Assembly (NCBI GenBank): GCA_036867785.1
Contig: CP145419.1
Span: 992,001 to 1,056,000 of the forward strand
Source of the DNA: Plasmodiophora brassicae
Lineage: Eukaryota
Direction of reading: 5' to 3'
Length of the DNA: 64,000 nucleotides
Shown here: positions 1 through 64,000 of the stretch, piece after piece
Position numbering within the stretch: position 1 is the first letter of the stretch
How the letters are laid out: every line of letters starts with the position of its first letter
The notes under the pieces: generated by a model
Seen by the model: only the letters and a program-made list of their open reading frames with translations
Databases searched by the model: none
What the model was told of the DNA's origin: nothing
Translations under genes and position numbers: made by a program

Positions 1-1709
1 GCCTATCGCAACCAGACGGAGAAGGCCGCCCTTCATGTACGGGCTCGGTAACGGCGCCGATGCCGGCTTGCTCAACGGGTCGCACAATAGGCATCGAGAG
101 CATCCGTGATCGGATCGTTGTTGTTCCTTGCCGTCAAGTTCTCACGCGCGTCTCATCGACTACTGCCGCTTCTGATCACGGGGACGGCGATGTCGGTGGC
201 CCAGTTCCTGGCCTTTACGTTGATTCGTCGTCGGCGAATTACGGCACCTCGGTACAAGTCTTCTACATCTGGTGGGTGCTGAAGACAAATGCTGTCTCCA
301 CCGGGACTGACCATCGTCCTAAGGCCTTTCTCGAGGCGTGGGATACGAACAGCTTCCTGATGAGGCGAGCCCGTTCAGCGCTGTTGTCGATGATCTTGGA
401 CCAGCGGCCCAGGACCTTCTCGAAGTCGACAGCCAGTTCATGGAGGTCGTATCGGCTGGATTGCGCGTACCTTTCTCTTTATTGATCAATTCCGTTCAGG
501 TCGACCGCTTGTCGATTCATTATCGCATCCACAGGCATGCATCGAGCTCGCAGGTCATTTGCCTGGTAGGAGCAATGACGCTTTCTGCTGTGTACGGCTG
601 TATTCTGACCGACCTCTGTAGTTGCATGGGTTTGGGGGCGGCGTCTTCGCCTGGCGACAAGTATGGGCGCAATTCTCCGAGATTGCAACCGTTGTCGCGT
701 TCGACAGGCCCGGGTACGTGGCACCCGATGTCTATCTGGGCACTCGAGGTTGACTCGTCGATAGCTTCGGACTCAGTTCACGGCCGTTCGGCAATGATCT
801 CCAAGCGCGGAAAGTGAACCCGTACTCTTTCCAGTATGCGGTCACGTTAACCCAGGCTGTGCTCGCGAACCTGGGCATCGATCGCGCCGTCTTCATTGGG
901 CACTGCACTGGTATGTTCAAGTCAACTGGCGTCGACGTTTTCCACCACTAAGTCTGCGTTGTTCAGGCGCGTCGCTAGCAATGACGCTGGCAATGGAGAG
1001 TCACCCGGGTTTAGTACAAGCGATTGGCCTGGTTTCGTTTACAGAAAGCACGACAATGCCGGCGTTCGTTCGGTATGTGTCCATCCCGAATGGCCCTCTC
1101 GTCCGCGCTGACGTTTGCCCCTTGTAGGTCCATGTTCCGCACGAAGCTCGGGAAAGCTGTCATTATTCAGCTTGTTCGCACTGAGCTTGCTCAGGTACGG
1201 TCCGAGCCGGTCCAACCTGACCTGCTGACTGACTCGACTGTCAGGTCACGCTGCGCCGATCCTGGTACGATCCATCTCGCATCCCCGATGACGTGATTCG
1301 AAATTACAATTCGAGCCTCATCCTTCGACATTGGTCGGAAGCATTGTGTATGCTCGGTCGTTATTTCCAGGGCTCTGCGTGTACTGATTTACGATGTCCT
1401 GTAGCTGAGATGGTTAACGTCGCTGAGCATCACCACTGCATGGACCGTTGCGGTGAAATCAAGTGCCCTGTTGTAATTATCCAAGGGACTGACGACAGAG
1501 TGAGGTTGTTTCGCACGCATCCAAAGGTCTCCATTCAACATGTTCTGTGGCAGCTTTCCTCTTGGGCCGAACAGAAACGGCTGGCGACGTCGTTGCGCGA
1601 ACGTGCCCACGTATCACGGGTCCCTTTCTGTGGGCACAATCCCCAAGAGGAACAACCTGCCGCATTCGTTGACGTTGTCCGCCGGTTTCTCCTTCCTGGC
1701 AATTCATAA
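1..1709 (+). CDS. Alpha/beta-hydrolase fold protein (multi-exon, 5' end probably outside window)
   Basis: Spliced reading gives VAFDRPGFGLSSRP, NPYSFQYAV, nucleophile elbow FIGHCTG (intron 911-967), VIIQGTDDRV and C-terminal CGHNPQEEQPAAFVDVVRRFL. Confidence 0.85.
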
Positions 1710-1915
1710 TAGTAAAACCATTCCTGTCGACGGACGCGACGGTGTGGTCGTTAGTGGGTGGTCGGTTCGATCGAACGGAACCAGCAGACCAGGCGCCAAT
1801 GCTCCAGCTGCAGTCGCACAGCTCGGCCAACTTCCGATCGCTAGGGCGAGTGGGCACTACGAACACAGCAGGTCGTGTATGTACTGATGTGGTGAAGGGT
1901 GCGCGCGCATTGCAA

Positions 1916-2383
1916 TCAGTGCGATGACGATGCCATGGCCTTTCTGCGTTCCTCGACGAGTGGCAGGAACCGACCTTTGCTGTGCAGCGCGTGGACATCG
2001 TCACACCCACCGACGAATTTCCCAAACACTGTAGAAAACGACGTCGTCAGTGTTCAGGAATTCTTTTGATTACGAATGGTGAATATGGCACGAACGGAAT
2101 AGCTGAGGGATCGTACTGCATCCGGATCGCTGCTTGACGGCGTCCAAGACGGCGTCGCCATTCGGGACCTTGTCGACCTCGAAGACCTTGGCCGGGAGGT
2201 TGAGCGTGCTCAGCAGACTCTTCAGCTTCTTACAGTACTGTTGTCGCGATACGTTAGGCATGGCATGTACCCCCCCCCCCCCCCCCCCCCCCCCCCCCGT
2301 ACGCGTACCGGGCAATAGGTACCCGAGATGACGACAATCAGATCGCGGTCGATCGTCGACAGAACATCGTTGGCGGCCGCCAT
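1916..2383 (-). CDS. Dithiol glutaredoxin (CPYC), 3 exons, copy 2
   Basis: MAAANDVLSTIDRDLIVVISGTYCP|YCKKLK...TIPQLF|VFGKFVGGCDD; canonical GT-AG introns. Confidence 0.9.
2270..2298. repeat. C29 homopolymer (G29 on sense strand) inside glutaredoxin intron 1
   Basis: Direct count. Confidence 0.9.
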
Positions 2384-2645
2384 CGACAGCAAACGCGTTA
2401 CGTATACTGGTTTCTGTGACGGATCGGTCCAACGTGTGGGTTAACAAAGCACCCTTTTCCACCCGACCACGTTAGAACCGAAATGCACTGGCTGAACGGG
2501 CGGCAAGATGCTGAATCACCGTTCGTGTCGGCGCCGACACGGTTGGGAAGAGGGGAGGGTATCTATTCGCTGTTTCTGAGGACCATACCCAGACACTTGT
2601 CCTCAGGCGCGACGATGCAAACACTACGTGTGTGTGTGTAGTAAA

Positions 2646-3144
2646 TCAAAGGGTTGCGGTCATCGGGGCTGTCTCCTCGCGTTCGCTTGGCTGCCATGAC
2701 TGGCGGCGCTGGTTGACCAGAACGAGGAACTTGCCCGAATCATGCAGACGATGGACATCGTCGCACCCGCCGACGAACTTGCCGCCCACTGTCCAAAGGC
2801 GACCGATCGTCAGGTACCGACAATGGCGTTGGTCGGGCGGTTCGAGTCCCGTACCGAACAGTTGCGGGACCGTGTTGCACTGCGAGACCTGGGACAGGGC
2901 GTTCTGCATCGCACGCCCGTCCTCGATTGCGTCCAGCTCGACGATACGCGCGTCGAGTTGCAACTTCTGCAGCAGAGCCTTCAGCTTGCTACAGTACTGG
3001 ACAGAGCAAAGCAGACAGATCGGTTAGGGGACCCGATCAGACCAGCTCCCATGCGCTACCACGTACAGGGCAGTACGTCTTCGAGAACATGACGATGAAC
3101 GCGCTCTGGACGATCTGCTGGATATCATCGACGGACGCCACCAT
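2646..3144 (-). CDS. Dithiol glutaredoxin (CPYC), 3 exons, copy 1
   Basis: MVASVDDIQQIVQSAFIVMFSKTYCP|YCSKLK...TVPQLF|VGGKFVGGCDD. Confidence 0.92.
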
Positions 3145-3325
3145 GGCTGGTGGTCGGGCACGCGTCTGGGTGCCTGCCGACGTCGTCCACGCCAACGAAA
3201 TGGGCGTCCCTTCGCCGCGGTGTCCGCACGGCGGCCGCCTCCCACGGCTCGGCTCGGGGTTCCCGTTGTTCCCCGACGGCTGCTATCTCTCATTGCCGCA
3301 ACGTGCGTCGCCTCGCTACTTCGAC

Positions 3326-6300
3326 ATGCTGCTGACCCCACGTCTTCTTCGTGCCAGGAAGGCTGCACGCACTGATGCGGCCAGTTCGTCTTCCAGTCAG
3401 ATTCCACCATCGAACAGCACCAGCCCATCGTCTCCAGTGCCCATCATCGACACTCCTGTCGTCGATCATACGCCAGAGGATTCCGATTCATCTGCTTCTC
3501 GTTCGTCGTATAACTTCCAGGTTACACATGATGCTGAATCCAACCAGCTGTCCACTGTCGATCCGCCCGATGCTGATGAGTGCCTTGCCGAGGTCGAGCA
3601 TGCGCGCCATCTTTGTGTGCTTCCGAGGGCCAATGCCATTGTGACGTCGTCCGTTGCATGGCCTACGAGCGGATAAGTTAACCATAAATGTTCGATGTTT
3701 GGTTGCATGTCCAAGCGCGGTGTTGAAGGCTCGTAGCCCTTCTACTGTAGCCGATATGCTGGCAGTGCAGAGGGCCTGACAAACCCGGGAAAGCGCTTTT
3801 CAACAACGCTGCCAGTTGCCATCAGCATCGGGCGGAAGGGCTTCTCTAAGCCCGGCCGTTCAATGTGTGTACCGAAATGCAATATGGATTAAGGTGGAAG
3901 ACGATGGATATACGACTTCTGTGCGAAGATACGCTAGCTGTACAGCTGTCTATAAAGAACAGCGTCTACTCCAGGCAGGATAGTGCAGCACGTCTCGTCT
4001 GATGTTAATGTAAACGATCTCCTAGGTACCGCTGCTGCTCTTGTTAAGCGGTGCCATCAGTGAGAAGGCCCGAGATGGGTTCGTTTTATAGCGTCCCGCT
4101 GGCCGACCGTGTCCCTGTCCCACGTTCGTTTCCACGTTTCCGCCATCCGTCTTGGTAAGCTGACGCTGTCTTGCTCAGTTTCCGTGCATGATGTGAGAAG
4201 GGCGGCTGCGGTTTCATTGGGTCGAACGTCCCGGTCGGTCATAACACAGACGGAATTCATTGCTGCCTTCAGCGCATTCCAACCGGCGCAGACGTGCGCC
4301 CTCCAGTTCACCCTGATGGACACCGACAGGGACGGACGCAATGATGCCCTGGAGCTCTTCGCTGCTCTTTACATCTGCTGTCGAGGCGGCACCCTCGACA
4401 AGTGTGAAGGTTGCTCTGCTCGTCATTGAACTAAACGTTCGCATCCTAATTCCTCCAATCACCAGGTCTCTTCTCCCTGTACGATTTCGACAACGACGGA
4501 CGACTGTCCCGTGCTGAGGTCATTCTCCTCGTGCGAGGCGCGCTCCGAGGCCTTGCCAAGATCTGCTCAGGTCGCATGCCGCGCCTTCCGTGTATCGAGA
4601 ACACGGTTACACAGGTCGTACACGGGAACTTCGACAGACCTGACGCTCGGGTACTGATCAAGCAGTGATCATTCCGCGCGCAGATGATCGGGTCGGACGA
4701 ACCAGATGCGCATCTGCTCCTACCGAAATTCGCGTCATGGTGCTCCCAATCGGCGTACGTCTTCTGCAGGTTCCATTGTCGCTGTTCCTGACGGTTCTCC
4801 GCGCAGAACCTTCGCTGCGCTGACGAACCCGATTGTGGACCAGCTCGGTGCAAATACACCGCCGGTCGCGACCGTTCAGCAGGTCGTGAGTACCGGGGGC
4901 GCCGGGTCACGATCTCTGGGTCGCATTTCGGGCTGCTGGACCGACGGCCTGAACGGTGGCATCAACTCGACCGATAACCCGCAGTTCCTGCTCCGGCTTC
5001 GGGTGCCGAAAGCGAAATCGCGGCTGGTGCCATGCACGATCATCCTCCAGCGAGTGGACGACGGTCCCCAGGCGCACCCATTGTACCTGTATGTGTTCAA
5101 GCGGGCGACGGGGTCAAGTCGATGCCCAGCAGGCATCACGCACCGGATGGTGGAATCGACTGGCCACCAGCTCGTTGAGGTCACTCAAGCGAGTCAGACA
5201 CGGGTGGCCGTCGTCAACGCAAAGCTGATGGGGGCCCCTGAATCCTATATCGTCATGCCGTGCCTACAGACGCCTGCCGTAAACGGCGCCTTCACCATCA
5301 GCGTCAAGACCAGCGCCTTAGTCCGCGCCGACATCACCCAGTTGCCAATCGTTCAAGTCCGGTATACTGGTGCCTGGTCAAGCGCCGCCACAGGCAAATG
5401 TCACGTCCTGCTACGTCTCCCACCCTTTCAACTCGCTAAGGTCGCTCTTATCGACCGCAACACCGAAGACGATCAGCAGGACGACAGTAATAGCGCGATA
5501 CGTTGCACATCTGTCAACACCAAATCCCAGGTCATCATCCGATCTGATCCGGTCAATCATTCCCAGGTCAGATGACAGAAACCCCCCAGTTATCGCTCGT
5601 AACGTCGTCCGGCAGGTGATGATTGATAACCGTTCCGGGGCGACTGACCAGGAGCTGTGGGTCCACCCAACCGCAAGTGCACGGAAGACGTCAGGCGCCT
5701 TCGACATCGTCGTTACGGCGTCGAACGATGTGAAAGGAAGGGCAACGCTGACTCCGGTGGCTGTCACGACGGTGGTTGGCGCCTGGGCCGCAGGGCACCC
5801 GTCGCAGATCCCGCAGATCCTGTTAAGGTTCCTATCGCCGCAGACCGGCCTGGCCCGCGTGCAGATCGCCCTGCACCGTACCGATGGGGGTCCCAAAGTC
5901 GGCATCGTCGTCTGCGTCTATCAAGTCACCGATCCGCTCACGATGGTACGCCTTCCCGCTGCACCTCTGTTCCAATCCCGATGTCCGTACAATGTGACGA
6001 ATGCCCAAACCGCACTAAGCCCCGTCTCGTAGATGCGGTGACTGACTCGGTTACGTTCGTGGTGACGCTGCCGACGACGCCATTGTTCGTCATCATGCCG
6101 CTCCTGGAGCGCTCAGACGTCAGCGGAACGTTCACGCTTGCGGTGCAGAAGCGGAATTTGAGGGTCGACGGCACCGTTGACGACATCGAGATTATCGACC
6201 CGTCTGCGTGCGTGACGATGCTTTCCTGTCGGTTATGAGGTTTCTGAGACACCTGAGCGCAGGTTGTCGACGACGGGGCTCCAGCTGCAAACGTTACCGT

Positions 6301-8301
6301 CGCCGTCGATGACGCGTCTTCGTGGGCGGTGGGACGCTGCCCAGGTCAGCCCGTGCCATGTCGACCACCCGCAGTTTCTGTTGAAGAGCAAGACGCCGAC
6401 CATGGTGCACATTGAGGTGGTCGCTGACACCGACCCCAACCATCCCGCTGATGGCCCGCACTTGTTCGTCTACCGGGGCCTGCAACGCGACGCTCGAAGG
6501 AAGTCACTGAATGACGTCGACCTGGTCGAGTCGTCGTCGCCGACCTCGTCGCGGACGTCTCTGACGCTTCGATACGAACCGCAAGACGTGTCGTCGTTTG
6601 TCATCGTCGTGGGGCGACGACGCCCAGGCCGCTTCGTGATCTGCGTCACCGCCAGCTGCGAAACAGTGTCGCTCACCGCTTTACCGCCTGCGCCCGCCAT
6701 CGTCCCCGTCGAGGGCCCTGGCAATGAACCGTCGGCGCCATCGACCTCCTACGCCGACGCCGTCAAGCGCTGCGAACGCGACGAGGCCGCCTTCGTCGAC
6801 GCCGCATTCCCACCGGGCCGGGCGGCCATCGGCGGCCCGGACCGGTTCGCCAGCTCCGTCCGCGGCTGGATGCGGATCGGCGACGTCTGCGACAGGTACG
6901 CCCTCGAATGGCCTATGTCCGGCAGTGCAGTCACGGCGTTTGTTGCTGCGCAGCCCGCGCCTGTCCGCCGACGGGGTTGCGTTCGAGGACATCCAGCTTC
7001 ACTGCCGGGACCTGTCGTTCCTCGTCCAGGCGTTGTCGGCGCTCGGCGTTCGCGCCGGTCGACTTGTCCGCCGCGCGTTCACCCCGGCGTCGTCGTCTGC
7101 ATCACCATGGGGTGTCTACAGCGTTCGCCTGCACGACTACCAGCGCCGGCACCCGGTCGACGTCGTCGTCGACGATTACATCCCGGTGGACGACATGCAC
7201 CGCCCATGTTTCGTTCGATGTTGCGACCCGAACCTGGTCTGGATCCTGCTGCTGGTGAAAGCGTTCGCAAAGATGCACGGGTCGTACTACGCGTTGTCGA
7301 CCGCCTCCAGGAACGACGACGCGGTTCCGATGGCGGTATACGCGCTGACAGGGGAAGCACCCGCCACGGTCACATTAGGGCTATCGGACGTTGACGACGA
7401 TCGTGTATGGCCCGCCGTGTACGATGCGACTCACGACGGCGGTGTTTGCGTCTGTTGTGTGCCGAGGCCTCCCTGGGAGCTGACCGAGCAGGGCATCCCG
7501 TTGCCCTGGCATCAGGGGTACGCCCTGGTGGACACGGTCCAATCGGGATCAGTCCGGTTGGGTGTTGTCCGACGCACCTGGGGCAGGCATGAACCATTCG
7601 AGGGGCGCTGGGCGCTCGGTTCGGACGCTTGGAACACGTCAGGCGACTCGAAGGCGTTTGCTGCTGACGAGATCGATCCGGTGTCGTTTTTCGTAGACCT
7701 CACCGAGCTCAGGAGAATGTTCTCCAGCGTTGTCCTATGCCCGATTCCACACGACATCAGTGGCCCGTTCGTGTACGAAACGATGCAAACGGGCGTGTTC
7801 CACGAAACGTTATCGGAGGGCACGGGACGCACCGGGAACCCTCAGTTCCTGTTCGCCGCTCGCCACGGCTCTGTCGCCATCTCGTTAAGGGTGCCGTTCG
7901 TTGAACTGCGCCACCGGCACCGGTTGTCGCTGACGTTGTGCCGCGTAACGTCCAAGACGCCGTTGCCGTTGAGCAAGATCGCCCCGGGGCAGGTCGTGGC
8001 ATGCTCCGCGGAACCTGTACCGGGCAGAGCGTCAACCACCAATCGCGACGGGGCACGTCTGGAAGTAACCCTACCGGTTCGGCGCAGTCACCGCCCGATT
8101 CTGTACGTCGTCATTGTCGGGTACGGCAGTTCCGGTGCCGAAGCGCCGTTCACGATCACAATGCAGTCGACGGAGCGGACGTTCTTGTCCAGGGTCGCCC
8201 ATGTTGACCAGAGGGCTTGCGATGACGTCCTTTCCAGATGCCTAGCGGACCCGTTGATCGTACCCGAACCTGAGAAACTGGCAACCTCAGCGCAGCGATA
8301 A
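3326..8301 (+). CDS. EF-hand + repeated calpain domain-III + degenerate CysPc (calpain-like) protein, multi-exon; 5' part uncertain
   Basis: EF-hands DTDRDGRNDALE and DFDNDGRLSRAE; repeated G.W...NPQF/HPQF/IPQI domain-III motifs; FVDAAFPP, VVVDDYIP, WILLLVKAFAKMHGSY; intron 6896-6953 joins the two long ORFs. Confidence 0.75.
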
Positions 8302-8491
8302 AATCGAAAAGCTGTACAACAGCGTCAGTAGAGAGTGGGAGACAGCCAAGAGCAAACGTGTACAAGTGTCCGAATCGGGCAAGGCGTGATTGACAGGTCG
8401 CTCGCCGTGACCACGCGGCTATAACTGGAATTGCAGCAAACGTGTTGCCTCTGCGGGGACCCCCGCGCTCGTTTACTGCATAGAATTGCCA

Positions 8492-11298
8492 TCACGTCGG
8501 GCCCATCAACTGGGACTTGCCCAGCTTGACGGTAACAGTGTCGGGGATCTCCACCAGGCGGTAGTGCATGTCGTGGTCCTCGACATAGAATCTGGGACAC
8601 ACGTCAGGGCGCAACGCGCTAGTGACGCATGCATTGCAGCAGACCTTTCTGCAAAGTGGTATGGTAGATCATTCTGCGTCTTTCTCTTGAACACGTTCAT
8701 CAAATGATACACGATCTGGAAACGGCGACATTGAGGCATATACTATTGCAACCCGACGAGATCGTTGTACCTCAAGCCGTTTCGAAGAAACGATGAAAAT
8801 GTCTACGACAAACAGCGTTTAAATCTGTTGCGCCCTTCGAGGAACCAGAGGCCTACCTTCCTCGTTACGGTGGTGGATCACAAAATGGTCCCCACATCGA
8901 CGAGACATGGTAACCTTGTCGATATCCTCGATCTTCATTATTCGCCTGGATTCCCAGCCCTTCGGCATCAACAGGTAGATGGCGTTGTTGGCAATCAGAA
9001 GAACGCGCTTCTCCCGGAAATTCCGATGGTTGATCTTCTCGATGCGATCGGAAAATAGGACTGTGGTAAACCATGAGTTGTCAGTGTTGTAGCGGATGAC
9101 CAGTAGTTGTACCCCTTTCATCTCCTTGAGAGAACATGATGTGGAGAACGGAAGGAGCGTCTTCTAGCCTCAAATAATCGCCCTGGAAAGCATCCGCACA
9201 CATCCGGTTGAACGGTGCCAGGTCGACATGCGGTTCCTAAGAAACGTTTAACCATCACATCTTACACGAACCGAATACCTCGTACAGCTGCTTTGCCGTT
9301 CCCGTTATTGACAACCATGAGCTGCATCTGAAGGGCGGTAATCTCATCACTGGACCGCCGCTTGTCTGACTCCAATGTCGCCGTTAGCCGGCGCTCCATC
9401 TCGACGTGGTCGACCTTGAGTCGGTCCAGTTGATTTTGCAGGTTGGAATTGATAACGTCCTTCTCGTCGATAACATTCTTCAAAGCGGTGATGTCCGCAA
9501 CGGATTGATTCCGCACAGACGTGATTTCCAGACCATGCAAGCGATTGCACCGCTCTAACGCAGTCGACATCCTACACGGATGGATTAAAGACGGTCAGGT
9601 TCAGAGAACAAAAACAGACATTACGTGTCTAGTGATACTTGGAGTTCTTTCCTGACCTGGTGCTCCTTGCGAAATTTGCTAAGGTAGTATTTTGCAAGTA
9701 CCTGTACGAAATCAGATACGGCAGCTCCAAACTCATGGCAGACATGCGACCAACCTTCGAAACCACACTGTGCAATGGCTCAACTGGGACGGACACAGTT
9801 TCCACTTTCACAATAGGAGTCGAATTGGCCCTAGCAGCGGCGATTAGATCGGCTTCGTTCTGTTTGGATCTAGCATCACATGGTTATTATTGCAAACACG
9901 TCGAAACGCGCGGAAGACCTACAGGGACAGGGCGGTCTTCATCTCCTCTAGACGACGCTGTGCATCAGCAAGGTCGTCGATCAGCTCCTTTTCGCGTTTA
10001 GCAAGCCTCTTCTCGCCTCGTTCGTGTCGCTTCACATTATCTTCCAAACTGGGTAACGAATATGTTCAGACACAACACTGTTGCAGAAACTCTGTGTGCG
10101 TACGCATTACCGTCGAATAATGTCATCCTGGTGTTTTCGTTCACGACTCACATCGCTTTCAGTTGCACGTAATCGTGCGATTTCATTTTCGAGTTCGATT
10201 CTGGACTATCGACTCAGTGAGCAAACACGTTGCGAAAAGAGCGTCAAATTGGATAGTACCTTCCGCAGGTCATCCGTGTCCTGACGCGACGCAGTGATTT
10301 CGTCGCAGAGCACCTTGATACGGTCTGCATTTGTCGAGTAAGACACCAGTGATAAACAAGGTCGCGTTAATCGCACCATCTTACTTTCTAACGACTTTTT
10401 CTCTTGCGACCATTGCTTTGTCAGGTGGTCGATTTCCTTCTCGAGCTCGGTAATGCGGTTGTTGTCGACAACAACACGGGGACCGGGCGACGGCGATGGC
10501 GGCGGTGGCGTCACATCGACTGTGGTTCGGCCGAACTTTCGACTGCACAGGCATTCCCCAATGTAGTCCAACTTATCCAGCATCGCCTGAAAGCCGTGCC
10601 GATCCTCTACCGCCGAAGGGTTGATGGGAGCGTCAATTCAATATTGCAGAGGGCGTACCATAACGTAACCGTTCCAGAAGCTCTTCGGCGCGTAATTCTC
10701 GACGAAGTTCCGCCTCCAGACGCCGTTCCAGTAGGTCGGTGCGCTCCACCAGGATATCCATGGCACCAGAGCGGCCTTTCGAACGAATCGTCACCTTCCT
10801 GCGTCTCGGTTCCGCGCTTTTCGCCCGGCGAACTTGCCGCGACCGAGGTGGGTCATTCGGAACACCCGGAGTGTGGTACTGCCGGCCATGGATCTTCTCG
10901 GTATGGAAGAACGGCCGGCAGTACTGTGACCCGGGAATGTGCTCGAAAAGCCGCGCTGACGGCGATGGGGATCGCGACCTTCGCGCCGTGACCGTCGTTG
11001 TGGTCGTGATGGTGGAGTTCATCGCATGGCGAATCCGTTGAATGCGATCAACCAGGTCCTGACGGGTGACGCGGACAGCGGAGACGCCCCCGCGTGTCAC
11101 CTGCTCGAATGCGGCCCGAAGCAACGCGTATAAATCCTTGACGTCGTTCAGCACCGCCCGCGGGACGTCGTCGCGATGCGCATCGATGGACAGTTCATCA
11201 AGCGCCGCGATCAGGTCCCGTAGCTGGCCGAGCTTGACGCCGGCAGCGTCGTCGACGCCGCCGTACATAAGGTCCTGCGACGCCGCCGACGTCGACAT
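8492..11298 (-). CDS. Coiled-coil protein with C-terminal myosin-I TH1-like domain, multi-exon
   Basis: FQGDYL, VLFSDRIEKINHRNFREKRVLLIANNAIYLL, DHFVIH, DIFIVSSKRLEIV after splicing; upstream exons are heptad-rich. Confidence 0.7.
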
Positions 11299-11648
11299 TC
11301 GCTGTCGACGATGTCGATCCCCCACCTCTCCCTGGATCGCGAACCCGTACCATCGCGTACGGCGATCCCGACGACGACCCGCAGCGCAACCGACATTTAC
11401 CCAAATGGCACGCGACAGCGGTGAACTGCACCGCCAAGACTGCACGCTGCGGTTCAGTCGTGAGGTATTTTTTGGTTCTTGGGGAAGGCCGAAGGCGGCT
11501 CCCTTTTGGGTTGTTCGCAGCAAGCCCGACAGTGTACCTGAGGGGCCCTAATCTATTTCTGGCACCCCCCCCCGTTCGGCCCCCCTGTGGAAGGGCGGCC
11601 AGTGCGGCAGAACTGAGCTGTTGCTGTACGTCGACGTCGTGCCGGACG

Positions 11649-12770
11649 ATGGCGATCGCGCTCCCGGTGGTGCTGGGCCTGGTCTGGATGGCGCACGGGG
11701 CTATGATGATGCGGGGCACCGTACGGTTCTTTGAAATGGGGAGGGGCTACGGGTTTATTGCTCCGCATGACCCCGGGCCAACGCGTGGCCGCGACGTGTT
11801 CGTATCGTACTCTTCGATCGTGTCCACCGCCCGATTTCGATTCCTTCTGGCGGACCAACGGGTCCAGTTCGAGCTCGTTCTATCTGACTCTCGTGCGAAC
11901 AGGTACCGTGCTGGGAACGTTACCAGTATCGGTGGCGGGCCGATCGATTATCATGCATGGACGAGCCGTAACATCACCGTCGGAACTGTCGTCGCGTTCA
12001 GCAAAGAACAAGGACTGGGCATTGTTGCCACCGTCGACAAGCCAATGTTTTGGGTCATCGTGCCCAGCATCGATGCGATTGTCGATCCCGGCCCGTCTTC
12101 CCTGACCGCCGGCGAACCCGTCACGTTCGAAATCGTCCGAAACCAGATTGGCAGCATGGTTGCCGAGCGTGTCGCAAGACTTGGCCTTCCTGCTAATTGC
12201 TCAAGTCGCATCGTGAGGTCCAACGCCTCCAGTACTGACAAGGAATTCCGACCCGGAACGACAAATGGATCCTGGCATCGCCCTACATCAGACGGCATGT
12301 CGTGGGACGGACTACAGACGGGGGTTGTTGTTCTGTTCAGTCCTGTGCTTAAATGCGGGCTGATTCGCCTTGCTCAAGATCCTTCCCAGATGCTAATCGG
12401 TCGCACCCGATCATCGGTCCGTCGAAGTCGTACGGCGCTTCTTGTCGGTGAGACGGTCGAGTTCGAGATCAAACAAGATGACAAGGGACGCGTGTTCGCC
12501 CATCGAGTTACGCGGCCCCTCGGAACGCGTCTCCCGGACACTCCTGCCTCTAACCGGATGCCGTCCATCAGCGGGGCCGACTCGAGACTATCGCAGAGTA
12601 CAGCCAGGCCAAATGATCGGTCGTCGCGCCGAACCAGTACTGCCCGACCCGGGTATTATTCATCACTTCGTGGTCCGGATCATCAGCATGGGACACTCGT
12701 TCTCGTCTACTCTCCGGTGCTCGCTGTGTATCCTGTATACTCACCTTGTTGGGCCTACTATGGCCACTAA
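11649..12770 (+). CDS. Signal-peptide protein with three cold-shock (CSD/OB) domains, intronless
   Basis: MAIALPVVLGLVWMAHGA then GTVRFFEMGRGYGFI...DVFVSYSSI...VQFEL; two further degenerate CSDs (VGTVVAFSKEQGLGIV, TGVVVLFSPVLKCGLI...GETVEFEI). Confidence 0.85.
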   Translation: MAIALPVVLGLVWMAHGAMMMRGTVRFFEMGRGYGFIAPHDPGPTRGRDVFVSYSSIVSTARFRFLLADQRVQFELVLSDSRANRYRAGNVTSIGGGPIDYHAWTSRNITVGTVVAFSKEQGLGIVATVDKPMFWVIVPSIDAIVDPGPSSLTAGEPVTFEIVRNQIGSMVAERVARLGLPANCSSRIVRSNASSTDKEFRPGTTNGSWHRPTSDGMSWDGLQTGVVVLFSPVLKCGLIRLAQDPSQMLIGRTRSSVRRSRTALLVGETVEFEIKQDDKGRVFAHRVTRPLGTRLPDTPASNRMPSISGADSRLSQSTARPNDRSSRRTSTARPGYYSSLRGPDHQHGTLVLVYSPVLAVYPVYSPCWAYYGH

Positions 12771-12950
12771 CCAACGACGATCGTTCAGCCGGGTTCGCGT
12801 TTCTACAGAATATATACACGATTAGTAGTATCTCTCTGTTTCTGCGACCACAGACGGAAGGCGCAGGCGCCCGTTGAGTGGTCAGCCGTTGACATTCATT
12901 CCGTGTATTCGTCCTACGGCCAGCGTCTCATAGAAACCATCCGATACGTG

Positions 12951-13603
12951 TCAGAGGGCAAACGGACGTGCACTCGTTAGAGAAAGGTTAGCCTTCAGGG
13001 AGCCGCCTGGGACAAAGATCGGGTCCGCCTTCATCGTCGTCGAATGAAGATCACCGGCAGTCAGCACCGAATCCCTCGGAGACGACGGCAACGACGCCGA
13101 AGGCGTATGCTGACCCGCTGGATGACCTTGTGGTGAAGGCAATAGGAATCGCACATGCTTCTTCGCCTTGACAAGGGCGTTCGCCTGGGCTTGGACGAAG
13201 AATCCAGTCGCGACCGTTGTCGGTGACACCTGCATCGGGTCGTGCTTGTGCGATGCGACCGAGGGAGACCGTATCGCTCTATACAGTTGCTGGCGCTCTG
13301 CGCGCGTCAGCATGGTCGGCACCTGCGTCTCCAATTTCTCCAGTGCACACATTCGGGATAACGTGCGGCGTAACGTGTCCTGGTGCTCCATAACGGCCTA
13401 TGCCATGCGGCGCGTGCCTCCACGTGCCACATTGTACTGGACGCTTCGCGAGACGTTCCCTGCACCCGTACGTACATCCGCCGGTCATGTTCACCGATGT
13501 CGCGATCTGCCACCGTCCCGCTGCAAGTATGTAGCGATCGGTTCAGCCTACGCCTACGGAAGGCGAACACCTGAGCCAGTCCAGCCGCCGACGACAACGT
13601 CAT
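12951..13603 (-). CDS. Hypothetical protein (probably 2 exons)
   Basis: 146-aa ORF preceded by an in-frame splice acceptor; plausible upstream exon starting MTLSSAAG. Confidence 0.4.
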
Positions 13604-13668
13604 CGTCTGGCAGCTCGCTCCTTTGATCGACAAACAGCAATGCCTGCCGTGCATTTAACAAGATCGTT

Positions 13669-16600
13669 ATGGTACGGAAGGATGGCTGCGTCCAAGATAC
13701 CGACGGCGACGACGGCGACGACGGCGGTTGTAAAGACGCAACTTCGACACCAGGCGCCGCCATACCCGGTCTGCGCCTATCGGCGACCGCGATCCGCCTG
13801 GCCGGCGACAAGGGGCTGTTATCGCCCCGGTTCATCGATGACGCTGTCCGAATGCTACAGCGACCCGGCGAACGGTCAGCGGCCGACCGTGATAATTATG
13901 ACGCGCTCGCATCGAGCCGTATCGAGACGCAGGTCGCTGAGCACTGGCTGGAGTCGATGCAGGCCCGACGCTGTCAGGATGCCGCCCAGGAGAACCTTGT
14001 CGCCGATGAGGCCGACGACCTAACCCGGTCGACGCTGTCCCGCGAGTTCCACCTGCCGCATTCGCTGATCGACCGCCTGCTGCGATCCTTCTTTATCTAC
14101 ACAGTCGGCCTGCACGACACGCTGCGCCAGGCCGTTCGGCATTGCAACGGAGGCGCGCTCATTCTCGTTCGCCTCTGGGAGTCGTACCTGAGCCTTCTAG
14201 AGAACGCTGATCGGCCATCGTACGAAGCGGCCCTGGGCGTCCTCGATGACGTCGACCAGGTCGGCGGGGAACAGGACGCGATGCAGGCTCGAGAATCGGC
14301 CCTGAAAGCGAAGGAAGCGTCGACCGCGGTGACGATCCAGGCCATGGAGGACAGGTTGCGTCAGATGGAGAACGAAGGCGGCGAATTACAAAGCGCCGTC
14401 GAAGAGATCGAGGAGGCGGTCCGGCAATGCGCGTCGGCGAACCACAATCTGGCCCTGAAACGGCACCAGCTCGAGGTCGAGCTGCGCGAGTGGGCCGGCA
14501 CGAGCCATTGGCATCGGGAGCACGCCGCCGAGTTGCAACGCGTCGAGATGCGGAACCTGGGCGCCCTGCAAATTCTGCAGAACAAACTCGCCGAAATGGT
14601 CGATCGGGACACGGCCATCCGGGCCACGATTGTCAAATTGCACACCATGATCGGGGACCTGAACCTCCGCATGTTAGCGACGAATTCGTAAGCGGAACCG
14701 GAGGGGTGATCGATCGCCGTCCTTTGAGAAATGACGCGTGAATACGTCCGTCAGGGCGTTCGAGATGGAGAAACGTCGCTGGACGGAACTGAAGCGAAGG
14801 GTCGAGGACGAGGCGCAGTCGAAGCAGACGTTCAAAGAGATCATTGTGCGTCAGGAGCAGCAGCTGGCGGCTATGCGGGAGACAGAGGTCGAGGAGCGGC
14901 GCGACACGGGCCACCTGGAGGCACACCTGCAAGGGCAGCGCGCGCACAACGCCGATCTGCGACAGTCGATTGTGGTCCTGGAGGACAGCGAGAGGCAGAT
15001 GCAGGGCGTCCTGGACGCCGTCACTGTCGAGCATGACGCCCTACACGACATCGTCCGCGATAAGGCGAACGCGCTGATTGCGCTCCGGCACGGCGTCATT
15101 CAAGTCGACACGAGCACGCTCACGAATGAGCAACTGCATGTCAAGGCGGAACGTCTTGCCCATGCGAGAGCCGCCAAGCTTCAGGAGATCCTGTAGGAAC
15201 GCGTCGACGAAACGTTGGAATAGCCATCTTAAACGGCCCATAGAGAGGAGATCGACGACCATGTGCGGGAGATTTCCAAGCGAAACGACGAAGACGCCGA
15301 ACTTCAACCGGAACTGGCACGTTCGGCAGCGGAGCGGGCCACAGCGGAAGCGATGCTGGTCGAGTACACGATCCAGCATGAGACGCTGCAGCGGGATGTG
15401 GCATCCAGCGCCGAGATCGGGAACGCGACGGCAACGGCGCTATCTGACCTGACAGTTCGCCTCGCCCAGGAGACTGTCGACGCTGAACGATTCGCCCAGC
15501 AGTACGCCATCGACAAGCAGCGTCTTGTTGACGCCCAGAGCAACGTGTCGCAGACGCTATCGACAACGGAGACCGACGCCGTGTCAATCGCTCTGCAGGC
15601 ATGCACATCGTTGCACCTACTTGAACGACGCATCACATTGACATTGTCGACGACTGTCCCAGGCCGAAACACTGTCGAACGAACGCATTCAGTGGACAGG
15701 AGTGGTGGAGGCGAAGGAGGTCACCCTGCGGAAGCTGCTGGACGAGATCGCCGAGACGCAGCGGGTCTGCGCGTCGGTGGACGCCAGAGACGAGGAGCAG
15801 CGCGCGCTCTGCGACAAGATCGACACCGAGTGCCAGTCGGTCGAGGGCGCTCTGCCCGCTGTCAACGCGGAGCTCGCCCAGGCCGAGGCCGCGTACGCCC
15901 AGGCGACGCGCGCCTTCGACGCACGGATCTTCCAGCTCCAGACCGACATCATCAACGAGCAGGAAGCGCATCGACAGGTATATGCACCGCGGTCGACCAA
16001 CTCCGGGGCTGCATCCGGGGAGAAGTAACAAAGTGCGCGCACAGGCGATAGAGGACGTGGCGCAGTGCCGGCGCGATGCCGTTGCGCAGGAGGCGGAGAT
16101 GGGGCAGCAGTTGCTGGCGATGGAGCGAGACGACGTCGCGTTCGTCGAGTTCGAGCGGCACCGCCTGGCCAAGATCAAGGAGACGATCGCGGCCGCGGAC
16201 TGCTACCTGGAGATGATTGACATGGCCGCGTACGACAACCGCGCCATGATCAAGGAGATCACGGAGATCAACGCCGCCCTGGACGAGTGCCTGCGCGCGG
16301 ATCGCCGAACGCTCGAGCGGTCGCTGGCCGAAGAGGACGGGTTGCGCGCGAAGCTGAAGCCGACGACGACGATCGAGCAGAAAGAAGCGAAGGCGGTCGA
16401 GCAGGTGCGACGCCAGTACCTGGGACGTCAGCAGCACATGAACCTCCTGGAGCGTGACCGTGAACGGTTGCAAAGGCAGGTGTTCGTCAGGCGGAAGGTG
16501 TCCGTTCAGCGATCGCTGGAGCTGGAGAACCTCGAAGCGTACGAATGGCGCCTGCGTCGTAACATGAACGTCGCGTTCACGCAGCTGACAATCATTGTGC

Positions 16601-17316
16601 ACGATCGGGAGGTGCAGACCGATACGGTGCGGAAGAAGGGCGCCAGGGAGCAACTGCAGACGGCGCCGATCCTGGTCGGTATGTCGCGAACGTTCGACGC
16701 CAGCATGGTCGTCCAGCAGTACCCAAAGCCGTCGCCGCGGTCCATCCGCCTGAAAATGCACGCCAGCGAGGACATCGCGCCCGATGACTTCAAAACCATC
16801 CCGAAGCAGTTCGCCCCGCTGCCCGACGAGAGTCCCGATTCGGCGCGCTCGTCGCTATCCGCCGTATCACGATCCACCGGTGGTCGCGCCGCCTCCATCA
16901 ACCAGGACGCACTGTTCGGGGGCTTGCCGCTGTCCGTTCGGGAATTGCCGACGCTGACCCGCCCGGAGCCGACCTCCCACGGCCAGCTCGTCATTCGTCG
17001 CCAGCGCCGGGCACAGTCCATGTTTGAGCCAGGCGGCGGATGGGCGGTGGCAACAACGACACCTCGTGTCTCTATTGTCCTTCCGTCGGTCAATGAGATG
17101 CACCCCAGCAGACCGGCGGTGCAGTCGCGCAATTCTCCGCGACTTGAGCCGGTCCGCGAACGGGAGCCAGCGCGCCGGCGCGCTCCACCTCCGCATCCTC
17201 AGGCGGCACAACCGTCGGACGCGGACGCGCCCCGGTCCTTGCCGCTCTACGTCCGGCGGCGTCTACGCAAATCGATCACTAACGACGCCACGCGCATCCT
17301 GCCGCCGTCGTCATAA
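13669..17316 (+). CDS. Large coiled-coil protein, multi-exon
   Basis: Consecutive E/Q/R/A/L-rich + strand ORFs (13669, 14738, 15263, 15702, 15982) separated by short intron-sized gaps. Confidence 0.7.
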
Positions 17317-17418
17317 CGGAGCACGCCATCGAACCCGCTTCGTCGTTGCACTCTACGGTTCCGGACCAACTAGTAGACCGACACCGCGCGACAGACGTCT
17401 CGTAACAATAGAAACGGG

Positions 17419-17910
17419 TCATGCGTGTACCGCTGGCTGTTGTTGTTCCTCGTCGGCGTCGCCCAGATCGACGCTGGGTTCGGCGTCTTCGTGAAGGCCG
17501 TAGTAATCCTTGTGCCGCTCAAGGCAGGCCTGCAGGGCGGGACCGAACTCCTGGGCGCACGCCTCCAGGTTCGCCTTGTCGTCGCCCTTCGTATAGCACA
17601 GCAGCAGTCGCATCAGGTTCATGCCGCATGGCCCTTGGAGCATTTTCCGGGCGCATTCCGGGCATTTCGCATCCTGGACCATCATGTTCAGCATGTTGTC
17701 GTAGTCCGCATCCGTCATGTTGGACAGGATGTCCTTTTCGCCGGTCGCCGGCACGTCGCCCTCGCCGTTGTCCGCATGCGCCACCGTGAATCCGGCCGCG
17801 AGCCCAAACCCGCCCAGCGCGCCCGTTCGCCAGCCCGATGACGCCCGCCTCGGGAACAGCACCGAGGCACGCCGCCTGACAACCGCTGCCACTGCCCGCC
17901 ACAGCCGCAT
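17419..17910 (-). CDS. Mitochondrial Mia40/GCK-like twin-CX9C protein
   Basis: Arg-rich presequence MRLWRAVAAVVRRRAS, hydrophobic stretch, then CPEC...GPC-X9-C...C-X10-C...HKDYY. Confidence 0.7.
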   Translation of the reverse strand: MRLWRAVAAVVRRRASVLFPRRASSGWRTGALGGFGLAAGFTVAHADNGEGDVPATGEKDILSNMTDADYDNMLNMMVQDAKCPECARKMLQGPCGMNLMRLLLCYTKGDDKANLEACAQEFGPALQACLERHKDYYGLHEDAEPSVDLGDADEEQQQPAVHA

Positions 17911-18311
17911 TCGACTGCACTGGCGAACTGCAGCCACGCAGAAAATGTGCGCGCAACGGAACTGCCCACCCGACCCGCCCCAATTGTCGACCAGCAGACC
18001 GACATGGCCCCTCTGCGGCGCTGCCCTCTTGTTGGCTGCTGCCTTAAGTGCGTTCCCGTCGCTCGTGCTGTCTACGCCCGGCCTGACGATGTACAGAAAA
18101 CCGCAGAACCTGCGGCGAAGCTGACCAGCGGCGGGGAGACCCGCGTCCGTATGTAGCTCACTCTCCATAACTTGCGGGAAGCGCTGCCCGTTGTCCATTG
18201 TCGGCGAAGGTGTGTCATCTGGTGCTACGCTGGTGAGCCTAGACTCAAGTCGCGGGCCTCCGGGTTCCCCAGGGTTCAATAAACCCGCTCGCGGCCGGAT
18301 AGATTTTACCT

Positions 18312-18391
18312 GGTTTAGCCAGTATCTCGCAGGGGATCAAATATGCCCGACGGTTTAGTCAGTATCTCGTAGGGGACCAAATATCTCCGAC
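18312..18391. repeat. 40-bp imperfect tandem duplication upstream of LRR gene
   Basis: ggtttagccagtatctcgcaggggatcaaatatgcccgac / ggtttagtcagtatctcgtaggggaccaaatatctccgac. Confidence 0.85.
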
Positions 18392-18429
18392 GATATTTAT
18401 CGTCTCGTGTGGCATTTCTGAAATCGATA

Positions 18430-20161
18430 TGTCGATGCGCATCGCAGCGGTGGTGGTGACAATGCTTGTCGTGGCGCAGGCGAACGTGTGCCGGTGGTAC
18501 CCGGGGAGTTGCAAGATGCAGGCCTGTAGCGTGTCGATCGTGCTGGATTCTCTGCCCATCACCTCCATCGACGCGTCCTGGTGGTCGCCCTCGTACGCGT
18601 CGATCATCACCAGCGTGTAGGCGTGTGTCAATCCAGTGGCCCCACTTCGTCTAACGTGTTTCCTATACAAAGGACCATCACGAATAACCCGTCGTTGACG
18701 AGCATCTCTGGATCTGCTTTCTCATCGCTGTCGAACTTGGTGACCCTGTATGTCGAGCCATACCGAAAACGGAGGCAGACGCTGATGGTGCCTGACAGCG
18801 ATCTACACGGGAACGCACTGCAGAGCCTACCATCGACGTCGTTCAGCGGTCTGACGCTGCTAACATCACTGTACGTAACGTTCCCGGACACGTCGCCGGC
18901 CACCAACGTCTGACAGACGTTAAAGGATGATTCAAGGGAATTACGCGACGTCGTTACCGCAAGCAATCTTCTCGCCGCTGACCAGTACTGTATCCATAAC
19001 GTACGCAAACGTTCTCCGGATCTGGAACCGTGATTAACTGGTTGCTCGGTCGCATCGGACAGGCTCGACCCAATGTCGAGCGGCACGAACGGCCAGCCGA
19101 CCGCGCACCTGCAGTGCCTGCCCAAGAAACCTTCCAAGGCGACCTACCTGTCAACCTCGAAACCGGCACCGAATTTCGCAAGCATGCCTCTGTGCCCAAT
19201 CGGTGGCATCACAACGTCCAAGTCCCGGTCGAGGCGTCCAGTGTCGACCCGCAAACCGACCACGTTGACCGGCAAACGTGTAACGAAACAGGCGACCGCT
19301 GTCAAGCGAACGTCGACGAAAAGGAGCACACGTGTAACGAAACAGGCGACTGCTGTCAAACGCACGTCAACGAAAAGGAGCGCAAGGTCGTCCAGCAGGG
19401 CTCGACTTGGCGTCGGCGTCACCCGTTCGCGTTCCAATCGTCGGGTGACGACACGAATGCCCAGCACCAGATCCAAACCACCTGCGAAGCGCACCACCAC
19501 GACGCCTGGCAAGAAGGCGACGACTGTCGTGGCAAAGCGGGTGACTGTTTTGAAACGGGCGTCGACGAAACCAGTCGGCGGTCACACGTCCAGCAAGGTT
19601 CCACCCGTTGGCCCGCACCCACCGACGGCACTTGCAACATCGGTCAAGACACCCGCGCCGACGTCGATAGGATCCACAGATACGCGCCCAGCGCCCCAAA
19701 TATCGTCGTCGAAAAGCCACCAGCAGGTGCCGCCGGTGACGCACGCTAGGACGATTCGTCGTACCATCGTACAACCCCCGCCCTCGCAACGTCAAACAAG
19801 TCATCCCGGCATCGGAGGCACAAAGACCGATGCGACGACGACGTTATCGGCCACTCCCCCGGCGTTGGTCGCCGTCGGTGCCGGGATCGTTGTCGTAAGC
19901 GTAATCGTGGCCGTCATCGCATGCCTTCGCCTTCGGTACGTCGCCGAGGGCCACCGTCGGAGGAAGAACATGACCATGTTCGCCGACAATATGGACGGCC
20001 GGCAGAACCCCGCTGCCACCAGCGAACCAACGCACCCGTCGCCGATCCACGATGCCAGCCCGGAGGCAATGCAGGATCCCGACACGTACAGGCATTCCAG
20101 CGTCATGTACGCTATCCCAGACGCGTTCAAAGTTCCCCAGTTCTTCCGCCCCGCGAAATAA
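18430..20161 (+). CDS. Type-I membrane LRR protein A (SP, LRRs, K/R/T-rich stalk, TM)
   Basis: SP MSMRIAAVVVTMLVVAQA; CRWYPGSC cap; single-LRR exons (LDLHGNALQSLPSTSFSGLTLLTSL); TM ALVAVGAGIVVVSVIVAVIACL; 54-bp repeat x2 near 19275-19383. Confidence 0.8.
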
Positions 20162-20296
20162 CGGTCAACGCTGTTCGGCTGGCGCTCCTTCACATAAACC
20201 CCCGATTGAGGGTCGCCACAACCGGCACGGGTCGTTTCACTGTTGGGCTTACGCGCACACATGCGCGTGCCAGGCAATGATTCATCATTGTCGAAA

Positions 20297-20956
20297 ATGT
20301 CCAGCATGATTGCTGTCGTGTCGCTGTTGCTGATCGTCGGGTGCTGCGCCGACTGCGGGTCGCTGGTCGTGAACAACTTCACGACGGAGACGCTGACGAA
20401 GAACGCGTTGGGCGAGCTGTCGGGCGAAGACGGGACGGCGCAGGCGGTCAGCATCCAGAGCGAGTACGGTCTCGTGATACAGACGGATGGCGCTCGCCAG
20501 ATGGCGTGGTACACCGACGTGAACGTGTCGTGCACGAACGTCACCGAGCAGCACGTGGACACGCTCCAGGTGACGTGGTCGGCCAGCTCCCTGACGAACG
20601 TCATCATCAACGCGCTGTGGGCCCCGGACGACGCCACGTGCATCAGTCGGACCTGGCAACGCGCCTCGCTGACCGATTCCGGCGGCCTGGGATCCAACTT
20701 CAAGACGTCGGTGCTGTCGCTGACGCCCGCTCAGATGCAACGCTTCCACGCCATCGAGGTCGTTGTCGCCCAGGGGCAGCCGGCCACGTCGCTGGTCATC
20801 AGCAAAGTCGCCCTGGTCGAGAGCCCGGCCTCTTGTTCCGCCCGAAACGCGGGTAAAGGAGGTGCCGCCGGTCGTAACGCTGCCACGATGTCGACCGTGA
20901 GCTCCGTCGGCATCTTCGTCGTGACCGTCGCCATCGCCGTCATCTTCACAAACTAA
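20297..20956 (+). CDS. Secreted, likely GPI- or tail-anchored surface protein
   Basis: SP MSSMIAVVSLLLIVGCCA; small-residue linker and terminal hydrophobic VGIFVVTVAIAVIFTN; intronless. Confidence 0.75.
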   Translation: MSSMIAVVSLLLIVGCCADCGSLVVNNFTTETLTKNALGELSGEDGTAQAVSIQSEYGLVIQTDGARQMAWYTDVNVSCTNVTEQHVDTLQVTWSASSLTNVIINALWAPDDATCISRTWQRASLTDSGGLGSNFKTSVLSLTPAQMQRFHAIEVVVAQGQPATSLVISKVALVESPASCSARNAGKGGAAGRNAATMSTVSSVGIFVVTVAIAVIFTN

Positions 20957-21180
20957 ACGAATAGGTACACGTCCCAAGGCCATTCTGTAAAGATGCCCAG
21001 CAGAGGCGCAGGTGCCGCTCGTCTCGTCGTCTCTCGTATTCTTAGGACACGCCTGCCCGTGGAGACTGGTTGCCGACGCCAGAGGAAACGTTGACGGAGA
21101 GTGATCAACATTAGTTATAAGGTCGGCAACGACGCGTGCGCCTGAAATATCTGGAGCGGTTAGGCGCGAATCTTCCGGCC

Positions 21181-22151
21181 ATGTGGACGATCGGTGCATG
21201 GGCTGTCGCCGTGTTCTCCTTGCGGGGCATCGCTGCAACGGCGCCGGCGCCTTGTAGCAGCTGCGTTATGAACGTGTCGACCGGCGCGTGCGGGGGTCCA
21301 TCCAACAACTATCAAAGCTGTACGAGGTCGTTTCGGCACTGGGTAGACGGTCTAATGATCCACTGGCCAGGCCCGGTTGGCGAATATTGCAGTGAATATG
21401 GATTGTAGGTTTTCGTCGACTGCCCTTTGCCATTGACGGTTAATTAACGGCGACGGTCCATAGGTGTGGGAACGGGTCCTTGTACTGTAATACGGAATCT
21501 CTGTGCCCAATAGCAATCGCAGCACCCGCATGCCCAGCAAAGAGGCTCCGGTCTGCCACGATCGGTCCAACTCCAGTGCTATCACGTGCGCCTGCTCCAG
21601 CAACTTTACGTACTCGGGCAGCTGCGAAATCGTCGCGAACGTTGTCTCGAACATTAATCGTGGCCCCGCTGTCCAAGCGCACCATGTCGACGTCACGCTC
21701 TGCTCCTGTTCCCTTATACGTCCAGCGAAGCTCGGCAGCTAGAGGAACCAGCCAGCTGGGCATGCACTCGACTTCCGTTGGACTGCCGCTGGCGGTTGAG
21801 CGGCCTGCGCAGGGGCGACATTCTGCTGGGTCCACTAACGCATCGACATCACTGTACTCGGTGACGGCTTGGACGGGACCTGTCTGGACGATACTATTGT
21901 TGGTCATTGTCCTCGTTGCGGGCGTGATGTTCGCAATCACGTACGTAATTTGTAAGATAGAATTCGGCGTACGGCAGCTGCAGCGAGCCGCGGCGGCGAC
22001 ACTGGAAACCGTTCCGGTGTCTGCCATGGAGCAGCAGTTCAGCAACGCAATGGATCGCACCTCATATATCAAGGCAGGCCCACACAATGCCCGCCAGCAC
22101 CACCCCCGCTACTTCTCCCCGAACAACGACGTATATGAACACAGTACATAG
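21181..22151 (+). CDS. Hevein/CBM18-like domain type-I membrane protein A (degenerate), 3 exons
   Basis: Exons 21181-21319, 21371-21404, 21464-22151 give SP + CGGPSNNYQSCPVGEYCSEYGLCGNGSLYC + S/T stalk + TM + YIKAGPHN tail. Confidence 0.82.
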
Positions 22152-22349
22152 TGCGTTCGGTCTACCTGAGCGTACGATCATTCAGCAGACGGGCTGGCTG
22201 GATACGAGTGGCATTTACGGGCAACTCTGCGAAGGTTCGCGCGTCGAGAGTTGTGAGGTGCGCCGGTCCTACCTGTCGCAGTGCGCAGTCTTTAGCACTA
22301 ACCGTGATCTGCCCGACGGGCGCACCCCCCCTCCGGAAAGTGCGATTTT

Positions 22350-22380
22350 TGGCAACGGCCCGCTCCGCGGGCCGTTGCCA
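22350..22380. repeat. Perfect 14-bp inverted repeat, 3-nt loop
   Basis: tggcaacggcccgc-tcc-gcgggccgttgcca. Confidence 0.9.
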
Positions 22381-22425
22381 CTCGCCACGCCGTAGCCGCC
22401 GCTTGACGACGGCAGGGCCACGGAC

Positions 22426-22582
22426 CGCGCGTGTCAACTACGCTTCGTCACGTTACGCTCGCTTCGCTTCGCGTCCCGTTCCTCGCGTTGCAGCGACGAT
22501 CGCGCGTGTCAACTACGCTTCGTCACGTTACGCTCGCTTCGCTTCGCGTCCCGTTCCTCGCGTTGCAGCGACGACCGCGCGT
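22426..22582. repeat. 75-bp tandem repeat, 2 near-identical copies
   Basis: cgcgcgtgtcaactacgcttcgtcacgttacg... at 22426 and 22501. Confidence 0.92.
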
Positions 22583-23052
22583 CGCGAAACACGGCCCCGC
22601 GCTGCGACGTCCTGTCACATGGCGGCTCCTGTCGTGCACCGTAACGATACACGGATGCATGCCACAGTCACGTCCCCCGCACCCTGATCCGACCAGCCCA
22701 CAACATGACGCCGTCACGAGGCGACCCGTCGACGCCCGCAAGCCAAGCGGAAACAGTAAACAGCGACGGTACCTTGCGTTCGATACTGCCGTCGTGTCGC
22801 TCATGGCGGTCGCGTAGCAGCGGCCGCAGTGGACACGGGAACGGTCAGACGTTCGCAATCGGCACGCGAATCGACTCTCGACGGAATGCGGACGTCCGAT
22901 CACCAGTCGCTAAGTTGTGCGCTGGCGCTCGCCTGGACGGTCTTGGACGTTTCCGGTCACCACCCTTGTGATGTGCCACCGGCAACAACAGCATTGGGCG
23001 CAGGCCTGAGCCTCCGTCCTCCTGTGTTGCCATGAAGTGGCGTCAACGCACC

Positions 23053-23124
23053 GCAAGTCCACTACTGTATCATCCGACGTGCGGGTCACTGCAAGTCCTG
23101 TACTGTATCATCCGACGTGCGGGT
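23053..23124. repeat. 34-bp direct repeat (38-bp period) just downstream of the recombinase stop codon
   Basis: gcaagtcc(ac/tg)tactgtatcatccgacgtgcgggt at 23053 and 23091. Confidence 0.9.
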
Positions 23125-23151
23125 GGTAAGTGGCGCACGACAGCCTCCTTC

Positions 23152-26100
23152 TTACAGGAGATGGCGTATCGTCCGGCGCAAGCTCTGGTAGTTTGTCGTG
23201 CACTTCCGGCGCTTGGCCCCCGCATGGCCCGGCTTGGCGCTTTGACGCCGAACCCATTGCACCAGGGCACCTTCCGCCTTCTGGAAATACATATTGACCT
23301 GCCGGGTCCATTCGGGCAGCGTCGCAGCGCCGGCGAGCGCCGGCGTTAGTGTCGGCGGCGGCACCATGCCGTCCGGCGTAAACCGCTGCGTCGACAGCAG
23401 ATCCCGCCAGAAACAGGCATCCGCGACACGCCGGCGACGGCTCTCCTCGCAGGCGGTCAGGTCGACCCCGTCCAGGTCGTTCACGAACGCGTACGTGGCT
23501 GCCTTCCACGCCGGCCACGACGGGTGCAATACAGCATCGATGCCATTGTCGCGGTCGTCACGGGTGCCTGACGTCGACACGGCTGCTGCGGCGTCGACCG
23601 TCTCAGACGGCGACGACGACGTCGTCGAGCATCTCGTGACGGGATCGGCGGTGGCGAGATCGGGCGCATGGGTGGCGGCGAGCTGGCCAGGTAGGTTGCC
23701 CTTAGCGGTCGCCATCTGGAGGGCGGTCGCGATGCTGTCCATCTTCTCGTCCAGCGCAGCGACCTTGGCCTCCAGTGATTCCATGAACGCAGTGACCGCC
23801 GGCGACAACGCCTGAACAGGTTCTGCCGCGCCCGATGATGATGATGATGATGATGGTGCCGGAGCGGCCCCGGTTGATTGTCGGAAGACGTGCGGGTTGT
23901 CCGAGCGGTGACTGGCAACGACCTCGGCTGACCAGCGGTCGACCGCGTCGACCGCTATACCGAGCTGGACGCAGACGTCGCGGACGCGCGCGACCATCAA
24001 ATGCTCCGCCCCTGTTGTCTCGCTTCGGAGGCCCTTCACGAACGCCCACCGACTCAGAAGCGCCGCTGTCAGGACGCGGACGACAGGCTTGGAAAGCGTC
24101 GGCGCCCTTGCAAAGAGCTGATCGCCGAACCGGACCCGCTGGGCCGTATCGTGATGGGCGGCGCCGCTGCTGATGCCGAGCGATGGAGCCACGATTTTCG
24201 GGTCGCCCGCCTTGGGGCAGTCGTGTCCCGCCGTCGTGCATGCGCCAATGTAGTCGGCGAACACGTCGTTGGACAACAGGTAATGTTCGTCGGCGGTGCG
24301 CGCGCGGGCCCAGCCGCCCCGGTACGCCCGAGCAGTGGACGACGCGCCGTACTGCTCCATGTCGACAGCCGCCGAGTGCCGGAACATGTGAGTCTTGGCC
24401 GTGTCCGGCGTCAGCAACGGGCCGAGCCCATCGGAGCCGGCCTGCTGGGCGTACCGCTTGAGCAGCGTCCCCACCGGTCCCGATCCTATCTGGGAGTCCA
24501 CGAGCGCGTCGCTAGCCGACCCGTTGACGGCGCACTGGAGCGCCGTCGCCAGCACCACGTCAAGCTCTGCGGTCAGGTCGAATACCGACCTGTGCTCCCG
24601 CGTGACGTTCGTCTACAAGTGAGAGTGTACAGGCTCGCTCAGAGCGCGTCGGGACGTCCTGCGGCGTCGGTTTACCTTGGGCCGGTAGATATCAACGGCG
24701 ATGCCACGGGCGAACGCATCGAACCGAATTCCGCTCAAGTGGACGGATGCGAGGTCGCTGATGCGGGTACAGAAATGCCGAGCCCACACGACGACGGCAT
24801 ACAAAGCGACGGACGACGACGTGTTCTCTCTGCATAATGCTCTGCGTCAGCCACGTCGTCGCAGCAGCAGGGGTCGACCGCGGTACAGCCACGTACAACA
24901 GCAGATGGCGGACGAAGCGCGCGTAAAGAGACCGATCCAGGGCCTGTGCCGGCTTGTGGTAGGGGCCTGCCAGGGACGTGGCGGGTCCCGGTGCGTTAGT
25001 TGATCACATGTGGCATCGGCGGCGGCACGAGGTCGCCTACGATTCTGAGCGTGCGCACGCGCCGTCAGGACCGCCCGAATCCTGCTTGTGATCTTGGTCA
25101 TGGCATCGCCGCGCTCGAGCGATACGACCTTCTCTCCGTTGAAGAAGTCGCGGGACAGCACCGCACGAGCCCCATGCAGGTACGCGATTGCCGTCGTGTC
25201 GGCCTTAATCGACGGCACATGGACTAGCATGTACTCGGCGAGGTTGGCCGCGAAGGTCGGCGTTATCAGCTCGCCCTGCGTCTTGCCCTGCAGGATCAGC
25301 TCCCGCAGGCGAGCAGGCGTCGCGAACGGGATGGCGTGCTCCGTGGCGTACGTGGCCACGTAGTCGAACAGCACCGAGGCACCCCTCCCGTTATGCTTGC
25401 GCGCGCTCACCGACGACCGGTGTAGTGTCAACGCGTTCCCCTGGCGCGTCAAGGAATCGGTCAGCACGAAGGCGCACCGGCGGCGCTGGCGAACGCTGGC
25501 GTACGGTGATCGCGGGACCTGACGGCGACGAAACGATCAGCGGATGCGGAGACGCTGTCGGCAGAGCATGCAGGAAGGACGACGACGGTGACAGTACAGG
25601 CGCACCCGCTGACGACGTCGGCGACGATGTACCGGCTGCCTGCTCCTGATGTAGCGAAACACGGCGTGGCGGTGGTCAGCAGGCGAATCGAACAGATTGG
25701 CCAGCCACGGGCGCGTACAGTTACGACGATGGCAGGCAACACGAGAGGCAACGGCACCGATGTCCCACCATCCTGCGACGCAGACAAGGGAGGCACCGGC
25801 GCAGACGTGCTCGACGATGCCGCCGCAGGCAGAGTCGCCAGTGACACCGACGACTCGATTTGGGCGATTGTCGACGACGTCAGGCTGCAGGTCTGCAGAG
25901 ACACGTAGTGAGATCGGGCGCCACAATGTAGAGCCAGCCTGGGCGTACCGAGACGACGATGGCGGGCAGCGCGCCAGGCGGCGGCGGCAATATTACTGAC
26001 GACGTCGGCGACGAAGGCGCCGCTAGCAACGATGCCGATGAGGGCGACGGCGTGGACGGCCTCGCTGGTGCAGGCAAAGTTGACGTGGACGGACCCTCTG

Positions 26101-26362
26101 GCGCAGGACTTGATGATGACGCCGGCGAGCGATCTGGGGCTGACGATGGCAGTGGATGGACCTGAAACGGAGCGACATGATGGTGGTCAGCAGACGCGAA
26201 CCGGCACGCACGGCAGCACAGGCGCAGCACCGATGTCGCGGGCAGAAGGACCGCGGCCGTCGCCGGCGGCCGGACAGGAGACGGACCGCGAATGAACCGG
26301 GGTTGGCGACGACGACTAACGACAGCCGGAGCTGGCACAGACGGCTGCTTCGGCGCTGGCGC

Positions 26363-26399
<37 letters not shown>

Positions 26400-26410
26400 C
26401 CTGGGACCAT
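23152..26410 (-). mobile_element. Crypton-like tyrosine recombinase gene (intron-containing); 5' start and element ends uncertain
   Basis: Removing introns 24967-25040, 24842-24896 and 24613-24675 joins the ORFs in frame: FCTRISDL (R), RPKTN (K), KTHMFRH (HxxR), GGW (W), EHYL (Y). No reverse transcriptase nearby. Confidence 0.75.
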
Positions 26411-26725
26411 GGCGGATACCGAACTGCAGCTCCTGACAGTGCACACACGCCCGGTCAGACATGGCGACGGGGTATCCGCCTGGCGACTGCAATTTGTAAC
26501 ACCCTGGCGGGACGGGGGCGCCAACGGGTCCGAAAACGCATTGGCACACTGGCGCGCGTGGCCCTGGGTGTAACGGGGGTTGGGGGGGGGGGGGGGGGGG
26601 GGGCTGACTGCTGACGTCTCCCTCTCCACTTACGCAGTGAACTGCAACTGCGCCGTTCGGGCAGTTCTGGGGCAGCTGCGGGGCGGCTGATCGGTTATAT
26701 ACCAGTGTCTGCAGCCACCGACGTT

Positions 26726-27692
26726 ATGGGCGGTGCGAACATCCCCAGTGCTCTGCTCGCGATCGGTCTCACAGCTGGCATCGTCGGTGCCCTTACGCTA
26801 CGGTCCAGCGACGCCGTTGACCATACGGTCAACACCTCGGCGGCCGGCGAGCACTCCGATGTCCTGAAATACATCGTCGATGATCTGGGCGAGAGGGACG
26901 ACCCCGTCGTCCTGCCCGTTATTGCCGATGACGAGCTTGCGCTGATCGTCGAGTTTATTACCGCAACCGTAGCCCATGAGGTATTCGCAGGCAGGTTGGT
27001 CGTCCCCGGTACACGAGTCTGTAAACACGTCTTCCGTATAGGGCGATCAGGGCGCCCGGTGGGCCAGGGATAGACTCAACCAGACAGGGCTCGCGACGCA
27101 ATGTCGACTTCTCGTCGCCGCCAACTTCCTCGATATGCACTCGCTTATGAGCGCAGTCATGTCGCTGAAGCGCACGTGGCGAGATATTGCCGCGATACGC
27201 GACATGAAGTGCATGCACCCGCAGGTCTTCCCGATCGTCGTGGATTACGCTCCATGCATTATAAGGCTTGTTCAGATCGCTGCCTCGCAGATACAGGTGT
27301 CGATCGTCAACTGGATTCGCGATCGTCTCATAACCGGAGGCAATGTCACTGTAATCAATAACCAACGCTGGGATAAGACTGACCCCCTGTTGAACTGGGC
27401 AGCATGGAATAACGAGGAGCTTGTCGTCCGATTCCTGTTGAGCGCCCCAGGGATCGACGTCAACGCACGTAATTCCTTTGGCTGGACACCTTTGCACTGT
27501 GCCGCCGCTTATGGATATCAAGACATCGTCGCATTGCTATTAAGCGCTCCCGACGTCGACGTCGATGCGCGAGACGATCTCCAGATGACGCCGCTGATGA
27601 CTGCAGGTCCCCATCGTGGCATCGGCAACCTGCTCGTTAAGGCACGCCGGCAGACGCTGGGGCGTTATCTCATGCGATGGAGGACCAACTGA
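26726..27692 (+). CDS. Secreted SKP1/BTB-like + ankyrin repeat protein (candidate effector), 2 exons
   Basis: SP MGGANIPSALLAIGLTAGIVGA; LTLRSSD...VVLPVI...LALIVEF; spliced LLVAANFLDM (SKP1 signature); ankyrins LLNWAAWNN, GWTPLHCAAAYG, MTPLMTA. Confidence 0.85.
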
Positions 27693-27903
27693 TACAAAGC
27701 ACGCCTATCTGCGTTAGTACTCTTCCATCATCCGCGTATCGACCGGTGATCGGAAGGGGCCAATAACGAGGTTGTACTTGTAGGCGGCGACTGAATCATC
27801 AGGTTAGAAAGGCGTTAGGGGAAGATACGACAGGGTCGGTTTCCCGAGATACGCGGTGTACTTCTGAGATTTATGGTGTGGCTGCGTGCCGACGGCGAAT
27901 TTA

Positions 27904-28859
27904 ATGGGGACGGCCAGCTGGGTCGCCGTGGGCAATAGCCTGTCGGTACTGCTGTGTTGCGTCGTGGTGGTCGGGGCGGCACCGGTGCCCTGCAGTAACC
28001 CTGTCGTGAATACCACCACGGGAGAGTGTGGCGGCCAGAACCACAACTACCAAAGCTGTACGTGCGTTTGGACGTTCCGTTCTCCCCTGAAGTGCTTCGT
28101 GATATTCACGCACTTGACCAGGCGAACCTGGCAAATGCTGCAGCCAATACGGCTAGTACGTCGTAATCGCATCACGGTTTGCACACGTTCGTAGCATTGA
28201 CCGATACGTACTGCAGCTGTGGAAACACCACCACATATTGCAACGCGATGTCGATGTGCCCAGCAGCAACCGCACCCCCGACGATATCAGCACCAACGTT
28301 TACGTCGTCACTGCCCGCAGCGCCGACCCCCAAGTCACCCAATTCTCGACCGAGCACGCCGCCAAGACGGCGGACATCGCAGACGAACCCGTCGCCGAAA
28401 CCGCCGCCTTCTCCAGCTCCTCGAACGCCTCCGCAATCCCCAACGGCGCCGATCGCGAAACGCGTCACGACCCATGTGGCGCCGCTACCATCCCTTCCGA
28501 CGGCGCCTCCCCAGAGGCAACAGCCAGCATCGGCGGACGCGCCGCCGACGTGGTACGCCCAGACGTTGTGGGACGTGCCAGTCTGGATCGTTGTCGTCAC
28601 CATCGTGCTCACGTTCGTCGCGATCGCCCTAGTCTGCAAGATAGAACCGTGCCTGCGACCTCAGCAACAGCAGGTGCCGACCTACCCACCAACCGGACGG
28701 GCGGCCGCAATACCCATCAACCCGTCCTGGGCACCAGTGCGCTCGCCTGTCCATCTACAGTTTGTCCCAGGTGCCAGCGGCGGCGTGCAGAGCCGATCCA
28801 TGCAGTACATTCGAGCCGGTCCGCACAACGTTCCACAGAACCAAACTGCCTACTTCTAG
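27904..28859 (+). CDS. Hevein/CBM18 chitin-binding type-I membrane protein B, 3 exons
   Basis: Exons 27904-28057, 28122-28155, 28217-28859 give SP + CGGQNHNYQSCEPGKCCSQYGYCGNTTTYC + P/T stalk + TM + YIRAGPHN tail. Confidence 0.87.
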
Positions 28860-28947
28860 CAATCCTGTGGCCGAACGAACCCACGATCTAGGGAATGTTT
28901 TGTTTTACTGTACAGTACATAAATAGGAGGCGTTGACATGTGCGTCG

Positions 28948-29361
28948 TCATTCGATGGCGATGTAGTTGGAGGTCGGCGTGCCTTCCCGCTTAGGAATGT
29001 CGACGAACAGCATGCCGTTCTCGTACTTGGCGGTGACCTGATCCGCGTTGATGTTCTTCGGCAGGCGGATCGAACGCGACGTCTGGCCGTAGATGCGTTC
29101 CGAGAAGTGGACATGCTCCTTCTCGCCGACCTTCTCCTCCTTGCGTTCGGCCGACACCGTCAGGACCCCGTTCTCAATCTTCAGCTTGACGTCATCCTTC
29201 GACGTCCCCGGCGTTTCAACCGTCAGCGCGTACGACTTGTCCTTCTCCTTGAACTCCATCTTCAGCACGGGCGCCTGTACCGCGTCGCCCGGCTGCCGTG
29301 GCATCAGGCGGCGCTCGAACGGCGTCGTGTCGAACAGCGAGTCCCACAGCTGCAGCGACAT
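28948..29361 (-). CDS. Small heat-shock protein (HSP20/alpha-crystallin domain)
   Basis: ETPGTSKDDVKLKIENGVLTVSAERK...ERIYGQTSRSIRLP...AKYENGMLFVDIPK. Confidence 0.95.
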   Translation of the reverse strand: MSLQLWDSLFDTTPFERRLMPRQPGDAVQAPVLKMEFKEKDKSYALTVETPGTSKDDVKLKIENGVLTVSAERKEEKVGEKEHVHFSERIYGQTSRSIRLPKNINADQVTAKYENGMLFVDIPKREGTPTSNYIAIE

Positions 29362-29468
29362 TGGTGTTGGTTGATGCTCTTCTTCCTTCTCCCGCTTCTC
29401 CTCGATCACTTTGAAGTTTTTCTGTTTGACCGTGCAGTCACCTGATCCGCCCCATAACAACAACCGCG

Positions 29469-29673
29469 GAACATTCCCAGGAACGTTCTTGCGGGGTGTG
29501 ACTCGGAACATTCTCTGCGAACATTCCCACGCAGATTTTTGCTCGGAATGTTCCCCGGACAGCGCGAGCTGCATTCCGGGGGCGCGGCGTTCTTGCGGGG
29601 GCGTGACTCGGAACATTCTGATTTCTGTGCGAACGTCCCCCCCCCCCCCCCCAGTTTTTTGCTCGGAATGTTC
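29469..29673. promoter_or_regulatory. Heat-shock element array (7 perfect GAAnnTTC) in the divergent HSP20/GRHPR promoter
   Basis: GAAnnTTC at 29469, 29481, 29506, 29519, 29546, 29611, 29666. Confidence 0.85.
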
Positions 29674-29740
29674 CCGGACTGCGCGAGCTGCATCCCGGGG
29701 GCCGCGCATGTCCGGTGCGGGGTCCGCACGTCGTTTCGGC

Positions 29741-31004
29741 ATGCGCGTGCTGGTCACGCGCCGCCTGCCGCCCGGCGCGCACGGCCGTCTCGTCGGCTTG
29801 GCGGCGTCGCAAGGGTCCACGTCGTGTCGTCGCACTGTCGCGGGACCCCGAAAATAATGGTCGACGCCGACGTGTAGGTTCGAGGTCGACCTGTGGGATC
29901 ACGACGCGCCCGCGATCCCACGCGGTCAGCTTCTGGAACGCGTCCGCGGGTGCCACGGCGCGCTCGTCCTGCTGACCGACCGGGTCGACGAGGAACTCCT
30001 CGACGCGGCGGGTACGTGGCGTGGGCCCAGGAGCCGTTAGCGGATCCCAGGCTGACCAAATTGCCACAGGGCCGCAACTGGCTGTCGTATCGACCATGTC
30101 GGTCGGGTTCGACCACATCGACATCGGCAGTTGCCGGCGGCGTGCCATCCGAATCGGGACGACGCCGGACGTGCTGACGGACGCGACCGCCGACCTGACC
30201 GTCGGCCTCCTCATCGCCGTCCTTCGCCGATTCCAACCCGCCATGCGAGCGGCCCGTGACGGAAGCGTACGTGCCGCCTGATGATGATGATGATGACGTC
30301 GTGTCGCGGACGAATCACTGTGTTGTACGCCAATAGTGGGGGATCTGGAGCCCCACCTGGATGTGCGGGTCCGACCTGCGAGGTAAAACGATCGGCCTGA
30401 TCGGCATGGGACGGATCGGCGCCGCCGTCGCTGACCGCCTGGCTCCATTCAAGACAGGTGCGTACGGGGGACCTCGTTTGCGTCCCGTTCCCGCTAACGG
30501 TCGTCTGTTCAGGTCCGATTCAGTATTGTAGCAGAAGCGAGAAGCGGGCCCTCCCGCATCGGTTCGTGTCGTTGGAGGACCTCCTGCGCACGTCCGACAT
30601 TGTCATCGTGACCTGCGCGCTGTCGGACGACACGCGCGCCCTGATCACGATGGCCCAGCTGACGCTGATGAAGCGGACGGCGTTCCTGATCAACACGGCT
30701 CGCGGGCCGATCGTGAACGCGCACGATCTGGCGCTGGCTCTGCGTCAGGGTGTCATTGCGGGCGCGGGCCTCGACGTCACCGACCCGGAGCCGATCCGTC
30801 CGGATGACCCTCTGCTCTCGCTCGACAACTGCCTAATCCTTCCCCATGGTCGGTCGCACGGCTGGATGACAGCGTCGCGCTGACCGACCTCGCGTAGTCG
30901 GGAGCGCCACCATGGAGACTCGGGAGGCCATGGCGAACCTGGCGATCGATAACCTGTTCGCGGCGCTGCAAGGCAGACCGATGCCGGCCGAGCTGCGCCC
31001 CTGA
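29741..31004 (+). CDS. GRHPR: Glyoxylate/hydroxypyruvate reductase (D-2-hydroxyacid dehydrogenase), multi-exon
   Basis: MRVLVTRRLP, MSVGFDHID, TPDVLTDATAD, GLIGMGRIG, INTARG, GLDVTDPEP, LPH. Confidence 0.9.
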
Positions 31005-31057
31005 ACAATGCACGGTGCACACGTCTCGCCCCCCCAGACGACCCTACTGTGCTCTGT

Positions 31058-33108
31058 TTATCGGATCAGCGCCACGCGTCCAAGCTGGAGCCGGGGCGGG
31101 GGCGGCGCCGCCCGTTGCGCCGCCTGATTCGGCACGACGTCGTCGGGGTGCAGGTCGCCCGGTGCGACGGCCGGCGGCGTCGTCGGGTTCTTGCAATTCG
31201 GCACGCGGCACTCCTGCTCGGAATGCTTGCGACAGGCGCCGCAGGTCGTGCACCAGACGCTCGCGTCCGGCAGCTCGCTCGTGCAGATCGTGCACGCCCA
31301 CATCTCCTGCTCGTCGTCCGCCTCGCTCAGCAGGCGGACGCCATCGTCGCCCTCGCCGCACGCCTCGAACACGCGCTTGCCGAAGTGGCGGACGGCGCCG
31401 CCGATCCGGACAATGTCGTCGAGGTTGCCCATCTCGTCGGCCGCCAGCAGCCCCTGCAGCTTCTCTGCCAGGCTCTCCAGGACGCCCTGCTGGTGCTCGA
31501 GCAGGCGCTTGCGCGGCCCGCCCTCCATGTAGTACGCCAGGCAGTACGTCCACGACAGGCCGCGGCGGACGACCTCCAGGCTCTCGACGACCGGCAGCAA
31601 TCGCTCGTCGGTGCCGCCGTCGAACCGCTCGCGTATCCTGACGATCTCCTTCTCGGCCTGCACCTGATGCATGTACCTGTTGAAATAGAACAGGTACCTG
31701 GGTTGACGCTACTGATCAGGTCGCCGGGAACGAGTGCACACGTGTGTGTGTGGCCTACTTCTGAAGCTGTTGTGTCGCATCGGCGCTCTCGTCGGCGGAT
31801 CCGTCCGCGTTGGCCACGCTGCTGTCCGCCTCGTAGATGTTGCACCGGTAGAACCCGAAGCGCTCGACGTCGTGGCTCGACCAGGACTTCTTGCTGGACG
31901 TGGAGCGACGACATGTCAGCCACCACAGGGGCGTTGCCGGGCATCGGGCGCGTACGTACCAGAGCCAGCAGAAGTGGTGCGCACAATTCGAGCATCTGTT
32001 GGGGGGTTCCAGGTCAGCCACCAGTGAAGTGTGTATGTGTGTGTGCACCCTACATCATGTGGTTGCAGGCCTTGTTCTTCTCGATACGGATCTACAAATA
32101 GCGGGGGGACGCGCCCCGTCAGGGGTCCGATTCCTGCGTCCCCGCCGACGAGCTTACGTTGCAATTTGGGCACGCCTTCGTCCTCGACCTGATCCACAGC
32201 GACGTTTCCGCATCGCTCTGCGTCCGCGCGAGCCACCGGGTGACCAGGTCGCAGGGCGCGGGGCGATGGTCGCCCAGTTCGCAGCCGAAGCAGAACGACG
32301 CCTTGCAGAGACAGGTGATGACCTCGCCCGGGTTGCCGCATTCGACGGCGAACTCGCACGATGGCCGGATGCACCACTTGAGCGCGCGTGACCCTGCGCC
32401 ACCCGTCAGCGCGCGACAAGGTGCGGCACGCCCGACGTCCCGCACCTTCGACGAAGGCGTTCCCCAGCCACCGCCTGTACTTTGTGGCTCCCGCCGGTGT
32501 CAGGAACCGCAGGAACAGCCGGGATGGCACCTGCAAGGGCCTGCTCAGCCCGATGACGACGCGGACACGCGCCCGCGTCCGCGTTCTCCTACCTGCAGAT
32601 GGCACTTAACGAACCGTGATGCGCTGTCCTGACTTCCGCCGGGGCACTTGGTGTAGATGCAGGACCGGCCCTTGGAGAACGCCGACCTGACCAGCCCTGT
32701 CCAGCAGTCGTTGCAGAACGTGTGCCCGCACGACAGCGTTGTCGAACTGGCCGGGTCGGTGGGCCCGCAGTACGCCGTCCCACAGACGACGACGTTCCCG
32801 TTCGACGCGGGCGCCGCGCCCCGGACCAGATCCGGGTCGGTCAGGAACGCGTCCTGCAGGTCGGCCGGTCGCCAGCGGAACCGCCCCAGGAGCGTCTCCG
32901 CGACATCGTCGCTGACCGCGAGCGATTCCACGACGCGCTCGATCGCATTCTGCCTGCGCGCGTCGACATCGGCCCGGGTCAGGACGCGAAACGCGGCCGG
33001 CGCCCCTGCCAAATGATCGCCGTCGCAGGCGTTCGCGTCGTCCGCGTCGGACGACCACCCGGCCGCGTCCAGCTCCAGCACATGGTCTTCCTCGACGTAC
33101 GCGGGCAT
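31058..33108 (-). CDS. Ariadne-family RBR E3 ubiquitin ligase with C-terminal RanBP2-type Zn finger, multi-exon
   Basis: CGHTFCNDCW, IBR CLCKASFCFGC...HRPAPC, TKACPNC, IEKNKACNHM, RRGLSWTY, WACTICT...CTTC. Confidence 0.9.
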
Positions 33109-33339
33109 GCTGTCGCGCCTGTGTGTGTGTGGTACTGGAACAGCGACTCGACCTGATATGCCCCTCACGCCCACGGGAGGGCGCGTGCCAACCGCTCTCG
33201 CGGGCGTATCCCACGCGCGTTGGCCCGGCTGATCCGTCAGCGGGCGCCATCGTTCGGGGAACAGACAGGCACACACACGATGTTTATGAATGAAGCGAGC
33301 GGCGACTTAACGGCGGCGGCGGAGGGGCAGGGGCGCGTT

Positions 33340-35328
33340 TCACACCGCCTGCGAGCTGTCCGCCTTGATGCCTTCCTGGCTGATCGGCAGCGGCAGGATC
33401 TTCTTGTCGTCGTCGCCCGCCGGTTTCAGGGGCGCGTCGGAGTCGTTCTTGTCGGAGAGGTCGCGGCGCGGCACGGCGACGGGCTGCGGCGCCGCTGGGC
33501 CGGATCGGCGCACGGGCTGCGCCTGCACGGGCGCATCGCTGCTGAGCTTGGCGACGGGGCCCTTGTCGCCGGCGGCCAGGACCTCGACCAGGGCCCTGTC
33601 GTTGTCGGCGGCGGCCCCGTCCTTCCTGGCGGCGGCGGCGCGCGGCCCGCCCCACGTGCGCACGTTGAACGTCATCATGCCGTAGACCTGGAACGAGGCC
33701 GCCATGATCGGCAGGCAGACCAGGACGATCGGGTAGAACCAGGTGATCTTGCGCCGGCCGATCTTCCACCCGACAAAGATGATGAACATCCAGATCGGGC
33801 CGAAGATGCCGACCGCGTACCCGTACGAGTACCAGGTGCCCTGGCCCTGCAGGATCTGCAGGAAGAACACGTAGATGAACAGCGGGCCGTTCTGCAGAGC
33901 CGACAGGCCGATCAGGCAGTTCAGCCCGGGGAACTGGCGCCAGATGATCGGCGACGTCAGCTGGTAGATCTCGTTGGTCACCGTCCCCAGGTACCAGCGG
34001 CGGCGCTGCTTCATCAGCGAGCGGAACGTCTCGCAGCCCTCCGTCTTGCACCGGGCCGACGGGCAGAACCCGATGCGGTACTTCTCCGGGCGCTTCTCCA
34101 TGATCAGGTGCGTCAGGTAGCGGTCCTCGCCCAGGTGCGTCCGGTTGAAGTCGAACGTGTCGACGGCGTCCATGTTGCCAAAGTAGACGGGCGCGACGCT
34201 GGCCAGCGTCTCGAACCGGACCATGGTCAGGGCGCCCGGCAGGCACGACACCGACCCGAGATAGTCCTCCGAGTTCCGCTGCAGCATCTGCGACTCGATG
34301 TACTCGGTGTCCTGCAGCACCTTCAGGAAGCTGTACGTGCCGGCCGTCTTGCACGTGATCAGCCCGGTCAGCGCCTCGCGGTAGATGCCCGGCTGCCGGT
34401 TCATGTCGTAGATGAAGTTGGGGATGGCGTGCACCTCGAGCTCGATGTCCGAGTCGATGAACAGCAGGAGCGGCTTCGTCTCCTGGTTCTTGTACAGGCT
34501 GGACAGGTAGCGGAAGGCGCACATCTGCGCGTGCCGCTTGCCGCCGTGCTCGAACCGGCACGGCGTCACCTTCAGGTTCCGGTACATGATGTCGCCGATG
34601 ACGGGGAACTCGCGCGCTTCGCTGCTGACGCCGAGCTCGTCGAGGCCCTCGCTGGTCGACAGCTTCTCGTAGTCGATCTTGGTCTTGTTCGTCATCAGGC
34701 AGTAGATGACGGATCGGTACAGCGTCGACACCTCGTCCGAGTCGAACGCCAGCACGAGGTGCAGGCGGTTCAGCGGGTACTTTGTCTTGGTGACCGAGTT
34801 GATCGCGATCATCAGCGTCTCGATCGGCTCGTTGTAGATGGGCATCACGACGGTGACGTACGGGTTCGTCTTCTTCTTCCTGCCCTCCGAGAGCGCCCGC
34901 AGGACCTCGTCCTCGCTGGGCGCCCGCCGCCACGAGTTGACGGCGCAGCCGACCTTGAACCAGCTGACGGCGACGAGCGCCAGCGGCTCCAGCATGAGGA
35001 TGATGGTCAGCGTCGCGTCCAGGGTGCCCCAGGGGAACGCCCAGAACGCGTGACGGAAGTTCAGCGTCAGGATCAGCAGGCTGTAGACGCCGACGTTGTA
35101 GCAGGCGTACAGGATCAGGAAGGTGCCGGCGACGAACCGCGTCAGGAACGGGTGGTCCTGGTTCTTCTCGCCGTAGATGACGACGTTGCCGAGCGTGACG
35201 ACGTACGTGACGAAGTAGCTGAACGCGTGCAGGAACGCGATCAGCAGGAAGAACCAGACGATGGCGTAGACGATGTAGGGGCCGTACGCCCTGAAGAACT
35301 GCTCGACGGCCTCGACGAACGTCGCCAT
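33340..35328 (-). CDS. CHS: Chitin synthase (GT2), intronless, 662 aa
   Basis: GGKR, FIDSD, CLPG, LGEDRYLT, QRRRW, RTWGGPR; N- and C-terminal TM helices. Confidence 0.93.
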   Translation of the reverse strand: MATFVEAVEQFFRAYGPYIVYAIVWFFLLIAFLHAFSYFVTYVVTLGNVVIYGEKNQDHPFLTRFVAGTFLILYACYNVGVYSLLILTLNFRHAFWAFPWGTLDATLTIILMLEPLALVAVSWFKVGCAVNSWRRAPSEDEVLRALSEGRKKKTNPYVTVVMPIYNEPIETLMIAINSVTKTKYPLNRLHLVLAFDSDEVSTLYRSVIYCLMTNKTKIDYEKLSTSEGLDELGVSSEAREFPVIGDIMYRNLKVTPCRFEHGGKRHAQMCAFRYLSSLYKNQETKPLLLFIDSDIELEVHAIPNFIYDMNRQPGIYREALTGLITCKTAGTYSFLKVLQDTEYIESQMLQRNSEDYLGSVSCLPGALTMVRFETLASVAPVYFGNMDAVDTFDFNRTHLGEDRYLTHLIMEKRPEKYRIGFCPSARCKTEGCETFRSLMKQRRRWYLGTVTNEIYQLTSPIIWRQFPGLNCLIGLSALQNGPLFIYVFFLQILQGQGTWYSYGYAVGIFGPIWMFIIFVGWKIGRRKITWFYPIVLVCLPIMAASFQVYGMMTFNVRTWGGPRAAAARKDGAAADNDRALVEVLAAGDKGPVAKLSSDAPVQAQPVRRSGPAAPQPVAVPRRDLSDKNDSDAPLKPAGDDDKKILPLPISQEGIKADSSQAV

Positions 35329-35365
35329 GGCCGGACGCGCCCCGGTGGTGGTGCTCGCGACACCT

Positions 35366-36127
35366 TCACAGCACGACGACCAGGCGTGGTTGTTGGTTCT
35401 GCCTGCCCGCAGGTGCGGTCAACGGGCGCCGGCCCATGGGCGATGGCACGCGCCGCACCGGTGACGCAACCTTCTTCGCCCGGAGAGACGAGCGACGTCT
35501 GCGATCCCCGGGGGCCTTCCGTTCGCTACCAGACAGAGAGGGCGTCTCGTTTACTAGGTGGCGAGCGGCCCGATTCCGCAGATTTCGGCGCCATCGGGCT
35601 GAAATCGAATTGCATGTCGCACGACGACGCGGGGCACGTGCGGCAGGAACGGACGCGTGACCGGGAAATCCCCTACAACGAGGGCGGGCGTTGGGTACAA
35701 GCGCACGCCGCTGATGACCGACGACGAGACGTACCCGTTTGCGGATGCAGACGACAGAGTCGGCCGGGTAGGTGTCGTTGCCGGGCGGCGCCTGCGTCAG
35801 CAGGGCGCGATTGATGACCGGTCGGGACGCGTCGCGGTTACGGAACGAGACGACGATCGCGCAGCCGCACGTCAGGGTACGATCGCACGACCAGACGGCG
35901 TCGTCGTCGCGCAGCACGTTACCGGGGTCGAACGGCAGCGACGTGGTCGCCGACGCCGTCGCGTTCGCCGTCGACACCTCGCCGTCGGCGTCGAAGAAGC
36001 GGACCCGTGCGACGCTCCAGACGGGGCCGGTCGGGCCCATCGGCGTGAACGTGAACACGGTCGGGCCCGGCCCGGTCCCGCGCGCTATCGCAGCCAGGCC
36101 GACGACGAGCAACGACGCCCAGCGCAT
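35366..36127 (-). CDS. Small secreted protein; 3' structure uncertain
   Basis: SP MRWASLLVVGLAAIARG followed by a beta-rich Cys-containing region; coding signal becomes unclear below ~35730. Confidence 0.5.
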   Translation of the reverse strand: MRWASLLVVGLAAIARGTGPGPTVFTFTPMGPTGPVWSVARVRFFDADGEVSTANATASATTSLPFDPGNVLRDDDAVWSCDRTLTCGCAIVVSFRNRDASRPVINRALLTQAPPGNDTYPADSVVCIRKRVRLVVGHQRRALVPNARPRCRGFPGHASVPAARAPRRRATCNSISARWRRNLRNRAARHLVNETPSLSGSERKAPGDRRRRSSLRAKKVASPVRRVPSPMGRRPLTAPAGRQNQQPRLVVVL

Positions 36128-36728
36128 GGCCTGCACCCCCCGTTGCTTGCTGCGGCGTTCGGCGCGCCTGACTGGCACTGCGCGGGTCGCTATTTCGGGG
36201 CGCACTCCGCACAGTGCCGCAGTGGCAGCTGCACGGGGCCGCCACTGTGGCACCGCGGCTCGATGCGCGTAGAAACTGCGCGCGTGGCCGAGTGGAGGGG
36301 GGGGATTCGGTGTCTACTCCCCCTCCTGCACGCCACGCCACGCGCGCAACACGTCAGAACGGGGTGCGTGCGGCAATTCCGGCTCTGACGCCGCCCTGGT
36401 GACGTGCTGCGCTCGTCCCGGTGATCAGGACTCTTCGTTGCTGTCAGGTCGTTTTTACACCTGGCTATAGACGCGGTTGCAACTGGACCTGCGTCCGCGT
36501 AGGCGCGTACACTGCGGTGGGTGCCAATTTATGCTTCATCGCAAGCCTGGATCCGAATGCTTATGGGCACCCTACCGCGCTGGACGCGTTTGTCAACCGC
36601 CGAGATACGACTGCTGTGCCGATCGAATCGGTTGATATCACCTGCCCAGGGTCACGGAGGGCGCCCTGCCGAGATACGACCGCTGTATCGATCGTGTGGT
36701 ATCACTTGTCCAGGTCACGGGGAGGACG

Positions 36729-38841
36729 ATGATGCCGCCGGGAGGCCGCCATCCGATGCCATTTGTATTGATCGTTGCTGTTGCGGTGTTAACGGGCAAC
36801 AGCCTCGTTTGCAACGATTCTTGCGTGTGTGACTGGTACCCGGGCTCGTGTTCGTCCCCTAGCATGTACGTCTATGGCGTGGTTGCAATCTGTCCAACTG
36901 TGCAACTAATACATGTCCTGGCCGGTCAGCTTGCTAGCGGGCAGATCAATAACGGGGCAAGTCACGCCGGCCTGGTTCGCTTCAGTACCGTCCCTGTCGG
37001 CCTACACTGCCCTGTCAGACATCCACGAAGACCGTTCGCTGGACAGAATATGAACGTGGCGTTGTCATGCTTGCAGGTATCTATCAGCGAATTCCATTAC
37101 GAGCGTGGACCCCGCTGCGTTCAGTGCTCTGACCGCCCTGCGCCTGCTCGACTTGAGCGTGAATCAGCTGTCAGGCTTAGAAGCCGACACCTTTCGATTC
37201 AACACGCGACTGACAAACCTGTACGCTTGTGAGTATTAGCTCAACGACAGCCGAAGCTGAGAAGCGGTGATTCCCAGCAACCTGGTCGTTAACCAGTTGA
37301 CAGTACTTCAATCAGGAATCTTCTCGAGCCTCACACAACTGCAGATTCTGTGTGCAGCCCTAATTCAACTGCCGGAGATGCATGGAACAGGCTTACTAAG
37401 ACCAATCTGTCCAGGAACGTCGCACGCAACAGCTTGACGTGGACACCGGCGGGAAGTCTCTCTGGCCCTACGAGCTTCTTGAACTATCTGTACGTACCTA
37501 GCACTAAAGATTTGGCCTCGAGTGATAACACGAATGACCATTGCAGGACGCTCGCACCGTTCTTAATGGCAGCGATGGACCCAGATGCGTTTTCCATGTT
37601 GACTGCACTGCAGATGCTGTCTATGGGATCCAACCACTTTACGGCTCTGCCCTCGCTATCGGCGCTCACTCAATTGCGGCAACTGTACGGGCAGAACGAG
37701 TCGATCAGTATAAGCGTTGATCACAGCGTCTACAGGGACCTAACCGATAACCAGTTGCAGTCGATTCCGGCAGGAATGTTTCTCTACAATACGCGCCTGA
37801 CGTGGCTGTACGTTTCGTGCTAACCTCCCCTCTCATGATACGTCATCTTACCACCTACAACCGTCGGCCTCAGGAGCATATCGTCAAGCACGATGACGGC
37901 CATCGACTCCGGGGCATTTTCGACGCTGTCCCGCTTGACGTATTTACAAATGGATACCCTGCAAGTCACTTCCATTCCTGCACGGTTACTGTCCTCGTTA
38001 ACCACTCTGACGTCCATGTAAGTCGGGTCCTACGCGGGGCTTTGTCGTAACTGACGTAAGACCGTCCAGGACCATGTACAACCTCCCTTTGGTCAACGCC
38101 TTGGACCGCAACTTGTTTCAGTCCCTCGTATCGTTTTCATCGTCCAGCGAACTGTTAGGCCTCTGTATTTGATGTCGTGGTCCCAATCCGACTAAGGGCA
38201 TCAATTGTAGCGACGTGCAAACTGGCATGACGGCATTGAAATGTGTCCCGTTGCCCCCTCCTGTCAACATCTCCACTTACCGGACGGGGGGCAAACCGAC
38301 ATGCCCTGCCGCCGTTACAACCTCCATTCCAACACTGGCCGCCCCTGTGCAAACACCGGTGCAAACCGGGGCACCAACGGAGACGCCACGCACATCAAGC
38401 TTGACGAACCTGATTCCAATCGCAGTCGGCGTAGGTATTGCGGGCGTAGTCGTCTTGGTGTTCGTAATCGGGTACCTCCTTCGCGGCTACAGTGGACTTC
38501 AGAGTCCAATCGTATTTCTTCCTGTGTACCCACCGAGACCAGGGCCAACCATGATGGCAGTATCCCCGTTCCAGCAAACGGCGCCCGCGCACAACCCTTG
38601 GGAAACAAGACCGGTGTCGGTGACGCTGGAACACAGCGGCAAACCGGCGGTTGATCAAAGTTCCAGAAACGATCAGGCAGCGACTTTGACGAGCGACAAC
38701 GCCAATGCGACGGTCGGTGGCACGGATAGCTTTATGACGCTCCCGATCACACGTCGGGAACCTGCCTTCGACCTACCGAAGCACCAACCGCGCCAGACGG
38801 CGTCGGGCGAACCCACGTTCCGCGCTCCCAGCCATGGGTGA
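36729..38841 (+). CDS. Type-I membrane LRR protein B (~10 LRRs), multi-exon
   Basis: SP, CDWYPGSC cap, ~72- and ~144-bp phase-2 LRR exons (LDLTDNQLQSIPAGMFLYNTRLTWL), TM IAVGVGIAGVVVLVFVIGYLL. Confidence 0.85.
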
Positions 38842-39011
38842 CGTATAAACATAACGTCAGAGTACCCCGAACATGTGCAGCACTTACCGCACAGTCACGG
38901 ACTTGTAGGCCGGGGGCTATTTTTGTGCTTCGCGCGGCCCTGCTGCCCTTCCCGACCTTTCCGGAAATAGCACTGCGCTCTGCAGACCGCAGATGGTGAT
39001 CGCGACCTGCC

Positions 39012-39656
39012 ATGTGGGACCTGGTTCGTGAGGCCGGCCAGCGCCTTCGGCATTGGTTGTTCGGGCATCGGCGGCGCCGCGTCGAATCGAGCGAATCGAT
39101 CGTCGACGCCCAGTGCGAATCGCGCCTGGCCATCCAGGACCGCCCGTTCGACCTGCATCGCGGCGATTACATCGTCCCGTTCGAGTACGCCCTGGACGTG
39201 ACCGGCACCGACCCCGATCACCGCGTTGTGCGCGACCCTAGTGGCGACGATTGTTTCGAAATCCACACCCGGAACCAGTTGCTGGCCCCCGAAACCCACG
39301 AGATCTGGACTGCCGACGGGTACCGTCTCCTTCTTTCCGCCTGCCGACGACGTTGGTCCCGGGACTGGGCCGTGTACCGCCCGAACGGTTCGCTCCTCTG
39401 CCGCATCGTCCCATCGCTGCGCGCCTACCGCGTCGTTATGGCCGATGGCGAAACGCTGTCCATCCAGACGCAGTGCAGGTACTGCGCCAGCGGCACGTGT
39501 CTCACCGTGCACCGCTCCGAAACGCACCACGCCGGGCGCGTCATCGCCGCCGCCACCAGGCGACGAACGCCGTGCGGCACCACCACGCAAATACGCATCG
39601 CGCCGTTCGTCGACCGCCTCGTGATGATCGTCCTCGTCGTTTGCGTCACCCGGTAA
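39012..39656 (+). CDS. LURP-one/Tubby-C (Tub_2)-like protein
   Basis: VRDPSGDDCFEI, IWTADGYRLLL and terminal IRIAPFVDRLVMIVLVVCV helix. Confidence 0.65.
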   Translation: MWDLVREAGQRLRHWLFGHRRRRVESSESIVDAQCESRLAIQDRPFDLHRGDYIVPFEYALDVTGTDPDHRVVRDPSGDDCFEIHTRNQLLAPETHEIWTADGYRLLLSACRRRWSRDWAVYRPNGSLLCRIVPSLRAYRVVMADGETLSIQTQCRYCASGTCLTVHRSETHHAGRVIAAATRRRTPCGTTTQIRIAPFVDRLVMIVLVVCVTR

Positions 39657-39805
39657 GGTATCTCTCGAGGCAAGGCTTGCTGCGAGGTACGACCTGGATC
39701 GACGGCGAGGCCCTCGCAGGCGACATAAAATAATGTGAGGGTTCGCTTTGAGGCGCAACAGCTGTCAGGGTCGCTTACGCCTCTAATATTATGCACAACC
39801 GTATC

Positions 39806-41585
39806 ATGGGTACGGTCGTGATCTCGCAAACGGAATTCCCATTTAGTGTCGGGGGCGGGCGGTGCGTCATGGGGTGCGTTATCGCGCGCGCCGCACGTAC
39901 GTTGTCGTCGGCGGGGACGTTAACGATCAGACGTTCAGGGATTCGCGCTCGGTGCTGTCGTCGATCGAACTGAGGCGGCTGCAAAAGTTGGCGTTCGGCA
40001 GCGAACAGCAGAGCGCGACGTCGTCGAACGAGAACAAGGTGGTCGACGCGTGCCATCCACCGGAGGGTGTTTAAGGTCTGACGGGACAAGGCATGCAGAA
40101 CGCCAGGTTGAAAGCGCTGTCGAACGGCCACGTCCGGAAATGGGAACAGCAGACGAACGCCAGCAGCGCGGCGCGTCAGGAGAAGGAGCTTCGCGAGGAG
40201 CGCCAGCGACGCATTGACGAAGAGTACGAGGCGCGCCTCGCCGCCGAACGCAAAGCCATGATTGACCGCGCCGAACGCGAGGTCTACGACAACACGGACG
40301 AGGTGCGGTTGTCGTCGCCGTAACGGTCGCCAATTACGATCTGATCCGACCGCCAGGTCAAATCGTTGCTGGCCGGAATGATGATCTCGGACGTGTACCG
40401 GGAGCGTGCGCACCAGAAACAGGTGCGGGAGCGACGTGCCGCCCTGGAGAAGTTCCGCGACGAGCGGATCCAGGCCGAGCTGGACCGCCAGAACGCGGAG
40501 GCGATCGCGGCGGAACGGGCCGCTATCGACGAGCGCAGGCGGATCGACCAGCAGATCGCCCAGACCCAGATCGAACAGTTCGCCGAGTACAAGCGCGCGC
40601 GACGCGCCCGCCTACGGGCCACCGTCGAAGAAGGCCTACGCCTGGCCAAGCAGGCCAAGGAGGCGCACAAGGAGGAGATACGAAAGAACGCGGAGCGCAA
40701 GCAGAGCATCAAGGAGCAGAAACTGGCCGCGCTCGGTGACAACTTCAGGCTTCGCGCGATACGCGACGAGGAACGTCGCAAGGCAGAAGACGAGCTGGCC
40801 AAGATCAAGGCGTACGCTGAGGAGAAGGAGCGCAAAGGTACCTTGCGTCGAGCGTCCCGTCCAGTGCCGTTCTTATGGAACGTCGTTGGTAGAGCAGCAA
40901 CGGAAGAAGATCGCCGAGGACCGGTTCCGGCACCGGCTGCTGATCAAGCAGAGGTTGATCGATGCACAGACGGAGGCGATGAACAAGCGGATGAACAACG
41001 AGGACGAGATCCTGGCGGCGCACATCCAGGAGGCGGACCGGAAGCAGGAGGAGCGCGTCCGGAGCGATAAGGAGAAGCAGCGACAGCAGAAGGAGATGAT
41101 CGACAAGTGCAGGCAGGTTCAGATCGCGGAGATGGAAGCCAGGCGCGCCGAGGAGCGTCGCATGGCCCAGGAGATGAAATCGAAATGGGACCGGGAGAAG
41201 CGCGAGTTTGACGAGGAGCAGGAAGCGGGACGATGTCGGCAGCGCAACGAGGCGGAAGCGCTGGCCGAATACCACCGCCGGCAAATGGTCAGTACGACAC
41301 CGAACATGACGATGGCGATGAGCGTAATCGCGTTTACAGATGGCGAAATGGCAACGAGAGCAGGGGCAGCGTGATGACCTGAACCAATGGGTGCGGACGC
41401 AGATGCAGGAGCACGAGGCGTTCGTCGGCGAGCTGAAGCAGGTGACGCAGAAGATGATGGGCGATTACGCCGACGAAGGGCGCGACACGCTGCCGATCGC
41501 CATCGCCCTGTCCAAGAACGCCAGCCTGCGACCCCCACGGCCGCGCCACGTCGAGATGGAGGACGAGATCAAACAGCTCGAATAA
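39806..41585 (+). CDS. Trichohyalin-plectin-homology (TPH) ciliary protein, CFAP210/CCDC173-like, multi-exon
   Basis: LSNGHVRKW, YDNTDEV|KSLLAGMMISDVYRERAHQ and long E/R/K/Q helical body. Confidence 0.72.
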
Positions 41586-41963
41586 AGCACTCTGGATGGC
41601 GCCACAGCCACAGGTCGCATTGCGGTTCTTTAGGAAGGGGACGTCCGACTCGCTTAGGGAGGACATCGTTCGTCCTGGCCTTTAGGGGTTTGGGCCCGTT
41701 GATTTCCACCCTAACGCTACGATGCCCCGTCCAGTTTCACACACACACGTGCAACTCTGCCTGTTGTGCCTGTCGGCACAATTTGAAGCCCCACAGGTTG
41801 CTGTCGTCGCACACGGCTGCATGCCGCACGTCGATCATTCCGGAGCGCGTAACGAAGTGCCGCTGGCAGGACGAGATCAAACTGCTCGAGTACAAGCAGA
41901 GTGGACGGCGCCACAACAACAAATACCATTGCGGTTCATGTAGGAAGAGGACATCCGACTGGC

Positions 41964-44599
41964 TTAGCGTGAACAGCGTTTGACCTGGCCTTCCCCGGTT
42001 GGACCCACAGGTCGAGCACGCAACGACGCGCCACTGGCAGCGCCATTCTGTCCACCTTCTTGGGAATCCCGCCAGGCGTCCAACAGAACTTGAACTTCGC
42101 GGGACGCCGACAGGTGCACACGGGAACGAAGAACATCAAACGGGCGTCGTCCGGCCGCATTCGTAACCGCCAGCACGTCCTGCCATTCCTTTGGCGACAT
42201 CATTTGCTCCATCGCATCGGTCACGAGCTGAGCATCGGAACGGGACTCGTGCTGATACACGGCATGCAGAATGGTGTTCCCGGCTCGGTCCAAATTCGAC
42301 GCCAAATTGTATGGGTACAGGTTCATGTATCCGATCAGCGAATTAATCCCGAAGCGATTCCTTCGAATGATGTCGTACGCTTGATGCACGGCCGTCATCC
42401 CGTTGTCACAGTTCCGATGCATCTGACCCGCCGGAGTCTGAAGCAGGTACAGAAACAGCAACTCGTTGTGAATAGATGCTAAGCGATGGTGCAGGTCAAA
42501 CAAGATCTCCTGGTCAGCGTATGCCATTAGGTCACCGCCTTACTCTTCTCCGATCAAGTACGTACCTGATGGTGGCGCTCAGACTCGCCCTTGCTCAGAG
42601 CGACGTCGAGTGCTGTCCGGCCATCACGATCGGGTAGATTTACTAGACGCAGGGCATCAGCCGTCGACATCGGCGCGGACAGCAAAGCCGATATAAACTG
42701 CTTTGATCTGGAATTTGGTCCGATGTCGTGCAGGACGGACCTACCAAAGCCATCGATGGCGAATCGCAGGTCGGGACGGGCACGCACGAACATTTGCACG
42801 GCCTCGTGGCAGGACGACGAAACGGCTACGTGAAGAACTGATCGGCCGTTATTGTCGCGAGTGTCCAACAGTGCAGGGCGGCTGAGGACGTATTCGCGCG
42901 GCATCCAGTGATGGCAAAAGTGGTAGAAGTTCGGATGATGAAGAACAGTTTGGCCAAGACGGTTCACGGCCGCTGGCAGGGTGAGCATGGTGAACATCGC
43001 CGATAAATCGCCAAGTGGTGCATATGTACAAGGAAATGCGAAGAGTACAACGAAGTCGTCCGAGGTCTGGACAGCAATATCGAGAAATGTCTTTGCCTGA
43101 AGCACCTTTTGGCATAGGAAGTTCACCGCACCAACAATTCCATGACGCTTCGCCGAATGTGCCAGAATCCACCAGAACATCTGTTTGTACTTGTCGTGCC
43201 ACCCGGTTAAGACCAGGACATCGGCGAGAGCGTGAAGCGAAGTTCGCCCCAGACTGTCAGATTCCCAAGGCGGCGCAACCGGGGGGTTGGACGCGAGCAC
43301 ATGCTGACAAAGTTGAACCATCACGTCAAGAGTTTGGAAGCGTGCCTGCAGTGGGAGGCGCGTCATGAGACTTCGACGAGGGTGCAGGCCTCGCTGAACG
43401 GGGAATATCGAAGCGCCAACGTAGTAAATTATGACGTTCAGAAGCGGCGTCCCGGGACAGAACATATCCTTCAGACGAATCATCAAGTCTAAGTGACTGG
43501 GGATGGTAGGTCGGCGAGAGATCACCATATTGTGTGGCAAGAGATGGTTCGTGACGATAAGTGGAAGCAGCTGCTTCGTGACGTCGTCGGGACAACTGCG
43601 AAGTACTGTGTCGACGATATTGGCAGGTAACCGGGGAAGATCCGCCAGAGGGTGGAAGCGCTTTACAAACGTTAGGGCGGCTCCACAACGAAATTGGACC
43701 AGGTCGCGAAAGTTCATGAAGCGCAATGGGATGGTTGGTGGAACGTCATCATGTTGAATCAGGTGTACGGCGATATCGCGGCGAGTGGACCAGCCGATTA
43801 ACCGTATCTCTCCTTCATCGGGAATGAACCCGAATCGCTGGTACAATCGCACGATTTCCATAGCCGGCAGCGTGCGCATTAGCATGGAATAATCGATGCC
43901 GTGCAGGATGAGGGACTCCTTCTTAGCGTCGTCGGCATGGACCCACGTGTCCCGGGTGGCTTGACACGCTTCGGCGTATAAAGGATCGGCCAGCAGGTCC
44001 TTCACGTCCTCGAGTCGTGGCAACCTTTGGCGGATCGGATCATCCGACGGAATTTCGGCGACGATGGTTTTCCCAATGCATTGGACGCGAGCGGATGTTC
44101 CCAGATCACGCGATTGCGTGCGTAAGAACGCGGCGACAAGTTCGATCAGCGGGATAGCAACGCGACGAAACAGAGTGTGGATAGCTGCTCTGGTCGTCTT
44201 AACCTGTATACATCCCTTACCTAGAGCCCTCAGAACCGTCGCAAGGGTTTCGAGTTTCTCGCACAGCTTTAGAGCACCAAACGCTGCTCGCAATGAACGC
44301 AAATCCTCGTCGCGCATTCCATTCAGCATCCGGATCAGCAAACGGAATTCATCATCCGTTTCAACGTTGGGTAGGTTGGGAAGCATGAACTGGAACACGG
44401 ATGCTCTGTAGGCGTCGCGCCAACTTCTCGATACGGCCGACGCGTTCACCAGGTCACTGTCCCGTAAATACTGTCGAAAGATCACGCCTTCGAGGTCGGC
44501 GGGCAGAACCTGCAGGACTTGCGCCAGTGACGTTGACAAGAGAGCAAGCACACTGATGATCAACGCCAACCACTGCCACCGTCCTGCACAAGCGGCCAT
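41964..44599 (-). CDS. Secreted F-box + ankyrin repeat protein, copy 1 (intron 42510-42565)
   Basis: SP MAACAGRWQWLALIISVLALLSTSLA; F-box LPADLEGVIFRQYL...LVNASAVSRSWR; ankyrins GRTSLH, GQTVLH, GRSVLHVAV, GRTALDVA, GNTILHAV. Confidence 0.85.
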
Positions 44600-44731
44600 C
44601 GCACACGCGCGCAAGTTGCACAGAATCGCAATAATTCCTGACGAACGCCACCTTTGCCGACCACTCCGTGCGGCAGTGGCGACCAGCGAAAAATAGCCCA
44701 CTGCCCAGAGCGGATCCAGCGAACACTCGCT

Positions 44732-44873
44732 AGCGTGTCCAGGACGATGACGACGGCGAGGATGATGTCGTCGGCGGCGGTCCCGGGCGCGACGAGGAAC
44801 TCGACGAAATCGGCGTGGGGTGTCCCCCGATATGATGTTCGCCAAGGTCCTGTACCCGATCACGCCCAGCGCC
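44732..44873 (-). pseudogene. Degenerate fragment of the KAP3 gene (copy of ~50140-50294)
   Basis: Shared ccaggacgatgacgacggcgaggatgatgtcgtcg...gacgaggaactcgacgaaatcggcgtggg...cccgatcacgcccagcgcc. Confidence 0.85.
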
Positions 44874-44926
44874 ACTCCGTGAAAGGCCCGTGCGCTGGTT
44901 GGGTCGGCGATGGTCGCGAGAGCATG

Positions 44927-45358
44927 TCCAGGAGGCGGACCTGAAGCAGGAGGAGCGCATCCGGAACGATAAGGAGAAGCAGCATTAGCAGAAGGAGATG
45001 ATAGATAAGTGCAGGTAGGTTCTAATCGCGGAGATGGAAGCCAGGCGCGCCGAGGAGCGGCGCATGGCGCAGGAGATAACTGCGAAACGGGACCAGGAGA
45101 AGCGCGAGTGTGACGACGAGCAGGAAGCGGAACGATGTCAACAGCGCAACGTGGCGGAAAACGCTCGCCGAATACCATCGCTGTCAAATGGTCAGTGTGT
45201 GCAAACCGTTCATGAGTAACGACGAGGAACATAATCGCGTACAGATGGCGAAGTGGAAACGAGAGCAGGAGCAGCGCGACGACCGGAACGAATGGGGGCG
45301 GACGCAGATGAAGAAACACAAGTCGTTCATCGGCGAGCTGAAGCAGGTGACGCCGAAG
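44927..45358 (+). pseudogene. Degenerate 3' fragment of the TPH/CFAP210-like gene (copy of ~41025-41453)
   Basis: High nucleotide similarity including the intron; contains stops and frameshifts. Confidence 0.88.
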
Positions 45359-45359
45359 C

Positions 45360-45660
45360 TCCATTGCATGCGACACGCGCTGGACATCGGAACGGGACCC
45401 GTGCTCACACACGGCATGCAGGATGGTGTTCCCGCCCCGGTCCAGATTCGACGCCCAATCACATGGATTCCGGGTCACGTAGTCGATGAGCGACATGATA
45501 CCAAAGCCATTCCTGCGAATAATGTCGTACGCTTGATACACGGCCGTCATCCCATTGGCACTATGCGGATGCATCTGACCCGCCCGAGTCTGAAGCAGTT
45601 ACAGAAACAACAAACCGTTGTAGATAGATGGTAATCGATGGTGCAGGTCAAACAAGATCT
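45360..45660 (-). pseudogene. Fragment of F-box/ankyrin exon 2 (third copy)
   Basis: Homologous to 42207-42510 (NGMTAVYQAYDIIRRN...GNTILHAV). Confidence 0.85.
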
Positions 45661-45818
45661 ACTGGCCGGCGTAAGCGCTCGTCGGCTATAGGTCCGGTCG
45701 ACGAGTCGTCGACCGGACCTGCGCCCCACAATTAAACGTTGGATAACGTGTTGCATGTCGTCAACGGGACGTGCGGGACAGTCTGCGAAATCGGACGAGC
45801 GATAATTAAGGGTCGCTT

Positions 45819-46134
45819 AATGAAATCGAAATGGGAGCGCGAGTGTGACGAGGAGCAGGAGTGGCAGCGCAACGAGGCGGATGCGCTTGCCGAGTACCAT
45901 GCGACAAAGATGAAGGAGTGCACCAGGCGTTCATCGGCGAGCTGAAGCAGGTGACGCAGAAGATGATGGGCGATTACGCCGCGGAAGGGCGCGACACGCT
46001 GCCGATCGCCAGTGCCCTGTCCAAGAACGCCAGCCTGTGACACCCGCGGCGCACCACGTCGACATGGGGGCGATATCAAACGGTTCGAATACAAGCTGTC
46101 TGGACGGCACCACAACACGAAATACCATTGCTGT
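45819..46134 (+). pseudogene. Second degenerate 3' fragment of the TPH/CFAP210-like gene
   Basis: atgaaatcgaaatggga... matches 41174; 45927-46040 matches 41417-41530; internal deletions. Confidence 0.85.
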
Positions 46135-48793
46135 TCATTTAGGAAGGGGACATCCGACTGGCCTGGAGTGAACCTGGCCTTCCCTGGTTGGACCCACAGG
46201 CGGAGCACGCGACGACGCGCCGCTGGCAGTGCCATTCTGTTCACCTTGGGAATCCCGCCAGGCGTCCAACAGAAACTGAAGTTCGCGGGACGCCGGCAGG
46301 TGCACAATACGGGAACGAAGAACATCATATGGGCGCCGCCCAGCCGCATTCGTAACCGCCAGCACGTCCCGCCATTCCTTTGGCGACATCATTTGCTCCA
46401 TTGCATCGGTCACGAACTGAACATCGGAATGGGCCGGCTCGTGCTGATATACCGCATGCAGGATGGTGTTCCCGGCCAGGTCCAGATTTGACGCCCAGTT
46501 GCATGGGTTCAGGATCATGTAGTCGATGAGCGGCCCGATACCAAAGTCATTCCTGCGAATAATGTCGTACGCTTGGTGCACGGCAGTCTTCCCATTGGCA
46601 CTGTTCCGGTGCATCTGACCCTCCGGAGTCTGAAGCAGGTACAGAAACAGCACATCCTTGTGAATCTCTGCTAATCGATGATGCAGGTCAAACAAGATCT
46701 CCTGGTCCGCATACCCAATCAGGACACCGCCTTACTATTCTACAACCACGTACCTGATGGTGGCGCCCAGCCTCGCCCTTGCTCAGAGCGACATCGAGCG
46801 CTGTCCGGCCATTATGATCGCGTAGCGTTACTAGACGCAGGGCATCGTTCGACGAAATCGGGACGCACAGCAATGCCGACAGAAACTGCTGTGATCCGCA
46901 ATTTGATCCGATATCGTGCAGGACGGACCTACCGGAACCATCGACGGCCAATGTCAGGTTGGGACGGGCACCCACGAACCACTCCACAGCCTCGTGGCAG
47001 GACGAGGAAACGGCTACGTGGAGAACGGATTGGCCATCATTGTCCCGCGTGTCTAACAGTTCGGGGCGGCTGAGGACGAACTCGCGAGGCATCCGGGGAA
47101 GGCAGTATAGGTAGAAGAGCGTATGATGAAGAACCGTTTGGCCAAGGCGGTTCACGGCCGATGGCAGGGTGAGCCACGTGAACAGGACCTTGAACTCGCG
47201 ATCTGGTATAGGTGTATGGTGTGCAGCAAAGAGTTTGACGAAGTCGTTCGAGGAGCGGACCGCGATATCGAGAAACGTCCTTGCCTGATGATCTTTCTGA
47301 CATAAGAACTTCGCCGCAGCGCGTGATCCACGAAGATTCACCGACACTTCAAGAATCCGCTGGAATATCGTATTGTAACTTATGCTCCAACCGGTTGAGA
47401 TCATGACCTCAGCCAGAGCGTGAAGCGAAGTTCGCCCCAGACTGTCAGATTCCCAAGGGAACGTAACCGGGTTGCTGGATGAAACCACATATTCAAACAG
47501 TCGAAGCATTACGACAAGGCTTTGGAAGCGTGCCTGCAGTGGGAGGCGCGTCATCAACAGGCGTCGAAGACGGTTCAGGTTTCGCAGGACAGAGATCGAA
47601 GCGCCAACATAATCAATTATGGCGTTCAGAAGCGGCGTCCCAGGAAAGAACACATTTCTCAGACGAGTGAACAATTCAAAATGATCGGAGATGGCGAAAA
47701 ACCGACTAGAGATCATCATATTGTGCGGCAAGAGATGGTTGGTGACGATCAGTGGAAGCAGCTGCTTCGTGACGTCATCGGGACAACAGCGAAGTACTGT
47801 GTTGACGATGTCATCGGGTAACCGGGGAGCAGTCGTGAGGTGGTGGAAACGCTGTGCAAACGTGAGGGCGGCTCCGCAACGAAACTGGACCAGGTCGCGG
47901 AAATTCATGAAGCGCAATGGGATGGTTGGTGGAACGTCATCATCAAGTTGAATCAGCTGTACGGCGATATCGAGGCGAGTGGACCAGGGGATTAACCGCA
48001 TCTCTTCTTCATCGGGAACCAATCCGAATTGCCGGTACAATCGCACGATTTCCATAGCCGGCAGCGCGCGCATTAGCATGGAATAATCGATACCGTGCAG
48101 GATGAGGGACTCCTTCTTAGCGTCATCGGCAAGGACCCACATTTCCCACGTTACTTCACGCGCTTCTGCGTACAAAGGGTCGGCCAGGAGGTCCTTCACG
48201 TTCTCGAGTCGTGGCAATCTTTGGCGGATCGGATCATCCAATGGAATTTGGGCGACCACCGATCTCCCAAGGCACTGGACGCGGGCGTGTGTCCCCATTT
48301 TACGCGATTGTGCGCGAAAGAAAGCAGCGACAAGGAAGATTGGCTGGATAGCAACGCGGCGATACAAAGTTTGAATAGCGGCTTTGCACGTCTTAACCCG
48401 TATACAACCCTCACCTAGAGCCCTCAAAATCGTCGCAAGGACGTCGATTTTCGGGCACAGCTTTAGAGCATCGAGCGCTGCCCGCAGTGAATGCAAATCC
48501 TCGTCGCGCATTCCATTCAGCACGCCCACCAGGGAACTGGCTTGGTCATCTGTATCGAATTTCGGGAGTTTGGGGAGCATGATCTGGAACACGGATGCTC
48601 TGAACGCGTCACGCCAACTTCTCGATACGGCCGACACGGACACCAGGTCACGTTCCGGTAGATACTGTCGACAGATCGCGCCTTCGACGTCGGCGGGTAG
48701 ACCCTGCAGGACTTGCGCCGATGATGTTGACAAGAGAGCAAGCACATTGATTATCAACGCCGACCACGCCCATCGTCCAGTACCAGAGGCCAT
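46135..48793 (-). CDS. Secreted F-box + ankyrin repeat protein, copy 2 (intron 46702-46753)
   Basis: SP MASGTGRWAWSALIINVLALLSTSSA; F-box LPADVEGAICRQYL...LVSVSAVSRSWR; colinear paralog of 41964-44599. Confidence 0.85.
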
Positions 48794-49472
48794 CGCACAC
48801 GCAATCAAGTTGTACAGAATCGCAATTCCTGACGAACGCCACCTGTGCCGACCACACCGTGCGGCAGTGGCGACCAGCGAACAGAGCGGATCCAGCGAAC
48901 ACTCGTCCTGCGTAGGTATTAATTTTATCCGACAGGAGCTAAACTGAACCCAGAGCGGATACGGAAGACTGGGCCTCTCTGTTGACAAGAGAGTGAGCGC
49001 ATTCATGACCAATGCCGACATCCACACCCATCGACCAGCACAAGCCCCATCTCAACGCAGTACTCGACACCTGGTCGATCTTCCGGAAAGCGGCTTCTTC
49101 TGGCGAGGTACAGTAGGTAGTCGTGAGATTCCTCGAGCTCGATTCTGGTTAGAAGTCGCACCTGGAAACTTCGAATTTGAGGAAGCCGCTTCACCGGAAG
49201 ATCGGGGGGAGGGGACAATATTCGGCAGCGAGGATGTCGAATGCTGCGTTGAGAGGGCTGACGAGAACTTCCAGGATGGCAAAAGGTCCTTCGGAATGGC
49301 AAATCTGACACCGCCTTTCGTGTTGTGGCAGACAGCACAATCGGGACGTTCATGTGCACCACTTGGAAGCTGTCACACGAGCAACCTGCAATTCTTCAAT
49401 TTGAATACGTACCTCCATCATGGAAGCGAGCGGCTTTATTCATCTTGGTGCCCTGGACACATGCTAACAATA

Positions 49473-52340
49473 TTACGTCACATCGGAATCGTCGCCGTGG
49501 TCATCGTCGTCGTCCCAGCGTCCGATGGGCGATGTGGACGGACTGGACCACGTGCTGAGCGCTTCCCGGCCCTACAGCAAGGATCATAAGAAAACGGGCA
49601 AACACGCGAATTGTTGGTCTTAACGAACCCGGTCATCCTGGAAGCGTGGTTTCGCGGTCGACTCAGGCGGGCCTTTCGCGACCGCTTGCAGCCAGGGTGC
49701 GTTGCGCGCGTCGAACGCACCGTCACGCACCTTGTCGCGGACAACGGCTGACACGTCACACTGCCCAGGCAAAGGATTCAGCAAACCAAGAACGAACGAC
49801 CTGCTACGCGGGCGACGTACGGCGATGACATTGATGCAGTCGGAGGCCAGCGCGCGCACCTGTAGCGTCTGGTCGTGTTCGTGCAGGGCGATGAGCCGGT
49901 CCACTAAACCGGGCACGGACACCGTCACGATCCGCGTCTCGTCGTGCAGCAGGAACCGGTACACGCTGAACAGCGTCTGCAGGACGATCTCTTCGTCATC
50001 GCATTTCTCTACGTCCAGGTCAACCGACGTGCGCCTGGACGGTCATTGCGCAAGACGCCGTTACCCGTTAGGACGTCAGCCAGCAAGCGTACCAGGCGGG
50101 AGTTCGCCAGGATGATGGCCGACTTGGGGTCGCCGGCCAGCGTGCCCAGGACGATGACGACGGCGAGGATGATGTCGTCGTCGGTGAATCCGGGCACGAG
50201 CAGTTTGACGAGGAACTCGACGAAATCGGCGTGGGACAGGACCTTGGCGAACGGCACATCGGGGACGTCGACGCACCCGATCACGCCCAGCGCCTCGACG
50301 AGCAGGTCGTTCACCTGCGCCCGTTTCGCCATCGCCATGAAATCGTGCACGTGCCGCGCCAGGTGCTCCTTCACCTAAGGACGACGCTGAGAACACACAG
50401 ACACCCCAGGGGCAGCCGAAGTACAACACGACGAACCTTCCCAGGGTGCACGGCCAGATTGTGCACCATCTTTACCAGCATCGCATCGTTCGTCGTGACA
50501 GCGCGTTTCACGAGCGCCGACAGCGTGTCGCGATCGCAGAACGCGGCGGCCGACACTGGGTTCGCGCTCAGGTTGACAGCGAGGGCGATCAGCTCCGGCG
50601 TGATCAGCCTCGTTGTCGTCGCCAGGATCGCGGTGGCCACCAAAGGCGTCGCCGACGCCAACACCTCCCTGCCGTCCACGTCCAGCGATACGTTGTACAA
50701 CAGCTTCACCGCAGCCATCATCGTGTCCACGTCCGGGTCCCGCAGAGCCTAACACGGTTTCTTCAACCTCGGCCATTCCTTCAGGGGTCTACTCGAAACA
50801 GCCAGCCCCTAAAGACGGGCCTACAGAGTCGCGCACAGTAGGATGTGCGCGACTTGCAGCGCCGGGCCGGTCTTTTGGGGGCCGGCCGTTTCCTGTCGGC
50901 CCCTGTTCCATTCGATGATCACCACTGACCTGGATCGCGGACGCGATGATCGCGTTGTGTGCTGCGATGGCGCGTCGCAGATCGCTGTGGAACGTCAGGT
51001 TGAACAGCAGGCGCAGCGCGGCGAGCGTCACCGGTGCGCTGGGTGCCCCGTTGAACACAACGCCGACGGTGCGGACGGCGTCGAGGTCCGCCATGGCGGC
51101 CACGTTCTCCTTGAGAACGCTGAGCTTCTTCAGGAACGTCAGGACGAGGACCTGGAGCTGCGTCACGGACCGCGGCTCGGCGCTGCCGACCCGGCCGAGC
51201 GCGCCCAGCAGGTACCGGACGATGTCGCGGTTGACCATCTTGACTTCGATCTGCAGATCCTCGGCCATGTTCATCAGAATGTAGAACGCGACGAACAGGA
51301 GGCGTTCCTGGCGCGCGAGGAACGTCCGCTTCGCGGCGACGCCGTCCGCCGCCATCTCGTAGCGCTTGCATTCCAGGTCCACGATGCGCATCGTCGTGTC
51401 GCCGATCTTGCTGTCCAGCAGGATATAATGCAAGGCCGAATAGTTCGACAGGCAGCGGAACACGTCGAGGACGGTCGTGACCAGATCCGTGTTCTTCTTG
51501 CGGTTCTCGTTCAGCACGCGGGCCAGCGCCCCGATCGTCGTCGGATTCCCCGCGATCGCCTCGACGTTGTCCCTCTGCTGAACCAGCTGCAGAATCATTG
51601 CCGCGCCACGCGTGATCTCCTCAGGCGCCTCCTCGTACAGCAGCTCCAGGTACGCGTCCAGGTCCTCCGTCGACGCCTTCGGCCCCGAGTTCCTCTTCTT
51701 TCCCTTCCGCTTCACTGGTGCCGCCGGTTCCGGTGCAGGTGCCGCTGGCTCAGGAGGCGCCGTCGCAGCCAGGGGCTTCGGCGTCTGCTCCCGCGCCGTC
51801 GTCGGCGCGCGCTTTGCAGCCGCCGGAGCCGGTTTGGGCTCGTGAACGTCTTTGCGTTTGTGCACGGGAGCCTCGCCGTCGTCGCTATCGTCGCTGTCTT
51901 CGTCGACGTCGTCGCCATCGCTGAGTTTGCCTTCGGGCGGGTCGACGTCGGCGGCCGTTTGGGCGCTCGCCAAGCGTGTTTGGAGCTGACGGAGCAGGTC
52001 CTCAACGAAGGCCACCTTGGACGGATGGATGTACTTGCATTTGGCGACGATCTCGGCGGCTACTGTCGCCGCGTTCGACGTCGCCGAGAACGACTTGAGT
52101 GTGATCCTGCAATGGGGCGTCAGGAGAGTGCATGAACGGCGGGCGAACAGCCGCGCACCGTTTCTGGGATGGTGTCCGGCTAACGACATTGTTGGAGGCA
52201 TCGATCAGCTGAGTCTCGATGTTGACGATAAGGGCGGCGTCGGTGATGTCGAGGACGATACTGCCTGGCTTGACCTTCTTCTTGAACGACGAAGCCGCGG
52301 CGGCGGCGGCGGGTGTGCCGGCCACGTCAGCCGACGTCAT
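49473..52340 (-). CDS. KIFAP3: Kinesin-associated protein 3 (kinesin-2 non-motor subunit, KAP3/FLA3), multi-exon
   Basis: KKKVKPGSI, CKYIHPSK, LDAYLELLYE, RQERLLFVAFYILMNMAEDLQIEVKM, FLKKLS, LLFNLTF, VEALG, DDEEIV. Confidence 0.92.
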
Positions 52341-52400
52341 CTACACTAACGGTAGATCGCGATCCATGCGGCCGTCACAGTGTACGGCAGGGAATGCCGT

Positions 52401-52883
52401 TTATATCTGCATGGCCGAGTCGTCCGGGACGCCAGGCAGGTTGAACTGGAACCCTGGCAGGACGTCCGCAGCGGCGTCGGCGGCGTTCGACGTTGCGTCG
52501 TTCTTGTCGTTGACGGGTTCGGCAAGGCGCTCGATCTCGGCGGCGTGTCGAGCCCGGAGATCGTCTTCCAGCTTGCGGATGTCGCGCACCAGTTGTCGTC
52601 GCGCCTCCTTCTGCCCAGGGACCTTCTTGCTGAGCCGCTTCCTGGATACTCAACTTAGGAACCAGATGCGTAAAACGGTGCCGGTTGTCTCGTACACATC
52701 AACCTGCATCGACGCGATCGTCGCCTTCAGCTCACGGCATTCGCGCTTGTGGCGTTGGAGGATGCGCCCTCGGTGCGTGACGTCGAGGTCGATCCGCTGC
52801 ACGTCAATCTCGGCCTGCAGCGGCCTCTCGTACGGTGTTCGCCGACCTTTCCGGCCCTTCCGCCTGCGGATTGGTTGAACCAT
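52401..52883 (-). CDS. Small basic helical protein resembling the OTUD6B/Otu2 N-terminal region, 2 exons
   Basis: LQRHKRECRELKATIASMQ...KKVPGQKEARRQLVRDIRKLEDDLRARHAAEI. Confidence 0.6.
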
Positions 52884-53008
52884 CACGCTCTGCGTCCTGG
52901 CTTCAACGCCCAGCAGCAGTCGAGCGTGGCTCAGTGGCGGAGTCGGGAGCGTCCCGCGACGAGTGAGCGTGGCGACGGAACCGGACGCAGCTTCGACTGG
53001 CGCACATT

Positions 53009-53617
53009 TCACGGCAAATTTCGCACTGCGTGCGCCTGGAGGACTGCATCGGGAATGAATACGACGTGTGTTACTGGGAGCTTGTCAGTTCCAGGTTTTC
53101 GACCGAGTTCCGTCGTGGTGCTGTTTGGGGGCGTGCTGTTGTTGCGCTGCCCTTTGTATTGTCTGCGGTGGTGGTTGCCCCCGGGTTTGGGAACTTCGGT
53201 AACAGGCGTCATACACTGGGACGAGCACAGCTTAGGCGTCATAAACAGCGACGATACACAGCTTTGGGGTTGTGCGAGGGTTTCGCCGATGGAGGCGCAG
53301 TCCTCTCCGAGGCGTTGTACTGTGTCGTTTGGAGTACCTTGTCTGCCCTTCTTTGGCGGCCCGGGAGATGTCTTTGTGGTGTCCGGGTTCCTGCCTTTAT
53401 TGATGTTAGCTGTGGTATTACCAGTAGTTTGTGCCGTACTGGTCGATGAGTTGGATTTCGTGTGGGGTCCAGGCACATCATCAAGCGCGGCGCAGCGGGC
53501 ACTGTTCGTAGAAGTAACCGTGTGTTGCACGTGACGCACCGTACCAGTGTTTCTTGGCAGCGTTCGTGTCATCATCCAGCGGGCAGAGTCTTGTGCTGTG
53601 GCTCTCGCCCCACCCAT
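53009..53617 (-). CDS. Hypothetical T/N/P-rich, Cys-containing protein; start uncertain
   Basis: 202-aa ORF with compositional bias and a candidate intron near 53503-53545. Confidence 0.35.
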   Translation of the reverse strand: MGGARATAQDSARWMMTRTLPRNTGTVRHVQHTVTSTNSARCAALDDVPGPHTKSNSSTSTAQTTGNTTANINKGRNPDTTKTSPGPPKKGRQGTPNDTVQRLGEDCASIGETLAQPQSCVSSLFMTPKLCSSQCMTPVTEVPKPGGNHHRRQYKGQRNNSTPPNSTTTELGRKPGTDKLPVTHVVFIPDAVLQAHAVRNLP

Positions 53618-54085
53618 ATTATCGCCGTTTGCGCCCTTCCTCCCTGTTCATCAGCGTCACGAACGCGGACCAGGCCGAGCACCCGAACCGCCCGATGATG
53701 ACGTTCGTCCGAATTGCTAAGATCCAGGTCCAAAGGACGTGAATGCATGCACGAATGCTCAGATATGCGCGAAACCCGCGAACCGCGGCACTCTGACAGT
53801 TCCCGGTACCGTGACGCGACGCCCTATCTGAAAAGGATACAACCGCATAAATTCCATTCCATTCCAGCGAGATGCACCGCCTCATGACAACTTCTCGATC
53901 GGATCGCTGTTCGAACTCGCCGAACCACACAGTTGTTGTGATAAGTCCTGTACGCGATGTTCAGCTCTACCTCGATTTAAATTTAGGAGTCCACTTCAAC
54001 TAAGAATAGCACGCCTAACCGTCAGGCCAGGTTTAGCTGCAGTCTCTCGGGCAGTCCAGTCCGGCGAACGAAGGGTTCGGTAGAC

Positions 54086-54590
54086 ATGGACGAGCGGGCG
54101 GCGGCTGCCCGCCCGATGAACGGATACCTCTTCAAAGCGCCGAAATCGAAAAAGAAGGATGTCGTACGGAAGGGATGGACGCAACGGTTGAGCGATCGAC
54201 GCGGAGACTATGCCGACCGACGCGCGACTGACTCCTTCCATAGGTACTTCGTCATTCAAGGCGGCAAGCTGTTATACTTTAAGGTCCGGTCTCCACACTG
54301 CTGGCGTTGCGATTCGCGATAAACCGCATTGGCAGAGGAAGAGCGACATCACCGTCAAGGGCGAATTCGACCTATCGACCGGGCCCACCGTCTACGGGAA
54401 CGTGGACGCGGCCACCGGCAAGGAGTTCACGTTCAAGATCGTGTCGGGCGAGTCGGACCTCGCCCTGTACCTGCGGGCCATGTCCGCCGACGACCGCGAC
54501 CAATGGGTCCGCGCCCTCCGCCGGGCCGGATGCGCCCTCGCCGCCGCCGACGACGACGACAGGTCCTCATCACCACCCGCCGCCCCCTGA
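54086..54590 (+). CDS. Small PH-domain protein, 3 exons
   Basis: GYLFK...RYFVIQGGKLLYFK|...KGEFDL...FTFKI...LYLRAMSADDRDQWVRALR. Confidence 0.9.
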
Positions 54591-54645
54591 ACCATAAACA
54601 ATATAACGAAATGACGCCTCGCCCGCTGGCACCCGCCCATCCAAC

Positions 54646-54831
54646 CAGCCACGCCCTGCAGCTGCATCAAGTACAGCCACTCACTGCAGCTGCGTCGAGT
54701 ACAGTCACGCCCTGCAGCTGTACAGTCACGCCCTGCAGCTGTACAGTCACGCCCTGCAGCTGTACAGTCACGCCCTGCAGCTGCGTCGAGTACAGTCACG
54801 CCCTGCAGCTGCATCGAGTACAGTCACGCCC
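54646..54831. repeat. Minisatellite of mixed 21-bp and 28-bp units (~8 copies)
   Basis: tacagtcacgccctgcagctg with or without c(g/a)tcgag. Confidence 0.93.
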
Positions 54832-54951
54832 CCCCCTCATAATTCATGTTGCCCCAGAATCGATTTTGTGAGCGTCGGCAGCAGGCAGCGTTGTGTTGGG
54901 CCGTCGGTGCGACTGCGCGGCGCGGTCCGCGGCGCGCGCGCGTCAGCGTCG

Positions 54952-56698
54952 ATGGCGGAGGAGTGGCCCGGCCAGGCCGAGTTGCACGCCCGCCTGCGCG
55001 CGCTGAACGGCATATCGTCGTCCAAGATCGCGTCGATCGCCGCACTGGCCGTACGCAGCGCCAAGGTACGGAGGCGCGTCGGGCGCGGCGCCCGTGTCCC
55101 TCCCCCCCTGACCGGCCGCTGCGTTTCCCAGTTCTACAAGTTCATCGTGCACGCGATCGAGCGGCACATTCGCCACGGAGACAAGGCGTCGAAGCTGCAG
55201 GGCTTCTGCATCATCGATGCGATCCTGCGTAGGGCCAGAGAGTCGCTGGGCGACAAGAGCCCGTTCCCGGAGCGGTTCGCCAAGAACTTGGACAGGACCC
55301 TGGACGAGGCGCTCGAATGCGACCCCGACGACAGGGTACTACTGCGTTCGCCTTGCGTGTGCCCTCCCGCTTACTGCTGTGCGATTCAGAACAAAGTGTT
55401 CCGGATCGTTCGCATCTGGGAGTCGTCGGGCGTGTTCGGCGAGGACGGCCAGGCGACGATTCGGAGAAAGCTGGCCGACCTGCGCCTGAAGGATCCCTCC
55501 ATGGGACAGCCGCCCGCCCCGCAGAACGTTGCCGAACCGACGTCGCGGCTGCTGGACAGTATCGGGCAATTCACCGCCCGACAGTCGGCGCCGCCCGTCG
55601 TCGTCGAAGTGCAGGACGATTTCGACTACGGCGATGACTCGGACGAGGACGACGAAGCGCGCAAGGCGGCCCAGCTGCGGCGGCTCGAAGAGCAACGGAA
55701 ACGGCTCGAAGCCAGCATGGCGGAAGAGAGGGCAAAGCAGGAAGCGGCGGCGCGTGCTGCGACACCACCGGCGCCGGCGCCGCCCCCGCCTCAACCTGAA
55801 CCTGTGCCCCCGCCTCCACCTGAAACGGCAGCACCGGCCTCGATCGGGATACCTCCGTACCCGGCGCCGCTCGGCTTCGTGTACGACCCGGACCAGACGA
55901 ACGTCGCCGCAGGTCAGTCGCGCGAGGAGCCGCCCCGGGCGAAACGATTCTGAACGTTTCGCAGGAACGGTCCGCGTGATCTCATCGACTGTCTACATTG
56001 GGGCGTTGCCGAGCGGGATAACGGCGCCGGAAGTTCGCGCCCAGATCGAGCCGTACGGGCCCGTTGACGATGTTCGCGTCGTGAACGGCGGCGCTGCGGG
56101 CGAGAACGCGTTCGTCAGGTACCCGAGCCGGGAGGCCGCCGAACGGGCGCGCGAACTGATACGCCAGGCGTACCCGACGTACAAGCTCGGCTGGGGCAAA
56201 GGCGTCGGCGTGAACCGCGACGAGTTCGACATCCGCACCGGCGTCGGGTTCGTCAACGAGCAGACGCTGATCCAGATCCAGCAGCAGCGGTCGTCGTCGA
56301 TGCGACCGCCCAGGGGTGCACCGCCCCCGCACCGGCCTCCCTATCGGCAATACCAACCATCGTTCCCACCTCCGCCTCAAAGGCCACCGGCGACGTCCTC
56401 GTACCCGCCCTACGCGTACCCATTCCCGGGTGGGATGCCGCCACCTCCTCCCCCATCGCAAGGCTGGATGGCACAACAGCGACCGCCACCGCCACCACCT
56501 CCACCTGCAAGAACCAGCGCGCTGGAGGCGACCGCAGCCGCCTGGCTCGATGAGCAACTGGGCGGCGGGACGACACCGAAGCGGCTCGCAGGCGATGCGA
56601 CGGTGTCGGGACGGCCGTCGGGCAAGCGGTCGCGATTCGACCAGCCATCGCGCTCGCCGACAAGGCACCCGGACCCGCCGTACCCGCCGCCCCGTTAA
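54952..56698 (+). CDS. CID + RRM protein (Nrd1/Seb1/SCAF4/8-like), multi-exon
   Basis: GISSSKI...KLQGFCIIDAI...IVRIW (CID); VISSTVYIGAL...AFVRYPSREAAERA...KLGWGKG (RRM); Pro-rich tail. Confidence 0.88.
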
Positions 56699-56852
56699 TC
56701 TCCCATCAACGACTGTCATACATTATTCATCCAGTGGTGTTTGATATCAGACGTAGCGGGAGACGTCCCGAGCCGGCCTTGTCTGTGGGTTCCCCGTCGG
56801 TGCCGCCGAATGTCCGGGGCTGCAGCCACGGACAAAACTGGCGTCGCCCGTC

Positions 56853-57172
56853 ATGAGCCGGAACCCGTCGCCGTCCGTCACGTTCGCACTGGACGACCTG
56901 GAACGCGAAGCCGCCCTGCTGCAAGATGTTCGCGGGATGCTGCACGATCAGCTGTCAGCCCTCGAGGTACCGATCGCCATGCGCGCATGTATCGCCCTGG
57001 TTGGCTGAAGCGGCCGCAGGAGGATGAGCGTCGCTTGCGAACGATCCTGTCGCCGCTGGGCCCGGGTCCCGCCGGCCAGCAGCCCCGATCTCCACAGGGT
57101 ATGCCTGCCAGCGAATTGCACGCTGTTAGGTCCCTAATTGATACGATCCTCGCTGAACGGAAGGCCAATTAA
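56853..57172 (+). CDS. SNAPC5 (SNAP19)-like small coiled-coil protein, 2 exons (intron 56967-57019)
   Basis: LDDLEREAALLQDVRGMLHDQLSALE|EDERRLRTILS. Confidence 0.5.
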
Positions 57173-57412
57173 TAAAACGCCTCGGCCATGTGACAGCCAA
57201 AGACACACACGAACAGTCGTATCTAATGCCCTGGCGGGTGCCGGTGAATGCGAATCTTCGCGTGCTCGCCATATTGCAATAACAGATAGCCCGAGCAACC
57301 TAGCCCGAGCAGCCTACCCGAAACAGCTTCCAGAAACGGGACGGGGCAACTTCAGCTCCGGGCAACAGTCGCTTCGTTCGATCCTTCTCGTTACAATCAC
57401 ACGGCGCTATTC

Positions 57413-58816
57413 TTATTTATACCAGTCGTCGAAGACGGGTGCCGGGCCGAGTTTGAATTCGGCGCGCGTGACATCGGACACGGTTCGCTGCCGGGAGACG
57501 CCGAGGCCCTGGTCGCATTCGTCCTGGACGCCCTTGACGATCTTGGCGATGAACTCGGTGCGCCCGGCGCGGATCTGTCGCATCTCGGCGCGCTGCTGCC
57601 TGCGCTGGGCGACGCGTGCCCTGGCGGCCGCCTGCTCGTCCTTGGCGAGCTCGTCGCGCAGCGCCTGCACCTTGCCGTGCAGGTCCCTGTTGCGTTCGTG
57701 CTCGTGATGCGTCCGCAGGCGACGCATGAACATGTCGTCCGACGGTTTGTTCGGCGCCGGCCCGCCCTTGGTCACGCGCAGGCGCAGCGCACGACCCACC
57801 TGCGACGTCGGCGTCGTCGCTTTCGACAGGAACGCGGCCACTAGACCCGAGTTCCCGAACGTCTCGAACGTTCGTCGCGTACGCAGCGGGATCCGCGACG
57901 CGATATGCTCGGCGCGTTGCGCCAGGATCCTTCGCACGCGGTCGTTCGTCGACAACGACTCGTCCCTGGAGATGTCCATGCACGCCCGGACGACGTCTTC
58001 GGTGTCGCGCCCGTGGCGCCCCTGACGCCGGCCCGGGGAACCTTCGGGCGGGCACAGCTTCCAGTGCCGCGTGTCCACTGGCGGCAGCAACGGGCCCATG
58101 ATCCAGGTCGCGAACGACCTCGCGAGGTCGTCCCGGAACGGTTTCTCGAGCATACGCGGGCGCTCGTCCGGGTACAGGCTGTACAGCAGGTAGAAGACCG
58201 ATTGCGCCAGCGCGTCGTGGTAGTTGTCGCAGATGACGTCCTTGAGCTGGCCGTCGATGCGCACGAACAGGCGGACAAAGTTACGGGCGATGCGGTCGTG
58301 GACGGCGGCCAGGAGCGTGTCGCGGTCGTCGCCGGCGTAGAAGAAGGTGAGCGTCGCCCACCAGAACGCGTCGGCGATGACGTCCTGCGACAGGCGGCTC
58401 GTGAAATGCGCCTTCCATGCCGCCCTGAGGTTGTCGTCGTCGAACAGCAGCGTGGACGTGCACGCCTGGAGCGCCTCCTGAACGGGCGCCCGGTCGGGCA
58501 GCGGGCACGTCCTGACGGTGATGTCGCCCGGCATCGCCCGCCCCGTGACCGGCGCAGGAGGACGACTCGCCCGGCGATGGTGCTGCGGGGGCGGCAACGG
58601 CAGCGTCGACGTCAGGAACGGCGCCACCACATCGGCGGCGACTTCGTCCGATGCGCCCCGGTCCGACTCGGGCGCGCCGTCGTCGTCATCGCCGATCGAC
58701 GACACCATCGCGGGCAGATCGATCGATCGGGTACGCTGCGAAGTCACGCGCCGGCCCAGACGGATCGCTCGAGGCGGAGGACGCTCCACGTCCCTGGGAG
58801 GGGGGCCGAACATCAT
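57413..58816 (-). CDS. FAM227-like (FWWh domain) protein
   Basis: IADAFWW...DRIARNFVRLF...KD...YHDALAQSVFY...YP. Confidence 0.8.
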   Translation of the reverse strand: MMFGPPPRDVERPPPRAIRLGRRVTSQRTRSIDLPAMVSSIGDDDDGAPESDRGASDEVAADVVAPFLTSTLPLPPPQHHRRASRPPAPVTGRAMPGDITVRTCPLPDRAPVQEALQACTSTLLFDDDNLRAAWKAHFTSRLSQDVIADAFWWATLTFFYAGDDRDTLLAAVHDRIARNFVRLFVRIDGQLKDVICDNYHDALAQSVFYLLYSLYPDERPRMLEKPFRDDLARSFATWIMGPLLPPVDTRHWKLCPPEGSPGRRQGRHGRDTEDVVRACMDISRDESLSTNDRVRRILAQRAEHIASRIPLRTRRTFETFGNSGLVAAFLSKATTPTSQVGRALRLRVTKGGPAPNKPSDDMFMRRLRTHHEHERNRDLHGKVQALRDELAKDEQAAARARVAQRRQQRAEMRQIRAGRTEFIAKIVKGVQDECDQGLGVSRQRTVSDVTRAEFKLGPAPVFDDWYK

Positions 58817-58981
58817 CACTGTGCCACGATTGCCGCTGACACTGCGGTTGCAGTCGCGGTGTCGTCGCTCTCCTAAAAGTAGAGCGCGCCGCCGCCCGAT
58901 CAGGGCAGGGGCGATCCGGAAATAGGGACGAGCGCGCACCTATTTCCGTCAAATCCGATCGTGCCGTCGACGATTGAAGCC

Positions 58982-61282
58982 ATGGCGGGCGGCCGCCTCA
59001 CCGACAACGAGCTGGCGCAGGCGCTCGTCGCCCTGCAAACGCCGACGCCGCTGCTGAAGTTCGGCACGTCCGGCAAGGTACGTGCGCGCCGGCCCGATCT
59101 GTGCGGGTCGCTGACCTGGGCGACGCCGCAGCCCAAGTTCAGGAAGTTCTCGCTGAGCGCCGATTTCCGGCGCCTGCGCTGGTCGTCGCCGAACAAGGAA
59201 TCCGAAAGTAATTCGGCGTTGGTCGCGTGCGTCCCTCGGTGCAGTGGTCTGATGACGGTACGCGTCGTGCCCAGTTGCACTCGACGCCGTCGTCTCCATC
59301 AAGTTCGGGCAGCGCACCGAGAAGTTCGCCCGCAACCGTCGGGCGGACCTCGACCATCTGTCCTTCTCGCTGCTCCACTGTACGTCGGTTGTTCGGGTTC
59401 GCCTAACGCGCCGAATGACCTGGCCTCGCGCGTACAGATTCGCGGCCAGCGCCTCCGTCGACGGTCGGCACGACGCCACACGTCGGCTCCGTGCGCCGTT
59501 CGTCGCATTCGCCGTCTCGTTCGGCGGCGGGCAGCACCAGCACGCTGTCGGGCAGCGGGCCGATCGACACGCTCGACCTCGTCTGCAAGGGTGCGTAATG
59601 ACGACTCGCGGGCGCGTTGTCCCTCCCGTTTGCTGACCGGCGACTGTCGTGGCAGACGAGGCCGAATGGCGCACGTGGACCGCCGTCCTGTCCGGGTTGC
59701 ACAACCGGACGATCAGCGAGGCGGTGATCGAGAAGGCGCTCGAGCTGACGAACGCGTGCAAGGGCGCGCCGGAGGCGGCGGCGTTCCACGCGGGCCGGGC
59801 GCTGAACGCGACGAGCGACGACGTCAGCCAGGTGTACACCTGGGGGTCCGGGTGCTGGGGCGCCAGCGCCCATGGCGACCTGGAGATGCGCACGAAACCG
59901 GAGATCGTCAAGGGCGCCGTCGGCCAGGGCGTGACGGGCCTGGCGTGCGGCTGGGCGCACACCGTCTTCCTGATGGAGTCCGGCGAGGTGTGGGCCTCCG
60001 GGCACCGCGCCGGCACCGGCCTGCCGACCGACAACAACATCCTGATGCAGGTGCCGCTGCCCGCCAAGGTCGAGGTCGTCCAGCTCGCCTGCGGGTCGTA
60101 CCATTCGCTGGCGCGCACGGCGACCGGCTCGGTCCTGTCCTGGGGGTCCAACCTGCGCGGCCAGCTCGGCCACGGCGACACGGCCGACCGCGAGCGCCCG
60201 ACGCCGATCGACAGCGTCCAGGGGCGCATCGTCAACCTCGCCTGCGGGTCGAACGCCTCCGCCCTGGTCGACGCCGCCGGCGCCCTGCTGACGTTCGGCC
60301 AGGGCGACATGGGCTTCACCGGGCACGGTACGGTGATGCCGTGCTGGTACTTGTTTGGACTCGGTCGCTGACACGCGGTCGTCCCACAGGGCACGACCGC
60401 GACGTCCTGGTGCCGACGGCGCTGGGCGAGTTCGGCCCGCAGAACCCGGTGCTGTCGGTCGCCGCCGGCGATTGCCACATGGTCGCCGTGGCCGCCCAGG
60501 GCGTCTTCTCCTGGGGCTGGAACATGTGCGGCCAGCTGGGCCAGGGGCACTTCGCCGACGTGTGGGCGCCCCGCGAGATCGACGCCCTGCACGTGACGGC
60601 GGCAACGGCGCCGGACGCGCCCGCCGCCGTCGCCGTCGTCGACGTCAGCTGCGGCGCCGCCCACTCGGCCATCATCCTGCACCACACCGTCACCGACCTG
60701 TACGAGCTGTTCACCTGGGGCGCCAACAGCACCGGCCAGTGCGCCCAGCGCCGCAACCAGACGACGCCGAACCTGTGCACGCCGACGCCCGTCGAGCTCA
60801 GGTTCGGCCCCAGCAAGCTGCTTGCGGTACGTACCCAGCGTTCGGCGTCGTCCATCCGGCGGTGACCCGCGTGGCAGGTGGAGTGCGGCGCGTACCACCT
60901 GGCCCTGCTCACGTACCCGCACGGCCTGTGGCACGCCGGGTCGAACACGTACGGGCAGCTGGGCCTGGACACGACGGCGCACGAGGCCAGCTACGAGCTG
61001 GCGCCGTGCAAGCTGTCGCCCAAGACAGGCATCGCCCAGGTCGCCTGCGGCGCGACGCACTCCTGCATCCTGGTCAACGAGAGCTGGGTGGACGACCAGC
61101 ACTGCCCCGTCTGCATGGCCTGCAAGCTCGAGTTCACCCGGTTCCGGCGCCGGCACCACTGCCGCGCCTGCGGTGGCATCTTCTGTGCCGCCTGCAGCGC
61201 GAACCGCTCGGCGATCCTGCGCAAGGGCGTCACCGCGCCCGTGCGCGTCTGCGACGCCTGCTTCGCGAAGCTGTCGCGGTAG
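58982..61282 (+). CDS. PH + RCC1 repeats + FYVE protein (PRAF-like), multi-exon
   Basis: LLKFGTSGK|PKFRKFSLSAD (PLC-type PH); ACGWAHT, ACGSYHS, WGSNLRGQLG RCC1 repeats; WVDD...RRRHHCRACG...RVCDAC. Confidence 0.9.
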
Positions 61283-61321
61283 GCGCGCCACAGACATGAC
61301 CGCAGTCTCAATGAACAATGT

Positions 61322-64000
61322 TTATCGTATGTCCCGGGAGGATGACGACGACGCCCGCATCGCCTGCCGTCGCAGCTGCCGATGCTGCCGTCGGTCGGCC
61401 AGGCAGGCCTGGTGCCGGTGGACGGCGGCCTGCAACCGGTCGGACGCGCGACGTAGGCCGGACGACGCGCTCACGTCGTCGCCGCGAACCGGCAGCGCCA
61501 GGGACCGGGTCAGCGGCGGCGGGACGCTGGCGCGTTCGGCAGTGGGCGCCGTGACGGCCGCCGACGCGGGCCGGGACGACGACGTCCAGCAGCGATGCAG
61601 GGCCGCCGACCCGCGCCGGTCCGGGCGGATCGCCGGCGCCGACCTGCACCGGGTCATCGACGTTGCCGGGCGCGACCGCGCGGCGGCGGCATCGGCGACC
61701 TGCGCGCAGTAAAGATCATCACGGTCCGCGTTGTGTCGCACGCGCAGGACCGACCTGGTGCGAGCGGGCCGCGTCCGGCGCGGGCGCGTCAGCGGCGCCC
61801 GGCAGGGTCAGCGGGGTCGTGTCGGGCTGGGCGGCGGCCCCGTTGCGGATCCTGGCGACCTGCGCCTCCGGGTAGAACACGAGGAAGTCGTCGCGGTGCT
61901 CGCGGCGCTGCCGGTGCTCGAGGCACTCCATGAACCTGGACACGTACGCGTCCCTGCCGACCGGCACACCACATCAGCCATCCAATCGCGCGCCAACCGC
62001 CACCGACACACCTGTCGCTCTCGACGCGGTCGATGTCCAGCACCAGCCGCCAGGGCCGTTCCTGCGGTCGGCACACGTCAGCGGAGCAGCGCGACAGGCG
62101 GCGGCGGCGGGCCCCCCGACAATTTCGATGGCGTCGTCGAGAGCGCCGAGCAAGGCGCCGTCGTCGCCGTCGTCGGCGACGGACCAGATCCGGGGAACGG
62201 GCCGGTGCTCGCCACTGTCGATCGTGGCCGTCGCCAGGACGGCGCGCCCGCCGGGCTCGCACAGCACCGACTGGACCGCCTGCGCACCGACGCGCACCTC
62301 CAGGCGCTTCTCCGCCTGCACGTGCACGCCGGCGGACGGGCGCGTTCCTGCACACACACACAGCCGGCGGGGCGTCAGGCGGTCATCCGTCCAGCCCGGC
62401 CGCAGGGACGCACCGTCGCCCAGCGAATCGATCAAGGCGCGCAGACGCCATCCCCGCACGACGCCGTCGTCGTCGCCGGCGAACAGCGTCCGCGTGGTCG
62501 CGTCGAAGTCGATGCACGAGACGGACGTCTGCGAGTTCGCCTGTGCAGGTCAGTCGCCGATCGTCGACGCGGGCAGCGGCGCGCGTACGAGGCGACAGGC
62601 GATGAGCCCCGGGAGTTTCGACGGGCGCGTCGTCCAGATGCAGACGTCGCCGTTGACGTCGGCGGCGGCGAGCAGCGGCAGGTCGCCCAGGAACCGGACG
62701 GACGTGATCGGCGCCGGGCACCGAAGGACGGCCTGCAGGCGCCCCATCTTCATGTCCCACCTGACACACAAACACGGTTAGCCCGGACGGCATCGACAGC
62801 GATCAACGCCCCGCCCAGTACAGGTGGACGCGCCCAGCGCTGTCGCCGGCGGCGATCAGGAACGCGGGTCGGACGGACAGGTGCACCGACGTGATCGCGA
62901 CACGATCCGGGAGCCGCATGCGGTAGAAGACGTGCGGCGTCTCGATGGGCTGCTCGTCGTGCACGACGATCGCCTGGTCGGCGGCGCCGACCGACACCAC
63001 CGCCTTCATGTCGTCGATGAACAGCAGGTGCGCCACCTCGCCGCCGACGTGCGGCGTCAGGCTCTTCAGGAACGTCCCGTTCCGGTAGTTGTACTACGGA
63101 CGCAGACGACACCGGTTCACACGAGGACGCGCGCGCCGATCGGGCGGTGCCACCTACGACGCCAATCGCTCCGTTCCCGTCTCCAACGATGATCTTCTTC
63201 CCAGCGTACCCGAGGCACATAGCTTCGTGTCGGTGTCAGCGTCGGCGGCGACCCATCAGCGAACGCGTCCCCCCGCACCTACCGGTGATCTCAGGGCAGG
63301 CGAGTTCGGCGACGCTGACGAGGTGGCCCTTCAGGCCGTCCCAGATCTGGAGCCGGTTGCCCACGGCGACGGCGAACGACAGCGCGTACGGGTTGTACAG
63401 GACGCAGGAGACGGTGCGCGTCGCCCCCGCCGTGCCGCTGCTGCTGGACCAGTACGGGCCGTTCTCGACGTCGACGGGCGCCCAGGCGTCGTCGTCGGAG
63501 CAGAACACGAGACGACGATGCGGGCCCGTGCAGCAGGCGAATGACGACGCCGACGGCAGCGCGGTCAGCGTCTGGCAGCATTGGAAGTTCCGCGCGTCCC
63601 ACACCTTCACGACGCCGTCCGCGTCGGCCGTGACGATCTGCGGCGTCCCCGACACGAACTGGACGTCGACCAGGGGCGCGACATGACCTACGCGCCGACC
63701 GTCAGGCGTCGTCGGTGACACGCAACCGGTGCGGCCAGCCAGCGTGCCTGTCAGCTTGCACATGAGGTGCGAGGCGAACGGCGACCAGACGCAGGCGTCC
63801 CGGTCGAGGCCGGCGCTGATCAGGAACTTGTACTCGGCGCTGTACGCCAGACCCGCGACCCCCTTCCTGTGCGCCTTGAACTGCCTGAACCACACACAGA
63901 CCACCGCACTGTCAATGACGATGCGGGTCCCGGGGAGGGGAACGGGGCGGCACGGCGCCTCTGCCACTGGCGCGCTTTTCGAGCTGCAGTCGCAGTGACG
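61322..64000 (-). CDS. WD40-repeat protein (5' end outside window), multi-exon
   Basis: FKAHRKGV...ISAGLDRDACVWS, GHVAPLVDV...TADADGVVKVWD, AAADVNGDVCIW. Confidence 0.8.

Follow-up and report, generated by a model that had tools for sequence, protein, structure and literature searches.

Two predicted membrane-anchored hevein-domain proteins of Plasmodiophora brassicae share a conserved cytoplasmic tail motif

Within the window, a stretch of 64,000 nt of the P. brassicae genome (contig CP145419.1, positions 992,001 to 1,056,000 of the forward strand), we considered two genes, termed copy A and copy B, whose predicted products carry a hevein-type (CBM18) chitin-binding module ahead of a stalk, a transmembrane segment (TM) and a cytoplasmic tail. 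Models built from the window sequence give each gene three exons with a middle exon of 34 nt, as a preliminary description of this DNA had claimed. All four introns (51, 59, 64 and 61 nt) have GT..AG boundaries, and they interrupt the two genes at corresponding codons and in identical phase. The mean intron length for this species in the available text of Schwelm 2015 (PMC4471660) is 60 bp. The spliced models encode 286 aa (copy A) and 276 aa (copy B), and their parts are located as follows.

21181 to 21319, + strand: copy A exon 1, with start codon, signal peptide, pre-hevein stretch APxPCS..V.N.[ST]TG and hevein start (gene model; donor gtacga)
21289 to 21506, + strand: copy A degenerate hevein/CBM18 module, Cys37 to Cys72, with both introns inside (score against P0008)
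21371 to 21404, + strand: copy A 34-nt micro-exon, encoding (C)PVGEYCSEYG(L) (acceptor ..ccag, donor gtaggt)
21464 to 22151, + strand: copy A exon 3, with hevein end (CGNGSLYCNTESLCP), stalk, TM, cytoplasmic tail and stop (gene model, hydropathy)
21882 to 21962, + strand: copy A TM (residues 198-220) and juxtamembrane CKIE (residues 221-224) (19-aa hydropathy window of 2.95 at residue 198)
22065 to 22115, + strand: copy A tail motif YIKAGPHNARQHHPRYF (motif search, alignment of A with B)
27904 to 28057, + strand: copy B exon 1, with start codon, signal peptide, pre-hevein stretch and hevein start (equal to P0001 residues 1-51)
28024 to 28259, + strand: copy B hevein/CBM18 module, residues 41-77, with both introns inside (PF00187, 36.7 bits)
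28122 to 28155, + strand: copy B 34-nt micro-exon, encoding (C)EPGKCCSQYG(Y) (acceptor ..ccag, donor gtacgt)
28217 to 28859, + strand: copy B exon 3, with hevein end, stalk, TM, tail and stop (gene model, hydropathy)
28581 to 28646, + strand: copy B TM (residues 185-202) and juxtamembrane CKIE (residues 203-206, at 28635-28646) (hydropathy 3.01 at residue 185)
28806 to 28856, + strand: copy B tail motif YIRAGPHNVPQNQTAYF, at the end of the protein (motif search, alignment of A with B)

Copy A exon 1 ends at NYQS and the first base of a Cys codon. Omission of the 34-nt exon would cause a frameshift in either gene, leaving exon 3 in the wrong frame and removing the membrane segment and tail from the product; in copy A, a stop then follows after 62 aa. 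The hevein domain had been described as invisible among the open reading frames, and indeed none of the four unspliced pieces matches PF00187. The model of copy B is identical, letter for letter, to the public protein P0001 (SPQ99053.1 / A0A3P3YFW0), which includes the micro-exon and is labelled 'Chitin-binding type-1 domain-containing protein'. The sole public match to copy A is P0002, a 129-aa C-terminal ORF fragment, and no full-length public model was found. The characterization of both genes as hidden thus stands for copy A and has to be dropped for copy B, which was already annotated.

The chitin-binding module is well defined in copy B, where residues 41-77 of P0001 exceed the gathering score of PF00187 (Chitin_bind_1), with 36.7 against 27.8 bits, and the core reads CCSQYGYCG as previously proposed. 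The N-terminal parts of A and B match each other with 70.6 bits. Against an independent two-domain hevein protein, P0008, copy B scores 47.1 bits and the ectodomain of copy A 12.4 bits (E 1.2e-5, Z=1), a value that none of 200 shuffles reaches. Hevein cores are recognized by the spacing of eight Cys residues, which neither copy satisfies: copy B has seven of the eight (C42, 52, 57, 58, 64, 71 and 77), lacking the eighth and carrying an extra upstream C30, and copy A has six. In the YCSEYGLCG core of copy A, Tyr52 stands at the third canonical Cys and Leu58 at the second aromatic, which bears out the reported loss of one Cys and one aromatic residue. Hevein contacts sugar through Ser19, Trp21, Trp23 and Tyr30; of these positions, copy B retains all four (S59, Y61, Y63, Y70) and copy A three (S54, Y56 and Y65, with L58 at the remaining one). 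Two N-x-S/T sequons at aligned ectodomain positions (N31 and N61 in A, N36 and N66 in B) fit a lumenal or extracellular head. By these predictions copy B should be a competent chitin binder, and copy A, given the lost disulphide Cys and stacking aromatic, would be expected to have weaker affinity or another ligand.

Beyond the head, the two proteins differ in their stalks, which comprise 114 aa rich in Ala, Ser, Arg and Thr in copy A and 96 aa rich in Pro, Thr, Ser and Ala in copy B (30% Pro, 15% Thr, 12% Ser). The flanks of the membrane segment are conserved, with Y..T.W..PVW outside and CK[IV]E..R..Q inside; in copy A, PVW begins at 21879 and CKIE occupies 21951-21962. The AlphaFold model of copy B, poor overall (mean pLDDT 51.9), places helices at residues 4-24 and 182-205 (the latter with pLDDT 75-82) and hevein strands at 57-72, and the hydrophobic N-terminus of copy A aligns with the first of these helices. 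Assignment of signal peptide and TM rests on hydropathy, sequence and the AlphaFold helices in B, and from these predictions only, A and B resemble type I single-pass membrane glycoproteins with a cleavable-looking signal peptide. The receptor-like layout outlined earlier, in which a signal peptide and one CBM18/hevein module precede a long stalk, a single membrane segment and a tail in the cytoplasm, is supported by these models.

The tail, 66-74 aa long and modelled with low confidence, contains the conserved short linear motif Y[IF]xAGPHN(x5-9)YF. In all six frames of the window, PVW-TM-CKIE and YI[K/R]AGPHN each occur once per gene and nowhere else. Copies A and B share 58% identity in the hevein part and again 58% at the 19 aligned positions closing the tail, whereas the stalk reaches 24% and the tail linker 20%, in agreement with the claim that these blocks were retained while the stalks diverged. 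Taken by itself, the tail scores 23.3 bits for A against B, corresponding to E 6.6 at the size of the library, with no match reported in the reverse direction. Of the 11 identical A/B residues in the tail motif, 7 are encoded by different, synonymous codons, as are 19 of 30 in the head. Because these codon changes are synonymous, the tail motif is, at the level of sequence, under protein-level selection, and its likeness in A and B does not reflect recent gene conversion. A motif so maintained speaks for interaction with a partner in the cytosol rather than for a simple secreted chitin mask. The tail matches no family in a Pfam scan, and no known signalling or sorting motif was matched in it. 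Endocytic YxxPhi signals carry a bulky hydrophobic residue at Y+3, and NPxY signals read Asn-Pro-x-Tyr. A canonical signal of this kind was rejected, as the three tails known to carry the motif read Y-I-K-A, Y-I-R-A and Y-F-Q-A, all with Ala at Y+3, and lack NPxY.

The third of these tails belongs to a paralogue elsewhere in the genome. Copies A and B match over their full length with 90.7 bits (E 1.3e-20 at Z = 1.84e9), far beyond chance. An exhaustive profile search of 1,835,955,588 representative proteins (E<=0.001) returned three matches, all from P. brassicae, namely copy B, the fragment of copy A and P0004, whose cluster includes XXQ33780.1 of the same species; among these 1.84 billion proteins no relative from another organism was found. 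The two genes previously called a pair are confirmed, but they have at least one further paralogue. This paralogue carries TM-CK[IV]E and Y[IF]xAGPHN...YF, and PVW, CK[IV]E and AGPHN..YF all recur as blocks in the three-way alignment, so that the expected conservation of the motif in homologues is seen in all three members. The 163-aa public model of this third paralogue (C) has no PF00187 match, and its hevein head is only putative. These alignments show A and B to be old, diverged paralogues in a P. brassicae-specific family of at least three members.

The degenerate head of copy A raises the alternative that this gene is a decaying, non-functional duplicate and that only copy B and the third paralogue matter. 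Its lost Cys and aromatic, its low score against P0008 relative to B and its missing full-length public model would fit such decay, as would its third-position GC, the lowest at 0.61, compared with 0.70 for copy B and 0.85-0.97 for HSP20 and chitin synthase. Modest third-position GC in both copies may reflect low expression. Against decay, copy A retains an intact frame, splice signals (all four introns of the two genes are canonical), signal peptide, TM and tail motif, and many residues shared with B stand on different codons in both head and tail motif. We regard loss of function in copy A as improbable.

Known CBM18 proteins of P. brassicae offer the closest comparison. PbChiB2 and PbChiB4, which are secreted and have two CBM18 modules each, are described as binding chitin and spores and as damping chitin-triggered MAPK activation; according to the available text, secretion to the apoplast was the basis on which the PbChiB set was chosen (bioRxiv 10.1101/2020.12.23.423615, listed elsewhere as a PhytoFrontiers 2022 version). 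As far as these texts describe them, PbChiB1-4 share species, chitin-binding module and signal peptide with A and B, and PbChiB1, 2 and 4 likewise lack the fourth disulphide of the hevein core. The two characterized PbChiB proteins have two modules, in contrast to the single module, stalk, TM helix and conserved tail of A and B, and the one-module PbChiB1 has an Ala insertion in the consensus that is absent from both. Identity of A and B with secreted effectors of this type was rejected, as both have a TM helix and a 66-74-aa tail. A membrane-tethered mask or decoy would escape this objection: it might sequester fragments, or coat nascent wall chitin against host chitinases and receptors, with a tail serving trafficking or retention only. 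Known CBM18 proteins of this species act as secreted effectors that suppress immunity (bioRxiv 10.1101/2020.12.23.423615, in its available text), so an anchored decoy is equally natural, and copy B has all four sugar-contact residues. However, a lone module fixed to the membrane would capture diffusing oligomers poorly, the conservation of three blocks flanking and following the membrane segment points beyond mere anchoring, and copy A has kept the tail motif with a weakened binding site. We consider such a mask rather unlikely, though not remote.

Plant LysM chitin receptors of the CEBiP and CERK1 type are membrane-bound, with a LysM module and a kinase or GPI anchor. Copies A and B share with them a membrane-bound ectodomain predicted to bind chitin, but not LysM, kinase or GPI anchor, none of which was found; a Pfam scan of the unspliced pieces and P0001 gave no kinase, LysM or WSC (PF01822) domain at E<=1. 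The preliminary description took the selective conservation of the tail to indicate signalling or endocytosis, with A and B as a chitin or chito-oligomer sensor or scavenger working through YIxAGPHN..YF. Its argument against a simple secreted mask is supported, and its choice of signalling or endocytosis was a guess. Presence of the selected motif in all three paralogues and the receptor-like architecture are compatible with a receptor. So is a transcript from another rhizarian, Orciraptor agilis, with five CBM50 modules, one CBM18 and a C-terminal TM, which its authors liken to plant LysM receptors (bioRxiv 10.1101/2021.12.30.474559). According to the available text this protein resembles A and B in its signal peptide, CBM18 module and C-terminal membrane anchor; it is LysM-dominated, absent from the profile-search relatives, and likened here by description only. 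A receptor is made distinctly unlikely by the lack of a kinase or other signalling domain, by the Tyr context, and by look-alikes in the ESM Atlas that are only generic type I glycoproteins at chance level (0.76-0.83). Nor is it evident why a biotroph living obligately inside host cells should import chitin from outside.

The surroundings of the genes were also considered. Downstream of copy B, at a distance of 4.5 kb, is an ORF for chitin synthase (PF03142, 82 bits); from the 13 CHS genes reported in 25.5 Mb (PMC4471660, available text), about 0.03 would be expected per 64-kb window. One adjacent gene of this kind, in a eukaryote without operons, gives weak support for a link. Chitin is described in the walls of resting spores (PMC4815078, available text). 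Adjacent ORFs also resemble surface proteins.

In plant lectins, hevein domains recognize oligomers of GlcNAc as well as glycans, and the closest solved relatives of the copy B module are the C/D hevein domains of pokeweed lectins (PDB 1ulk, 1uha, 1uln; residues 41-77, best E 2.2e-4). Together with vaccatide (5xdi) and morintide (5wuz), these share the CCSQ[YW]G[YW]CG core with B at a modest E of 2.2e-4 to 9.6e-3, but they are soluble multi-domain lectins or peptides lacking a membrane anchor. The heads might recognize GlcNAc-containing glycans of the host or of other surfaces instead of chitin made by the parasite, for instance during zoospore encystment or at the host-facing plasmodial membrane. 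Adhesins typically have long mucin-like stalks and the neighbouring ORFs are surface-like, but plant cell walls contain no chitin and the nearby chitin synthase points to the parasite's own wall; we consider adhesion very improbable.

The Wsc and Mid2 proteins combine a long Ser/Thr/Pro-rich stalk with a short tail, in which small conserved motifs recruit a cytosolic partner. Wsc sensors are described as residing in the plasma membrane, exposing a Cys-rich domain on the outside and signalling via Rom2 (PMC9366716, available text). Wsc1-3 and Mid2 compare with A and B by functional analogy only, with a Cys-rich carbohydrate-binding head, a stalk, a single TM and a short tail; A and B have a CBM18 head instead of a WSC domain, and an unrelated tail motif. 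By this analogy, and because of the architecture, the selected tail motif, the chitin of resting spores and the chitin synthase 4.5 kb away, our tentative best explanation, still somewhat more doubtful than secure, is that A and B act as a tether and/or sensor connecting the plasma membrane with the chitin wall of the parasite itself. The hevein head would bind chitin of the resting-spore or cyst wall, an extended and probably glycosylated stalk would cross the inner wall, the juxtamembrane Cys might be palmitoylated, and the tail motif would recruit a putative cytosolic partner. Such a protein could hold the wall and/or report its state to the cell, as a functional analogue of Wsc/Mid2 with a different head. 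A bolder proposal, which we think unlikely, is that plasmodiophorids evolved their own family of wall-integrity or wall-assembly sensors, convergent with Wsc/Mid2, in which a hevein head, a mucin-like spring and an AGPHN..YF tail would recruit the machinery, possibly the adjacent chitin synthase pathway, that builds the highly durable chitin wall of resting spores.

Chitin-walled resting spores underlie the persistence of clubroot in soil. In the available literature, the only role discussed for CBM18 proteins of P. brassicae is that of secreted effectors concealing chitin from the host, and the membrane-bound form is a new architecture within this known family. The existence of anchored members whose cytosolic motif is under selection suggests a further, cell-autonomous role for CBM18, in building or monitoring the organism's own wall, and the defined short tail motif offers a bait for a first wall-signalling partner in Rhizaria. 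The 34-nt micro-exon that splits the hevein domain is a possible cause of the missing copy A model and the short model of the third paralogue. Since the domain is split in this way and models are incomplete, counts of CBM18 genes in the P. brassicae genome may be too low.

Plasmodiophora brassicae, the clubroot parasite of brassicas, possesses a family of type I membrane proteins that combine a single CBM18 (hevein) head with a long stalk and a short cytosolic motif under selection. Two neighbouring members, copies A and B, lie in a window of about 60% G+C, and each was modelled from its sequence as three exons.

Three-exon models of copies A and B
21181-21319, 21371-21404, 21464-22151; forward strand; copy A, 286 aa
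27904-28057, 28122-28155, 28217-28859; forward strand; copy B

All four introns have GT..AG boundaries, with lengths of 51, 59, 64 and 61 nt; the mean intron reported for the genome is 60 bp (PMC4471660). The middle exon measures 34 nt in both genes, as the preliminary description had proposed, and intron phases and codon positions match between the copies. Skipping this exon shifts the reading frame in both genes, leading to a stop after 62 aa in A and to a wrong frame that runs on in B. The membrane segment and tail are connected to the signal peptide and domain only if the micro-exon is included. In copy A, intron 1 (21320-21370, 51 nt) is open in frame; were it retained, the hevein module would gain 17 residues and the frame would stay intact.

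The public record bears differently on the two genes. When translated exon 3 of B was compared with 5.8 billion proteins, the single match among 756 candidates was a 276 aa P. brassicae protein, 100% identical, named 'Chitin-binding type-1 domain-containing protein' (SPQ99053.1; UniRef100_A0A3P3YFW0), and our three-exon model reproduces every residue of it. That annotation was made with EuGene, with strand-specific RNA-seq listed among its evidence (bioRxiv 10.1101/335406), which is indirect support for the B micro-exon rather than proof of it. A word-indexed search with exon 3 of A, covering 2184 candidates of 125-399 aa, returned only a 129 aa ORF fragment, and no full-length public model of A was seen among these candidates. 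The suggestion that the pair was hidden thus holds for A, but B is an already annotated CBM18 protein. An out-of-frame ATG lies 31 nt before the B start; should transcription start further upstream, its short frame (27873-27939), which overlaps the start codon, could be an upstream ORF.

Both proteins have a hydrophobic N-terminus by hydropathy, which in the model of B forms a helix at residues 4-24. The conserved pre-hevein stretch that follows carries one Cys and an N-x-S/T sequon in each copy, and a second sequon lies within the hevein module (CGN[GT][ST]). The domain is indeed split over three exons: PF00187 matched none of the four single-exon translations, and spliced B scored 36.7 bits, above the gathering score of 27.8. 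Copy B retains a canonical core, CCSQYGYCG, with seven of the eight hevein Cys residues and with Ser59, Tyr61, Tyr63 and Tyr70, which we take to contact the sugar as the equivalent residues of hevein do. Its closest solved relatives, among five distinct PDB sequences matching at E<=0.01, are the C and D hevein domains of pokeweed lectin (E 2.2e-4). The core of copy A, YCSEYGLCG, has lost one Cys and one aromatic, with Tyr52 at the third canonical Cys and Leu58 at the second aromatic position, and has gained Cys28 and Cys81. The fourth disulphide, missing from A and B, is likewise missing from the secreted CBM18 proteins PbChiB1, 2 and 4 (bioRxiv 10.1101/2020.12.23.423615). Aligned with an independent two-module hevein protein, itself matching PF00187 at 72.4 bits, B scored 47.1 bits and A 12.4 bits; as none of 200 shuffled A ectodomains reached this latter score, the module of A is recognisable though degenerate. 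A regular-expression scan of the six frames of the window found no hevein pieces or micro-exons besides those of A and B.

Beyond the head, B has a stalk of 96 aa (Pro 30%, Thr 15%, Ser 12%), while that of A, at 114 aa, abounds in Ala, Ser, Arg and Thr. Each protein has a single strongly hydrophobic segment, at residues 198-220 in A and 185-202 in B, the latter modelled by AlphaFold as a helix at 182-205 with pLDDT 75-82. The juxtamembrane motif CKIE follows directly, and on general grounds its Cys may be palmitoylated. The tail measures 66 aa in copy A and 74 aa in copy B, and is modelled with low confidence (pLDDT below 50). PVW-TM-CKIE and YI[K/R]AGPHN occur once per gene and are absent elsewhere in the six frames of the window.

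Identity between copies A and B, by region
Pre-hevein stretch plus hevein module: 58%
Stalk: 24%
Tail linker: 20%
Tail motif: 58%

End to end, the proteins align at 90.7 bits (E 1.3e-20 for a library size of 1.84e9). The stalks have diverged, whereas the membrane-flanking and tail motifs have been kept. Of the residues identical in both copies, different codons encode 19 of 30 in the head and, in the tail motif, 7 of 11. The resemblance is old and has been maintained at the protein level, and it does not stem from recent duplication or gene conversion. Decay might be proposed for copy A alone, but every signal in A is intact and its conserved residues have been retained through synonymous change. 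The feature is real, and the preliminary description of it was correct.

Further members were sought by an exhaustive search of 1,835,955,588 representative proteins with an exon 3 profile of A and B. This query was preferred because multi-hevein proteins would swamp the matches of a full-length one, at the price of reduced sensitivity to distant orthologues (A and B score only 40.6 bits over it). Three proteins were recovered at E<=0.001, namely B, the A fragment and a 98 aa protein (49.3 bits) whose 90% cluster includes XXQ33780.1, a 163 aa P. brassicae protein. This third paralogue, C, carries WYAQTLWTVPVW, a transmembrane segment, CKVE and a C-terminal MQYFQAGPHNVAAQVRPSATYF. PF00187 had no match in its 163 aa public model, despite the name 'Chitin-binding type-1 domain-containing protein'. 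That model may be truncated at the N-terminus, with a putative hevein head whose exons, probably including a micro-exon, gene prediction may have missed. Alignment of A, B and C leaves invariant Y..T.W..PVW, CK[IV]E..R..Q, QF and S..Y[IF]xAGPHN..Q..YF; on general knowledge, the terminal YF of B and C may act in ER export. No relatives outside P. brassicae were seen in this protein library, whose coverage of other phytomyxids may be incomplete; DNA of Spongospora, Polymyxa and Maullinia lay outside the search. The word-indexed searches overall returned the A and B proteins themselves and one unrelated two-module hevein protein; full-length B, searched in one length class, gave 2 matches among 3528 candidates.

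Structure and embedding comparisons added little. Foldseek of the AlphaFold model of B, whose overall quality is too low for it to be informative, against the PDB gave three matches at E<=10, none at E<=0.001 and none to hevein. In the ESM Atlas the best score for the tail was 0.83, to a MUC1 fragment, followed by stannin, a syndecan-like protein and glycophorin C, and the whole protein reached 0.81 with an ascomycete CBM18 cluster. Both fall below the level of 0.9 used for leads; the proteins matched score no better than chance and are single-pass glycoproteins of a generic kind. Matches to FxsA, SCIMP and Collectrin (A and B) and to RCR and Claudin_2 (XXQ33780.1) were rejected, being driven by the membrane segment and far under the Pfam cut-offs.

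Short tyrosine signals of the forms YxxPhi and NPxY direct endocytosis. The preliminary description had read the tail as pointing to a receptor or to endocytosis; the tail motif is indeed under selection, but the Pfam search of the A and B pieces and spliced B detected neither a kinase nor a LysM or WSC domain, the tyrosine context Y-[IF]-x-A does not conform to YxxPhi, and NPxY is absent. The fungal wall sensors Wsc and Mid2 have an extended stalk and small conserved tail motifs. A and B share this layout, together with the Cys-rich sugar-binding head and the transmembrane segment of these sensors (PMC9366716). The resting-spore wall of P. brassicae is reported to be 25% chitin (PMC4815078), and the parasite's chitin is probably made for spore or cyst walls only. 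Downstream of B, at a distance of 4.5 kb, is a chitin synthase ORF (33343-35418, reverse strand; PF03142 82 bits, PF13632 57.8 bits); with 13 such genes reported in the 25.5 Mb genome (Schwelm 2015, PMC4471660), about 0.03 would be expected per 64 kb window. On the strength of this layout, the own-wall chitin and the nearby synthase, we tentatively favour, at somewhat less than even probability, A and B as a tether or sensor linking the plasma membrane to the parasite's own chitin wall. They might instead form an anchored chitin mask or decoy, given that secreted PbChiB2 and PbChiB4 are reported to bind chitin and to damp host MAPK activation (bioRxiv 10.1101/2020.12.23.423615), a signalling or endocytosed receptor as the preliminary description had it, or an adhesin for GlcNAc glycans.

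The enrichment of CBM18 in plasmodiophorids and their secreted CBM18 effectors are established (for the effectors, bioRxiv 10.1101/2020.12.23.423615). In the literature searched we found nothing on a membrane-anchored CBM18 subfamily or the AGPHN motif, although supplementary CBM18 lists or tables of expression by stage, such as those of Schwelm 2015, may include these genes, and no mention of SPQ99053, A0A3P3YFW0 or XXQ33780. The closest precedent in that literature comes from Orciraptor, in which one transcript combines five CBM50 modules with a single CBM18 module and a transmembrane segment (bioRxiv 10.1101/2021.12.30.474559). Copy A, and the membrane-anchored architecture of the family with its conserved tail motif, appear to be undescribed.

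Several other features lie near the two genes.

Features neighbouring copies A and B
19034-20158 and 20210-20953; forward strand; surface-protein-like ORFs immediately upstream of A
22423-22582; tandem repeat, 75 bp x 2.1
23049-23124; tandem repeat, 38 bp x 2
23152-24612; reverse strand; ORF between A and B, weakly matching tyrosine recombinases (PF00589, 22.2 bits; cut-off 27.1)
26366-26399; perfect (CGA)x11 repeat between A and B
26582-26603; run of 22 G between the copies, real or an assembly artefact
26615-27692; forward strand; gene just upstream of B, with ankyrin repeats (Ank_2, 90.6 bits) and an N-terminal part resembling Skp1_POZ (22.3 bits)
28948-29898; reverse strand; HSP20 small heat-shock ORF (PF00011, 77.7 bits)

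One ORF upstream of A is basic, mucin-like and rich in Ser, Thr, Pro and Lys, with one transmembrane segment and a tail of about 75 aa; the other begins like a signal peptide and ends in a hydrophobic, GPI-like C-terminus. Neither belongs to a Pfam family, and a few surface-protein genes may be clustered in this region. The recombinase-like ORF may be a Crypton-like mobile element; both tandem repeats sit at coordinates below it, and more reverse-strand ORFs extend beyond it to about 26400. Ankyrin proteins have been reported as enriched in P. brassicae. The HSP20 ORF is convergent with B, their stop codons lying about 90 nt apart.

What the first reader, a model, noticed from the sequence alone, without database searches (positions are those of the whole stretch)
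23152..26410. Intron-containing Crypton-like tyrosine recombinase with an apparently intact catalytic set, inside a surface/effector cluster
Seen: three apparently broken ORFs join in frame through canonical host-style introns. The product carries R (TRISDL), K (PKTN), HxxR (THMFR), W (GGW) and Y (EHYL), with no RT/RNaseH. Established: this architecture defines Crypton DNA transposons and their domesticated Ndc10/Gcr1-like derivatives. Inference: either a potentially active Crypton or a domesticated recombinase. It lies between the two hevein paralogs and head-to-head with the SKP1-ANK gene, so it could drive local rearrangement.
Basis: partly seen in the sequence, partly recalled or inferred. 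Interest (0 to 1): 0.7.

Follow-up and report, generated by a model that had tools for sequence, protein, structure and literature searches.

The report
Expressed Crypton-like recombinase in clubroot pathogen
This is a real, transcribed and correctly spliced gene of the clubroot pathogen Plasmodiophora brassicae for a Cre-like tyrosine recombinase with all catalytic residues, most likely the last intact copy of a small, old family of Crypton-type mobile DNA.

Summary
Window 23152-26410 (-) is PBRA_007750 of Plasmodiophora brassicae, publicly named 'Tyr recombinase domain-containing protein'. Contigs of three RNA-like runs from three studies show seven GT..AG introns; a DNA run shows none. That gives 8 exons and an open 930-aa product. 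Both public models are partly wrong. Pfam Phage_integrase scores above its cut-off. A profile alignment to P1 Cre pairs R415, K444, H519, R522 and W545 with Cre R173, K201, H289, R292 and W315; Y555 follows at Cre-like spacing. No RT or RNase H is present. HMMER over 1.84 billion proteins found relatives only in P. brassicae: degraded or core-less copies on other contigs and one 31%-identical paralog. ESM-Atlas neighbours are oomycete and diatom proteins, some labelled Ndc10 or GCR1_C (a lead only). Best reading: a low-copy Crypton-like element, present mobility unproven. Ndc10/Gcr1-type domestication does not fit, because the catalytic set is intact. Element ends are unresolved. One DNA contig joins 22316 to 26684. 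No evidence supports local rearrangement.

The parts
26231..26410 (-). Exon 1 (aa 1-60), ATG at 26410; start of the Ser/Pro-rich N-terminal region
   Evidence: RNA joint 26159->26229 (cut +2) in X15, X16 and X18; GT..AG checked; CDS built
25949..26161 (-). Exon 2 (aa 61-131). Public model P0002 reads this DNA in another frame
   Evidence: The reading frame matches paralog P0001 and model P0010
25719..25892 (-). Exon 3 (aa 132-189). The intron before it (25948-25893) is missing from P0002
   Evidence: Joint 25892->25949 in all three RNA-like runs
25505..25645 (-). Exon 4 (aa 190-236), end of the Ser/Pro-rich region (S 59, P 47, A 33 of 236 residues)
25041..25440 (-). Exon 5 (aa 237-370), helical N-terminal (core-binding-like) domain
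   Evidence: Atlas alignments to XerD-like clusters with Phage_int_SAM_1 start at P0002 aa 262 (a lead)
24897..24966 (-). Exon 6, 70 nt, in a different frame from the three long ORFs
   Evidence: Joints 24829->24897 and 24965->25040 in three runs
24676..24829 (-). Exon 7, holding catalytic R415 (24765-24763) and K444 (24678-24676, the last codon)
   Evidence: aligned to Cre R173 and K201
23152..24612 (-). Exon 8 with the stop codon. It holds H519 (24390-24388), R522 (24381-24379), W545 (24312-24310) and Y555 (24282-24280). It also holds the post-catalytic extension, a low-complexity stretch, and a conserved C-terminal ~125 aa with a KRRK motif
   Evidence: The C-terminal domain is 70-72% identical to P0001, P0007 and P0008 over the 162 aa aligned
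23086..23086 (-). Possible poly(A) addition site, 66 nt after the stop
   Evidence: One X18 contig carries a loose TTTTTTTT before 23086. This is a weak, single-contig hint
26411..26725 (.). 315-bp divergent intergenic region shared with the Skp1_POZ-ankyrin gene; holds a poly-G run at about 26582-26604
22317..26683 (.). Candidate mobile unit (4367 bp), provisional. It spans the gene, 273 bp upstream of it and 835 bp downstream of it
   Evidence: One contig of DNA-like run X2 joins 22316 to 26684 (3 shared letters, CGG; shorter side 21 nt; depth 33). X2 flank contigs stop at about 22321 and start at 26681
22296..22316 (.). 21 nt left of the candidate unit that recur elsewhere, joined to 26684 onward
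   Evidence: joint side 21; loose ends before 22295/22296 in X16 and X18; unique in the window
26684..26704 (.). 21 nt right of the candidate unit; other contigs diverge after 26704
   Evidence: loose ends behind 26704 in X15 and X18; unique in the window
22423..22582 (.). Tandem repeat, 75 nt x 2.1, inside the candidate unit downstream of the gene
23049..23124 (.). Tandem repeat, 38 nt x 2, just after the stop codon and spanning the possible poly(A) site

Best explanation
The locus is the one intact, expressed copy of a small, old, species-restricted family of Crypton-type elements, that is, DNA transposons encoding only a tyrosine recombinase (YR). The 930-aa protein has five regions. They are a disordered Ser/Pro-rich N-terminus, a helical core-binding-like domain, a Cre-like catalytic domain, a helical extension, and a conserved basic C-terminal domain of unknown fold. 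The extension also appears in the distant paralog and, judging by the Atlas structural matches, in oomycete and diatom relatives. What follows on mechanism is inferred from the YR family, not shown here. R415, K444, H519, R522 and W545 would activate the scissile phosphate, and Y555 would form the 3'-phosphotyrosine link. Recombination between short identical core sequences would excise the unit as a circle and reinsert it. The sequence and its transcription show that the gene exists, is spliced, is open and keeps the full catalytic set. Family membership at the Crypton level is inferred, and so is any present-day mobility. I put mobility at no more than about one in four.
For: The gene is P. 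brassicae PBRA_007750. All 7 introns appear in each of 3 RNA-like runs from 3 studies and in 0 of 1 DNA-like run laid. The 930-aa frame is open. PF00589 scores 34.7 bits against a cut-off of 27.1, covering profile positions 17-169 of 172. hhalign of profile A1 to P1 Cre pairs R, K, H-x-x-R and W colinearly with Cre R173, K201, H289, R292 and W315. There is no RT, RNase H or other domain in P0002 or in the 25 other ORFs. The family looks like a transposon family. phmmer over 1,835,955,588 proteins gave 3 hits at E<=0.001, and all three are P. brassicae. P0001, P0008 and P0009 keep the N- and C-terminal parts but lack the YR core. P0005 continues in a second reading frame relative to the window gene. 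P0003 is an 83-aa fragment 86% identical. P0007 and P0008 come from one assembly, lie on different contigs, and are 95% identical (205 of 215). P0004 is a 31%-identical paralog that keeps R, K, R, W and Y. The Atlas structural neighbours (TM 0.73-0.81 over aa 264-710) are oomycete and diatom clusters. One is named Ndc10 and one has GCR1_C in 71% of its members. Bacterial XerD-like clusters align only over aa 262-574 (a lead). Kojima & Jurka 2011 describe CryptonS of oomycetes and diatoms as YR-only, without GCR1_C, with a conserved C-terminal region and very low copy numbers (passages). One DNA contig joins the two flanks of a 4367-bp unit.
Against: No near-identical full-length copy is known; the paralogs are 67-87% identical at protein level. 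In run X2 the gene has the same depth as its flanks (about 36 against 38), so the joined contig is another locus and not an empty allele. All 14 DNA-like or untyped rows of 5 studies hold 91-95% of the words. That listing can only show holders. The candidate ends share only 3 nt (CGG). No 4-6-bp terminal direct repeat in register was found, and no TATGG except one at 26725 over the neighbour's ATG. The inverted similarity of the outer arms is matched by 7% of random pairs. Seven host-type introns, a shared divergent promoter region and an in-frame 9-nt variant at 23938 in X15 all look like an ordinary host gene. The hhalign probability to Cre is only 6% (E 0.0061), and Y555 lies outside the aligned block. 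No Crypton sequence was available, so no direct alignment or tree was made.
Confidence: 0.5

Rival explanations
1. A host-retained (domesticated) recombinase that is still catalytically competent. On this reading a former element gene is now fixed at this locus and used by the cell for a site-specific DNA transaction or a DNA-binding role. The other copies are decaying remnants.
For: The gene has seven host-type introns and is spliced in 3 of 3 RNA-like runs. It lies head-to-head, 315 bp from a Skp1_POZ-ankyrin gene. It is annotated in three assemblies (accessions) and held by every DNA-like row listed. Apart from the 9-nt in-frame variant, no letter difference was listed inside exons in the four runs laid. 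It is the only intact close copy. A second intact, diverged paralog (P0004) is also annotated in three assemblies.
Against: The known Crypton domestications (Ndc10/Cbf2, Gcr1, DUF3504 genes) lost the catalytic residues (passages), whereas here all are kept. No ortholog was found outside P. brassicae among 1.84 billion proteins, so there is no sign of long-term conservation across taxa. Core-less copies on two contigs are 95% identical, which suggests family spread not long ago.
Confidence: 0.27
2. A transcribed but functionally dead relic. The frame and motifs survive by chance or recent origin, and the protein no longer recombines DNA.
For: All other close family members are degraded. No recent full-length copies are known. 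Expression level cannot be judged from contigs.
Against: The 2793-nt frame is open across 8 exons with every catalytic residue intact. The one indel variant seen is in frame. The C-terminal domain is conserved between copies.
Confidence: 0.15
3. A tyrosine recombinase of another origin: the integrase of an integrated virus or polinton-like element, or a DIRS/Ngaro-type YR that lost its reverse transcriptase.
Against: No capsid, RT, RNase H or other domain appears in the unit or in the ORFs around it. The flanks are ordinary spliced host genes. The Atlas neighbours are YR-only eukaryotic clusters, not viral ones.
Confidence: 0.05

Closest known systems
CryptonS elements of oomycetes and a diatom (Kojima & Jurka 2011, PMC3212892; passages read)
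   Same: Both encode only a tyrosine recombinase. Both lack GCR1_C, have a conserved C-terminal region of their own and occur at very low copy number. The nearest Atlas clusters, by structure and by features, are oomycete and diatom proteins.
   Different: No sequence-level match was found by HMMER. No 5-6-bp terminal direct repeats and no TATGG ends were found. The host is a rhizarian. The gene has seven introns and a 236-aa Ser/Pro-rich N-terminus.
CryptonF elements and their yeast derivatives Ndc10/Cbf2 and Gcr1
   Same: An Atlas feature hit (0.97) goes to an NDC10_II cluster, and one structural neighbour is named 'Ndc10 domain-containing'.
   Different: There is no Pfam NDC10_II or GCR1_C match. 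Ndc10 and Gcr1 have lost the catalytic site, whereas this protein keeps it.
Cre recombinase of phage P1
   Same: The catalytic set is the same, including Trp in place of the second His. R-K-H-R-W align colinearly, and Tyr follows Trp by 10 residues against 9 in Cre.
   Different: The hhalign probability is only 6%. This is a eukaryotic nuclear gene with introns, an added N-terminal disordered region, a post-catalytic extension and a C-terminal domain. Its target site is unknown.
DUF3435 tyrosine recombinases of ascomycetes (I recall these as the 'Captains' of Starship elements; that link comes from no call)
   Same: An Atlas feature hit of 0.95 goes to a DUF3435 cluster.
   Different: There is no Pfam DUF3435 match. 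The candidate unit is 4.4 kb with one gene and no cargo.
DIRS and Ngaro YR retrotransposons
   Same: They are eukaryotic mobile elements that use a tyrosine recombinase.
   Different: They carry RT and RNase H; none is present here.

Membership tests
Tyrosine recombinase superfamily (Pfam PF00589 catalytic domain) | Match to the family HMM above its curated cut-off | tested here: met
   P0002 scores 34.7 bits against a cut-off of 27.1, E 2e-8, aa 420-584 on profile positions 17-169 of 172. Exon 8 alone falls below the cut-off at 22.2 bits. Paralog P0004 also falls below it at 18.7 bits.
Tyrosine recombinase superfamily (Pfam PF00589 catalytic domain) | Catalytic R, K, H-x-x-R, H/W and Y in colinear order | tested here: met
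   R415, K444, H519, R522 and W545 pair with Cre R173, K201, H289, R292 and W315. Y555 lies outside the aligned block but 10 residues after W, against 9 in Cre.
Tyrosine recombinase superfamily (Pfam PF00589 catalytic domain) | The YR fold | tested here: inconclusive
   My own AlphaFold2 model was unusable (mean pLDDT 36.6). PDB sequence searches gave nothing. The Atlas's own model aligns to XerD-like clusters at TM 0.51-0.54 (a lead).
Crypton DNA transposons | The YR is the only enzyme; no RT, RNase H or DDE transposase | tested here: met
   P0002 has only PF00589 at E<=1. None of 25 other ORFs of 100 aa or more in 21961-26723 has a Pfam family at E<=0.01.
Crypton DNA transposons | No long terminal inverted or direct repeats | tested here: met
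   No long repeat pair brackets the gene within 18000-32000. The similarity of the arms is not beyond chance. The ends themselves are not established.
Crypton DNA transposons | Short (4-6 bp) direct repeats at the two ends (TATGG in most CryptonS) | tested here: not met
   At the only candidate ends (22316/22317 and 26683/26684) just 3 nt (CGG) are shared in register. The single TATGG is at 26725. The candidate ends may be wrong, and animal Cryptons lack such repeats.
Crypton DNA transposons | Several genomic copies with the same ends in different flanks | not testable with these tools
   No genome is held for this window. Only protein models of paralogs on other contigs could be seen.
Crypton DNA transposons | The YR groups with Crypton YRs in alignment or tree | not testable with these tools
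   No tool returned a Crypton sequence. The Atlas neighbours are leads only.
Domesticated Crypton derivatives (Ndc10/Cbf2, Gcr1, DUF3504 genes) | Catalytic residues lost | tested here: not met
   The full catalytic set is present. The loss in the derivatives is stated in PMC3212892.
Domesticated Crypton derivatives (Ndc10/Cbf2, Gcr1, DUF3504 genes) | Match to the NDC10_II, GCR1_C or DUF3504 models | tested here: not met
   None at E<=1 on P0002. None at E<=10 on the C-terminal parts.
Domesticated Crypton derivatives (Ndc10/Cbf2, Gcr1, DUF3504 genes) | Conserved single-copy orthologs across related taxa | tested here: not met
   No homolog was found outside P. brassicae. Element genes are often left out of annotations, so absence is weak evidence.
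DIRS/Ngaro retrotransposons | RT and RNase H beside the YR | tested here: not met

The most novel reading that the evidence does not exclude
A still-active, site-specific Crypton lineage in Rhizaria. On this reading the 4367-bp unit 22317-26683 sits inside a short sequence (22296-22316 plus 26684-26704) that also exists uninterrupted elsewhere in the genome. The core-less copies (P0001 type, 95% identical on two contigs) would be non-autonomous derivatives moved in trans by this one intact recombinase. That would make it a eukaryote-native, Cre-like site-specific recombinase with a defined natural target.
Probability: 0.12. Interest if true: 0.7.

Novelty: new member of a known kind. Interest (0 to 1): 0.45.

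Why it matters
Kojima & Jurka 2011 (passages read) list Cryptons from fungi, oomycetes, a diatom and animals. My searches for Crypton with Plasmodiophora, 'Plasmodiophora brassicae' with 'tyrosine recombinase' (0 papers) and Crypton with Rhizaria found nothing relevant. Of the ten listed I opened one, where the word was in a citation title for an Entamoeba organelle, and judged the other nine from their titles and abstract openings alone. An intact, expressed member in a rhizarian plant pathogen would extend the range of this rare transposon class. It would also give a tractable candidate: one gene with a full catalytic set, and degraded and core-less relatives for comparison. That candidate could test whether Cryptons really move through circular intermediates. 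It bears on genome plasticity in the clubroot pathogen only if mobility is shown. A practical by-product is that both public gene models for this locus need correction.

Tried and rejected
- **Whole genome:** none is held for this window. Copy number, element ends and empty sites could therefore not be searched at DNA level.
- **Structure, recombinase part:** AlphaFold2 on the 455-aa stretch with a 3-row alignment gave mean pLDDT 36.6.
- **Structure, C-terminal part:** AlphaFold2 on the last 162 aa with a 4-row alignment gave mean pLDDT 44.0. Neither model was fit for a fold search, so none was run.
- **PDB by sequence:** the A1 profile and P0002 gave no recombinase hit.
- **Word-seeded profile search with A1:** only the same three P. 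brassicae proteins came back.
- **Metagenome scans:** a scan for relatives and one for the 21-nt left flank found nothing.
- **C-terminal domain:** there was no Pfam hit at E<=10 and no usable Atlas hit.
- **RNA genes at the candidate ends:** none was found. There is no tRNA in the window, and Rfam gave only a chance-level match at 24277-24350.
- **Palindromic target site:** I thought the 21-nt outer flanks formed one, but 7% of random 30-mer pairs score as high, so I dropped the idea.
- **Loose end behind 22325:** I first read it as another element copy. It resumes with window sequence (TGCG, 22341 onward), so it looks like a local variant of the poly-C stretch at the same locus.
- **Loose-end contexts:** 0 of 6 motifs taken from them occur in the 64-kb window.
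- **Sequencing runs:** no listed holder is on record as RNA. The three runs are called RNA-like here only because their contigs carry the spliced joints.
- **Depth peaks in X2 at 22068-22334 and 26607-26873:** these may mean repeated sequence, but the depth table sums contigs and is not a copy number, so I draw no count from it.
- **hhalign to lambda Int:** weak, E 0.15, and it covers only part of the domain.
Full report
**What is there.** The window is GC-rich eukaryotic DNA. The 486-aa ORF 23152-24612 (-) is 100% identical to the end of P0002. P0002 is a 955-aa protein of Plasmodiophora brassicae (CEP00016.1, PBRA_007750), publicly named 'Tyr recombinase domain-containing protein'. The recombinase label therefore already exists as an automatic annotation. 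I found no paper that discusses the gene. The searches were Crypton with Plasmodiophora (2 papers, neither relevant by title and abstract) and 'Plasmodiophora brassicae' with 'tyrosine recombinase' (0 papers). A third search was Crypton with Rhizaria (10 listed, none relevant by title or abstract opening). I opened one of those ten, where 'crypton' was in a citation title for an Entamoeba organelle.

**Gene structure.** I mapped P0002 onto the window and read its six predicted introns. I then laid contigs of four public runs on 21000-29000.
- Three RNA-like runs from three studies (X15, X16, X18) each carry seven joints inside the gene with GT..AG ends on the minus strand.
- The DNA-like run X2 carries none of them.
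- Five joints agree with P0002.
- Two disagree. The first intron is 69 nt (26230-26162), not 50 nt. A 56-nt intron (25948-25893) is missing from P0002.
- With the seven RNA-supported introns (checked) the CDS has 8 exons, 2793 nt and 930 aa, with no internal stop.
- It equals the first 930 residues of a second public model, P0010 (1144 aa). P0010 then wrongly reads on past the stop.
- P0002 shares only its first 61 and last 799 residues with the RNA-supported product. The stretch between is read in a wrong frame.
- The correct frame is also the one conserved in paralog P0001.
- The introns are 56-74 nt. The spliced introns of the two neighbouring genes are 51-71 nt, so 'host-style' is fair.
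- One X18 contig ends in a T-run before 23086. This hints at a poly(A) site 66 nt after the stop.

**The protein.**
- Pfam Phage_integrase (PF00589) matches P0002 above its curated cut-off. The score is 34.7 bits against 27.1, E 2e-8, over nearly the whole profile. No other family appears at E<=1.
- A profile of the core and two relatives (A1) aligned to P1 Cre by hhalign gives a weak score (E 0.0061, probability 6%). The alignment is nonetheless colinear.
- In it TRISDL pairs with Cre LLRIAEI, RPKT with RTKT, THMFRHSAAVDM with GHSARVGAARDM, and GGWA with GGWT.
- In the Cre translation these are R173, K201, H289, R292 and W315.
- The tyrosine (EHY, Y555) lies 10 residues after the Trp, against 9 in Cre.
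- Lambda Int aligns only weakly.
- There is no RT, RNase H or any other domain in P0002. None appears in 25 other ORFs of 100 aa or more across 21961-26723.

**Other regions of the protein.**
- The first 236 residues are Ser/Pro/Ala-rich.
- The last ~125 residues are the best-conserved part between copies.
- That C-terminal part matches nothing in Pfam or the Atlas.

**Relatives.** HMMER read 1.84 billion representative proteins with the 455-aa core and found three hits at E<=0.001. All three are P. brassicae proteins. A word-seeded profile search found the same three. The family in this species is:
- the window gene, annotated in three assemblies;
- P0001, P0008 and P0009 (PBRA_004599), which keep the N-terminal region and the C-terminal half (67% identity) but lack the whole recombinase core;
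- P0007, a second copy of that C-terminal half, which is on another contig of the same assembly as P0008 and 95% identical to it (205 of 215);
- P0003, an 83-aa fragment 86% identical to the core-binding region;
- P0005, whose match to the window switches reading frame just before the H-x-x-R motif;
- P0004 and P0006 (PBRA_003013), a 31%-identical paralog. It keeps R, K, R, W and Y, has Ser where the first His stands, and shares the post-catalytic extension.

One intact copy, several decayed or core-less copies on different contigs, and no ortholog elsewhere is the pattern of a transposon family. It is not the pattern of a conserved host gene.

**Which kind of element.** The ESM Atlas holds this protein with its own model (pTM 0.46).
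- For aa 264-710 its nearest structural clusters are eukaryotic, at TM 0.73-0.81. They come from oomycetes and diatoms. One is named 'Ndc10 domain-containing', and one has GCR1_C in 71% of its members.
- Bacterial XerD-like clusters align only over aa 262-574, at TM about 0.52.
- By features the nearest clusters are oomycete 'core-binding domain' proteins, diatom proteins, an NDC10_II cluster, an ALOG/Phage_integrase cluster and a DUF3435 cluster.

All of these are leads, not tests. They point the same way: the YR-only Crypton superfamily, and within it the stramenopile type. Kojima & Jurka 2011 (passages read) describe CryptonS of oomycetes and a diatom as follows:
- it is YR-only;
- it lacks GCR1_C;
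- it has its own conserved C-terminal region;
- its copy number is very low;
- it has 5-6-bp terminal direct repeats, mostly TATGG.

The first four points fit. The fifth does not. The same paper states that the domesticated derivatives (Ndc10/Cbf2, Gcr1, DUF3504 genes) have lost the catalytic site. Here the site is complete, and no NDC10_II, GCR1_C or DUF3504 match appears. That form of domestication is therefore not what this is. I could not align the protein with real Crypton sequences, because no tool returned any.

**Ends and mobility.** No genome is held for the window, so this part rests alone.
- In DNA-like run X2 one contig joins 22316 directly to 26684. It has 3 shared letters (CGG), 21 nt on the shorter side and depth 33.
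- The X2 contigs for the flanks stop at about 22321 and start at 26681.
- The skipped 4367 bp hold the whole gene, 273 bp upstream of it and 835 bp downstream of it, including two tandem repeats.
- In X2 the gene has the same depth as its flanks (about 36 against 38). The joined form must therefore be a second locus, not an empty allele.
- Similarity on its left side starts only at 22296.
- RNA-like contigs also diverge before 22295/22296 and behind 26704 into sequences not found in the window.
- Position 22296 follows an AG, and 26704 precedes a GT. The short shared sequence could thus be a conserved small exon of paralogous genes rather than a transposon target. I cannot tell which.
- The apparent inverted symmetry of the two 21-nt flanks is not beyond chance.
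- There is no tRNA or known RNA gene at the ends.
- Fourteen DNA-like or untyped rows of five studies hold 91-95% of the locus words. That search lists only holders, so it cannot show absence.

**Context.** The gene lies head-to-head with a Skp1_POZ plus ankyrin gene (ATG 26726). The two flanking membrane-protein genes resemble each other only weakly (tblastx). Their 'hevein' label was not confirmed by Pfam on the ORF pieces tested. By eye, Cys-rich stretches split by introns could be such a domain. Nothing suggests that the recombinase has rearranged this neighbourhood.

**Verdict.** The gene is real, expressed, correctly spliced and catalytically complete. The most likely reading (0.5) is a resident copy of a low-copy Crypton-like element, the first noted in a plasmodiophorid as far as my searches reach. 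Current mobility is unproven. A host-retained but still catalytic recombinase (0.27) and a transcribed relic (0.15) remain open. This is a new member of a known kind and of moderate interest. The interest would rise if the joined-flank sequence proves to be an unoccupied specific target.

Noticed in passing
window 25719-26410: Both public protein models of this gene are partly wrong. P0002 (CEP00016.1) uses a 50-nt first intron and misses the 56-nt intron, so its residues 62-156 are read in a wrong frame. P0010 (SPQ99054.1) has the right N-terminus but reads 214 aa past the stop into antisense of the neighbouring gene.
   Followed up: yes
window 22296-22316 and 26684-26704: In DNA-like run X2 these two 21-nt stretches stand side by side in one contig at single-copy depth. 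RNA-like contigs diverge exactly before 22296 (which follows an AG) and after 26704 (which precedes a GT). This could be an unoccupied target, a conserved 42-nt exon of paralogs, or a short dispersed repeat.
   Followed up: partly
window 22326-22340: Runs X16, X18 and X2 carry about 10 other letters in place of the window's poly-C-containing 15 nt, and X18's 14-letter loose end then resumes with window sequence. This looks like an isolate polymorphism in the 3' part of the left gene's transcript.
   Followed up: partly
window 22335-22601 and 22545-23440: RNA-like contig depth is higher over the 75-nt tandem repeat (22423-22582) than over either neighbouring gene. One X16 contig runs unspliced from 22545 to 23440, across the recombinase stop codon. 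This may be an unannotated transcript or a long 3' UTR; the strand is unknown.
   Followed up: no
window 23938: One X15 contig lacks 9 nt here. This is an in-frame three-codon variant in the post-catalytic extension, near aa 669.
   Followed up: partly
P0004/P0006 (PBRA_003013), not in the window: A second, 31%-identical tyrosine-recombinase paralog in the same species, annotated in three assemblies. It has Ser where the first catalytic His stands and the same post-catalytic extension. It falls below the Pfam cut-off at 18.7 bits.
   Followed up: partly
window 21877-21945 and 22163-22215: The left neighbour gene shows different splice joints between runs: 21877->21943 in X15 against 21893->21945 in X16 and X18. 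It also has an intron after the stop codon of its long ORF (22149-22151).
   Followed up: no
window 26425-26440: An X2 loose end behind 26438 repeats the local motif GTGCAGCTCCTGACAGTG. This suggests a length-variable short tandem repeat just upstream of the recombinase ATG.
   Followed up: no
window 26582-26604: A G-run of about 23 nt sits in the 315-bp divergent intergenic region between the recombinase gene and the Skp1-ankyrin gene.
   Followed up: no
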